Origin: Pocillopora damicornis
Lineage: Eukaryota
NCBI RefSeq assembly: GCF_003704095.1
Contig: NW_020845457.1
Coordinates: 62,001 to 126,000 of the forward strand
Length of the DNA stretch: 64,000 nt
Direction of reading: 5' to 3'
Below are positions 1-64,000 of this stretch, in pieces. The notes below the pieces were generated by a model that did not search any database, had not been told where the DNA came from, and was given only the letters and a program-made list of their open reading frames with translations. The position numbers were made by a program, and so were the translations under genes. The first letter of the stretch is position 1; every line of letters begins with the position of its first letter.

Positions 1-359
1 TAATGATTGCCAAAAAGGTTTGCGGCAAGAGCTCATGAATTCTGAATCAGTTATGAGAGTGTACACAATTTACGATTATGTTTCTGATTCAGAAATACGA
101 ACATCGACAGTCTTCTACAACAAATTTGATGTAATAATGAGTTTGACGTAAATCCTCATCAATCGATATATAACACGATCCATTTCTCATTGGATGAAGC
201 GTCAAGATAAACCCGGTTGATTGTCTTAGTGGACGACAGAGACAGCATAAGTATAGTCTTCTCCAACACAAAGTTCCAGATAAACAAGAGTTAACGAAGA
301 GCATTATAATTTCTGTTGGCTGAAAAAAGTTCAATCATCAAGCAAAGGAAGCTTTAAAG

Positions 360-1343
360 ATGGAGAACACAACTCATCTGGACGAAAAGGCATCGAACAA
401 CACATCATTTCGTTCCATGAATGAAGTTTTCATCTTCATGTCTCTTTATGTCGTGCTCTCTTTGATGACCATCACTGGAAACACTTTTGTTATTGTCGCC
501 TTCAAGAAGATTCGAATTCGAGCTGCCATAAATATGTTCTTTGTCAGCCTGGCTGTGTCAGATTTGATGGTTGGGGCAGTTTCAATTCCACTGTGGATCT
601 ACCATCTGTCCTGTCCCTCTTTCAAAAGATGCCGTCTACCAAGTGCCACTGTAGGAGCCTTTTTTCAAGCATTCGACGTGTTTAGCGCGATGGCTTCCAC
701 ATCAAACCTCATAGCCATAAGTATCGAGCGATACTTTGCTATCTGTTGGCCCGTTAAGCACCGAGTGAGCTCCCACAAGCGTTACTACAAAATGCTGTTC
801 ACCACTTGGATCTACTCCGTGCTAGTCACAAGCATTTACTCAGTCGATTTCAGCCCAACATGGCAAAAATATCGTGGCTTACTGGTATTTGTGGCAGGCT
901 TCGCTGTCCCTCTCATTGTCCTCATTGGCATGTACAGTAGTATCCACTGGGGTGTCAAGAACATGAATGCAAACTGGAAACGAGCAAACGCCGAGACATC
1001 GGTCCTTTCTAAAAGGCTTCAACAAGAAAGGCGAACAGTCACGACGATGGTCATCGTGACTGCGTTGTTCTTAGCCTCCTGGCTTCCCTTTTTTGTGGTA
1101 TCCCTGCTTTGGATTTTTCAACGTTCGAGTCTTCTTGGCGGTGGAGGAGGAAAAGGATTCATGCGGCTTATGGACTTCATAAAATGGATGCATTACAGCA
1201 ACAGTGCAGTGAACCCGCTTGTGTACGCCTATCGTAGCGAGGAGATGAGAAGAATTTTGGTAAAATTGCCTGAAAGGGCTCTTGGAATGGAGCTTGAGAG
1301 GCGTCGGGCAATTCGACCAGAAAATAGGAACAAGTGGCTTTAA
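360..1343 (+). CDS. Intronless class A (rhodopsin-like) GPCR, aminergic-like orphan, 327 aa
   Basis: Seven hydrophobic segments; GN (TM1), SLAVSD (TM2), ERY (TM3), SWLP (TM6), NSAVNPLVY (TM7); Asp3.32, Trp7.40 and Tyr7.43 present. Confidence 0.93.
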   Translation: MENTTHLDEKASNNTSFRSMNEVFIFMSLYVVLSLMTITGNTFVIVAFKKIRIRAAINMFFVSLAVSDLMVGAVSIPLWIYHLSCPSFKRCRLPSATVGAFFQAFDVFSAMASTSNLIAISIERYFAICWPVKHRVSSHKRYYKMLFTTWIYSVLVTSIYSVDFSPTWQKYRGLLVFVAGFAVPLIVLIGMYSSIHWGVKNMNANWKRANAETSVLSKRLQQERRTVTTMVIVTALFLASWLPFFVVSLLWIFQRSSLLGGGGGKGFMRLMDFIKWMHYSNSAVNPLVYAYRSEEMRRILVKLPERALGMELERRRAIRPENRNKWL

Positions 1344-4300
1344 AAAACTTGGCTGTTTTTCGACCAAAGTTAAGTGAACTTTGTGCCTTGTGTACTTTTT
1401 TCCTTAAAAATATAGTCCACAGGTTGGAAATAGAGAACATTAATAATCATGCGAACTGGTGCGCACAAACAGCTTGCACGGATATCAGGGGTACATAAGT
1501 CAAGAAGACGATGGTGGAAATTTTGGTAACTTATGAAACTTCTCCTCTTTTCAGCGCTTGACTCTCGATCAGTTCTATCTCTTTGCTACTTTGGTAGGGT
1601 TTTCTTGTTCTAATTTTTCGCTTTTAAAAGCAGCATACACTTTTTTTTTCGGCCAGGGTGAACAAATAGATGTTACAACGATTAACCCCCAAAAAACCTA
1701 AACTCAAATTGTGAGAAGCTATATTGCTGTTGGGTGCGTTTAGAAATCTTAAAATAACGTCGACAATTTTTTTCCCCAATTAGTAAAGTTGCAAAACACC
1801 CAACTGGCTACGGCTCGATAGGAATACCTGGAATTAGTACTAGCTTTCTATTTCGTGTAACGGACATAGTTGACGTAAAGAAAAAAGAATAAAAGCAGGG
1901 AACAAAGCTTATCCTTGTGTGCTGATGATGATTTAATCAATGGAAAGACAGGTGGTAAATTATCCGGTATCAGAACTTTCTCTCTACTATTGACATCCTT
2001 ATAATTATAAAACAAAGAAAAGATTGAGAATTGTTAAGTTCTGATCTTTGATGGACAGATCAATATGTAACATTTAAAAGGACATTTTTATAATTAAGGC
2101 ATCATTTACTCCACTATGAGTAACTTCAAATTAAGTCAAGTTTTTTTAATGATCGACCCAGAGAAAAATATTGCCAAGTTTCAGTCTAAAGTGGTTTGTG
2201 AGAGTCTCTATTCAGTTCTCTTTTTAAAAGTTTATTTATATATGAAGTTGTGTCTGAAAAGCGCGTAATTTATTATTCGGAATCATTTCCCACTTTTATT
2301 TCATCTTAAAAGTTCTTTGCGCCCACTCACCTCATCCAGAATCTAGATGAAAGTTGGTCTCTATTTCTGGGACGACTTATGTCCTTTTTCGAGTACAAAA
2401 TTGATTTCTACTCCCTAGAAAAGCTTCCACCGCAAAGCATGTGCAATACCTAGACAGTTTGATTGGAAAATGAAAAGCAACAACTAATTACCAAATAAGG
2501 GAATAAACGAGAACTCTATTCTCTTTCCTTGTGCCAAGGAAATGTTTTTCAGTCAAATCTGATCACCAGGGCACACTTTTTTCTGCATTTACCATCATCT
2601 GAAAAAGGAAAGCTGCTTAAAAGAGGGGACGATGGTTATATATGACCAGAATAAAGAGGAAAACGTTACAGGTTCAGTTAAAACCTTTTCGAAAACTAGC
2701 GTTTTCGACGGAATAGCGTTAGGAAAGTTAAGCTATACGTGTTGGAAGTACGGGTCGATTTAGCGTTCCGGAGGGTTGCTAAAAGTGTCAGCAGGGCTTA
2801 AAAAAGTAAGGATTGCACATTTGAGAGTTCAAGAGACTCAGGGATAACAATAGACACACTTAAGAAATCTTTCCTTTCCTGTTCTCGTATTTAGTTTGGT
2901 TTTTGTGCTGTTTCTATGATGTACTGATTATAGCTTGCGCCGCATGAACAATTGCGTACTAGCAGGAGTTCATCTGATTGACGTCCGCTCGCTGTAAAGG
3001 CAAAATCGCCTGAAAACACTTTCGAATCAATCAATTCGTGTTACACCCTCAGAGATGATGCAAAACGATTTGACATTTTCAGTATGAATTTTTCGGAAAT
3101 GTCTATAAAAAAGTGACACTTGTTTATTTTACCTACAGTTACTGAATCAGGTGACAAATGACCAAAATTTAGTTTGCTTCAGATTTACTTTGAAAATCTC
3201 CATCTTGTATGAGTTTTCATCTGTTTTATACTAAGTAGCGACTTTTTCCAGAGAAATTATAGAACGTTTTAACATTGTTACGCTACTACAAAGGCCTTGT
3301 TTTGATGCAATGCTGTCAAGAGTTTGTTTGACCATATTTCCTATGCGCTCAAACAGCGTCACCTTTTCATTAGAACTTCGCTTTTCTTGTCATTAGAACT
3401 GAGTTCAGTGAACATTTAAAAGAGTGCTTCTATTCACCCATTACAAGGTCAGAATGCTACAGTTGGTGCAAAATGTCACTCGTAAATCGAAAGATGGAAA
3501 AAAATCCTTCAATGAAGTGCACTCGCACACCTATCTTGTTGGTTCAGCCTTTTACTGTTAAAAAAAAAAATATTAAAATTCGTAACAGTTGTAAACATGT
3601 CATTCCTAGACAACAATCATCCAAACTGGAGACAATTCATCGATACATTCAGAAGTGACGTTTTTTATTCGCTAACCGTGATTTTGTAGTTAAAAGTGTG
3701 GGCACTTCTGTGCATTGTGAGGCGAGCACTTAAGATTTCTTAACTGCATGCTTTTTCTCAAGATTTTATTCAAGCTTATGAATAAATAAAAAGTGCATAA
3801 TATGCTTTTCGTGTTAAATGATTTTCAGCAATGTTGAAATAGGAAAGTAAACGCCGCAAGGTTATATGTATTTATGTCCAAAGAAAACATTGAGAATTCT
3901 TCTTTTTATTTCAATGAATGAAATTCGAATTATTCTGCCGCTCTTAAGGAAAATATGATTCATTAAGAGATATGCCAGTTATAACTAAAGGGACTAAGAC
4001 TAAACACAGGTAGCCAGACGCCACTGTCTAGTAGCAAAATTCTCTGTGGATTACATAAATCTTTAAATCAACAAAAAAAAAATTTTTGGCAAATGATCGT
4101 TCATTTTTTCCTGCATGTGCGTCTGTGGGGAGTGAAAAGATGGATAGGCCAATCACATTGGCCGTAAAGGTTTTTAATTATAAATGGACTCGCCATGATT
4201 TTGAACTCAATTTAAGCCGCAGTTCCGAAGGTTTTCCATGGGTTAGCTATCAGATAACCTGCTAGGACAACAATAGGAATCGGAGTTGTAAGTAATGCCA

Positions 4301-4800
4301 TCTAAGTTCTTCAACCTCCAGATCATAGTTTTGTTGAAGCAGACGTTGCTATAAGAGCGGCAGTTTGAACAACATCAATAACTGTATTGGTGCACCTATA
4401 TATTTTTTTTTCATCCCAAAGGTCTTGTAACAACCAAGGGGTCGTTCGACGATCGACGAAAGGAAGAACCTAGGTAAAGGTAAAATCTAGCCACGTAGAA
4501 TTGTTCCACATAGAAATTTAGTAACCCAGAACTGAAGTGTGCCACTAAAGATAATTATATACACGAATGCGTGGGTGATGTAACAAATTTAACTTTAAGC
4601 AAGAGAACATATAGCAGGAAAATTAGTTTTTCATGTAACCTCCGGCTTGATGCGCGATAGAAAATGTAGAATGGCAAGAAAAGATGCAAACAATTTAAAC
4701 ATTACCTTTATCTAGGCCAGAACCAACATTTGGAAGTTACGAAACACTCAATGTTTGGGTCACTTTCGCATTTAAGCTCCCCCCCCCCCAACTTACATTG

Positions 4801-4810
4801 NNNNNNNNNN
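4801..4810. other. Assembly gap (10 N)
   Basis: Run of N. Confidence 1.
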
Positions 4811-7063
4811 ATGAGCAAAACGATTGAAATAGGAATCGATCCGGGATTTCTTTTATTTTTATTTTTTACCATTATCTAGGGTCGCGGTCCCCTAAAGACT
4901 CTTACATAATCGTACTTTACAAGAAAATTATCTTGGAAAATCCCATATAAGATACTCAAATATGGTTTTTTCCATGTACGTTTAAGAATAATTCATGAAG
5001 ACTGTTTTCATGATACTACTGGCTTTCATGTAGTTAAAATACCCGCTGTGTCGCCACGATTCGTGCGCTTTTTTTGCCCGAGACAAACTCATAAACTAAA
5101 CAAGTCCTGTACTTCATAGGATTCAGAGGAAATGCTGATAAAAAGCGAAGAAATTTTCAGATGGGCGGTTTTTCAAAGTTAAAAGTTTTAGATCAGTATC
5201 TCAGGAAATTAGTTTAGATACCGGCAAGGCCAAATTCAGATTCCTTTATTGATTTGATAAATGAACTATTTCTCTTTCGAAAACTCGAAATTATCGGCTC
5301 CCTGAAATTTAGAAACCTATTATGATAAGCGTTTGCTTTTTCATGTGCTCGCCCGTGATTATTATTTCACAATCATGTGCTCCATACAAATTTCCTAACT
5401 GGCAGTAGCTACACAATAAAATAAATTCATTTCCTGCTTATTTTCCAATACAAACGGACATGAAGATATGAAAGGAAACTAATACAATATCATCCTCTGA
5501 CCCTTTTGTGAGTTTTAAAACTTAATTTCTGTCTAGGTCTTTAAATTTAAGAAAAGTATCTACAATTGATTATTTCTTTCTTCGTGTGTGGTTTTCACTG
5601 ACACCTCTAAAGGCATGACGTAGCTCTCAACTGTCAATGAATCACAAACATTTGGGGTTTTGGGGAAAATAAGATTTAATGAGACGATTGGCAAAAGAAA
5701 AAAAAGAAAAAACAATCTTGAGGAAGTCACTGCATCTTTCATTTTACCTCAGTGTGTACAATTTGCTATTCACTATTCATTTTTTGAAATTCTTTTGGAA
5801 TTGGCTATTTCAATCGAGAAGATCCCTCAAAATTCAATTTTTTTGTGAGCAAAATAACTCTTCGCAAAATAGAAACCAGAGATAGCACTTAGGAGGACCG
5901 TGGAGGACAAGTGATTTTTTGGCACCTGGAATGTCGATTTAAACAAACTTAGACCACTTATGCGAATCTATAAGTTGCTTGTGACGTCATAATAAGGAAC
6001 TAGGCATTAACTTCCTCTCGTAAAGTTGTTGCCAATATTCACTTTATAAAAACTGACAAACCCTCAGTTGTCATTGAAATATGCAAAAAAAAAAAAGAAA
6101 GAAAAGAACAAAAAATTTCTTGTGACATTCATAAGTTGTAGTTCACTGTTTCCCAACCTCACGGCATGGGTAGCTTTTCGCTCCACCAAATGAGAATATC
6201 ATTTGATGAATCAATTTCACCTTGGAATATGTTGGAGAAACGTGAGTAGTTTCTAGTGAGAAGTGAAGAAAAAAATGAGCGCACAAAATGTATGGAAATG
6301 CAAAGAACTTCGAGATCCCTATAGTTTTCAGGTTTGTCATTCGCAATCGGTTTTCTTCATGATGAGCCCTCTTCATTCTTTTTCTTTTTCCGATTCAGTT
6401 TTGTAAATCTAGAGTACTATTATTTCATGTTTTCCCTTTACGATGGAGGTATCATATCCTTCGTCATAATTGACAAATCATTTGGATGAAACTTTTCTAA
6501 GAGGTCAAAAACGTTTGGTGATTACATGTTTATAAAAATACTGCTGATTGTTGACAAAAAGTGAATACCCTTAAAACTTTATTTCCTTCCTAAATGTATA
6601 GCTTGACATTTCTTGACAAATTCGCAACGCTTTATTACAACAGTATTCTGCCATTAAAAAAACCCAAAAAACTGCGCTCTACGGGGCTAAAGGATCACAT
6701 CATGACATTATAATGAACAAAGATTGTAAGTTTACCTCTGTAAGCAATAAATTCTTATCTCTTCGATTATGCCAAAAAAGCCCCTTCATAGAGAAAATCG
6801 TAAAGGATCTTAAAATTGATTAAAGGTATTAGTGTATTTGTCTAAGATATAAGATAAGAGAAGATAAAAGAAAAATCGTTTCTTTCATTGGTTTACACGG
6901 GGATATATTGTCTCTTTCAATGTGATGAGTGCAGCATCTTGAGGTGAATGCCCCATGTCAAATTGTGAGCTTTAAAGTACAGTTTAAATTAATGGAGGCG
7001 GATAGAAATATTCGTTAATTAAAAGACAGGGTAGACACATTTCCTAGTTTTCCGGTAAAAGCC

Positions 7064-7163
7064 NNNNNNNNNNNNNNNNNNNNNNNNNNNNNNNNNNNNN
7101 NNNNNNNNNNNNNNNNNNNNNNNNNNNNNNNNNNNNNNNNNNNNNNNNNNNNNNNNNNNNNNN
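7064..7163. other. Assembly gap (100 N)
   Basis: Run of N just upstream of the second GPCR. Confidence 1.
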
Positions 7164-7209
7164 TTCAGATTTTGGCCATTTCTAAGGGAAGCCAAAACGA
7201 AATTTTCCA

Positions 7210-8304
7210 ATGGAGGATTTTGTTTCTGAGAACTCTACCTCTCTCAAAGGAATATCGAATGAAACAAGTGGAACTTCACAGAAATCTTTTTCCAGACGCT
7301 CAGAACAAGAGACATTCGCTTTTGTTGTTATATATGTGACTCTAGCGTTGCTTGTGATTCTGGGTAACTCTCTCATCATAGCCGTATTCACTAGAAACAG
7401 AAAGCTACGAACAGCAACCAATCTCTTTTTCGTGAGTTTGGCAGTTTCAGATCTTTTTGTTGGAACCTTCTCTATTCCTAGTTGGATATACATTTTGCTG
7501 TATGATTTGAACCATTTAGCGCGTAGCACTTTCAACCTGTCTTTCCACGCAGTGTACACTTTCGTAGACATTTCAAGTGCTCTAGTCTCCATTGCACATC
7601 TTACAGCGATAAGCATCGAACGGAACTTCTCCATTTCAAGGCCACTAAAACACCGAGCTATGGCACGTGTGTACTATCACGTTGCTATTGCCGCAACATG
7701 GTTGTATGGCCTTGCCATTACGTACATCTTCGTGAGCGATTTCAAGGCCGTACCCTGGCAGAAATACAGAGTTCTACTTATTACCATCGGAGGCTTTGTT
7801 CTCCCCCTTTTTGTCATAATCTGCATGTACGCCGACATTTACAAGAGCGTCAAACTGTTTAATATTCGCCGAAGGTCATATTCCACCAATTCGCTTCAAA
7901 GAAAAGTTTTCCGGGAAAAGGCAACCGCAAAAACTGTGATAATTATCACGAGCGTTTTCGTAGTGTCATGGCTCCCATTTTATACACTTTCAATGTTATT
8001 TAAATTTTGTCCAAAAGTAGTCCCGCAGGGAGTCAGCCTGTTTCACTTGTTAGATTTTGTAAAGTTTCTCCATTACAGTAACAGCGCTATGAATCCTGTT
8101 GTGTACACTTATCGTATTCGGGAAGTGAGAACCACACTGCTTAAGTTTGTTGCTCCGTGTTTAGCACAAGCTCCTATCCCAAAAGCGCCAGCTATGCCGA
8201 TAGCACCTCAAAGGCAACTTGTTGCTCGTGTCCACGGGACTTCACGTCATTCCGTGTCGCGAGCGCGAGTGAGACCAAAACTCAGTGCTGTGAACTCAGT
8301 ATGA
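7210..8304 (+). CDS. Intronless class A GPCR, tandem paralogue of 360..1343, 364 aa
   Basis: GNSL, SLAVSD, ERN, SWLP, NSAMNPVVY; shares WQKYRxLL and DFxKxxHYSNSAxNP with the first GPCR. Confidence 0.93.
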   Translation: MEDFVSENSTSLKGISNETSGTSQKSFSRRSEQETFAFVVIYVTLALLVILGNSLIIAVFTRNRKLRTATNLFFVSLAVSDLFVGTFSIPSWIYILLYDLNHLARSTFNLSFHAVYTFVDISSALVSIAHLTAISIERNFSISRPLKHRAMARVYYHVAIAATWLYGLAITYIFVSDFKAVPWQKYRVLLITIGGFVLPLFVIICMYADIYKSVKLFNIRRRSYSTNSLQRKVFREKATAKTVIIITSVFVVSWLPFYTLSMLFKFCPKVVPQGVSLFHLLDFVKFLHYSNSAMNPVVYTYRIREVRTTLLKFVAPCLAQAPIPKAPAMPIAPQRQLVARVHGTSRHSVSRARVRPKLSAVNSV

Positions 8305-9727
8305 TTAAGCTTGACCTCAGAATTTTTATGACGCTTTTTCTCTTTCATATTCGTCCCAAATTGCAATTTAAACAAGGAGTAAATGTTATTGACGCACATA
8401 GTGACAGTAACTGGATTTACGGACTTAAGTGTGACTGTTGGTTTATATTTGTATTGTATATCCCATGCGGTCGTGCCGAGCATGATTATCTAATGATCTG
8501 GGGCTCTTTCATCAAATACAAAGTTACTTTTCTGATGCACTGAGCTTTGTATTAAAACGAGCTGTGATGTAGGGTGGAGGATCTCTTAGATGAGGAGCCA
8601 TTCCTTGAAGTGAATTTCTGTTCGTTGATTCGTTATGCCTCACGTGTTTTCAACTCTTTTACTCCCTAGAGTGATAGATTTATAAAGTGATCATTAATTG
8701 GAATATTTAAAATATAAGTGCACTGCTATAGAAACAGATAAAAACAGTTAAGACAACAGAAACCAATGTAAATAATCTTGACACAACATCAAATTCGCAG
8801 GGGAGGAATAAGTAGCCGAGAAATCTGACTTTTCATCGTATAATCAAGTCGTGCTTACTGTCTTACATTGAATGATCAGTTGATGCTGTATATACTCACT
8901 GAGGTTTAAGTTTCGAAGATCAATCTTGTAACAAGAGTTTTGTATTGATTATATCACTTATAATACTTCTATTAATCATAATAATAATTATAAATATGCA
9001 TATATATGTATTTCAGAAACTTATTGTATACAGTTGTACTTTTACCTAATATTGGATGTCCTAACTGTAACACGTTAACAAATCACGCTTTTGCCATATA
9101 ATGTTTAGAATTTAAATGCATTAATTGTTACGTTGAGCTACAGATAGGCTTTGCGATGGGGATGAAAAACAAGTCCTAGTGGCTGAGTGTACATGGTACT
9201 TAAATTAATGTCTTCAGGTATATGAGGACATCAACTGAAATAAAAAAATAAAAAAAAAGAACCTTCCGTTCGTCTTTTCCATTTGATAATTGGAAAGAAG
9301 GATAAGCTGAAGACAAAGACTTCTTCGAAATCCGTCATTACAGCGAACAGCGTTTTCTCCCAGTTTAGTATTATATTTTGTTCTTCGTCAAACGGTGGCA
9401 CTGCAATTGTTGTGTCCTCAGGCGGTTAGCAGTGCAAACGTCCACGATGTTAGCTTGTGTGATCCAAAGACATGCCATTCAACATCAAAATGAACTCTCG
9501 TGATATAAGACGGTTTCTTTTTTTTTGTTAGTAAGGATTCTGAGTTTCAGAAGATTGCTGGCATGACAAACGGGTTTTTCTCAGAACTAAATGGTTCAAA
9601 TCAACTACTCTCTCTAAATAATGTAACTTTCTGAGAGACGGTCATCGCAAAAATGCCGCTTTTATATTTTTGTTATGCTGAGTTTTAACCTTGTGAAACT
9701 GAATCTACCAGATCATAAAATTGCCAA

Positions 9728-9820
9728 TAGTCACGTACTCAGACTTTCCAAGGCCACGCGGTTGTAAGGCTTCTACATACAGTTGCAGTTACACGGAAGG
9801 ATCTGGGTACAAGATTATTC
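9728..9820. mobile_element. Short MITE-like element, copy 1
   Basis: Near-identical to 11887..11980; imperfect terminal inverted repeats TAGTCACGTACTCAGA / TCTGGGTACAAGATTA. Confidence 0.65.
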
Positions 9821-11018
9821 TGGAACATTCGGGTGGTCCCCACTTACAAGAAATTAAATAATATAATAATATTACAGTGGGAGCCTGTCATTTATGACCT
9901 TCAATGACTTGATCACGGATCTTGTGATGAACCTTTTATTTATTTTTTTTTTCAAATCAAGCGTGGTCGGTGCTCAGTTCAAAAAGCTTGCACCGAAATT
10001 ATTTGTATTGTTTTTATAGTTTCAGCAGCTGATAGGCAGTCTCCCCAGGTCACCTGCAATATACCACTTCAGTGGGAAACTGGTACCGGTCGCGCGCCAA
10101 AAGGCCAGCTGATCCTCGAAAGGAAATTAATCGAGCTACTTTTCCGATGATCAAAATGGACTGGAAAAATGGCGCCTTCAACTGAAATTTATGGAGTAGG
10201 TGTTTCCGGGAAAACCACTTACAAAGGTAACTTGGTGCTCGAAAAATATTATCAGGAGAGATTTATGAAGAATATCTTTATTTCCCTATCAAAGGCACAG
10301 CAACATCGAATCAGTTTGTACCACAACGGTGAGATGATAAAGGACATGCTGTGATATTTTTATCGAGTTGTCATCAGTAAATGTATTATAATTTTCTTTT
10401 AAGGAGTGCGAAATTCGCGTAATCATCGCACAGTAAAAACTATATTTGCTCTCCGAGCGAACAGACCTGTCTATTTCATGGATACGAGTCATGCTGCTTT
10501 CAAGATAATTGAATGGCAAACAAATTCTTGACAAAGGAATATCAAAAGCTGAAATTACCTGTTGCAGAAATTGAAAGTATGTCAGTCAATAGAAATCTGG
10601 TCTTTTATGCCGTGTGTGAGACGGAAAGTAAAATGTGTAGTTTTTTCAACTAGATTAGGTACATGCGTAGTGGGCATGAACGCAATAATCGATGTTTCTC
10701 ACTGCATGTGTGGGTCGGACCAGCTGTTTATTCTGCGAAGAATACACATTTACCTTGGAGCAATCGACTCACGACTGAGCCTTTTTTCCATTTTGAATGA
10801 TACTAATGAATGATACTAGCAAATTTCAATGATACTTTCAAATTATACAAACCTGGCTACTTAAAGAACCTTGTTATTACTAAAAGACAAGTTCACCAGT
10901 TATGGCGTATGACACTCCTGTCAAATAATTTCTTTTCTTCACAGGTTCTCGACATGTTGTCCAAAACTGTGGAGCATGTGAATTAAATCTTTAAAAAACT
11001 CATGACGGAGATCTCTGG

Positions 11019-13894
11019 ATGATTTTCTCGGTAACAGCAGCATGTCCTATCCGGGTGGTATCGCGAAGATCTTTAACTGTGCTGGCTTTGTGTCTTTTTG
11101 CATACGTGTACTGGCTGCACTGCCGCCATCACGTTCATGTTATCTCATCCAATCAAAAGCAATTAAAAACAGTAAAGAACCACACTCGCAATAACGAAAT
11201 ATACGCCGACTTCATGCAAACATGGTGTCGTCTAAAGCGGCTGCGCACAGACTGGAAGGGAGTCTTACGACCATGCGCAGATAACATGAAGTGGGGAAAG
11301 AATATGAATTCCTGGCGTGACCAAAGCAGAACGGACGCTGCTAAAAGCTATCTTACATTGTGGGATATAAGACCTGCCGGGCAGTTCAGTCGATTTGAAA
11401 TCCAGTCTGTAACGAAAGATAACCTTGACAAGACAATTGGTGGGGACTCTTGGCGGGTTCATGTACGAGGTCCCTCCTCGATGTCTCCAACAGTAATTGA
11501 TCATAATAATGGGAAGTACGAGGTCATTTTTCTTGTTCTGGAATCTGGGAAGTATGACGTGGAGGTGGTGTTGGAGTATTCGTTGTGCGATGGATATAAA
11601 GATCCACCAAGAGATTGGTTTATAAAAGGTAATTCAACCAGTAACACTAAACAGGGTTATAGGCGAAACTGAATTTCAAAGAAAGTGCTCAGCCATGTAA
11701 AATGTGTTCCTTTATAGGAAACGCTCAAGGTAGATACCAATCACCGGATGCCCTTCCTAGTCGTGAAAAACCATTTCTGTTAAGTCCTTTGTGGGACGGT
11801 GCGCCTTTCACCATCCAAATTCCACGTTCCACGGAGCTTCTTTTTAAAAGTAAGTTACTTAGTTCCTTCGATGCTTCTGCACGCTGTAGTCACGTACTCA
11901 AGACTTTCCAAGGCCACGCTGTTGTAAGGCTTCTACATACAGTTGTAATTACACGGTAGGATCTGGGTACAAGATTATTCGCGCTGGCCACATCACCCTC
12001 TGGAACAATGGCACCCTCAGCTAGTCGCTTTAGAACAGATGATGATGAGTAATGTTATTGATATGTAACCTTCATTTCCTGAAGAAATATAATTTTTGCA
12101 TTAATTGTGGGTGGCTGATTATTGTTCTCATGATCAAGTTAGCGAAAATGAAAAAATTGGAAAAATGGTAGGGAGCTTGTTCATTATGTCCTTATGAACC
12201 AAGGGTTTGAAAGTAACATTTCTTTAGTTATCTTTAATAGCCACCTCAAAAATTATATTCATTTGTTTGCATCTAGAGGTTATTAGCAAGTTTGGCTCTC
12301 TGAACACACCATGTGGGATCAAATGTTCTGAAATATGGGACGGCAATGGGAGATGGGTCAATGACACATGGAAACCATATTTGACTGGTAAGTAAAGGAA
12401 AAGCTTTTATTTAAAGGTTTATTTCGCTGACAAAGCATTTAATTGTAGACTGCACCGTTTCGATTTCAAGTTTATTTAAGAAAAAAGAATGCTGCAGTTT
12501 CTTAATCCAGACACGTAAACTAGTCCGAAATTTAGAAGTTTGAAGTAGAATTATCACATAAATTTAGAAAGATATATCTTCGACAAGTAACTCTTCTCCG
12601 ATTAATGTATAGTCGACTTTTTTGTCAATCGTTGTAATAGGATAATGTTTATAATCATCAATTCTAGAAAAATCTGGCTCATTAGGAAACAGCCCGACAC
12701 GAAAACTAGGAACACTGTGGATTTATGGAGACTCGATCGGCGATTTTTTCTACAAGTCCATCGTCAAACAGCCTTTGTGTAAAACATTATTTCAACGATG
12801 CAATAACACTTACAACTGGGTGTACGAAATTCCCAACAGAAACTTGACCAGAGCTCGATTAGAGATGGATGAAAAAGACTTCAGTATTAGGAGAGTTCTG
12901 ACAGAGATTTTTCACGTGATCGATCAGCCTTTTATGGACAACGCCAATTCCGTCTTGGTCCTCAATCTAGGTCTGCACTATGTGCACACAATAAACTTCT
13001 CATCGTACAAGACTTTGATTGACAAGACAATTAGATTGTTAAATGATAGATTTAAGACGGACGGTAGATCATGGAGGTTTAGAGGAAAACTCATCTGGAA
13101 GACGACAACTGCTATTAATAAAGAGAAGTACGGAGACCCAAAAACTAATGCGCGACATTCAACAAGTATCAGATTTTTGACTTATCAGGTGAGTAAGAAC
13201 ACTTCATTACTGATAAGGTATAATTAAATTAAGGAAAGGTAATTGAAAAAAGGATTAGGAATTTTTAAAAAAAAATTCTGCTTGATTATATGTTGATAAC
13301 CCATTCAGTAATCATTTGTCTGGACTAATGATGTCTTGCTGCCTTCTTTATCAATTCATTCGTAAAAATGCAGAAATGTTTGGGATTCTTGTAGAATAAT
13401 TGATGTATGTTTGATAAACCAATATATCTGCTAAACGGGAAATAGAAAAATTTAATTAAAATACTACCAACCTTCAAAAGTCCAACAAGGTAAAATTTTC
13501 AACTTATTTAAGTAGTTAATGAACGGGTTTGAACTTACTTTTAATAATAAACCAGGGATATCGTTTTTCTAGGGATATCGTATATCTGTGGTCGCATGGA
13601 ACCGTATCTCTCAGAATATAATTTCAGAAAGACAAATCTTGTCCTAGCAGCACACTACGAACAACTTTTTCTCTTTTTTCTTTTCAGCGTGTTTTATTAT
13701 TTAACGCCTATGCTATGGACACCATGTGCAGAGCAGGCGTCAATGTACTTGACGTATTTCCCATCAGCGACGCATATCCCGAGGGGACTGGGCTGCCAAG
13801 AAAACCCTATGATGCCGTACATTTCAAGCCCCACGTTTTCCAGCCAGTCGTGAACTTCCTTCATAGTTATTTCGGTGGTCGCCCTTCACCCTGA
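11019..13894 (+). CDS. NXPE-like (filamin/Ig-like + PC-esterase/SGNH) type II membrane protein, putative glycan O-acyltransferase/esterase, ~526 aa, 5 coding exons
   Basis: Exons 11019-11628, 11718-11849, 12277-12387, 12668-13188, 13688-13894 (GT-AG, phases consistent, 1581 nt). N-terminal TM anchor, GGDSWRV...DHNNGKY Ig-like motif, LWIYGDS, NLGLHY, YDAVHF (DxxH). Confidence 0.8.
11887..11980. mobile_element. Short MITE-like element, copy 2 (intron of NXPE-like gene)
   Basis: About 94-bp near-identical copy of 9728..9820. Confidence 0.65.
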
Positions 13895-14753
13895 CTAAGG
13901 TTTTAATTCTCGAGGAGTTGACCGCGAACTATTCCGTGTCATATCTTTGTTGAGCAAAGATAACGTTAATCTGGCTAACAACATAGATGAATGAGTTCGA
14001 GACGCTGTAATTTGTACAAACCAATTGTTCAGTTTCCATCAGATCAGAGAGGCTTTATATTTCGTGGTATCTTGAGACTCCAGGCCTCTCACGATCCTTA
14101 CTTCAGCTGCAGTTTCACAATTCAGCCTTGTTCTAAGATCGTTGAAATACAACTAGCCTCTTAAGAGTCCTTTTTGTTACGTCGAGTCGAGAGGCACTTA
14201 GCTCACTATAACTGCCTTCTTCGGTCCAAAGGTTGGTCAATGAAATTTGTGAAGCACGAGGTGAAGCTTTTGGAGGCCTTCATTATCGACGGGTGTCTCT
14301 CTTGGAGTCAAATTTGTTGATTCGCAGCTCTCAATGGGAGAAACTTAGTAAAGAAAACGAACGCCTGTAACGCTTAAAGTTTAGTTTTGTAATATGAGAA
14401 TGATGATTTTGTTTGACTTAATTGGAATCAGTGTTATATTTTGTCGCAATTTGCAATAAACCTTTAACAGCTATCGGTTTTCCCTCTCTAACTGTTCTCA
14501 ATTTCCCTATACTCCCGTTTTTATTTTCCCATCTCCAGTTTCCTATCATTAACTTCCTACATTTCATTCGTCATGGCCTGCTCCCTCATCAAAGTTACTT
14601 ATTTCACAGTTAACTGAGTCCTTTTCACGTTCCACGTTTCACGTTCTGCGTTTCTCTTCCACACTCCCTGTGCAAGTCTCCTATTCCACTGGTCCTATTC
14701 GTCGTTCCATAACCTATGTGGGTTCGCATGTAAGCGCAAAACGGAAAAAAAAT

Positions 14754-15248
14754 AAATATGGACTGGACCATTGGACTATTGGCTAAGACCCAACGCAAAA
14801 ATTTTGACAAAAAATAATTAGTCGAAAACCCGCTCAAAATAATTTGTATGATCACTAAAAACTCCATTGATTAGTAGCATTTACTAATACAACCACCTCT
14901 CACCCCTCTTTGCGTAATAATAGTTCGTCTTCTACCCCTCCCTCAGTAACAACAGTTTGCCTTCCACCCCTTCCTGAGTACTGATAGACTGCATCCCACC
15001 TCTCTCTGAGTACTAATGGTCTACCTCCACCGATAAAATGGTCCCAAAAAAGGTCCAAAATTGGTCCGAAAATGGTCTAAAAATGGTCCAAAAATTAGCC
15101 TCCGTGTAGCCGCACCCTCTCCCCAGAAGGTGAAACTCAGGCGCCTCCATTTCATCTTTGCGGGGGAGGGTGCGGTTACACGTAGGCTATCCAAAATTAA
15201 AAGTAGTCCAAAAAATAGTTCAATAATCCAATGGTCCAGTCCATATTT
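14754..15248. mobile_element. Composite MITE-like element with inverted ends and internal minisatellites
   Basis: Inverted repeats AAATATGGACTGGACCATTGGA (from 14754) / TCCAATGGTCCAGTCCATATTT (to 15248); internal ~32-bp tandem repeats (14896-15030) and ~11-bp AAAATGGTCC repeats (15035-15095). Confidence 0.6.
15096..15189. mobile_element. Palindromic TA-flanked MITE nested in the preceding element
   Basis: TAGCCTCCGTGTAGCCGCACCCTC ... GAGGGTGCGGTTACACGTAGGCTA inverted ends. Confidence 0.75.
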
Positions 15249-15880
15249 TATCCTACGCCGTGCAAAACAAAATATAGACAAAACAAAAAGATAATAATTC
15301 TTATATTGCTGATTTCAATTTGTCCTTTCAAGATAAATGTCAACCCGAAAAATTCAAACAAGGCACGCTTTTCAGTTGATCTGTCAGTTGCGGTATACAA
15401 AAACGCAAATAATCTGAAATATCTAATGAAGTAAAAGAGAAAATTCTAGCATTTTTTGTGCATGGATAAAATTCTTCGAAACGAAGGCCCTTTTTCCTGA
15501 ATTTTTGTCCCGTAGAAGAGTCCAACCAAGAAGTCTTCGCGATTTCGTCCCGTCGGTTTGTAAGTTATAAGAGTCAGTAAAATTGAGCAAAAAGAAAACG
15601 CACATTCAGTGACTCGGCAAAATTCCATACTGAAAGATCGTGCAATTCATGACCCGAGGGAAAATTCACTAGAGTTAATTATGACAATTAACACTTCGAT
15701 GCTCATTGACTAAAGATAAAACAGATAAAACCACAGGGATTAAGCATTCTATGCACTGATTGTTTACATAAAGCAAGGGATTGGTGGAGGCGGTGTTCAT
15801 TGAACTGCTAACAGAAGACACACTGTTGACGTGTATACCTCGCAGCTGTCTCGCGTCGGCTTGTCTGATCACAGAAAAAT

Positions 15881-16795
15881 ATGCCACTTGAAACTTTGTC
15901 CAAGAGTTATGAAGCCTACGAGAAAGCTTTTCAAGCCTTTTTGGACCACTCTACTGCCAGACAGTCAATTGTGAAGTGTGTACAAGATGGAACGAAGCGA
16001 GCGCTCGTGGCGATTTCATCTGTGTGTGACAAGAATAAGCCGTTCAGGATGTTAGGAATTGGTAGCGGAAAGGGTGAAATGGATGTATTGATGATCAACT
16101 CCGTAGCTGCGCATTTGAAAGCTAACGAAACTGATGTAAAACCCACTATCCATAGCGTGGTTGTGGAGCCGAGCTCATTTCTTTTAGAGAAGTTTAAAGA
16201 ATCTGCCTCGTCAATGCCAACTTCGCTGATAGCATTAGCTGAAATATCGTTTGAATGGCGGCAAATGACATTTCAAGAATACCAGCGCCTAATCGCTGAT
16301 GACAAGAGTAAACCATCCCTAGATTTCATCCACTTTATCCACAGCATTTATTACATGGATGCCGAAGATGCTCTTCGATCGTGCTTCAGAAATTATCTGG
16401 GAGAAAAGGGAGCCATCTTATGTCTCGTCCAAACCGAAGCCTCCTTCTTTGCTAAAGTGCAGAAGAAATTTAAAGGAAAGCTCACCTTTGGATCCGAGGA
16501 TATGACCATCTACACCAAAGAGGACCTCGCGGCGATAGCAGCGAGGAGTACCGGATGGTCCTATGATGAAATAACACAAGAATTTTCTATTGACATAACG
16601 AAGTGTTTTGGAGAGCCTTCAGAAGAGAGTGATCTGCTCTTAGACTTTTTAACCCATCAGAAAAACTTTCGAGTCACCGCAGATCAGGGTTTGAAGGACG
16701 AAGTTATGGATTTCTTCCGAGAGTCAATGGTGACGGACGAAAGTGGAGGAAAGTTTTTGAAAGCTGAAATGGCTGCTGTAATAATTCATAAGTAA
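15881..16795 (+). CDS. Histamine N-methyltransferase-like class I SAM-dependent methyltransferase, 304 aa, intronless
   Basis: YEKAFQAFLDHS N-terminus, LGIGSGKGEMD (motif I), VVEPS (motif II), DFIHFIHSIYYM and LLLDFLT, all HNMT-family-like. Confidence 0.85.
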   Translation: MPLETLSKSYEAYEKAFQAFLDHSTARQSIVKCVQDGTKRALVAISSVCDKNKPFRMLGIGSGKGEMDVLMINSVAAHLKANETDVKPTIHSVVVEPSSFLLEKFKESASSMPTSLIALAEISFEWRQMTFQEYQRLIADDKSKPSLDFIHFIHSIYYMDAEDALRSCFRNYLGEKGAILCLVQTEASFFAKVQKKFKGKLTFGSEDMTIYTKEDLAAIAARSTGWSYDEITQEFSIDITKCFGEPSEESDLLLDFLTHQKNFRVTADQGLKDEVMDFFRESMVTDESGGKFLKAEMAAVIIHK

Positions 16796-18312
16796 CTCCA
16801 TTGAAAGAGCTTGGACTGAAAGTCACATTAATTCCGCAATCTTATTAGCCTAACAAGACATATAAACCGACACACGACAGTTATATATCTATTTACAGCA
16901 TTTATTTCAAAACTTTGTTTCTAGTGGTTGTGACCTTTTAGGATATTTTCTTCTTGATATAAGATAAACGAGGACGATTATGGTGAAACAAAACAAAACT
17001 TATCGAGTCACTAAACGTTACCAGCCGTGACTGTTTGTTGTAACGCTACTCACCTGACATCTCATAAATCATACACGGACTTGAGCGAGCAAAGGAAGCC
17101 GCTGTCGACTTTTTCCTTAATCTAACTCTACGCAGCAGACAAGCCGCACAATCCATTCAAAGGAAGATCTGGAACTAGAAAAAAAACACTTAAATACTTA
17201 ATTCACTCGGAAATATCGTAGACCGTATTTTATACCATAAGTGTTTCCTCTATTTGTAGTAACAAAGTAGAAATTGGTCGAGGATTGCGTCAAAACACCT
17301 CGCGTGAGGTGATTAAAGAAGGGGCGCTAAATTTCAAAATAGGTTCATCGCGTTTTGTTAATGTTACCGTGGAAGTCATTGATATATACGATAGAAGACA
17401 ATTCACTTCCGAAGAGTGCAAAAGAGGCTATCAGGTTTGGCGTAACAATTTTCAAATATTCTTTAGATATTGAATCAAATATTCATGTTAAACTCTGGTA
17501 GAGATTGGCTGCTTATCTTGATACGAGTAATCGAAACAATCATAAGAGGATGTTTTCAATGACAAAAAACAAATTTACAACAGAAATCGAAAGCACCCGA
17601 TATGAGTAATCATACTAAAAACAATTATTCTCCTCGGGCCCAGGGAATATTGTGGAATAATCCACTCGGCCTCGTCTCGCGGATTATGCGGCGATTCACA
17701 TGTAACGTGATCCCAGCGATCCATTTTATTAAAATTAGGTAAAAATATTTATACATTTTTTTTACTGTAGTTCAAACTTTTCGCATCTTGAACCAGATGA
17801 TATCCGCGGGCAAATATCAGTACACATTTTCGCGCCAAATAGAGGCTATTGTTCACGTATACCTGAATATGCAAATATGTATTCACAGACAATTTCTTCA
17901 GAGCCTAGAACAGTAATAAAAGGTAAAAAATGAGCTAGTCTTCTGTTAAACTTTCCATTCAGATGCCGTTCTTCTCCTTCACTGTGTGTATTGACTGCCG
18001 CTTGGATCTACGCCACGCACTCAGTTTTGGTACAAGCGTATGTTGCGGCATCATTTGTTTGTTTATGGCGGGTTTTCTTGGTGCTTATTCAGTTTTCAAG
18101 ATGGCTGCCTCAAAACAAACTCCAAAACTCGTAGAAGTAAGATCATGCTCTATCGATTCGAAAATATCAATGGGTGGAGAGAAGTTCTTATCGCCTCTGA
18201 AACCCTCTTTACGCGCTGATTTGAAATTCGCACGAACTCTCTGACGGCTGTACGACACGATATACTCTGGGAACGAAAGTGGAAAAAAGGACTTTCACTT
18301 CCGCCTGTCAAA

Positions 18313-21300
18313 ATGGAAGCCTTGAAGACAATTCGGAGAGGTCTCGCTAAGGTAAGTTATAGTGTAATTATACATGACTGATCATCATTCAGTTCCTTTT
18401 TATTCCACCATATCTCTCTCTCTCTCTCTCTCACCTCGAAAACTTTCTTTCCTCTCCAATTCCTAAAAACTTCAACAAATCACCGACGGAAGCTACATGG
18501 GTGCACGCATACCACAGCGTATGTGTTTAGTTACAATGGTGTAAATGTAATCTTGCTTCATAACATAATTACAGTAACAGTAACGCGTGAGTAGCCAACC
18601 CCATTTCCTGATGAAGACTAGCAGAAAGCAGTCAAAACGCCGCGAACTACATCTTAAGTGACAACATCGTGAGACAAACGATTAAACAGTTTATTATTAA
18701 TTACCACCACGATGAGCAATAACCTCTTTTAGATATAAATTTATGACTTGCTCTACTAGTATGAATTTTCCAAGCTCTGTAAAGCTGACGTGTTAGAAGT
18801 ACTCAAACATTATCCTACCCTACTGCCATCTCAAGATAGGTTTGGTAAGTCATATTCTGTAATAATAATTATGCAGTAAAAGAAAATTCTAATCCTGTCT
18901 TTTTGAGACTGCAGTCAACAGATTGAATCTTTATCAAATCATTTTAAAAAAATTGAAACTTTATGAGAGAAAGCCTGTGTGCTTTGCAAATTCATAATGG
19001 AATATTAACAACCCACTTTTTTTATTAGAAACATTTAATTGAAAATGGGTCTCAATGTACTGTATAACTTAATTGAGAACATTGAAAGCCACAATTTGGT
19101 CGAATATGTCATATTTTCAAATGTAGTATTTCTATAATACTGTACATCTTGGGACAATTCGGCCAATGTTACCTCAATTTCATTTGATCTCAATTACCTG
19201 CCTAATTAGTATGATGTAGCACATTCAAGTTTGCATGTTCTCACATAACAATATTGGTTACAAAGTTATGTTTGATTTAATTGTCACATGCTATGACCAA
19301 GTTGGGAACTCTACGACTTAAGTTGCACATTAATTTTTGGGTTCTAATGGAAGTCAGGTACTGGTGATATCTTACCATACCAGATCAGTAGCAGATCCAG
19401 ACCTTGAGTTAAGGGGGGGGGGGGACCTGGTTTTTTGTTGCTTTTCTTCCTTCTGCAACTCTTTATTTTTACCCAAAATAAGGGGGAGCCCAGGCCCGCC
19501 TTGGGCCCTTCCCCTAGATCTGCCATTGTAGATAGACCTCTTACAGCCTGCTGTGAAGAGTATAGCAGAATGTGATGAAGTCTTATGTGTGCAAAGCTAT
19601 CCTGCCTTGTTAAATGTATAGTAAGAAAAAAAAATATGCTCTTGCATATGCCATACTCCGCTGATAGGCTTACAGCTGTTTGCCATTCTAGATATTTACT
19701 GAATTAAATATTTATTCAGATTTTCGCAGAGCTAGCTCATATTTGATGGAAACAGTAACCTAATTTTATCATTGCAGGTAATATATATCTAATGAAAAAC
19801 TTTTGAAATGTGCACATGCATACTTTATTAATTCCTTACTTTATTTAACCTGCAGTATACAATGATGGAAGTGAAGTTGAATTATTTAATCTAAAGGGAA
19901 CAATTCCAGTTCTAATCAGAGGTGAGATTGGATTTATGTCAACCAGTTTATACACAGTGTGATTTGGTTTTATCAAGTAAGCTGATAATGTAAGTTGGCC
20001 ATAATGGCCATTGGCCTATTCAGGTCAGCTGACTTGTTCCGTCTTAAAAATTATGATATTACCTTGGAGGCAGTCTTCAGATTGCGTGATGTAAATTTCT
20101 TGTTTATTTCAGGTGTGAAACACCAGATTCCATTGCAAATTTGGCTGCAGGAAAGACATCCTTGTGTTCCACCATTAGTGTTTGTCACACCAACAAGTAC
20201 AATGGCAATCAATCCGTCTCCACATGTGGATACCAATGGCAAAGTTTACCATCCCTACCTACATGAATGGAAATTCTCTTCTCAAGTATGTTTGCTAACC
20301 AATATACATTTTTTTCATGTGTAAAATAAGGGTCTTTTTTCTCACAAATATATATCCAATATTATTTTTTGCATCATTAAGCTTCCTTTGTGTGTAAGAT
20401 GATTTGAATGTTGGGTTATACCATATAATTTAAAATGTATTTCAATATTTATGTGTAAATTCTATAAAGCTGAAATTCTGCTTAATAGTGAGCACATTAA
20501 AAAATGAAAAGGAGAGAGAGAGGAAACAGGGTTTGTTTGGGCCCTGGAAAACCTAGTAAGTTGTGAAATTTTATTTTGACATTTTCAAGGATTGTTAAGT
20601 CCTGAAAAAGACTACAGGTCCTGGAAAGTCCTGGGAATCTGCTTAACTCAAGCAATAAAGTTTACAGAATTTTTGCTGTAAGAAATGAATGAAAACTATG
20701 CAGAAAATTGATTTTGAAATCTTAAGAATAAAAGGGTTTAAGGTGAAATTTGGAGTACTGAAAAAAAATCTGAATCATGGAAAAGTCCTGGAAAAGGTTT
20801 TGAAATTTGTTTCTGAAAAAGGGTATGAAACCTGAAGAAAAACAAAGATCAGGAAAAACATATTTTGAGTTACAACTTAGATATTAGTCTTCAACAGGCA
20901 AATAAAAGAAGAAAATTGAAAGATGAGGTGCAGGTCTTTTATAGGGAACCAAATATTGAAGTGAAATTTCAAAATCCCTCAATTCCTATGGAAACTCATC
21001 ATAGTATAGACAGGATATCATCTGAAGCCATAGGCGTAATATTTATCAAAAGAGTCAGGACTCTTAACTTCAAATGAGGTTTTGAATGCTCCTTAAACCT
21101 GAGCAGTAAATTTTTCTTTAATCTTGTTAGATTTTAGTCACTTGTTAAAAAAAACAGATTTCTACAACTTAAGACTATTACTTTTCTTTCCCAACTTGGA
21201 AAAAAGTGGTGGTAGAGTGTTCATCCACAATGTCTCATAATAGAAGTAAATTATCTATGGGCTGGTTTACAATTAAAAGATACTCCTAGGTTTAATGCAC

Positions 21301-23291
21301 TGGCTGATAATGTAATATGTTTTGTTCAATATTAAACCTGTAAGTGTCATATTCCCTTTTTTCAGGACGTATTTGATCTTTCAACTCTGCTTAAAACTCT
21401 TTGTGAGGTGTTTTCTTTACAGTCACCAGTTTTTAAACGCATGTCAGATACAAGTACGTATGCAATAATGGTTAGCTCAAAGTGATTTTGTACTTATGTA
21501 GAGAGTAATTTTACATATCTTTTGATATCCTTTCTCGTCATGCTTTAAGTTATGTTTTTGATGAATGTAATTCTATTAATTGCGTCTGATTTTTTCCACA
21601 TACGTAACTTTACATTTATCTGTTCCTCTGGAACATGAGCCTACCAGACCACAGGATCTGTTGTGTCCTCCTAATTATCTCATGTTTTTCTGCGGTTATG
21701 ATTTTTAGAGGTCTCAAAGCAACAGCTCTTTGTCTACCAAAAAGAAAACAACAGTGACAAAACAAAATATGACAAAACCAAAAAAAACTAACTTGGCTCG
21801 TGGCCTTTTAGAACGCGCGCATTTCGGCTCCTGGTTAACAATACTTCACATTTTTACCTCCTGCCCAGTGACCCAGTCGCAACAAATTGGAAATTCACGG
21901 TCTAACTTGCTGGAGGTGAATTCCTCTATACCAAGAAGAGCACCTACAACAGAAGAAAATATTGTTTTACAAAGGCGGCTTATGACGGCAGAACAACAAC
22001 TGAGAGTGAAAAGTGAAGAACTAGGCCAGCAGCGGACACATTTCCTAGCACAGCTTCTAGAAAAAGAAGTGGAAATGTCAAGCGTGCAGAGACAGTTGAG
22101 GGAGATATCACAGCAGCTTGCAGACGTCCAAGGGCAGTTACAACAAAGAGATCAAGAAGCTAATAATTTGCAGAATCAAGTTACTGCCTTGGAGAGACAG
22201 CTGAGGATTAAAGATCAAGAAGTAAATGAACTGGAGATATCTCTTTCAACAACGCAGCAAGTTTTAAATGAAAATCCACGCCAACAGGCACCTGAATGGA
22301 TCATATCACGCGATCAAATTCAACTTACAGATAAGTGCCTTGGGAGGGGAGCCTGGGGAAGTGTTGTCGAAGGAAAGTATCGTGGATGTGTCGTAGCCGT
22401 CAAACAAATCCACGAGATGATTCTGTCCCCTCATAATCGGAGATTGTTCGAGCGAGAAATGAACATTGCCTCACGATGCCGCCATCCGTGTTTGCTGCAG
22501 TTCATTGGAGCAACAAACGACGAAGGAAGTCCTCTCTTTGTCTCAGAGCTCATGGAATCGAGTTTACGAGCATTGTTAGAGCAACAATCTCTTTCCAGTA
22601 CTGAAGTGTCTGTTATTTCTCTGGATGTAGCTCTAGCATTAAACTACCTTCATTTAAAAGAACCATCTCCCATAATTCACCGTGATATCAGCAGTGCCAA
22701 TGTGTTGCTATGGCGACAAGCTAACCGATGGCGAGGCAAACTGTCAGATTATGGAACTGCTAACTTTATGCAGCAGACTATGACAGTAGGTCCTGGTGCT
22801 ATGATTTACAGTGCACCTGAAGCCCACACTAAAAGTCAAACTGTGAAGGTATGTCTGGTATGTCTGTATATTTGGTATTGATATCAGTTTTAAAGTCGTC
22901 CACTAGCCTTTTTATTGGGACTCATGATGAGATTTTGATCAAATAAACATAAACTTTCCTGAGAGATATCCATTGGTTATAATTATGGAAAATACTTCGG
23001 TATACGAACGAAGCCTAGGATTAGCAGTTTCCAAGGCGCCCCGCCAAAGCAATATATTTTTTTACTCTTCTTGTCTTTATATTTTGTTTCAAGGTCGATG
23101 TGTATAGTTTCGGAGTTCTCCTTTGTGAGATTTGCATCCGGGAATTGCCAGATCCTGACAGGCGTGACCAGCAGGTCGCCATGGTGACAGATCGCACTCT
23201 TCGAGGTCTCATTCGTCGATGTATTTATCAAGATCCTGAGGCGCGACCCACTATGGAAGACATCATTGAAGAACTAGAACAGCTAGTCTAA
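18313..23291 (+). CDS. TSG101-type UEV domain - coiled coil - TKL-group protein kinase fusion, ~542 aa, 7 exons
   Basis: Exons 18313-18351, 18760-18844, 19856-19921, 20113-20285, 21366-21453, 21869-22848, 23094-23291 (all GT-AG, 1629 nt, open frame). UEV: VYNDGSEVELFNLKGTIPV...HVDTNGKVYHPYLHEW...SPVF. Kinase: GRGAWG, VAVK, HRDISSAN, DYG, APE, DVYSFG. Confidence 0.82.
18608..18645 (+). ncRNA. Degenerate minimal hammerhead-ribozyme motif (Penelope-like remnant) in intron 1
   Basis: CTGATGA-A-GACT...AGTC-AAAA-CGCC; the canonical form would be GAAA-CGTC, so two core substitutions. Confidence 0.45.
19386..19528. mobile_element. GC-rich MITE-like element in intron 2 of the UEV-kinase gene
   Basis: Inverted ends CAGTAGCAGATC / GATCTGCCATTG with internal G/C runs. 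Confidence 0.6.
20527..20834. mobile_element. hAT-like MITE in intron 4 of the UEV-kinase gene
   Basis: CAGGGTT...AAACCTG ends with repeated subterminal GTCCTGGAAA motifs. Confidence 0.5.
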
Positions 23292-23706
23292 GAAAGGTTT
23301 TTTACAGGATCTAATGTCTGACCTCTTATCATTCTTTTGAATTTGGGCCATTTCACGGAACGTGACAGAACTGTCACATTGCCATAACTGCTTCTCATTA
23401 TATTGTCACGTTTTAGACAGATCTATAAAATTTAATATCCATGGACAGAAAGAATCTTTTACTTTTTATAATTGCTTTTATTTTTGGTCAAATTTACTGT
23501 AACAGTTGTTCAATTTTATAAGCCAACGCTTGATAAAGTAAGAAAGAAGCTTCAGCGAGTCAAGGCTTAGTTGCCCGAGACTCTTTTTTTCAGCAATGCT
23601 GTAATTGTATATAAATAGGTTTATTGATTGGAATAAGTAGACTTGATATTGAAGTGATATTGGGACTGAAGAACCCCGGTTTAGAGTTACCGCAAAGGTT
23701 TTTAAG

Positions 23707-24142
23707 TACAGTTAAACCTGTGTTAAGCGGTCACCCACGAGGGTGGTTTGGTGACCGCTAAATACAAGTTGACCGCCTCATACAGGTTCCATAGAATAGG
23801 GTATTTTGCAAAAGAAAAGGAAAAACAAAACGTCATTTTATGCCTTAATTGACACAGAAGTTCGTTCAATAATTTTACCAACATTGATACCATGGGATAA
23901 ATATGGATTAAATTTTACGTGAAAGATTATTCCTATTGTTATTTAGTGTTTCCTTCTCAAGTTACCGTTCAGTACAGGTAGAAGAAAAAACAAACAGGCC
24001 GTTGGGACTAAGTAAAGGGTAACCACTTAATAGAGGTGAAAAATACAGTAGTTATGGGGAACAAATTTCAGGACATTGAGTACCGACCGCTAAATACAGG
24101 GGACCGTTTAATACGGTGCCGCTTAATACAACTTCAACTCTA
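23707..24142. mobile_element. Tc1/mariner-type MITE
   Basis: TACAGTTAAACCTGTGTTAAGCGG ... CCGCTTAATACAACTTCAACTCTA imperfect inverted ends, TA flanks, internal repeated GACCGCTAAATACA motifs. Confidence 0.6.
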
Positions 24143-25091
24143 TTTGATATACCCTGCATAGGACACTGTTATGCTATCTATATGTGTTGATACTGTAGTT
24201 TAGGTTGTTATAATATTAGAATAAAATTGTGACTGGATGGACCCGGTTGGGAGTCGCAATAAAGTATGTATGCATGTAAAAGCATCCTGCAAGTATAAGA
24301 CAATGTTGTTTATTATCTACTCTAGCTTTTATTTCTTTGCGGATAATTTCTTTTATGGTAGCAGTTTTTTTTTCTTCTTTCTTTTGGGTTTTTTACATTT
24401 TTTCCTCCATATTTTTAGACTATCAGTTTAGAAAATTTACGTTTTTTGAAAATGTACGAAAGCTCACTGGCTAGTGCTAGACTTGCGTTCTCACGTGGAT
24501 TGTAGCCAGCAATCGTAACCACTACCGAATGCCTAGAGAACCAAGGTAGAACTAGTTATATAAGTGAACGATTGTTTAATAAAGTGCTTTGCAACTCAAA
24601 TATTTATGGACGCAAATTATATAATTTCAACTTTGTAATATCCTCTCAAATCCCGTCACTCGGTGTATTCCCTGTAGTCGACTTTCTTTTGCTTAGCAAC
24701 TGTTTTATGAAAGACTTTTTCCATGGAGAGGTGGATTTGAGAAATATGTTTTAAGAAATATCATTCTTGCTGTTTGGAGATATGTTTAACCATCGTTAAA
24801 CCATACGCATTCGTAAAGGGGAAAAAAGTAGTTTATCATGCGTTACGATCGTCTGGATGAGAGTACATCTAAAAGAGACTTTTGTCGATTGTTGTCAAAT
24901 AGAGAATTTCTGAGCTAGAAAAGATCAGTTCGTTTGTCTCGCAAATCACATTCATCAAAGGTGATTGGCAAAGTGAACTGTCTTCCGTCCGGTTTGCCTA
25001 TTACAAAATGGTTGGAGTTTGAAACCTTAAATGCGTGAATGTCTGTGTATTAGTCCGAGCACTATCTTGCATCCCTTAAGCCGTGTTTCTT

Positions 25092-28000
25092 CTACACCTT
25101 TCGGATGGTGCGCCTCTTTGCCACAGCCATGATCTGTGTTATGAATCCATTGATAGTCATGGCCTTATCGTTTCCTGGTTTGTACACAGATACTTTACGT
25201 ATCCGAGGTTTATAGGGTGGGGGTGGGGCGCACTTAACATTAAAGGGCCAATCACACTCGCCCGTGTTGTAGTTATAGTGCAAACCTCTCGGACAGGTCT
25301 CCCTCTTCGTCTCTTCCAATGAACACGAGTAGAAACTTGAGCAGTCGTATGGGTCCGCGTAATTTCCGCTAGGTCTCTCTAGGCAGAACTCCTTGTCCAC
25401 TTTTAAAATAAAGAATAGAAAGAAACAGGTGCGTGTTAACGATGATTGCTTCGTTATGAGCTTGACTGCTTCATTTCAAGATAAAGTTTCAAGAATACGT
25501 CTTCTGAATATTAACAGATCATTGTATGACTGAGTGACACTCTCTAAGGCACCATCTATTTTTTCAGTTAAGGCTGATGTAGTTTGCGATTTTCATAATC
25601 TCGACTTCATAGTGGTTTTATTGTCAACGGTAATATACCGGTGCATTCAAAACGAATGCAGATATAAAGCGCTCACTCTACCTATTACTTCGTTGGTATT
25701 TGCGTCGGATTTTACGGCTGGTCTAACTGGTTTTACTGGTGTCAATGGCGTGTTTCCATTTCTGTCTGAAAAAGGATAGAAAGCAAAGAAAGAGTTTGAG
25801 AAGTGTCCATTAATATTTTTGGTCTTGTATCATATCAAGGATTCTGCGGGCTTATATTTATGAAACTGTCACGAACAGTTTGGAAGCTATTGGCTACTCG
25901 ATTTCCCGCCGATTATAAGTCTCATGTCCTTAGCCCCAGTCCCACAGCAACATAGCTGCAGAAAAGGATGGTTTTCATTCTCACTTTAAGATTAAAAAAT
26001 TTGGAAGAATTGTTCATTTTTGTGTTTCTAGATTTAATTAGTATGATGGAAGAATAAAAAAAATCGTGTTTCTTCGACTAAACTTTTGATATGCCTACCC
26101 GTCGCAAGATTGCTCATGCCCAGGCTTTCACCCGTGTCCATTCCTTGGCGGTGAGTTGGTTTGACTTCCGGTTCAGTAGATTCTGATTGCCCAACTTCAG
26201 TGCCTTCTGTCGTCCGGCATGGAAAGCTCTGTGGTGTGTCACATGACTTCAGTAAAGCATTGAACACCATTCCTTTCAAACAGTGTCTCTTTGTAGCTCT
26301 GCCATTCAGACATTGGTAAAATGATGTACAGTTGTTGGGGTCTTCGTAGAAGCCATCAAGTTTAGTAACACAGAAGGTTTCGTCCACTGGAAATTGAGGG
26401 CAGTCAAAAGTTTTCAATTTCAAAAAAGACAATCGTATGCTTATTCTCATCAAGAATGTTATATCATAGTTTCTTTCGATCAATAAGAGGATGAAGCTTC
26501 TATGCTTTTTTGGAATTCATGCACTTTTCTGGCAACCACCATGGCTTTTGTTCATTTAACGTTTTATCTTTTACAAAATTAAGGCTTTACGATTTTTACT
26601 TGTTCAAATCGGAAGATATCGTCGACCAGATTCCCTTCTGCGGTCATTTTTTGTTAAAAAATTCTAGGAACATCTTGCTCGCGGAGCGTGTGTTAATATC
26701 AAATAGTAAACCCGAACAACGTGTCTAAAGTAGATACATACCTCTTTTTAATAAATCCGGGGTCGGTTGATGTATGTTCAGTTCCATCTTGGGGGATATC
26801 GCTGAACTCGTAAATTTGTCAGCATTTAGAGGGCTGATGAGTGATCTTTGGCGACATGGAAAATTTGTCGGATTGTCACATGACTTTAGCATATCGTTAA
26901 ATACTTGGCCCCTATTACAACGTCGTCTGTAGGTAGTGCCTTTAAAGCACTGATAAAATGCTACACAATCCCTGGTATCTTGGTAGTAACCATCCAGTTT
27001 GTCTCTGCAAAATGCCTCATCACCTGTTAAACCCAAGAATGCAAAATGGACGTGAAGAGGAAAAAACTGCTTAAAACTCGATGGCTCTTGGTAAGACTTG
27101 ATCGCAAGGGATAGTTACTGCTCTTAACTATTGACTATTTTGATAAATATAATGATAACTTAATTTCGACTTACTGTATAAAATTTACATGAAAATCATT
27201 TATGTGAACTGCGGATTACAGTAATGAACACTACTTAAGCAGTAAGGAAAATAAGGCCTGAAAAAATTCAGGCCTGTACGGGATTTGAACCCATGCATGT
27301 ATGACCTCTGCGATGCCGGTGCAGCGGTGAGGTGGTCAGTATGTTGGTTTATAATAAGCCGTTAAGGGATAAACGAATGACTGTAAATACATAAAAATGG
27401 CATATGTGGATTGCGGATAAAGAAATGAATATGAAAGTGATCTTCGCAGTAACGGAACACTACTTAAGCAATAGTAAAAATAAGGCCTGAAAAAAATTCA
27501 GGCCAGTACGGCATTTAAACCCATAACCTCGACTGTCAGCTTAATCGATCTTGTGAGTTGTCTACCTGTCTCGTCGTCACTTTTTCCTGAGTTAGGACCT
27601 TGACCATAACATGTGATTGTACGTGGGTCACTTCCTGTTAAAAAAGGGAAACATAACATCTAGTGTGACATGACATGACATGCATCCCATAACCGGAGAT
27701 TTAATCAGATGATAGAATATGAACTGAGGTTGCATGGGCAAAAAGAGCAAAAATGCCAACAAAGATGATTGAAAATAAGTCGCCGTAGACCCTCTGACTC
27801 TGTTCGTAGCTGAAGATAAACTTAATGGACACAATTTCCCCTTTTCCTCTGAGACAACATGGCATTTTTCATTCAATTTCATATTCCGGAGTTAATAATA
27901 ATTCAGATTCTCACCTAAATTCTACCGATGTTTTAATCAAATCATAAAAGGTATATCCCTAGTTATAGCTCTTATTGGCTGATTCGTAACTTGTGACCCA

Positions 28001-30257
28001 CCTTTTATGAACCCTGAGAACTGCACAGAAGAAGTAAGATCAACGTTATTCTTCAGCTCTGTGATGGTCGACTCCACTTGCTCTCCGCTAACACTTGTCA
28101 AGCGTACTCGCAAGGGAAAATTTATTTTATTAGGTGATCCCACCAGGAAGAAATTATCATCTGTTCTCGGAAGGCAAATCCATCTCCCACTTTGAAAAAT
28201 CTCTAGTCCAACCGTCACTACCCTAGCAGAAAGTAAAAAAGCCTACTGAAGAGAATAGATTTGGTAGGAATATGCATTAGGTATTTACAAGTTTCAACTT
28301 GGACCTCAAACACTCATAAGAATGGTGAACATCACATGGAGAGATCTCTACAAAGTGATTTTGTAAGATATAAGAACAGTCCGTTACAGATTTGACTTCA
28401 GTAACGGTAATTATATGATGGATCGTCAAACTCATCAAAGGACCTAATCACAACAAGAACGAAATAATTTAATGAACTCCAGAATGACCAGTCGCAGATT
28501 GTAAACCCTACCAGTGAAAAGTATATATGAGCGGTGATCGTCTTTTAATTTTAATTTGGCACATATATCACAGATAAAACTTGCCTGGAATTTCGAGTTT
28601 GCAATTTCATGGCCCATGGGTTGCTCTCCACGAATCTGAACTTGATGTTTCCATTTATGCCGGAAACTGTTGGACAATCGATCGCTTTGAACTGAGTCTT
28701 CCACTGGTCAGAACCAGGGGTATACAAGTCGAACCCTGAGATAAATTGACGCGGTAGAGTGTAAATTTCGGCTTGAGAATAAGTAGATGTCATTTATTGA
28801 ATTATTGTTTTCGGGATAAAGTAACTCATTCATGCGAAATTTTAGTCGTTTAAAAGTATTTGAAGCAAGATTTCTCTCTCCCCTTTTATTTCCCCTTTAC
28901 AGAATACTTCTTTTTAACCATAGTTTCTGATCCCTATAAATATCTCATGACTGCGTGGAAATGCCTCAGGAACAACGCAAAGAAACGTGTATCATGAACC
29001 AGAAATAAGGAAGAAGAGAAATTGTTAATGTATGCCACAGCAAATGGCTCTCAAAACTGAAAACGGGTCTGTAGCATTGTCGGTTATCTAAGTACGTGAT
29101 AGTTCAATAAATTTTTTGAGTGAGATATCGCTATTCTTTCCTGTCGTCTTAATGCAGAAAAGTAATTGACACGCGATTACTTTTACCTTGTTTACAGTTT
29201 CCACAACGATCGATCACAAATGCGTATATTGGGCCTAAGATTGGTGTCTTTGGTATTCTTCCTTTTTCAGTAAGATCGGCAAGAATTCCTTGACCTGTAA
29301 TTTCCACGCACATTCCACAGCCAAGTGATTTTTGAAACTCTCCATCGCTTGCTGCGACCTTGATCCAACCCTTATGGCTGTAGTCTGATGTTAAGGGGTC
29401 TAACGAACACGCTCCACCTCCTTTGTAATAACCGTAGTAGGAGCTCTGTTTTGTGATAGATAGAAACAGTTACATCAACAGACGTAAACTACAAAAGACA
29501 AAACACACTTTACAGGCATTCATGTGATATGGATATTTTGTTCTTTTTATTTATTTTTATCCTATTTTAGCACTGTTTTGTGGCCGGATCCTTCGTGCAT
29601 CAAACTGACTGCCATGCAAGAAAAAAGACGCTGAATATCAAACAACACAGGAAATTTACACCAGCCTCCAAACGAAGCAATCTTGTCCAAGCGGAAAACA
29701 GGTCTTCACAGTTTGAGACAGAAAAAATGAAATTCATTTAACTTTTAAGACAATTTTTATTTTTCATTTAACACCGAAAAATGCCACTTACATTTCCGTC
29801 CATTAGTTGACCACTGTAATGACGCCACATTGCCATTAGATTTTGAAAGTCTGTCACAGCCTTTGCGTAGAATAACATAATTCACTTTTTTAAATATAAT
29901 TCTTCTTGGTTACTGACCCAAAAAAATACTATTATAGTCAATTATCTTTCGAGTCAAAATAAATTTTGTGATGATAGACTGTGATAGGCATAGACAGCTC
30001 TACCTAAGAAATAAACGACAGGCAGAAAGAAGGCACGAAAAAGTCTTACGGAGCAAGCAGACTGGATGATAAAACTATCAATTCGATACCACTTCATGGA
30101 AACAAGTGTTTCTTAAGAGATTCAAGGTATCTTTTCATGCAAATAAATAATTATGGTGTCGTACATTTGTAAAAACAAAATCACAAACCTCAGAAAACTC
30201 TATACACAGCCAAAGAATCAGTATCACTAAGCTTTTCCGCCTGGTTAGCAAATTCAT
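25092..30257 (-). CDS. Secreted expansin-like protein (DPBB + CBM63-like) with three chitin-binding type-2 domains (gene A), ~599 aa, 10 exons
   Basis: Exons 30257-30189, 29860-29792, 29445-29187, 28735-28585 (GC donor), 28222-28002, 27634-27566, 27023-26742, 26386-26099, 25765-25682, 25399-25092; total 1800 nt in frame. Signal peptide; SYYG..GGGACSLDP..VAAS..LGCGMCVEI..VIDRCGNCKQGFDL; SNPWAMKLQ..RTDDNFF..PLRVRLTS..VQF; three six-Cys peritrophin-A repeats. Confidence 0.85.
27190..27530 (-). repeat. Two partial tandem copies of a tRNA-derived SINE-like repeat (intron of gene A)
   Basis: Repeated ACACTACTTAAGCA..AAATAAGGCCTGAAAAAATTCAGGCC..TACGG.ATTT.AACCCAT; reverse strand contains B-box-like GGGTTCAAATCCC. 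Confidence 0.55.
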
Positions 30258-32704
30258 TGCTCTTAAAATCTCACTCAGAATTCTGCAGTAAGACATAAGA
30301 GCAAATAAGTGGATTGCGTACTTCTTAATGAAATACTTTGACCAACCCCGAAGAAAAACCATTCCGACAGTTGTGTTACTTCTGAATTCGTGGCGAGACT
30401 TGATTCATGTTATCAATTAAAATTGGTAATTGGTGCCGTAAGAGCGTACACTTTAAAACGACATCACCTGCTAGCCAGTCAAATAAGTCATGTGTTAAAC
30501 TTGAACAAATATTACCGCAGTAAAATGGACTGATACAGTTTTTCCCTTTACTTTTATGTACCTTATACTTTTATATGACCATATTCCGCGCCTTAACAAA
30601 GAATGAAAAGCTATTGAATTCGAAATGCCTCTTAAAATTCTTATGTACATGGATAAGATTCGCCAACAAACAAGTGGAAAGCTTGAAATGAATTAGTACT
30701 GATATTTTAAGCTGGTGGTTAAAAAAAAGGTTTTGGATGAGTATTTCTCGCCCGCAATATTCATCGTAGTTTTTAAACTATTCGAAATTGAATTGCTTTG
30801 CACTCTGATATGGTAATATAAGTTCCAATTTACACGTTTGTAAATATTACTTACCGTTTTCATTGTTGTCACTAACGAAAAGGAACAAAGAACAAACAAT
30901 AACACACAAAAGACATTACGAAACATTATTCTTGACCTTATTGGCAGGTCAGTTTAACGGGTAATTTCAGAGGTCAGTGGTATTTGTAGAGGCTTTTTCA
31001 CATCCATATATGGTCATATCACTTTCCATCTCAGTGGACACCATAGTTCATGATCAACTACGAACAATGTCGAATATCTTCAAAGTGCGCGGTTATTTCG
31101 AATACCAAGTATTTTGTGTTATTTTAAAGACGCTAAGGTATTACTTTTTGGAACAATGTACAGGAGTTTTCTTTCACTAACTGATTTTCTCTTTCTTGAT
31201 TGTATTCATCAGTTCATGGTGTCCATAGACATTTGCCTTGCGTTCAAAGAAACCAGTCTTAAAAGTATCGCTCGCGCAACGTGTTTTTTCATTCGTTTCT
31301 GTTTTGGTCTTGAACTAAATTAGAACTCAAAGACATTGTGAGGTGCTATTGATTTATTTCGAAAGACGTATTTTCTTTTGATCTGGGAGACTAGCTGTGG
31401 ATTCAAACCAGGTTTCAAAGGACAATAATATCAAATAGACCCAATTACAGAAATGAACTATGGGATTTCTTGGAATCATTGAAGAAAGCAAAAGAGTGTA
31501 CATGGTGGATTTCTGTCCACCGAAAAGGGGCTAGTTCCGTCAACTATCAAACTATCCTCTCAGTTATTAACTCCGTCAGTCAGTCAGTTGTTAAGTAGGT
31601 CGATAAGTCCCTCAATCACTTCCGTCAATCAGCAAAGAGATGATTTACGTGCGTACCTGATTTTTCTCAACGGCATCGATAGCTATTGATAATTGAATCA
31701 TATATAAAAAACAGTTCTTTAAAGCCCAATGGAAGTTAAAATCGTTTTAAAATAATCAGTGATTCGAGTTAACCGAATGACATCTTTGGATTTATGCAAA
31801 TACACTCATAAATAGTATCGTTGGAAACTTTCATTTGAATTGGCAACAAATCATGAGTTTATCAGCAGATGCAGGGCAATTTTCGATATTATTCTCAGCG
31901 TCATCTAGAACCGTTCCTCCAAATTGAAAAGGATTTATTTCTGGTAGAAACGAAAGAGCATCAGATCAACAAAATGTGCTAACTAGAAGAGTCAGGCTTC
32001 TCATTGGTAAGGCTCAAAGACAAACTCTTTTATTCCTTCCAGTTTTGATTACAAGTCGTCAGATGGCTTTCGAAAAACATAATTAAATCAGGAGTATTGC
32101 CACGTTTTATTTATTAATTTTTTTTTAAATTTAAATTTTTAATTTTCATTCAATTAGACTGGTCTAGTTTGTGCAAAAGAGTGTCCATGTTTCATATTTT
32201 TAAGCCTAAGAATAAGTCAATGTTACTTGGATTTTTGTTTTTGTGTGCTATCAAAGCCACATTTAAAGATATGTTTGAAAGCTAAGAAAGATTCCGAGGT
32301 CTTCTTCAGGTGACGATTCTTTTTATTCTCCTTTTGTTTTCCTTTTGTAGATATCTGATGACTAAGATAAACCCTTCCAAGAATGTCGGCTTGTAATCCA
32401 AGTGGATCAAATATCTATACACACTTAAATATCACAACTAAAAGGGGCAATCTGTTTTATTGGCGTTAGTTGTCTTCCATAGTTAAGCTAGAAATGTACA
32501 TTTACATTTTGGAAAATAAATGCAGACTTGTCTTGTTGTGTAGGGAAGGGGGCGGGAATGCAAACGGAGATGTTATTCATGAAGTAATTTTTCATTGAAT
32601 TGAAATTTCAATACGTTTTAAATTGAACATGTATTTTCTTAGGAAGGTCACTTTTCCATGAGACAAATATTGTGAAGAAGGAATCATCAACGAGAACGTC
32701 TCAA

Positions 32705-35700
32705 TCATTTTTTGGTGGTTTCTTTCCTTTTCTTTGTCCTCATGGTGTTTCTCTGATCTGGCACATCGCACATCTTTTCTTTAGGGTTAAACAACATGGC
32801 CTCAGGACACTGTCTCTCCTCTGACACTCCATAAGAGCAGACGACAAAGCTCTTTTGTTCGAAAGGATTTGTGTAGATTCCGCTTGACTTTCCGATGCAG
32901 AAGGACTTCAATCCTAAAAGAAGAAAGTCAAATGTTACTGTGTCATAATCGTAACTCAACAATTTCCCATACCCTATCATCATGCAAGAGGCTTATCGCT
33001 TTTGAGGCTACTAGAACTATGTCTTCGATTTCGCTTGTTGCTCAGTGAAATATTCGATAGTCAAATCAAAAGATCTGAGCCTCAAGTCTGCACTGGTTTT
33101 TAGGTTTGATTTTTTCCCCTGCACGTTTTTCTCTACAAAGTTTACCTTCATTTCACTCATACGCGTATTTTTGCATGTTTTGCCTTTTAATTCAGAGATA
33201 CAGAGAGAATAATATTCATTGTATGATAAAAGTGTCCCTACGTGAATCAACTTTTGGTTTGCGCATCCCTCCTTTGTAAGCGTTCATTTCTGATACTCCA
33301 GGCAGTCCACCTGTGACAGACACCCTGCCTGCTCTGTTAGGCAGGCCTTTGGATCCTTTATCGTGTTCAGGTTTAACCGACCCAGTGTTTTTGTTGGTTC
33401 CCATCCCACTAACACTTTCACCTGAAACCAAGAAATGTTTTCTGTTAGTCTTTTACCCCCTTTTTACATAAGCTACGCTCGGTATAATCTTTTTTTATTT
33501 ATTGGCAAAACCATGACCAAATGAAAAATGGTATGAGTATTATAATAAGGTAAACGACCTCTGTTTCCAAACAAACCACAATCCAATTCATTGTCTTTTG
33601 CGATTTTCTCATGCTGTTCCCTTTCGGATTTCCGATTTTTCTTTGGCAAACTTATTTGTTTTTTCTTTTTTATCATTTTGACGAACCATTACGGTGACAA
33701 AACAAATTTAAGATTACTCACCACTGCCTCCGTCCTCTTGAAGTCGAGTTATCAAATATTCACCCTGGACCGAATCACCTTGGTGAGTATTAATGCCGAG
33801 GCTATGCTCTTGGGGCTCTGTTGAAGAATCTTCTCCTTCTGTGTGTGGACTTTTCCACCGAGAAGCTTCATATTCCTGCTGTTGATAGCCATGACTGTGA
33901 TTAATCGAGCCATCCATGCTTGTCATATTCTCTGTTTCAGGATCCCCATCACTGAATACCATTCCCTGCGTAGCAATAGCGTCAAGGTATTCCTTGTTTG
34001 CTTCTAAAATACTCTGGGCGATATTTCCACCATCTTCCACTGCCTTGGAATCATCTTGAGATATTCTCTCTCGAGCCGTTCCTGTTACTGTCTTGTTGGT
34101 GAAACTGGATAACATAGAAACGACCTCTTTGCCCTTAGAATCTAACTCAAGCGGCCTATCGATCAAGCTTTTTAAGATCTGCACGATGTGACCTTTAGCA
34201 CCTGACCGTCTGTTCAGAGGATTCAAAATTCTCCCAGGAGTTTTTAAAATTATCTTTAGTTGTGGACGGCTCTGAATTTGAACAAAATCGTGAGGACTTA
34301 GCTGCTCTTGCTCAAGAAAAGGACTTTTCATATTAGCATTTTCTAGTTCCTTTGTTACACTGTCCGATTGTAAATTGGCTTGAAACTTGTTGTTCGTAAA
34401 AATCTGTTTTTGCTCCCTGAATTTATCAGAGGCCTTTGCGTTGCCAGGTTCTTGAACTGGGCCCCCAGTCACAACTGGGTCCTTTACGTTGTTACCAGTT
34501 TCGTACTTCTCACCCACAGAAACTTTTAGATTAGAAGAGTTTTGGATGTTGCTTGCAGCACTCTCGTCCATTGTAGTTGCTTTTTGCTCTGCCCCTCTCA
34601 TCTCGTCAGGTTTGTTGTTGTCGCTGATCTTCATAGTCTTTGTATTGTCGTCGGTTTTCACTTGCCCTTGCTCTGCGTTTTTATTTGTTTCTAATGATAC
34701 CGTATCGTTATGGTATAAAGTGGGCACGTCTCCATTTTGCTGTTTAGAAGAACTTTTTAACTGCTGAATGGGAGTTTTAGAAGCATTTTTCTGCTGGGAA
34801 AGGTTTGTTATATCCTGCATATGAGAAGGTGGTATTATAATTTTTGTTAAATTCATCGGGGGTGCACGCGATTCTTTCACTTCTTGTTTCTGATTCATTG
34901 ACTCTGGCTGACCAGTTTTAAACGTTACTCGAAAATCTCCAAGTTTAGAATTGTTCTGGCTGACAAATAATTTCTGCGGCGATACAATAGGTTCAGGTTT
35001 TGATCCATTTACTGGCAACGTTGAGGTATTCGTCCTATCTTCCTGTATCGCGAAGTCATTCTCAGGGCATTGGGACAGAGTGCAGTTAATCACAGGTTGT
35101 TTTCCACTGTTGTCCATCTTAATCTTAAGTTTAAAGTGAAGTGGCATCGAACTAATTGAATCATTAGAGCTAAATGAATCTGTCTTGCCCCCAAAATTGG
35201 CATTCTCTGAGTTATTTTCGTTGATATCAGTTGTAAGCTGGCCAGGATTTTTTAACATCTCACCTTTGCCAATGTGAAATTCTGATGAGTCAACTAGAAC
35301 TTTCCGACCGTTGTCAGCGAAGGAATTGGTGTCTCTAAACTCATCTACTGGTTCTATGGTATGTTCCCCATCCTGTCTGTTCTCAGTGGTAGTCTTCATT
35401 TCATGGTGCACACTTGGAAGTTGAGGATGTGAACCATAGATATTTATAGCAAACAACTTGTGAGGGGTTGTACTGAAATGACCTAGATCATTTGGAGATA
35501 AATGGTTTTCAGAAATATTTGCCAAACTCTTATTATCTGCTGAATCACGCAAATTTTTCATGTGTCCTTCGTCATTTCGCCAATCCTTTTGATCTATTGT
35601 CTGGCTCATGTTGCCTTTAATCACTGGCTGTAATTTTTGTGTTAGCAACACTGAATTATTGCCCTCAATCGTTTGGTTGGTAGTATTTCGCAAGCCCTCT

Positions 35701-38700
35701 TGGCCCTTGGATTTAACGTCCGTTTCTGGCACCATTACGGGCTTTTTGGCTTTTCCATTTAGTGGAGGTGACTCCACTGACATGATATTTGCGACATTAT
35801 CTTGTAAATGTCCTTGGTATCGTACAGGACTCGCAAGTTTATTTTGTGTTCCTCCAGGGGGCTGCTGTATTGCATGACTTTGGACACCGTTGAATATGTT
35901 GATTGAAAACAACTTGTGCGGGTGTGAAACCTTTGAAATCACCTTGTCATCTTGCTTAGTCGGTTTTTCGCTTTCACCGACAGAAAAAACCTTCAAGCTA
36001 CCATCACCTGGTAAAGAAATCCATCTACTGCCTTCTTTTGAGTCAAATGGCCCCCCAGATTCAGCTTCAGCGCTAACAAATTTTACATCTTCCGGCACAT
36101 CACAGGAAGATATCACTGGATTAAATTTTAGTCCAGTTGGACAAAATTTCTTTGTTGCCTTTTCACCTTGGCAAACGTAAAAAGCGGTCTCGTCTTTTGG
36201 ATCTGCGTATATGCCATCCTCTTTGGACACGCAGAACCCTTCATCGCCTATTGAGAATCAAAACAAATAACGGTCTTTGCATGTAGCTTTCATATTCTAA
36301 TTATCTGGAATAACTTTTCACTGTAGAGAAAAATACAACAAACTTTGAATTTCTCATGAGTGATAGTGCAGGTATATTGTTTCATAGATGGGTGTTTGGG
36401 TATGCGTTTACTATCAGATCAAGAATCTAGCGGGCGGTAAAAGGCAGATCGAAGCTTAGCTCGGGATGGATAAAGATAACAATATATTTCTTCCATTATC
36501 AAGCCACGGAAATAACTCACGTTTAGCCTTCAACTAAAAAAAAAGCCAATGAAAAGTTCACTAAAAGGAATTTAGAGGCCAGATCTATATTCCAATATTA
36601 TGAAATTTGTATCATGTTATTGATACGTTCTTGTTATGCCGGTCCACACATTATGAGAGCTTGATAAGTTTTAAAAAAGAGGCGCAATAGGGAGACTCTT
36701 GTAAAATAGATTTACGAAATATGACAGAAACCTCGTGCACGCGTACCTTCAGGAGAAGAGGGTCTGTCACCTTGACCATAACATTTAATTCCTTCTGGTG
36801 ATCCACCTATGGGAGTCGTAGGAGATTAATATTTAAGTTCAAGGCCGAGGTTTTTTACACAGCCAAAATGAAACCAGAATTACGTTGATTAAGACAGGAG
36901 ATTCCTATTAGGAAACATGGACATAAAATATTGCTTCTCTGACTATCGAATCAGCCCATCAACTGATGAATAAGAATTTCAAACGAATTTGATCAACTAA
37001 GTATGGAAGAGTTTACTTCTGGTCTAGTAATCAGGAGAACTTTTAGTGTCTCTCACCTCTCATTGCAGTGTCTGAGAACTGAACATCAGAATTGATAACC
37101 TTGTCGTTTTCTAGAGCGTTGATTGTCGCCTCCAGCTGTTCATTCATGACACTTGTCAGGCGCACCTTCAGTGGAAATGAAACAGCACCCATTCCTTCGT
37201 TCGTGAAGAAGTTATTTGTCGTTCTTGTGAGGCAAAACCACTTGCCTTTTACACGTTCAAAAGCTTCAATGCCAGCCACAGGAATTCTATATAGCAGTAG
37301 ATACATGGAAACGTTTGGTAATCGAACAGAAAGATAAACGGGTGGGTCTTTTATGGGTTGGTGTACGTGGGTAGGTCACACTGAGGTTGCTAACGGCGAA
37401 ACATACTTGTGCCGTTACTTACTTAGCATTTGTGGCTTGCAGTTTGAAATACATGTCATTACTGCCAGTGAAACGAAACTGAATGTATCCTGTTGGTCCC
37501 TGGGCCGATGGGCAGTCAGCAGCTTTGAAGCTGATTTCCCAAAGACCACTTCCAGTCTGTGGAGGAAGAATAGCCAGGTCTCCTAAGGTGGAACAAGGAT
37601 AGAATTGGGTTTGTTTCAGATCTCACTGAGAGCCATGATCTCCCATGAAAAAAGCAAATTGTATTATTCAACGATTACGCGCCATGACCTTGTTCAAAAT
37701 TTCTAGCAAAAAATGCTTTATTAGAACTTCTCAGAGACTATCAGAGCAATTGCAATATTCAACATAATCAGAAACGTCATCATAATTACAGTAAAATACT
37801 GTCAGCACCTTGATTCAGTGACTCGTCTTGGTCGACGATTATTCCTTTTAAGCTTCCTTCAACTGGTGGTGAGCCGTCCAGATCTGCTGCAGCAGGTTTT
37901 CCACTTCCAACAATGTTAAGGCACACTCCGCATCCAAGAGAACCCTGGAAGTCATGCTTTGATGCAGCCACATGAACTATTCCTGGTGTTTTAGTTATAG
38001 ACGGCGGCAAGTCCATTGAGCAAGCGTTATTTCCAGCGTCAGCATACTTTGCCTAGGTCATTCAGTAAAATGAAATATTACAATTTGAAGAACTTTGTAA
38101 CGTTTCCTCTCCTTGGGCGGGTAACATAGGTTTGAATTGAAGATCTGCGCATTCAAACTATTTTCCTCCGGAAGTCTAATTAACTGACCACATTTTCCCG
38201 CCTTCATAACACGCTTCCTAATCTAGACCGAGTGCGTTAACTAAAATGTTACCATTAAAAAGCAATTTTGTGACAATGCATTGTGCGACGTGATCCCACT
38301 CTAAGACTCCAGGGGGGGGGGACTTTTTATGACCATCTTAATCAGGGGAAGTCCCTTACTTCAACTTACCTTTCCAGTTGAATCACTCACAAATCTGTTG
38401 TACATCGCCTTCACGTTTTCAAGTGTTGTGTCTCTTTTGACGAGTGCGCCATTCTGGTGATTTAGAGGAACATCTGTTAAATTATGTATGCCTTTTATCA
38501 ACAGTAATTTAAAAATGAAATAATAAGGAAAGGCTGACAACTATGCGAATACTCTGTTATCAAAAGCAGGTAGATTAAAATTTAAAACGAAGTATAACCT
38601 CCTTAAAAGTATCTTCCTGAGACTATCATCATGTGTAAAAAAATTCATATGGTGGTTAATTTCATGGACCATGTAATGAGCAGGCAATGCGTGCTGAAAA

Positions 38701-39152
38701 TTTCGAGTCAGCACAAGCCATGTTATAAGAAATCCGCAAAGTATTCATTGATTCACATTTATATAATTCGAGTTAAAGCTCTTGTCACTGACCACGGATA
38801 CAAACGACCTGTAAAGTTTAGCATGGAATTTTCTACCAAGAAGCAATGCATGGCGACGATGGAAAACAGGCAAGAATGAACGGTCTATTTTCTACTCTGA
38901 CTGACTGACAGCCAGTCATAAACAGCCCCGTGGTGGTCATCTCTTAACATATAAAATATCGTAGCCTCACATTGCTTCTTATCCCCCTTATAACCTATGG
39001 CTGGATCTGTTCTGTTCTATAGATAATCGCAGGAGTTGACTTCGATTTTTACCATAATTACTTACCTCTTTACCATAACTAAGTACCATCCAGTCGATTG
39101 TTAACAATAAAACTAGCCATCTCTTTGAGACGTAAGACTTGTGGGCAGACAT
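32705..39152 (-). CDS. Secreted expansin-like protein with two chitin-binding type-2-like domains separated by a long low-complexity linker (gene B), ~1249 aa, 9 exons
   Basis: Exons 39152-39074, 38473-38370, 38052-37809, 37582-37423, 37286-37057, 36806-36747, 36247-33764, 33421-33242, 32913-32705; total 3750 nt in frame (exon 1 and exon 8 donors less certain). NNACSMD..HVAAS..LGCGVCLNI..VD..GDL; GSNDMYFKLQ..RTTNNFF..PLKVRLTS..VQF; four-Cys ChtBD2-like domains at both ends of the linker. Confidence 0.8.
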
Positions 39153-39899
39153 TGGGGAACTATTGTTCAGATAAAAAACAAACAGACAAACGCGATTTGT
39201 TCCTGATAAGTTCGTGGCCTGATGTAAAATGGATATTTTAGTCAATATAAGTGAAATACTCATTTCTCCTTTGTGAAAAAATACAAGAAGAGATATCTGT
39301 TTATATCGAAAATCCAATATTGAAGTGATTCAAATTGTAAGCAGAGAGGTTACTGATAGTCCACATTCGCTATCGTTAATTGGTGTTTATCTTCTAGGTA
39401 CAAGCAAAATTCTCCACTGTTTCTTGACCTGAAGGAAAGGAAACAATTCTCATAGAGATACTACTGCAGCATTGGTAATTGTGATAAGGTGCGTCGAGTT
39501 TCAGTGTTTGTTGGGAGTCAAATGATAAAATTAGAAATTTTGTCTAACAATCATTTTCAGGTTTTTCGCTCGCAAATGTATTTAAATTGAGATTTCTATC
39601 ATCAAATAACAGAATGAAATAATACAATTAGACCATCTTGCCACTGGCTAGTTCTTCCTTAAAACATTATATGATCCAACTTACCTTTCTATATAACTTA
39701 CATACTCCAAATGAGCTTGCAAGATAATTTTTTTATCATATATTTTTGAAGGAAAAATTCAGTGATACGATTTCAATGCATTACTAATTTGTTTGACTCC
39801 TTCTTAAACTAATAAGGTCAAAAGGGCTTCATAGTGTCTTCCCCGTGACAGGTTACTGTCAAAAATGGTTACACGAGTACTTGACTTTTACTCACCAGA

Positions 39900-40172
39900 G
39901 AAGTTTTCACTTGCGCGTCGAAAGTAATCCGGGATTGCATTAGTTTTGCTTTACTTTGCTCTGTGATTGGTCCAGAAAACTCGCGCCACTTTATCAACCA
40001 ATCAGATGCAAACGTGAACCCAACCACGATTTGGTCGCCCACGTTTTCCCGCGCTTTGGGTAGTTGGCTTGTTCTCATTACGAGTTTTCATCGGCTCTTT
40101 AGGGTATTTTCCTTTCTTCCTATTGGCTCTTAAGGGTATATTCCTTTCTTCCTATTGGTCGTTGTGATTACT
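39900..40172. repeat. Interspersed repeat / MITE-like element
   Basis: TGATTGG...CCAATCA internal palindrome and duplicated CTCTTAGGGTATTTTCCTTTCTTCCTATTGG; a related degenerate copy lies near 55320-55500. Confidence 0.5.
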
Positions 40173-41172
40173 TTTGTTTTGCTTTTACGTAATTCTCACA
40201 ATTTCTCCATTTTGGTCTCATTAAGAAATACATCTCATTTCAAGTCACTCTTTGGAAATGTTTTAGAACTCTAAAAGAGGCAAATGGAAGGTAACACAAA
40301 ACTTCAAGAACTCAAAGTTCGAAAATTACTCCATTTGACGTCGTTTCCAGTTGGCTACGATAAATAATAAACAACATTATAGGGTAAATTACGTTCATTT
40401 GATCATAAAATCATATGCGAATACTCATTGTGGTATTTAACTAGAGAAAGATCACACGTTCTCTCCTTCCTCTACGAAGAATCCTTTAATTTGATGCAAT
40501 TGACCATGATTAAAATCTCACATGTCGCTCCTTAAAATTCACTTAAGTTATCATATGTTATCTAACGCTCAAATCCATTGTCCAAAAATCCGCTAAAATA
40601 TTATACGAGATCTCGCTGGTTTTATACAACTTTGGTATTCTTGTATAATATGATAACCTTTAAGCAAACAGCACACATAATTACCGAGTTGCATACACAT
40701 GAATGTTGCATTTATTTACATGAAGCGCTTATACGAATTAGAATAAAATTTTTGCACATTCACGTACACCAGCTTTGTTGAGCTGCTCACCGTGTTACGC
40801 TGGCTAAGTGGCGCATACTTTGCCACAAGATACATACTTGGCCTTGAAGAAAACTGAGTACTTAATAATTATTTCGAAACTATTTACATTACACACTTTT
40901 AATGCTGTGGTAGTGGCGCATGAAATCCACAACCTCAATCAGTTCTTGTTGGAAAATTGATGACACTTAAACCCTGCCAAAGCGTCTTTTTGTTTAAACC
41001 TTTCACTTCTGCTGTCAGTGACCGAAAAAGGAATATCTCCATGAAATTATAGAATGTATATTTTCGAGCAAAAGGGTGATGAAAAGGAAGAAAAAAATAA
41101 TAACTGGTATGGTGCGATACCAGTTCACAGCGCTAAATTAAATGGAAGGGTATCGTGGAAAGTATCAAGGTT

Positions 41173-42631
41173 TTATTTACCAGGAAAGCTTTGGGGACGA
41201 TTAATACCCGGAAAATAAAAAATACCAAACCAGTGTTGAGTTGTCGACATTGGAGATGACGAGCATCGGTGATCTGTGTTCACTCTTCCATGAGCATACC
41301 ATCCAAAGTTATGCTCGCTCTTTCCCATCCCTGGCCTTCCATCAAAATTGCATCCATTGGCTGAACTTAAGTAGCTATCGATGTGCCAGGCGTGGTCAGT
41401 CGGTTGATTGGTCAGAGCGGTGCAGTTCCTACATTCATTGCCTCGGATGGCGATGTGTTCATAAATTCTACATTTGTTGTTGAATGTTGCAAATAAATTG
41501 TGGTGTTCGAGTTCCGCTTGTGCATAGTCCGTATACTGAAGACCATCTGTGTTGTAATTACACGTTACTCTGAGATGAGTCGACTGCTCGGCAAGATACT
41601 TCATGCGGGCCAAGGATAAGCGGTACAGGCCCCAGTCTATCTCTAGGAGATTGTCACGAACTGGAAAGCTATTTGTGAACGGTTGGCTACTAAACTGCAA
41701 TTGCCGATCGATAGCAAAGGATTGTAAAAGAGTCCATATGAAGCTGGACGATGAGCCGATTTCGCAGTACACGTAAAATGGCTCGATCTCTCCATTACAT
41801 ATGAGGTACCTGCCAGATTGCCATATGCCGTTTTCTTTAGCATCCTTGCAACTTTTATAGCATCTATGTTCACACCGCTGTCCAGTATAACGAGCGGAGC
41901 AGCTACACGTAAACCTGGCATCATCAGGATCACAATTCTCCACGCACTCTGCTCCTTGAAAGCAAGGATTAGGCTGGCAACATCTGTTTACACACACATC
42001 CTTTCCTTTTACATAAGGTCGGCCTCCCTGTTTTTGAATTAAGTTTAAAGTTACACGTCAGTAGTTTCCCCAGTATATTCTCAAATTTACGCGCCTAGGG
42101 TATTTATTTAATGTAATTAACTTTATGGACCCATTTTTACTTGTAACTTCCTAAATGTAGAAAGACTGTTGCGTTCTTCAAATTTTACCTTAACCCTCCT
42201 CCCTTTTCTCAGTGTTTGTTTGTTTGTTTGTCTTTTGTCTTTTTAATTAAAAAGTTCACTTAACTTCTCACCTCTACTGAATGCATTCTAACCAGATCGT
42301 AGTACTGAGCTCCTGATTTGAATTTTAGCGCCTCTGGTTTCTTTCTTTTCACAGCGTCATTCAACTCGCAATTGTTCTCTTGGAGACTTGAGACGTAGTT
42401 GATGGATAAACATAAACAGTTGTCTCTGCACATCATTTGACATTGTGCAGCTGTCTTAACTGTGTATCTCTCAATCACATGGCCGTCGAGGGCGTGGTCG
42501 TCAACAACATTTTTTCCCATCTCAAACCTGAATTTTTGGCAAACTACTTTCTGTTCTTCGGTGAGAACATTAACAAAGCACAGAGCCATTCGGAGGGCTG
42601 CTACACTTATTATGAACGATATCCTATTCAT
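41173..42631 (-). CDS. Secreted PAN/apple - EGF - fibrinogen-related Cys-rich protein, ~404 aa, 2 coding exons
   Basis: Exons 42631-42272 and 42027-41173 (1215 nt). Signal peptide; HALDGHV..CQMMC..CLSINY..CELN (PAN); CQPNPCFQGAEC..FTCSCSARYTGQRCE (EGF); KSCKDAK..SGRY..VYCE..WTLLQ (fibrinogen C-terminal-like start). Confidence 0.8.
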
Positions 42632-45600
42632 GATCTAAGACCTGGGAAATAACAGAGATGAAAAACTATCGACAATGTCATCGTGCAGTCATCGTTAGCT
42701 TAGCGTTAATATTACCGATACCGTCTCCGTTTATGTAACCTTAACTGCACTTTCACAGATTTGAAATCGAGACTGCTGCTGACTGCTGACACCTTAAGAT
42801 AAATAGGTATTCTAGAGACCTTCACCAGACAAGCAAAACATATAGTAGTGGATATGAAGAACCGTGACATATTACGAACTCATAAGAAATTTAGAACCAC
42901 TCTATATACCGACTAGCGTCGAATGATGTTCAGATGCGACATTCCGACCACAGGTAGGGCGGGCTCTAGGTATAAATATTCCCTCTTAGCTAATATTACA
43001 TAACTTTACAATATTCGGCAAAGGAAAATTTCCAGTCTTTAAAAACTTGGAAATTTCAAGTACTAGGATTTAAGTTAGTTGATTTCTTCATTGAATTTTT
43101 TGGATCAATTTATTGCGATCTAGGTGGTGTTAATGCTGTCTGGTTTTTTTTAGTTTGCAATTCCCAAAACTAGGATTCTTGGATCGACCCATAAATCACA
43201 GGGAAAATGCGAAAAACAGGACTGAAACGATATAAACTGTATCCTCATTTTTCCTGATTTGGAATCTACCACACTCTTCTTCTTCTGCTGATTCAAAATA
43301 TATCATATTTTTTGGTTTCCAAAATACAACCATATCTCTCATAAATTTCCTTGCAATTCTGCCATTGCAAAATAACGATATAGCTCTGAAAATCATGTAT
43401 ATCAAATGTTGGCTACTGGTTATGTAATTTGCAAACTTCTCTCAACTAACAAATGTTAAAAATTTTTCAAACAGTAACATACCAGCTTGTTTCTGCAGTC
43501 TACAAGTACAGCTCTTCAGAAGTGCGTGCGTCAAGAAGGAGTCGAAGCCTGACTATGATTATGAGTTTTTGTATCTGTACCATATCATTACTTTGCAAAG
43601 ATCTATTAACAATCGATGATTATTTCTTTTCAGAAGAAAAAGTCAGAAATAAACGCCGCGACAACTTAATGTAAATAATTTATCGTGTAAACTAACTTAT
43701 GGAGCAACGTATGTAATTTACGATCATTAAAACGATTGTTATCGACCGGTTGTTGTAAAGCTTTTAGTCGTTGATGAGTTTAATATTCATTTAATTTAGA
43801 TTTACGTCCTAAAAGTTTTTTTTTTTCCTGATCAGTTATTGTCTGGTACTTACTTTGATTTTGGCTATACGGCTCTCAATCGGTGTTAATGAGTTGAAAT
43901 GATTGCGTAATCGCAGGAAAAGTCATCGTAGCGCGGAATAGATCGGAAAACTGCTACCGTGTTTTACCGATCTCCCTCGAAGAAAAATTGGTGAAAGCGA
44001 ACTTTACATTTCATATTAGTTAGGGGGAAATGTGGAAGTAGGTTCAGCAGAGAGAATTCCGCTGATAACGACATTTGTTATAAAAGTTTTATGTATTTCT
44101 TTAAAACGCTCAAGACCAATATATGATCTACTTGAAAATAGCTCTTAGTGACCTTAAGGAAACTGGCGCATAGATAAATATGGATAGATGTATAGAATTC
44201 AGGCTTCGGAGGAAACTCAGATCACGAACTTGGCAAATAGTGAGAGCAGCTGAAATCCGGGCGCCCGGCCTATTTCCAAAAACCAGACAGATATAAGAGC
44301 AGTGATATAATCAAATTTAATCTCTTAAATGAATCTGAAAGGAGTTGCGTAACATTGGTAAACTATTGGTTCATACTGTCAGATGACGGGGATGTCAGTG
44401 CAGATATGTCCATTGCATATGAACAACGTATGCAACAAATTACCAGGAATTGAATTGATGCTAACTAAGTTCTTGTATACGACGTGATGCAGGAAAAGTA
44501 TACGGACAACTGAAAAAAAGAAAAAGAAAAAGAAAGTAGTAATCATTGAGTAATAGCTTGAAAAGCTAAGCCTTACCTTACCTGATGGTCTCTCAATAGC
44601 TGCTTCAGCTGTTCAAAATACTCCGACAGCACACCAGCACTACACAAACATTGTGAGCTAATGGCTACTTTCCGAATGACTATTCAATCTAACAACACGT
44701 GCTCAGAGGAATGATGGTGCTCCTAGAGGCATATACAATGTAGGTTTACCTACATTGGGATGTGTTTTATTATAATTCCACCAGCGGAGGACTTATGGCG
44801 ATGTAGAGATAATTTTCAAAGCTATCGATCGATTAATGAAGAATTGACGCACACAAAATCAAAGTCCTTCGATTCCGCCTTTGACGTTTCGAAAAAAACC
44901 TGCCGAAATCAATCCTACCTCAAAATGAGAGGTAGGTCTACATTTGTCGTTTTTCTCAGTAAAATTGTAATCTTCTTCCGATTGTTTTAGTCTATGGGTA
45001 GTCTGCAAAAGAACCAAATACAATTCTGAAGCCTTAGTGACACGTCCTAAAGTTATAATCTTACATTCATTATAAGTTACTGAAAGGCAGAAAGGCGAAT
45101 ATGAATGGCTTGCCGAAATTTCCGTGATGAAAATTGGTTATTTAAATTGGGTATTTATTTTGTTCTCACTTTTGGCAAAATACTTTGGCTTTTATGGATA
45201 GAATTTCCTTTTGCTCTTAACAAGATATTTTCCGAAGGAAAAGCTTCAAAGATCGATGAGTTTGTAATAACAGAAAAAAAGAATTTTATATATATTAAGG
45301 TATCATTGTAGGTGGTGCTCGCGAGAGCCGGTTATAACAGGATAAAAGAAGAAATATTGTTTATGATTTGAGGTATTATTTTAAATGGATTGACCGCGTT
45401 TGGAAACTTTCTTTCACGTGGCCACCTTAAAAGAAGATCTCATCAACCTGCTAATGTTTTTCTTTTCCTTTTGAATTTTTTAAAAAGTGAACTTCGCGGA
45501 GATATTAAGCGAGACCTAGCCAGAATTTATGATTCGCTTCGAATTTTTTCTCTTGAGAGATACACGATCCATGTAAATTAGACAACATTACGTCCGCATT

Positions 45601-46020
45601 ATCTTTACCATGTCGTTCATCTTAAGATGACGCGTGTCTTATGAATTAATAGTTAAATTATATATTGAATCTAAGGTTTGGACATTACGCTCGTGATGGA
45701 TATCAGTTGTCATTAAGAAACGGAGATAACAGATAGCACTGAGCTAACAACTAGCTAACTTATGGCGGTGGTCTGAAGAGCTTTAATTTTTTCATTTTTA
45801 AGGGGGCAAATAAACGTGCCCTGAATATTAATGATGTTTTTATTTTGTGTTTTGAAACATGCTAATTTACGTCTACGTAAGAGTTTGCATTTTATCCCTT
45901 TGCTTTAAAACAAAATTGGAAAGGAACGAACAGGGGCGATTCACAAGGGATTACCGTAATTGATTCGTTACTTCTGGGGGACGAATTTTATCAGGGGTGA
46001 ATAAAAGGGGTAAGTTTTTA

Positions 46021-46428
46021 AAGAAACGGTGTTGCTGCGTCGGTGGGAGAGTATAACAGGGTATTTTAGTATTATCAACTGAGTTGATAACGTAAGTTGG
46101 CCATCGCAAAGAGTTTCAAAGCTGACGTTTAGCGAGCGTTAGCCCTTCATCAGAGCGAATGAAGGGTGGTTGTTTTCGCCCAGAGTAACTTCCTCTCTCG
46201 TCTGAGTGTGAGTTTCTATAAATATCTTTAAAAAATTATTCACGATAACTCATTTACGGTGATGTGTAGAGTTTCAAAGCTGACGTTTAGCGAGCGTTAG
46301 CCCTTTATCAGAGCGAATGAAGGGTGGTTATTTTCGTCGAGAGTAACTTCCTCTCTCGTCTGAGTGTGAGTTTCTATAAGTATCTTTAAAAAAATTATTC
46401 ACGATAATTCATTTACAGTTATGTGTAG
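46021..46428 (-). repeat. Penelope-associated repeat end plus a 158-bp tandem duplication, each unit carrying a degenerate minimal hammerhead motif
   Basis: Units start at 46110 and 46268; the minus strand reads GCT-CTGATGA-A-GGGC-TAAC-GCTC-GCTAAA-CGTC-AGC. Confidence 0.7.
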
Positions 46429-48759
46429 TGTTTGAAATATTTTCCGTAGTTTCTAGCTATACCATGAATATCAGTCAGAGTTGTAAGTAAAAAAAGAGGA
46501 GTGATACGAAACAATTTTTTCTTCCATGCAAATAAAGGTGTGTGCGAACATATAAAGTGTTTTTTCGTTTATATATGCATTCTGTTCTAGGAAACTATTT
46601 TCTTAGACATTGTTTTGACGAGCATTCGAAAACCTTAATGAAGTAGTGCGACGCGTCGGCGACGTGTTAGAAAACACGATCGTTTAGTTTTTATTACTTT
46701 CGTGAAATTCTGTTCCTAACACCGCCTCTTTCTTTCTCGGTATGTGACATTTAAAAGCAACGCTGTCTTCGACAAAGAAAATTTTAAAAAAAATTTCTAG
46801 AAGGTTTTTTTTCTATATTTGCATGCGGTGCTTATCCAGAGTTATTGGTTAAATCCCATGCTTACATGACGGAAAGGTTAAGTGTTTAAGGTCTAATCAA
46901 ACGCATTGAATCTTGCAGCTGCTGGTTCGATCTGTTTATGGTACTCCGTCGGCACACATCTGCAAGTTAAAATTACGAGCAGTTAGCTAACAGCTACTGT
47001 CTGAAGAGCTGATTTTTCTTTTCAACTCCATTGACAAACTTGTCCAGAAGAACACAAAAGAAAAGAATTGCATTGTATTCCTGTGGAGTCTAAATAACAA
47101 AGTGATCCAAACGGAATTTTTTACAATCACTGATCGGTAAGTGAGTTGACGATGAACACTGAATTATCTAAACAATGTCAGTATCTTCTCTCTTACAAAA
47201 TGGAAGCGTTGGCGCACAGTCTGTTGTAGTGGTATAAAAAGAGAAACTCGCTTTGTTCCCTCTCTTTGTCTTAACAGTTTTCAGGTATCTTAGATAAAAA
47301 TTCTCACCGGTTAAAACTATTTAAATCGTAAGCTTGAAAAATTATATTTAAGTCTCCTAGAAACCAGACGATTTAGACTGGGAACCGAAGCTGGTATTTT
47401 TAAGAACATAACCAGTTTGAGTTCGTAATTAGGTCGAATAAAGAAGGAAGCTGAAAAGAAGTAAAGAAAGCTTAGTTAGATACGAAGCTGCTTACTTCTT
47501 GTCAGTAGAACTGTTCTGATGTTCCTGCTTAATTTAGCGGGCGTAAACTAATGAGAAAAGACAACTATGGGAATAGATATTTGCTCTCTTATTGAGGGGG
47601 AGGTGAAGCTGCATTGTTTCCTACTCACGAATGGCCTTTTAAAATCGTCAGGGACCTTTTTGCTGATAATTTTTCCGAAGTCAAGAAAAGGCTGTTAAAA
47701 GAGTGTGGTAGGAACCTTTTCAACTTCTTCAAAAACAGGCTGGCATTTAGCTACCAAAGACATTTAAATTCAACATTGGCAGGTAATTTTACTTCACATC
47801 CAATACACACGACTGAGAGATTCAACACGCTCTAAGTTCAGTATTCTATAATGACTGATAAAATGCAAATTATTTATCGAGTGCTAACTTCGATGCCTGA
47901 CTCAAAAAGATTTCTTACCAAAACAAAAGAGATGATATACCTCAACTAAATTAAATAAGAAAAAATCGTGATGTCTTGACAATAAAATTTACCTAATATG
48001 TCATTACTGAGCTAATGAAACAAATAATATCGACAGCTTTCTAACCAAAGACACAAACAGACACTAGAATATTTTTAGTTCTTTTAATATTGATGAACTC
48101 ATAATTTAATTTGACTTTGTGAGATACGAGATCTTTGCGTCGTGTCGTGTATCTGAAAAGAACTAATAATCTACGTAATTTACAGGGCACCGTTTGTAAA
48201 ATCGTTATTTGGACAGTTTTTTTCTATTGCATAATGCATATAGTTTTTATTTCCTTAGAAACCAATATCGTCCAAATTTGAACAAAAGTAAATATATGTT
48301 GATATAAAAACTAATTTCAGTGCTAATTTCATATAGCCATTTCCATTTTTAAACGCTTGCCAAAAATGGTGATTCGACGCCGCCCGGGTGCGAATATTTA
48401 CTTGTCAGAGCTGCCTTAAGGCTGAGCCAATGTAAAAAGACCACACTTCATCTCCAACTAAAAAAAAAAGGCCGTTGAAAATAGATGCTGAATTTGATTA
48501 TTTCAAGTAGTTTCTTTTCAGACGATGGTTAAACTGATTGTCATCGACGTGCTAGTAATGGAGCAGTGCATTTAATAATAGAACATTTCCTCTTGATGAA
48601 ACTGAGGGCGTAACAGTGCCCCCCGGCTTATTTCAACTTTCCGGAACTCCGTGTTTATCAAAGATCTGTTAATTCTCGATTTCGTGCTGTGATAGCTCAA
48701 GGAGTCGAGCATTGTTTAAGAAATAACAAGTTATAAGGTATCACTCGTCTCAGAATTAT

Positions 48760-49062
48760 CATAGCGGAGCTCGCAGAGCGTAGCCCCATAATTATACAAA
48801 ATAGTAGTAACCCATGAAGCCGAAAAAATTTGGATGTACGACCGTACGACCGTACAACCGTACAAGGTGCTACTTTTAACATGCTTTTAACATGCGTGGT
48901 CAACATGCGTGGTGGCTTTGTTCAGTAGTCCAGTACTACACTGGGTTCCGAGTCGGACGACGCGGGTTCTAGTCCTGGCCGGGCCAAGGCGTTGTGCCCT
49001 TGAGACGTGCGGGGAAAAAAAATGCGAGCTCCGCTTTTAAGCTTGGCTAAATCTATATATTA
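48760..49062 (+). mobile_element. Non-autonomous element with subterminal inverted repeats, a microsatellite and a tRNA-like segment (Helentron/HINE-like)
   Basis: Perfect 13-bp inverted pair AGCGGAGCTCGCA (48763) / TGCGAGCTCCGCT (49023); (GTACGACC)n tract; B-box-like GGGTTCTAGTCC. Confidence 0.55.
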
Positions 49063-50331
49063 GGTGAAGGTTGTACATCGCGTGAGGAATTGTTTCTTTG
49101 GATCATCTTGTTGCCACTCCGTTCGTTCTACATCATTGTTGTCATAATTACCTGATAACAAGAATTTCAGTTCAACTTTCGGAAAAAAGTAGAATTAAAT
49201 TGCCCTTAAGCAGCTCAATGTCCAGCAAAAACAAGAACAAAGATTTTTTGAGAGATGGAAGAAAGCGGTAAAAAAAGAAAGAAAAGAAAAGAAACAACAA
49301 ACGCTATAGATCGACTCAAGATATTCAAATGCGCGCTCAATCTCTTTTATTTGTCTGTTCTTTGTGGTGCTCGTGAAGCGAAGTTCATTGAACTCACCTT
49401 AGCAGATTCATTGGTCTAATTTAGAACAGACAACCCTCCACAGGTTCATTAATCTAATTTAGAATACAGCTTGTTACTGTAAAAGCAATGAATATTCATT
49501 TTTCCAGTGTTTGTTTTTTAAGAACCAAAGTACAAAAGGGTAAATTGCACTTAAAAATTTACTTACCTTTGAGTGCCATGCAAGTAGATACGATGCGATC
49601 TATTCTTCTTTCGTAAGGCGAGTGTCCACTTTTTTTTCTCCCCTAACATGAAAATTTGAAATACATCAATTGGATATAACTTAAGATTCCTATGGCGACA
49701 TAAATGCTGAATATTTTTTAGTATTCATTTACTATAGTTACTTGTTTTTATTTTTGAAAAAATTGATTATTATTATTATCTTTTCTTAAAGAGCTTTGTA
49801 GCTTCGGGTTTGCAGTTCTTCAAACACACCATCAAAGTTTTGAAACGAGGAAATTAACACACTTAATTATAAACCTGTTTTCCAAGTTTTTTGCTGTCTT
49901 TATAAATACCCCTAAAATTCTGAGATAGCTTCAACAGTTTCAGTCGCATGTTGTTGGACATCAATTTACAGAAGATGTTTCTATATGTTTTATGACCTAA
50001 ATTGAATAGCTTTATTTGTTCTCTTATCAATGTCATCAAAATGTTGACCCAGAGGGTTAAAGACACTAATCAAACGTGGTTTTTAGTGGTAAGACGAAAC
50101 AACTTCACTTTGCGCTGACATAGCCGAACAAACGTGAAGTGATTTACATAGGCGAAAAGGGTTACAAAAGCGTGGTGGGTAACGCGCCGCAAGATTTCTG
50201 TTTTAAGTAATTTAGCTCTTATTTTCGTCAGTAAATGCTAGGTTAGGGTGAGCCTGAAAGTAGTTTGTGTCCCATAGTCTTCCGTTTAGCCACACTCTCT
50301 GTTAAAGGTAATTTCCATCTTGTTTCAGTAG

Positions 50332-51333
50332 ATGACGATGACGCTCAAAGGAATCGAGACTTTGGCCAAAGAACTCCAAAACCGAGACATGAAGGTCGTG
50401 ATATGTGAAACGTTTTTCTACCTGCTGATTATTTCGATGGCAATCGCTGGAAACTCCTGTGTTCTTTTGGCGGTGTATAGAAACTCAAGACTGCGGACAG
50501 TTCCAAACTACTACATTGTGTCGCTGGCGATCTCTGATATTCTTTTGCCCTTGTTGTGTGCTCCGTATTCTGTAACTGTGGTCATCGTTGGTCACTGGCC
50601 ATTTAACGACAGTGTTTGCCAAAGTCAGGGATTTTTTGTCATAATTTTGGCTTGCGCCTCTTTGCTGATCTTAACACTGACCGCGATCAATCGATTTTTC
50701 CGAATGGTGGTAACGAAACATTACCGACAAATTTTTACGAAATGGAAAACCATAATTATGATAGTACTCGGAGTCGGCTTAGCTTGCTTGGAACCATTAC
50801 CTTATTTACTCACGGGTCGACATTATGTCTTTCATCCTGGAAAGTTGTTTTGCTTTCAAACAGCTGAAATTTCCCTTCCAAATTTTATTGTGTATTTCTA
50901 CGTTGGTCTGCCTACTTCTGCTTTAAGTATTTGCTATGCACTCGTCTTCAGGAAAATGCGCATTCACCAAAGAACAGTTCATAATCTACGTTCCTCTTCC
51001 TTGGCTGCGGATAACATTTCTCAAGCTGATGTCAGAGTTACAAAGATTCTATTCATCACGGTGATAGGATTTTTGGCCTGTTGGACGCCGATTGCCGTCA
51101 TAGATTTTGTGGACACGTTCCGAGGTGAAGTTTCTCTTCCGAGACAAGTCTATGTTTTCTATCTAATTCTGGGAAATCTTTCAGGCGCTATTAATCCTTT
51201 TATCTACGGTTTCTTGAACAGGAATTTCAGACAAGAATATAGAAAGATTTTTTCGTTAAGGAAAAGAAGCTCAAGACTGCATCATTTGCAAATGGACTTA
51301 CCATCATTTTCGACTCGACACCCTCAAATTTAG
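50332..51333 (+). CDS. Intronless class A GPCR, melatonin-receptor-like family, 333 aa
   Basis: GNSC, SLAISD, WPF..VC (Cys3.25), NRF in place of DRY, ECL2 Cys (LFCF), CWTP, NPFIY. Confidence 0.9.
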   Translation: MTMTLKGIETLAKELQNRDMKVVICETFFYLLIISMAIAGNSCVLLAVYRNSRLRTVPNYYIVSLAISDILLPLLCAPYSVTVVIVGHWPFNDSVCQSQGFFVIILACASLLILTLTAINRFFRMVVTKHYRQIFTKWKTIIMIVLGVGLACLEPLPYLLTGRHYVFHPGKLFCFQTAEISLPNFIVYFYVGLPTSALSICYALVFRKMRIHQRTVHNLRSSSLAADNISQADVRVTKILFITVIGFLACWTPIAVIDFVDTFRGEVSLPRQVYVFYLILGNLSGAINPFIYGFLNRNFRQEYRKIFSLRKRSSRLHHLQMDLPSFSTRHPQI

Positions 51334-54300
51334 AACTCAATACCAATATTATTAGTAAGATTCTTCTTTGGTAATTCCGGTCAATGGACAACATATATGG
51401 TTTTATTTTGGATTTTTTTCGTTTTCCGTAGAAATGGTGGCTAGGAAATCAATGTTAAAGTATATGGAAGCACTAAGCTGTACAAATTTACATATATTTT
51501 GATTTTACGAGATGTCATTAAGTCCATCCAGGACATCTACATAAACTGAACGAAACAAATTATTTCATCACTTTTGTAGCGCATTTTTCGTTTTTTAAAA
51601 TTCTCTGGTACTTTAGAAATTTTCGGCGTATTTTCCATTATTTTTTTTCTTCCAAATGTTTGTTGTTTCCTTTATTTTGTCGGTTTGCTTTGTCAATAAC
51701 CACAAAATAAACACGACACGGAAATAATTAATTTCTCCTTTAGCCGTCGAAGGACACAAGTCAAGATGTTTGACAGTCGGTAATAACTGATAAGAGATCA
51801 GAAAAGCAAAAGATCCGACAGTTTCCTTTATGTCAGGGGACAGCAAGTAATGGAAATCTCGAACCTGCGACCGATGTAAATACTGAGTCAGGAGTAAAAT
51901 AAACGAAATTTCCCACTGCTTTATTTCATCGCAGGGTTTCTCTATTTTCACTCATTTATCCGCTGCGGATACAGTCCTTTTTTTTCTGACACCTTTCAGT
52001 GCCACTGTCACTTCAAAAGACGATTGCTTAACTCAAAGTATCTTGTAGTGACCCAGAGCCTCGACTCACTGGATTACGTAGTCGTATAATGACTCGTAGA
52101 CATCTCAATACCATGATGCAAGTTGAAGGAAGATATTAACTAAAATGGATAAGATTTAATGCATTTAACTACCGTTTAAACTGTAGACGCATAATGAAAG
52201 GGGTCAGGTCTTTTCCGCAAATGTTATACTCTGTCTATAAGGAATATATTGCGTTTGAAAAAAACCCGTCAAAAAAGTGGTGCGTGGAGTTGCAACAAAA
52301 CTTTTGTAAATAAGACTAAGTTTACTGCTCTTGTTGTTGTTTCATAGTGTCCTTTATTTTTTCTCTCCTGACTTGCTTGAATCGATTTGTTCGTCTAGAA
52401 ATCTTCGAGGCTGATTTATTGAATGTCTTTGCCGTTTCATGTATTCTATGTCCACTGGTGCAATTCAACATTTGAATACAAAGTCGTATTATGAAAGACG
52501 AAATTCAATGAAACATATTAGATCTAACACCTTTAATTATCTTAGGAAACTGTGGACCCATAGTAAACATGGCTTAGTTTGTTCAGCTTGAATTATTTCT
52601 CCAAAGGCAGCATACTGCGGTAATTCCATTACGTTTTTTCTGGTTTTCAACGGACTCGTTTGAACTACTTTGGTCATAAGTTATGAAAACCAACGAGGCT
52701 ACGTCTTCTCAATTTACTGATTTAAAGCCGGAACAGCGACGAAGTATAATTCACTGAACACTTTATGCAAGGTTTGAACTCCTTGTGGCATGAAGAAGAC
52801 GATGTCAAACGAGAAATGTTGACCTCAACGCGTTTAATTATCATACGAACAGCAATCTTGTAGTGATGAAAAAGTTTAAGATTATTCAGCTCAGCTCTTA
52901 TCCTTCCCCAGAAAAAAAAATTACGGAATTATTTTCTTTTTTCAAGAGTTTATCCGCCACTTTTCAATTCCGTTTAACACCATATTTCAAGCAAAAAAAT
53001 TATTTCATCCAAAACATATTAGTTTCATCGCTTTTAATTACGCACCATTTAAACAGAAGAAACATAGTAAATAGGTAAGGTCAAGTTTATTCAGCTTGTT
53101 TTATTCACATTTCGCGATCAACACTTAGTATTGTGTTTGTTACAAAAGTTATACATGAAGCCACAGTCGCGACAGACAAAAACATGACTAAATTACTTGA
53201 CTGTACGAAGCAAATAGAAAGTGGCAGCTGTCTGAGTCTTTTTTTTTACTGAAGATTTTTTTTTTTTTAAGATCAGATTTAAAAAATTGTAATTCGGAAA
53301 GGGGAAAATGAATTACAATTACTCCTCCTTTTTCTTACTTCATTTCCGATGTTGTTATAATTGTTTGCGTTTGACATTTTTTGTTTGCGTTCGACATTTT
53401 TTGTTTGCCAAAGTTGTAAAGCTCCTCCACAAATACAATAACCCTTGTCAGTCATTTGCATAAAAATTATATTATTCTTTCTTTACCCAATTTTCGCATA
53501 GGAACCTTCTTAATTTCTTGCCACAAAAGAATACAAGACTGGATAAGAGAAAGAAACAGTAGAGCAAAATTACATCGGTGTTAGTCAGCTATCGATAGCA
53601 CATTTACTGCAAAGGGAAAAAAAAACAATTTTGTCTGTTTTCTCCTGCTTCTCATTTTATCTTAAATATGTCAAGCGAATACTGAAAACCAAAATATCAT
53701 CTTTTTTCATGAAAGACGAAATTCGCACGATTGGCATACGTGGTTGAGAGCAGAAACAATAAACTTATAAAACTCTTGCCATTTGTCATTCGCTCGGATC
53801 AGTTCAAAAGTTTATGCAAAGCTAAAAACTTTTGTGAGACGGAAATCATCACACTCGCTACACTCGTTCGAGAGCTATATGGCGGCACGTTGAAGTAGTC
53901 ATTGGTAAGACATGGGTCCCAATGGCGCAATGATTTCCAACGATCACAGCTCTGTTCACTTTGTATGAATTCATCGTAAAATATATGAACGCAGATTTTT
54001 TAATATGTAAAATTCAGCCCTGATCCTGCGTTTTGCACTACAGAGCATTGTATTCAGTGTCATAATGAAAACGATTAGAAGGGATTATCGACATGAACCC
54101 GTCACGCGCCTTAGTAATCATAATCCCATACAGCTTTGCGGGTGTGATTACTTCATTTTCGGACTTTAAAAACACTACCAGCTTGTGTACTGCTCAGAGT
54201 CTCGCACAAATTTGACGAGTGGTGATGAAAGGATGAAGCCAAACCTGTTAAGTCCGCCGCCCGTTTCGTAATTCCTTTTTCGTGCAGAACTTAAAGTAAA

Positions 54301-54884
54301 TTTCTGATTGAAAGCACCGCTAGTGATCACAAAAATGTGGAAACTATCTCAATTCTTCAGTTTTTCAGCTTTTTCTGATCAGAGGCAGTAAAACTGTATT
54401 TCAGTGTAATGGTAGTGGCGTGCCCGAGAAAAAAATCGTGTAGCAAAAACACCAATGCCATTGAAATGAGATGATCAAAGCCTATAATCCACCAGCAGTG
54501 TCGGCAAATCAACTGTTATAATTGGTGAGCGACCAAGATTTGCCACATTTCACGGATACCTTGAGGCTGCACGTGATTTGATCTACCTTTGCAGTTATTA
54601 GATATACTATTAGCTAGCAATAATAGAAGTCATGAACAGAAAAATATTAACAGCTTTTCACTTAAAACGTTTGCATAAAAGCAAATACGTTCGGTGTTTT
54701 TGTTTAGATTGTGAGAAGCAGGTGGGAGACATGATTAGTCCATTGTGTTTTGATGTTTTGAAATTGGGGAGAGTTAACGGAATCTTTTGACTCTTTCATA
54801 AAAAATAAGAATTTTGCGAGAGCTTTTTTACGTCCACTGGCACTATTCATAACTTGGTCTTGCTACTCTGAGGACTCGCTGCTA

Positions 54885-56787
54885 ATGGCCTTTCCGACAG
54901 CTGTGCTAATTCTCTTGTGTTTTTCAACTCTGGCAAGTAAGAGAACCCAATTTTGGTTATATGCTTCTAATTGTCATTGCGGTAAATGTCGGAACTGATA
55001 TCTAATATTCTTACAAACGCAGGAGGAACCTGGAAATATGGAGATAGTGATGTTATTCATGGAGGCGAGTAATTTTTTTCTGACCGGAAATAACCGTTAC
55101 TTTACAATCTTTATCCGTCTGGAAGAGCAGTTTTCAAATTTGAATCCACCACTATTTCTATTAACTTTACTGCGTGATTTTTTTAAGTAGCAAAGGTAAT
55201 TTCAGGAAAATTTGTGACCTCAAAGAAAAGAATATGTTTATAGAAAAGTACTCGATCCGTTATAATTGTGGGAACTTTTTTGTTCACTACCTGATTAGTT
55301 ATAGGTAAAGAAATAGGGCTCTTTTCGATTGAGTGTCCTGAGACCAAGTTACTTGTCAAAGGGCACTAAAGAGAACTGGAGATAAACACAAGTAAATGTA
55401 AATGGTTTGATTAGCTGAGATAATGGTGCGAGTTTTCTGAACCAATCAGAGAGTTAAGTAACCACAGAGTCAAGGTTATGATCCTAAATCACTTTGAGAA
55501 ATCAGTTGGAAGTTTTTGTGGTTGTCTGACTTTGAATTAAGCATAAGATCACGAATTCAAGTGTAAAAATATCCATCAGGGCGCGTGGAGAACGACATGA
55601 TGTTGACAAAGCAGACATTATACGCTGTTGCACTAACTTAAAACTGCATTTTGTTTGATACAGTTTATGGACCCGATGCATGGGGAAATGTTGCAAGTTC
55701 ATGCCGTCTGGCCGACCAATCACCAATCAATATTGCAACCAAGACGGTAGAGTCTGATTCATCTCTGGGAGAGCTGGACATCACGTGTGACAATGAAGAA
55801 GGATTGTTCAATGGAATACTGCTGAATAATGGATATGAGCCAATCCTAACAGCGGATTATAAGAGAGGCACCTGTAACTTAACTGGTGTCCCTGTGATTA
55901 ATAAGAACTTTCAGCTGCATGATTTAAACATCCACTTTGGATGTGAGGCTGATCGAGGATCTGAGCACACTATTGATGGGAAAAGTTTCCCAGCAGAGGT
56001 AAGGCGCTTATAAATACGTCAAAACTTTTTTTACCATTGTGTTGCTCATATCGAATATAGGCAACAGCCTTATTTACAAATCTAAGTCTGCCCTAATTAG
56101 CCAATTGAAGAGGAGTGATTTATGATGCGACTATTCCGATAGAACACTTTTCGATGATTTGCTGAGTCAAAACAAAAACCGATTAGTACTCTTACAAACT
56201 ACAAGCTAAGCTTTCGAGATTACTTAAAACCAATGCTTTGAAGTTTAGATTCTGACTGCAATTACAAGTCAGCTTTTAATTATTACATTCAAAGTCACGA
56301 GTCAAGATTGAAGATCGAACAATATTTTTTTTTTCATCCTTACTTTATAAACTGCATTTGAAGATGTTGGAATCTATTGTTTAGGTTCTGTTTTCAGATT
56401 TGTTTCATCAACTGGGTGGCTTCGGTTACCATAAATCCACTCTTATAGTCATGTCTTTATTTGTCTCCAATCTCCACACAGTTGCAATTGATGTTTTACA
56501 ACACAGAATATGGGTTTTATGACAATGCAGCCTCAAAAAAGGATGGCTTGGCGGCCATTTCAGTATTGTTGAAGGTAAGACATATTCCCTGGGACCATCG
56601 CTATAACGTTGTGTCATTTCGTCCATGTTGGTTAGTTTTCTAGGTATTGTAAGGCTATACATAAGTTTTTGGAACTATTCTAAATACTTCTGTCATAACA
56701 TGCATATGATCATGGCAGGTTATTGAGGAAGTAGTTTAGGACGTAACACGTAGTCTTACATGACGTAATGGTCTACAAGACAAAAAA

Positions 56788-56818
<31 letters not shown>

Positions 56819-57947
56819 AAAAAAACAAAAAAATGGACGTCCATATTGGTCATTGGATAATCTAGCTAAATGGAAATTTTTAAATTCGGCGACCGTCATC
56901 AGAAGCTTCAGGTTTTAGCTTAGTTTCATTCCTTTAGCCTCAAAATGACTCCTTTCATTGTTTTGTTTTGTTTTGTTTTTTTGCAGGTAGGGAAGACTGA
57001 AAACAATGCACTTGATAGCATTGTTGATCAACTGGATGACGTTGCCGTGGAAGGTTTGCTCATGTTGTATTTACATGCTTTGACTTTCAGCGGGAATATG
57101 CAAGCAAGAGTTTATTGTAATGTATATTGAAAGATAAGAGCATGGGTTAGACAACAACACGTGGCTATTGAGCCACTCGCACTATCGGAATCGTCAGGAC
57201 TATTGATCAGTATTATCTAATGTAAAATTTTGCTTTTGTCATATGAGCTAAATTATATTAGCATCCACCTCGATTTCTAACTACAGGATCCAGCATCCCT
57301 GTTTATACACCGGCTGACAATTTGACCTTGGCCAACCTTGTTCCGGACCTTGCTAAAGAGCATGCGCCTTACTACACTTACATGGGCTCACTAACGACTC
57401 CTCCCTGCTACGAAACCGTGAAATGGATTGTCATGAAGAACCCAGTAACCATCACTAAACATCAGGTATTCCACCATTCAGAGAATTATATTTTTTCTCC
57501 TTAACCTACCCCTCTTATCCTACATATTTAGCGGTTTTGAAAAAAATGGTCACCAGTTCTCCCGCTTGCTTAGTTTCAGAAGCAAAAGACTGGGATTTAC
57601 ACTTAACGAGATTTGAAGAATAAATAACGTTTTTGGAAACCCATGCTGCTCTTTTTTCATAGTTGATGAGGGATTTAGAAGCGTTGAAAGAATTTCAAAT
57701 ATCAGCCCCTAATCAAAGGCGTACATGTAACTCTTGTCTAATGCAAATCGTCGAATGAATGATCTCATTTCCGAAGGTAAATTATTTTTAAAACCGACCT
57801 GATTTTTGTTTAGTTTTATATACTTATATGTCTTTTTCGTTTCAGCTTGAAGCGTTCAAGAAACTCACGTCAGGACAAGGTTCTGAATGTGACAATTTCC
57901 GGCCGACTAAACCAGTGAATGGTAGAAAGGTGGAAGCAAATTTCTGA
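54885..57947 (+). CDS. Secreted alpha-carbonic anhydrase-related protein (probably acatalytic), ~289 aa, 7 exons
   Basis: Exons 54885-54936, 55023-55064 (GC donor), 55664-55998, 56482-56574, 56987-57053, 57287-57465, 57846-57947 (870 nt). Signal peptide, W-x-[44 protein letters not shown]. Confidence 0.88.
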
Positions 57948-59459
57948 TTCAGGTTAGAAACGCCACAACTTTGCTCTTCTACTCGGATTTGTTCTTTCTC
58001 TATTTCATTTCTCCATACAGTATGGTGCATTTTCCATCACATGTAAATATAAGTTTTATTACGTTTGTGTTTTCTTTGTCATTTTGGTAATGGTGACTTA
58101 TAGTGTTTCATTATCCATGTTGACGCAGATCTAGCTAGCAAACTTAAAAAGTGCAATCCTTAAAACGTCCTGACTTGCGTATTTTTCGAGAGTTTTAAAA
58201 CTGCACTCTGTTTATGATTCTATCTCCATTTAATTTTGTTTAAAGCAGCTCACACCTACTGATATTTATTGTTAAAGTGTCATCCTCATGACCCGGGGCT
58301 GTTGAGTTTTCAAATGAGGCCTTTTTGATTTACCAAGGGTAACTACATAGATTAAATGAACTAGATGGAAGCTGTAAAACTAAAATAAATGAGAATTACT
58401 CTAATTACCTAATGTGAATGTTTGTCGAGTGACGCTACATACTAAAAATATTGAAAATAAAATTCGAAATAAACTGCTACACAGATTGCACTCTTCCTTC
58501 TCAAAGAGGAGGGGAGGAGTGGAGTATTGGGTTACTCATATCCAAAGACTACCCCATCTTTTCCCCAGATTTGATGCGAATCTTGATTTTCTTTGCAGGG
58601 AGACTCATTGCATAGGTCAGCATATGCAAGAAAGTGTTGTAAAGAAAAATTCACGACTTATGTCTTTGTAATGTCTTAGAAGATTCCATGGTCACATCCA
58701 AATTAATCGACGATAAATTAAAGGAGCGGCCGGGTAAACTTTTAAAAGCGGTTCTGTCGCAGTGCTTGTTTTATGCAGTTCAAAACTGAAAAATTTAGTC
58801 GGTCTGCATTTGACTTCATCTAAATGTCTCGATATGATCAGGTCATACGGTATTATGAGAGAAGAAACTGAGGTTTTTCGTCATCTACTTAACGTTAAAA
58901 CGAATAAATTGAAGTGGGATTCTTGAAAGGAAATATTAACTTGGATAATTAAGATATATGTTAAGAGATGAAATGTTGATGTCAAACATCCGATTACGAT
59001 GCACGTTAATTTACATTAAAAGTTTCAAATGAGCGTTATAATTATCAGTGTAAATTAAAACATTCAGTCTCGCTGTCCGTCTGTTGCTGTCCGTCTCACG
59101 TAATTTGATAGTTTGACGCCGAACCCCTAAGGGAACTGAAATGAGATGTCAACTCTAGATCTCTATAATTCCGGAAAAACCAGTCGTAAGGGGGTACACT
59201 CGTCGATAAAGTTGTTGTTAAAAGAACAAGATCAACAACAACCTTCCAAAGACAATGACACGAACCACAGACTTTCATTTAAGCATTTCTGGTCTTCTTC
59301 TCTCACTAACCTCTTCTTTGTTATCCATATCAATCATTCGATTTTCATCGTCTTTCATTATAAAATAGTAATGGAGTATCAAAGTATATATTCAACAAAA
59401 AGATAAATTTACTCGTACAAATGGACCTTGGAAACCCCCGGCCACCTAATCTTCCCAGT

Positions 59460-59559
59460 NNNNNNNNNNNNNNNNNNNNNNNNNNNNNNNNNNNNNNNNN
59501 NNNNNNNNNNNNNNNNNNNNNNNNNNNNNNNNNNNNNNNNNNNNNNNNNNNNNNNNNNN
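59460..59559. other. Assembly gap (100 N)
   Basis: Run of N. Confidence 1.
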
Positions 59560-60366
59560 TGTCTATAACTTTGAAAGTTTAACAGTGCGCAACTGACTTA
59601 GACGCAAAATGCACTCAAAGCACTTTCAGTTTTATAATTAGCTCAATTACTTAGAAAGGATGTGTTTCCACGGCCTTACACGTGACTGCGGAAAGTCACG
59701 ACATGTAAGTCTGAGTGAGTGGTACACCTTCAGATACAGAAGTCTTTTATTCGAGTTATACTATCTTTGGTTGCAAATTAATTTTCAACCAAAGAAAATT
59801 GGACTTAATCCATGTTTGCATCACTGCTCGTTAGTTTTGGGAAATTTTGATTGCGAGTCTCGATCACCCAAGGATTTCCTTTCCAAGAGAAGGACACATC
59901 GTACAAGGTTAAACAAAGTAACTTATGAGATCTTGGCCGTTTTCTCCTGGAAACTAAATAGTTGAAACAAAAAGCGCGGGGAAAAAGGAAGTGAATAACA
60001 TGATGTCTGATTGCCTATCGTTTCATTTCCCTTAATTTCAAAATACGGAAAGCCTTATATTTCGTTTCAAGTCAAAGTGCTTCGGTTTTCCTCGTTTAAA
60101 TTAGGGATAATAACCCAACTCAACTGTACTTTTAGACTGTCGCCCAGCATTACACGGATATAATTTCCATCGCCATATTTGTTTTCATCTGCACAGTTCG
60201 TGACATTTTCACGGTGAGTTAATTTCACGAAGCACATGTTTCTTGCTCGATACTTTTTTCTCTTACTTCTCCATGGGAGCGGATTTGAGGTAAATGTTTA
60301 TTTATTTTAAAGGTTACAGCTGTGCTGGGGACGATCTGTTTATTCTAACCGTCCGTGTCAATAATA

Positions 60367-63300
60367 ATGGGAACATCTAGTGAAGAAGATGGTGAATTGC
60401 CACTCAGTCTGTCGACCAAAAAGCGTTGTCACACGAAAAGATCGCTTCTATCTTCTGACTCAGAAGAAGGCGAAAGGAAGGAAAGATCACCAAGTAAACG
60501 GATAAACAGTGCACACAAGGAAACATGTGAAGAAGGAATGCGTAGTAGCGAATTGAACGCGACCCCTTCCAGCTCGCAGACGCCGCGTAGCTCAGAGCGG
60601 CTGCGAAAGAAATCATCATTGACGTTCTCTTTACCAAGCAGAAAAGAAGTACTGAAATCAATGTCACCGAAAGGAAAGAGACTCAGGAGTCAGGAGAAAA
60701 TAAAGGTGTTGAAGCCTAGAAAACTGGTGAACAATTTCCTCAGAGAGTAAGTTTGATCGAACCTGATAGTGTTATTTGTAATTTCACAAGATGATGTGAC
60801 GTAGCTTCAATTTTGTTTGCGAGGGGGTGGGGTGGGTGGGTGATGGGGGGATATGTTGCTTATATATTATTGTATATAATGATTAGAAGTCTCAGAACTT
60901 CTAGCTTTTATGTATTTGCCATGAAATGTCCCTCTTTCCCTAGGCATAACATTTTTTAGATCCCTTAAAATTTTGTGTGTTAATAACCACACATACGTAA
61001 AACACCTTTAAGCTCCTAATATCTGAAATTGCTAATTCTTCCCTCCAGCTGTTACACATTTCCCTTGTAAATAAGTTAAATTTGGTTTTAGATCAAGAAA
61101 ATAAGTTCTTCTTGATAAGTTTAGATATTCTCATCACCTGTTTTCTGGATAATATACGGATATTATTGGAGAGGTTGCATGTTAATCACTTTTTGGAGTG
61201 AAGGGTTAACAGCCCTCAATATGAAATAACAATAGAATATTCTTTTGTAGGCGTTCTTCTTATGTGAGTCGTGGAGAAGGTGGATATGACTCAGATGACA
61301 GTGGAATGTCCGATTTCATAAATGATGATGATGATGATGGGGAGGATGAGGAGGAATCTACTGCGGAAAGTGACCAAAGCAGTGATAGTGGCAAGAAGGA
61401 TTCTGGAATCTGTAGAGTCAAAGAAAGCAAAATAGAGAGGAAAAAGAAAAGAATACTTGATAGCTCCGAGGAAGAAAAGGAAACCAAAACAGAGGAGAAA
61501 AGGAAAATACTGCTTGATAGCTCAGAGGAAGAAAAAGACCATAATGATGAGGCTGTTAATAATCCAAATTTTGTTGAGTCAAACAGAGGCATTGTGAATA
61601 AACACAAAACAAAAAACAAAAGAAGAAAGCTTAATAAGTTTAGTGACTCTGATGAAGACAATTCTTCAGGAAATAAGAGAAATGAATCTAAAGAAAGCAA
61701 TGATAGTAGTGAAGATTCTGAAACTGATAACATCTGTTCAAGTGAATCTCCACATAAGGCTGAAATCTTGAGGCCCCGTTCACAAAGAGTGAAAAGGCTC
61801 ATACAGAAACAGGAAGTTAAAAATCATAAAATGTTTGGTGGTTTATTAAAGAAAAGGCAAAAAGCTAAACTGGATCCAAAAGAAAGACTTGCGAAGAGAC
61901 TTTTGACTGAGGATGATGATGATGGTGATTTGCTTAGCAATGATGATTTGTCCAGTAGTGACAGTTGTACTCCCACATCTAGTGCTCATAATGATCAAGA
62001 TCCCCTTAAGGTGGCTGCAGCATGTTTTGCACAGCTCAGTAATGAGATAGATGAGGATGAGGATGGTGATGACAGAGATTTCATTGTCAAGGATGTTGAG
62101 ACATCTGATGAGGGCATGAACTCTGATGGTGCATCACAATTTCTCAAGCTCTTGGATACATTTGCAGGCAAGCAACATGATAAGGATGACAATGGAACAC
62201 AAAATCAGGATACAACAGGGATCTGTGTAGGTGGAAATCCCTTTTCAAGTAGACGAAAAAGAAGGAAAAAGAAAACAGTAAAGAAAGAGCCAACTTGGAA
62301 ACGGATTAAGATAGAGGATGACAGTGACAATAGTGCAAATGATGATACAACAGATACCATGTCTAGCAGATATCAACCCCTTCACATTGCCATTCTTGAA
62401 CATGATGTTCCCTTGGTCAATAAGCTGATCAAGGAAGATTCGGATTGTATTTATGAGATTGCTTTCAGAAAGAGGACTGCTCTACATTTGGCTGCTTTAG
62501 AAGGCCAAGTAGAACTTGTGAAACTGTTACTGAAGCATGGGGCTGACCAAACGGCTCTGGATTACTATCACTTGCCTGCATTGGCATATGCTTTGGATGG
62601 GCATCCAGAATGTGTTCGGCTGTTGCTTGGGCATGCTAATATTAAGAACATTAGTAAAAGTATCAGGACAAACAAACAAGAAATGAACCTGTTGCATTTT
62701 GCTGTGGGAGAAGGCAGAGATGGATGTAATTGTTATGACAGAGCAAAATGTCTGGAGCTTTTGTTTTATGAAGACAAGAAAACATGCACAAGGCTGTTAT
62801 CACTGAGTGATGTCAGGAAGTTTGTTCCATTGGTCGCAGCTGTCCATGCTGGACAACATGAGGTGAATAGTATTTCTATTTAAGATTTATTTAACTTTTT
62901 ATCTCTATGTTTGTTCACTAATTTTCTCTGTAATTGTGTTCTTTCTGCACAGCAGTCAACTTAATATTCATTTTATCAAAAGTAATTTCTTTAAAATTTG
63001 GGAAAATGGTTTTGGCCAGTGTACATGTATCTTGCATTTTATACAGTTGTCTGAAAGAAAACTACATGCTATAGGTAGTAATTTTATTGTTTAGCTGCTA
63101 GGAGATCTCTGACGTTTAAAAGAAGGTACTAAATGAGTTTAAAAAAGACAACAACAGCAACTGCCAATGAAAATAACTTTGAAACAAACAGCATATAGGC
63201 AAAAAATTATAAAACTATTTGTGATGTGTATGTATTGTACAGAAACAATTATAGATCAGTTTGAAAATTAGTTTCCTCTTAATGAACAGAGGTACTAATA

Positions 63301-63985
63301 AATTGTGTTAATTGCTATCTTATGTTCTCTGTGTGCATGATAGTGTATGGTTTTTTTCATTTTCACAGTGTGTCCAGGTCTTGTTGAGGATGGGCGCAGA
63401 TATGATTTCCTTCAAGACTGATGATGGAGGCAACATACTGCACTTTGCTGTGGAATGCGCATCACATTTCAAAAGCAAATGGGAACCCACTAAAGACACT
63501 TCCTTTTGTCTAAGGGAGCTTTTGAAGGGATCAAGATTGCTTATTGACCAGCCAGATGATAATGGTACAAGTGTATAGTACAAATATTAGCTATTAAAGA
63601 CAATTTTACTCTATGCAAGCACTTTCATTTGTTTTACTGGCTTGATAAGGTATTTCAGGCATTGGGCTAACACAAGAAAAATTTTAATCACAAGCAAAAG
63701 ATTAGTGATCTATGAATTTTGAGTGTTCTCTATGTCTCTCAACTGGGTTATAACACTGGTTCTTGTAAATCAAAGAACATGTGGTGTATTCCTCTATATG
63801 TTTCTTATTATAATAGAATATGCTTTGTTTTGGATCAATCAGAGTCTAGCTAGTGTCTACAATAATTTGTTTTGCTTCTATTATGTTTATTTTTAGGTTT
63901 TACTCCATTGATGTATGCCTGTGAAAGTGGTAATGCGGAGTGTGTCAGGATACTGCTAGACCATGGTGCATTGTGTAGTTTTGTG
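60367..63985 (+). CDS. Ankyrin-repeat protein with a long acidic/basic disordered N-terminus; 3' partial (continues beyond the window)
   Basis: Exons 60367-60746, 61251-62862, 63369-63564, 63897-63985 with consistent phases; ankyrin motifs PLHIAI, TALHLAA..LVKLLLKHGAD, NILHFAV, GFTPLMYACESGNAECVRILLDHGA. Confidence 0.85.
61003..61209. mobile_element. MITE-like element with a TTAA end in intron 1 of the ankyrin gene
   Basis: ACCTTTAAGCTCC ... GGAGTGAAGGGTTAA imperfect inverted ends. Confidence 0.45.
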
Positions 63986-64000
63986 GTGAGAAAATAGAAC

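Follow-up and report, generated by a model that had tools for sequence, protein, structure and literature searches.

An expressed Pocillopora gene joining a fast-evolving TSG101-like UEV domain to a putative TKL-type kinase

The locus described here raises the question of whether a coral has joined a UEV domain of the TSG101 type to a protein kinase and, if so, what such a chimera might recognize. Budding viruses classically use the UEV of TSG101 as their handle on the host, and this domain is highly conserved in well-studied animals; antiviral and anti-parasite recognition are poorly known in reef-building corals. The window, which is the whole stretch of 64,000 nucleotides that was analysed (Pocillopora damicornis, contig NW_020845457.1, positions 62,001 to 126,000), carries at 18313-23291 on the plus strand a seven-exon gene of 542 codons. 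Exons 1-5 encode the UEV domain, and exons 6-7 encode, behind a short linker, a helix of about 108 residues and a predicted TKL-type kinase. The exon borders were read straight off the DNA, with 18313-18351 as the coding part of exon 1 and 21869-22848 as exon 6. Every intron has GT..AG borders, all exon phases fit, and an in-frame stop lies 30 codons 5' of the ATG. The features are as follows.

17970..18351, plus strand: exon 1, 5' UTR and coding start, ATG at 18313
18760..18844, plus strand: exon 2, 85 nt, UEV N-terminal helices, equivalent to TSG101 residues 15-42
19856..19921, plus strand: exon 3, 66 nt, beta-hairpin 'tongue', equivalent to TSG101 residues 44-64
20113..20285, plus strand: exon 4, 173 nt, UEV core, equivalent to TSG101 residues 65-119 plus 3 extra codons
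21366..21453, plus strand: exon 5, 88 nt, UEV C-terminal helix and SPVF strand, equivalent to TSG101 residues 120-148
21869..21948, plus strand: start of exon 6, linker of about 26 residues between UEV and helix
21949..22272, plus strand: exon 6 residues 27-134, continuous Q/E/L-rich helix, taken as coiled coil
22333..22848, plus strand: exon 6 residues 155-326, kinase subdomains I-VIII with glycine loop, VAVK, alpha-C Glu, HRD..N, DYG and APE
23094..23291, plus strand: exon 7, kinase subdomains IX-XI and TAA stop

The UEV-kinase is a real, expressed chimeric Pocillopora gene. Transcripts of it occur in polyA RNA of at least three studies, whose samples came from the field or from experiments, and contigs from these libraries carried the splice joints 18349>18758, 19919>20111, 20286>21374, 21453>21869 and 22845>23091, the last one in three RNA runs. 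Contigs covering exon 1 start near 17970-18000, two of them (X1 record 1, X3 record 15) span 18000-18351 and use the first joint, and the 3' UTR reaches at least position 23449 (X3 record 20). The original prediction had proposed an in-phase splice from the UEV to the kinase part and had suggested looking for reads across it. The split codon (ACA A/TG ACC) can indeed be read in the DNA, and the joint 21453>21869 was present in RNA contigs from independent studies. A 1065-nt contig (X1 record 4) crosses it with a shorter side of 255 nt, and a single 1058-nt contig (X3 record 17) joins exons 3-4-5-6. The joint between exons 2 and 3 was absent from RNA contigs matched at a likeness threshold of 90%; exon 2 differs by 14-25% between haplotypes and falls under this threshold. 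RNA coverage of intron 5 was low and an in-frame ATG precedes exon 6, so that an isoform without the UEV is conceivable. Neither a signal peptide nor a membrane segment was found in the exons read, and this suggests a cytosolic protein.

The first five exons encode a complete UEV domain. The Pfam scan was run exon by exon; exon 4 matched the UEV family (PF05743) with 67.5 bits over profile positions 48-100 and exon 3 with 15.5 bits. When compared with solved structures, exon 4 aligned with residues 68-119 of the human TSG101 UEV (E = 4e-16) and exon 3 with TSG101 residues 44-62 (PDB 1kpp). The 13 codons of exon 1 match the beginning of the first UEV helix, and the Pfam UEV match of P0130, a spliced ortholog, extends to the last profile position (121/121). 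A UEV is an E2 fold that lacks the catalytic Cys; at the vestigial active-site position (Tyr110 in human TSG101), 20 of the 23 haplotype sequences have Tyr.

As to the origin of this domain, a TSG101 duplicate had been proposed on the basis of exon lengths, and the existence of a separate canonical TSG101 had been named as a check. We found this canonical gene on another contig of the coral genome (C305), to which the TSG101 C-terminus also maps, away from the UEV-kinase locus. The comparison was made with this coral gene rather than with human TSG101, and the 85-nt exon 2 and the 66-nt exon 3 have the same boundaries in both genes. The acceptors of exons 4 and 5 are likewise in the same positions, and the amino-acid identities are 52% (exon 2), 67% (exon 4) and 46% (exon 5). 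The exon 5 donor falls within the much longer exon 5 of canonical TSG101. No proline-rich region follows the UEV, since exon 5 stops directly past the domain whereas the canonical exon continues into the proline-rich segment. No Vps23 core, steadiness box or ESCRT-I stalk was found by Pfam, which for exons 6 and 7 reported matches to kinase and generic coiled-coil families only; in this respect the earlier reading of the locus was correct. Thus, TSG101/Vps23 and the UEV-kinase share an N-terminal UEV, identical exon boundaries, the tongue and the pocket core residues, but the latter has a kinase in place of the proline-rich region, the stalk and the steadiness box. Given the shared exon boundaries and the retained canonical copy, exons 1-5 are a duplicate, at the genomic level, of the 5' exons of TSG101. 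This duplicate has been joined to a member of a large family of coiled-coil kinases in corals.

The second part of the protein is an ordinary member of this unnamed family, with motifs of the TKL type. Exon 6 scored 91.8 bits with Pkinase and 74.8 bits with PK_Tyr_Ser-Thr, exon 7 scored 28.6 bits with the latter profile (positions 186-258), and the scores for both families exceed the cut-offs. As the original prediction had it, no element of the catalytic core is lacking: the glycine loop, the VAIK Lys, the alpha-C Glu, HRD, the catalytic Asn, a DFG-type Asp and APE are all there. Across 10 haplotypes none of the six motifs varies, and the DFG position reads DYG. From its motifs the kinase is active-looking. 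Its best solved relatives were TNNI3K (2e-21), CTR1, TAK1, B-RAF/RAF1 and IRAK4, and by these closest relatives it classifies as TKL-type. In the AlphaFold2 model, linker residues 1-26 of exon 6 are non-helical and of low confidence, and residues 27-134 form a helix with pLDDT values of 87-93. Pfam gave weak matches for this helix, to coiled-coil families only, and it may oligomerize. More than 6000 relatives of the kinase were counted. Its layout, with helix and subdomains I-VIII on one exon and an intron before subdomain IX, recurs in five paralogous loci of this genome, and exons 6-7 are 55-80% identical to the paralogs. An alignment of 44 family members contains invariant kinase columns. 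What distinguishes the UEV-kinase is that no other member seen carries a UEV at its N-terminus (none of at least 20 paralogous kinase exons in this genome has one), that its helix is shorter than the longer, repetitive coiled coils of the paralogs, and that it carries DYG.

To describe the variation of the gene, we compared nine syntenic Pocillopora haplotype loci (Tara Pacific), in which all exons, frames and coding splice sites are intact. In seven haplotypes, 24.8% of the UEV sites at codon positions 1 and 2 were variable versus 11.8% of the intron sites (Fisher p = 8e-9), and the corresponding values were 11.8% for the coiled coil and 5.7% for the kinase. In a test with four haplotypes, the UEV reached 20.0% as compared with 5.8% for intergenic DNA (p = 4e-12) and 0.8% for a neighbouring gene. 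The dN/dS analysis proposed for the UEV gave pairwise Nei-Gojobori ratios of 1.0-2.5, with a dN of 0.09-0.18 versus an intron divergence of about 0.03-0.08, whereas the kinase yielded 0.1-0.5; these tests were pairwise and polymorphism-based, and since the haplotypes are recombinant and non-independent, the sample size is overstated in pairwise comparisons. Purifying selection acts on the kinase, and the overall pattern is one of diversifying selection on the UEV with constraint on the kinase output. Exon 2 is the most variable exon, with a nucleotide identity between haplotypes of 75-86% versus 92-98% for its flanking introns, and as an internal control the intron-coded flanks of the exon-4 open reading frame were more conserved than the exon itself. 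In exon 1, the ATG and the GT donor are retained in six other haplotypes with one 3-nt in-frame indel. The linker and the coiled coil also carry in-frame indels. Gene conversion from paralogs was not detected.

Within the UEV, N45, D46, G47, T58, I70, P71, M95 and F142, which represent the structural core and key binding residues, are invariant or nearly so, and F88 is present in 22 of 23 sequences; the invariant N-D-G belongs to the ubiquitin-binding tongue in exon 3. The most states were seen at positions 67, 68, 69, 82, 83, 93, 96, 112 and 115. The variable sites were not enriched among published PTAP-contact residues (13/22 vs 70/126, p = 0.82), and the variation is spread over much of the surface, the N-terminal helices included.

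Could this variability simply reflect drift? If the coiled-coil kinase were the functional unit, the UEV exons might be young or dispensable and evolve under relaxed constraint. Several of the pairwise UEV ratios lie near 1, which relaxed constraint alone would also give, the adjoining coiled coil looks near-neutral too, the paralogs work without a UEV, and a UEV-less isoform is conceivable as outlined above. Moreover, a spliced transcript from another sample, which is 80% identical (dS about 0.45) and shows that the fusion is old, carries an in-frame stop inside the coiled coil. However, variability at positions 1 and 2 of 2.1 times that of introns and 3.4 times that of intergenic DNA is impossible under neutrality. 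No stop or frameshift was found in 7-23 haplotypes per exon, and the UEV exons contain in-frame indels only (3 and 9 nt) where 16.5 indel events were expected at the intron rate. Buried residues and core residues are invariant, all coding splice sites are retained, and the UEV dN/dS to the distant ortholog is 0.57. For these reasons we consider a neutral appendage unlikely, although it is the strongest of the alternatives.

The reading that we prefer, tentatively and with somewhat less than even confidence, is that of a bait-plus-kinase sensor in host-microbe conflict. The UEV would serve as bait or recognition module, in which the tongue that binds ubiquitin and the core of the pocket for proline peptides are preserved as the surface diversifies. 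Its ligand would itself be evolving and may be a protein with which a virus or another microbe normally hijacks TSG101, via a late-domain-type motif or ubiquitin. The helix would keep the protein dimeric or oligomeric, and binding of clustered ligand could bring kinase domains together, leading to mutual phosphorylation and a downstream response. A sensor or decoy had been suggested from the domain order, and this idea receives indirect support from a UEV more variable than introns with dN/dS values of at least 1, next to a conserved kinase. The logic would resemble that of TRIM5-CypA (TRIMCyp) and of plant NLRs with integrated decoys, except that the output would be a kinase. In those systems a host domain that pathogens target has been copied and fused to a module that oligomerizes and serves as effector or in signalling; the parent gene persists, and the copy in the fusion bears signs of positive selection. 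Here too, the putative bait domain is copied from a host protein and the donor gene TSG101 is retained. The analogy is a functional one only; the output is a kinase and not RING/B-box or NB-LRR, and the folds differ.

More doubtful is the bolder version, in which corals copied the TSG101 UEV, a handle for enveloped viruses and intracellular microbes, as an alarm on a coiled-coil TKL kinase, and balancing or diversifying selection keeps the locus multi-allelic across Pocillopora species. If this animal 'integrated decoy' kinase were real, it would be the first bait receptor derived from the ESCRT machinery and would testify to an arms race between viruses and ESCRT in an early-branching animal. 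With a duplicated UEV fused to a signalling kinase and evolving faster than neutral DNA, the gene is a concrete candidate for an innate immune sensor of the bait type in reef-building corals, and its natural haplotypes constitute a ready panel for comparing binding specificities.

A housekeeping role in the ESCRT/endosome system appears improbable. The UEV would then direct the kinase to cargo marked with ubiquitin or to adaptors of the ESCRT-0/ALIX type that bear P(T/S)AP, so that it phosphorylates the sorting machinery, and both the retained tongue and pocket core and the RNA expression across studies are compatible with such a function. However, conserved host ligands predict a conserved reader, and the UEV is the fastest-evolving part of the locus, whereas canonical TSG101 is conserved and clusters at 90% or more across Pocillopora. 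In addition, the fusion was found only in Pocillopora-like sequences and one divergent transcript, in databases that consist mostly of unspliced ORF calls. The ESCRT-regulating kinase, offered earlier as an alternative, thus fits poorly with diversifying selection.

We give little credence to a polymorphic self/non-self or symbiosis gene, whose alleles would be under balancing selection for colony allorecognition or for management of the algal-symbiont compartment. Among the Tara metagenomes of Pocillopora, exon 4 forms at least fourteen clusters at 90% identity. The haplotypes are recombinant mosaics; L009, for instance, is close to the window in exons 3-5 and differs in exons 1-2. Synonymous and intron diversity is also raised within the UEV region, as expected near a balanced polymorphism. 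Against this, a cytosolic protein would be unlike the known cnidarian allorecognition receptors. The symbiont variant overlaps with the bait-plus-kinase explanation.

An assembly or annotation artefact, with two adjoining genes or a misassembled scaffold taken as one, was rejected: the public protein collections searched hold the two halves only as unspliced ORF calls, but spliced RNA contigs link exons 3-4-5-6 in two studies, the 80%-identical transcript does likewise, and nine independent metagenome assemblies share gene order, spacing and flanking genes. Transcripts therefore join the UEV and kinase exons, and the fusion is present in nine Pocillopora loci, which answers the two objections that the original prediction had raised against itself.

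Our literature search found no paper describing a UEV-TKL kinase. The statement that UEV carriers are limited to TSG101 and UEVLD proved too narrow, since the databases contain predicted UEV-RING proteins and a predicted fish UEV-kinase. UEVLD (UEV3) and the UEV-RING proteins also fuse a TSG101-type UEV to a different output domain, but this output is LDH-like or a RING finger and not a kinase; no exon of the coral gene matched the Ldh family in Pfam. UEV-RING proteins are predicted at a paralogous locus of this genome (G000:C1420), in Oculina (XP_078352472.1) and in Saccoglossus (XP_006816177.1), with no coiled-coil kinase within 10 kb of the UEV-RING loci. The UEV-kinase and the UEV-RING paralog together show that invertebrates have put the UEV to repeated use as a portable recognition module. 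The fish protein (XP_043084597.1, 'IRE1-like isoform X2', Puntigrus tetrazona) was the only other combination of UEV and kinase among ten long proteins that were Pfam-scanned from the best 150 library representatives. Its kinase is of the IRE1/RNase L type and not TKL, and it is without a long coiled coil. It is an automatic gene model and perhaps reads through adjacent genes; a genuine fusion would have originated independently of the coral gene.

The gene at positions 18313-23291 (plus strand) of the window is a real, expressed gene encoding a UEV domain, a long helix and a TKL-type kinase, with kinase activity predicted from the sequence motifs. We examined the gene model exon by exon.

Exons of the UEV-kinase gene (window positions), read from the sequence
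18313-18351, plus strand, exon 1, coding part
18760-18844, plus strand, exon 2
19856-19921, plus strand, exon 3
20113-20285, plus strand, exon 4
21366-21453, plus strand, exon 5
21869-22848, plus strand, exon 6
23094-23291, plus strand, exon 7

The seven exons comprise 542 codons, all introns are of the GT..AG type with compatible phases, and the exon-1 ATG is preceded, at a distance of 30 codons, by an in-frame stop. In Pfam searches, exon 4 alone reached 67.5 bits and exon 3 15.5 bits with the UEV profile; exon 6 scored 91.8 bits with Pkinase and 74.8 bits with PK_Tyr_Ser-Thr, and exon 7 contributed the end of the kinase profile. These data bear out the original prediction that five small UEV exons splice in phase to a coiled coil and a kinase. 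The claim that neither the proline-rich region nor the steadiness box of TSG101 follows the UEV also held, since nothing resembling a proline-rich region and no Vps23 core was found downstream of this domain. Human TSG101 residues 68-119 aligned without gaps with exon 4 (E = 4e-16) and residues 44-62 aligned with exon 3. When solved structures were searched with exon 2 or exon 5 alone, TSG101 was found with neither, and the residues of these exons were numbered via the canonical coral TSG101, which itself aligns gaplessly with the human protein. AlphaFold2 modeling of exon 6 (44 family members) yielded a single helix at residues 27-134 (pLDDT 87-93). The truncated kinase part was modeled poorly (pLDDT < 50) because exon 7 was absent from the model, and only the helix was used. 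No annotated full-length protein for this gene turned up in the protein collections searched. A 93-codon upstream ORF with an ATG start (17963-18244, plus strand) lies at the beginning of the long 5′ UTR near the starts of the RNA contigs, and it may or may not be wholly within the transcript; it might act in translational control.

Transcription of the locus was followed in polyA RNA-seq runs. Of the words sampled from the 5.2-kb stretch, a share of 0.23-0.42 was present in these runs, and the upper values approximate its exon fraction. RNA contigs from four runs of four studies were placed on positions 18000-23700 with a 90% likeness threshold. Here, we found exact intron-removing joints at 18349>18758, 19919>20111, 20286>21374, 21453>21869 and 22845>23091. 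Record 17 of contig set X3 (1058 nt) reads exon 3-4-5-6, and record 4 of contig set X1 (1065 nt) spans 21453>21869 with 255 nt on its shorter side. The junction between the UEV and kinase parts (21453/21869), for which RNA evidence had been suggested as a check, is present in two independent studies. No exon 2-3 joint was seen among the contigs of the four runs at the 90% threshold; the most likely reason is that haplotypes differ too much in exon 2 to pass this cutoff. Low RNA coverage in introns 2, 4 and 5 looks like pre-mRNA, and an isoform that begins in intron 5 and lacks the UEV may exist. Compared with the window, the RNA contigs differed by about 8% in the UEV exons and by 0.1-0.4% in the kinase exon. 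A paralog was rejected as source of this 92%-alike UEV part: the other two UEV loci of the genome are 60-67% alike and lack a kinase. The contigs represent a different haplotype at this locus. Three intronic stretches (19383-19424, 19962-20001 and 20604-20673 in introns 2, 3 and 4) showed very high summed contig depth with both ends loose in all four runs; they probably stem from dispersed repeats that are expressed at other sites.

The genome (234.35 Mb, 4393 contigs) contains three UEV loci. Using coral TSG101 as tblastn query, we found a full-length canonical TSG101 including the C-terminal core on contig C305, and its protein clusters with XP_027050447.1 (Pocillopora damicornis). A separate canonical gene, which the original prediction had proposed as a check, is thus present at whole length. 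A six-frame search with the Vps23_core profile gave no match in the genome and none in the controls either. In canonical TSG101, exon 2 (85 nt) and exon 3 (66 nt) have boundaries equal to those of the fusion gene, as do the acceptors of exons 4 and 5. The suggested correspondence of the 85- and 66-nt exons with TSG101 exons 2-3, and with it an origin from a TSG101 duplicate, is supported by these identical boundaries in the coral gene. The shared boundaries and acceptors show that the UEV part arose by genomic duplication of 5′ exons of TSG101 and is no retrocopy, and its nucleotide identity of 52-78% to the donor gene marks this duplication as old. Canonical exon 5 extends into the proline-rich region, whereas that of the fusion gene stops at a new donor just past the UEV; TSG101 carries the proline-rich segment and a C-terminal core, but the fusion gene has neither and a kinase instead.

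The third UEV locus matches a UEV-RING protein of Oculina patagonica (XP_078352472.1, 242 residues, annotated as 'TSG101-like').

Predicted UEV-RING paralog in the same genome
G000:C1420 ~60262-65859, minus strand (L003, L004, L006), exons match XP_078352472.1

At this locus, the UEV core exon is followed about 2.4 kb downstream by a RING exon. If the assignment is true, the UEV would have been reused a second time as a portable module, in this case on an E3 ligase.

Nine syntenic loci were found in Tara Pacific coral metagenome scaffolds, all with the order methyltransferase-like ORF, UEV ORF, kinase ORF and downstream CBM_14 gene. Overall divergence from the window was about 5% across 17 kb, and in all nine loci every exon, coding splice site and reading frame was intact. 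The only indels in the UEV exons were of 3 and 9 nt, compared with 16.5 events expected from the intron rate. Even so, the UEV exons diverged more than the introns between them: identity between haplotypes amounted to 75-86% for exon 2, 90-97% for exon 4, 85-97% for exon 5 and 92-99% for introns. As local control we used the methyltransferase-like ORF, an intronless frame of 304 residues (15881-16795, plus strand) whose synteny holds across every long Tara scaffold and whose sequence is strongly conserved. Its match to Methyltransf_23 is weak (21 bits, under the cut-off).

Variable sites in the window and six haplotypes (n = 7), Fisher tests against introns
Introns: 11.8%, reference class
UEV codon positions 1+2: 24.8%, p = 8e-9
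UEV codon position 3: 15.9%
Coiled coil positions 1+2: 11.8%, p = 1.0
Kinase positions 1+2: 5.7%, p = 3e-4

Variable sites in the four haplotypes also spanning the neighbourhood, Fisher tests against UEV codon positions 1+2
UEV codon positions 1+2: 20.0%, reference class
Intergenic DNA: 5.8%, p = 4e-12
Neighbouring (methyltransferase-like) ORF positions 1+2: 0.8%, p = 7e-25

It can be seen that the bait-like UEV is intact yet changes faster than neutral sequence, and that the catalytic module is conserved. Pairwise Nei-Gojobori dN/dS values were 1.0-2.5 for the UEV (one value of 6.4 occurred at very low dS); the coiled coil gave 0.55-2.2 and the kinase 0.1-0.5, and all kinase motifs were invariant in 10 haplotypes. 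A word search with the ORF around exon 4 returned 14 clusters at 90% identity; when these are aligned, the flanks coded by intron sequence are visibly better conserved than the 57 exon-coded residues. Gene conversion from canonical TSG101 or the C1420 paralog was rejected as cause of the excess exon divergence because all haplotypes are equally far from both paralogs (52-78% nucleotide identity). The coiled-coil region (21949-22272; loci L008-L021) carries in-frame indels between haplotypes, with about 84 nt deleted in L009/L010, while L008 has a block of about 33 nt that is lacking in the window; helix length itself is polymorphic.

Within the UEV (human TSG101 numbering), N45, D46, G47, T58, I70, P71, M95 and F142 were invariant or nearly so, and F88 was retained in 22 of 23 sequences. 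Most states were observed at positions 9 and 11 of the first helix, at 67, 68, 69, 82, 83, 93, 96, 112 and 115, and at three inserted residues after 119. Positions 67-69, for example, read K-H-Q in some haplotypes and T-Y-N in others. This pattern is one of a conserved core and a diversifying surface. Some of these positions adjoin the PTAP groove, which is described together with its contact residues in PMC11670305. Selection targeted to this groove was dropped as an explanation, since variable sites were not enriched among the PTAP contacts defined there (13/22 vs 70/126, p = 0.82). One haplotype (protein P0045; L009:6359-6531, L010:895-1067) carries Cys at the position of human TSG101 Y110, the vestigial E2 active site. 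Catalysis is unlikely because this haplotype has not regained the HPN motif found in true E2s.

A spliced relative was recovered from another sample (run SRR13196818) as a 926-nt transcript contig (L022:1-926) encoding the 165-residue protein P0130. This contig represents the spliced exons 3 to 6 of a gene with 80% identity, and its best match in the genome is the locus under study. Comparison with the window gave a dS of about 0.45 and dN/dS values of 0.57 (UEV), 0.27 (linker and helix) and 0.25 (kinase part). A spliced transcript of 80% identity at this dS indicates that the UEV-kinase fusion has been kept for a long time. Within its coiled-coil region, L022 contains a single in-frame stop, beyond which the frame is unchanged and conservation is good; a nonsense allele, a pseudogene or an assembly error could account for this. 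The first 27 nt of L022 resemble retained intron 2. When the spliced P0130 was used as query, the sequence search returned P0130 alone.

Taken together, we tentatively favor, with confidence a little short of even, a model in which the UEV would recognize an evolving ligand and a helix-mediated oligomer would convert ligand clustering into trans-activation of the kinase. The main rival is a dispensable UEV appendage under relaxed constraint, for which an isoform without the UEV, beginning in intron 5, is conceivable, but UEV variation exceeding neutral rates, zero disabling changes and the long retention make it improbable. A housekeeping ESCRT role fits poorly with the UEV variability and is quite unlikely, and a role in allorecognition or symbiosis seems unlikely. 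An artefact is excluded.

UEV and kinase domains are already known, as is the concept of bait fusions. In the literature searched, no paper dealt with a UEV-kinase or with this coral kinase family, none mentioned run SRR13196818, and none described the combination of UEV and TKL kinase, with this pattern of selection, for a cnidarian. With exon 4 as query, HMMER found 1273 matches among 1.84 billion representatives, and ten of the longer ones among the best 150 library representatives were scanned with Pfam. These ten were TSG101-like, tandem-UEV or UEV-UEV-RING proteins and one fish UEV with an IRE1-like kinase. The latter, P0256 (XP_043084597.1, Puntigrus tetrazona), was the only other UEV-kinase protein among these ten; UEV residues 23-142 precede a kinase of the IRE1/RNase L type, whereas that of the coral gene is TKL, and it may be a read-through gene model. 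P0121, P0123 and P0125 carry two to four tandem UEV domains each; among them are an ENA protein of 1258 residues with four and the Saccoglossus UEV-UEV-RING protein XP_006816177.1. UEV duplication and shuffling seem to be common in marine invertebrates.

Exons 6-7 are part of a very large coral family, with more than 6000 relatives at E <= 1e-3. Among solved kinases, TNNI3K, CTR1, TAK1, RAF and IRAK4 come nearest, which places the domain in the TKL group. At least 20 paralogous exons of this coiled-coil kinase family were found in the genome, none with a UEV in front. The intron before subdomain IX is at the identical place in all paralogs examined, and some of them have long repetitive helices. 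Two head-to-head paralogs (locus L014) lie on the same contig about 120 kb from the gene.

Head-to-head coiled-coil kinase paralogs
G000:C2092:199845-200690, minus strand
G000:C2092:205043-205810, plus strand

One of them has a 635-residue open frame of about 22-residue Q/E/L/T repeats ahead of the kinase.
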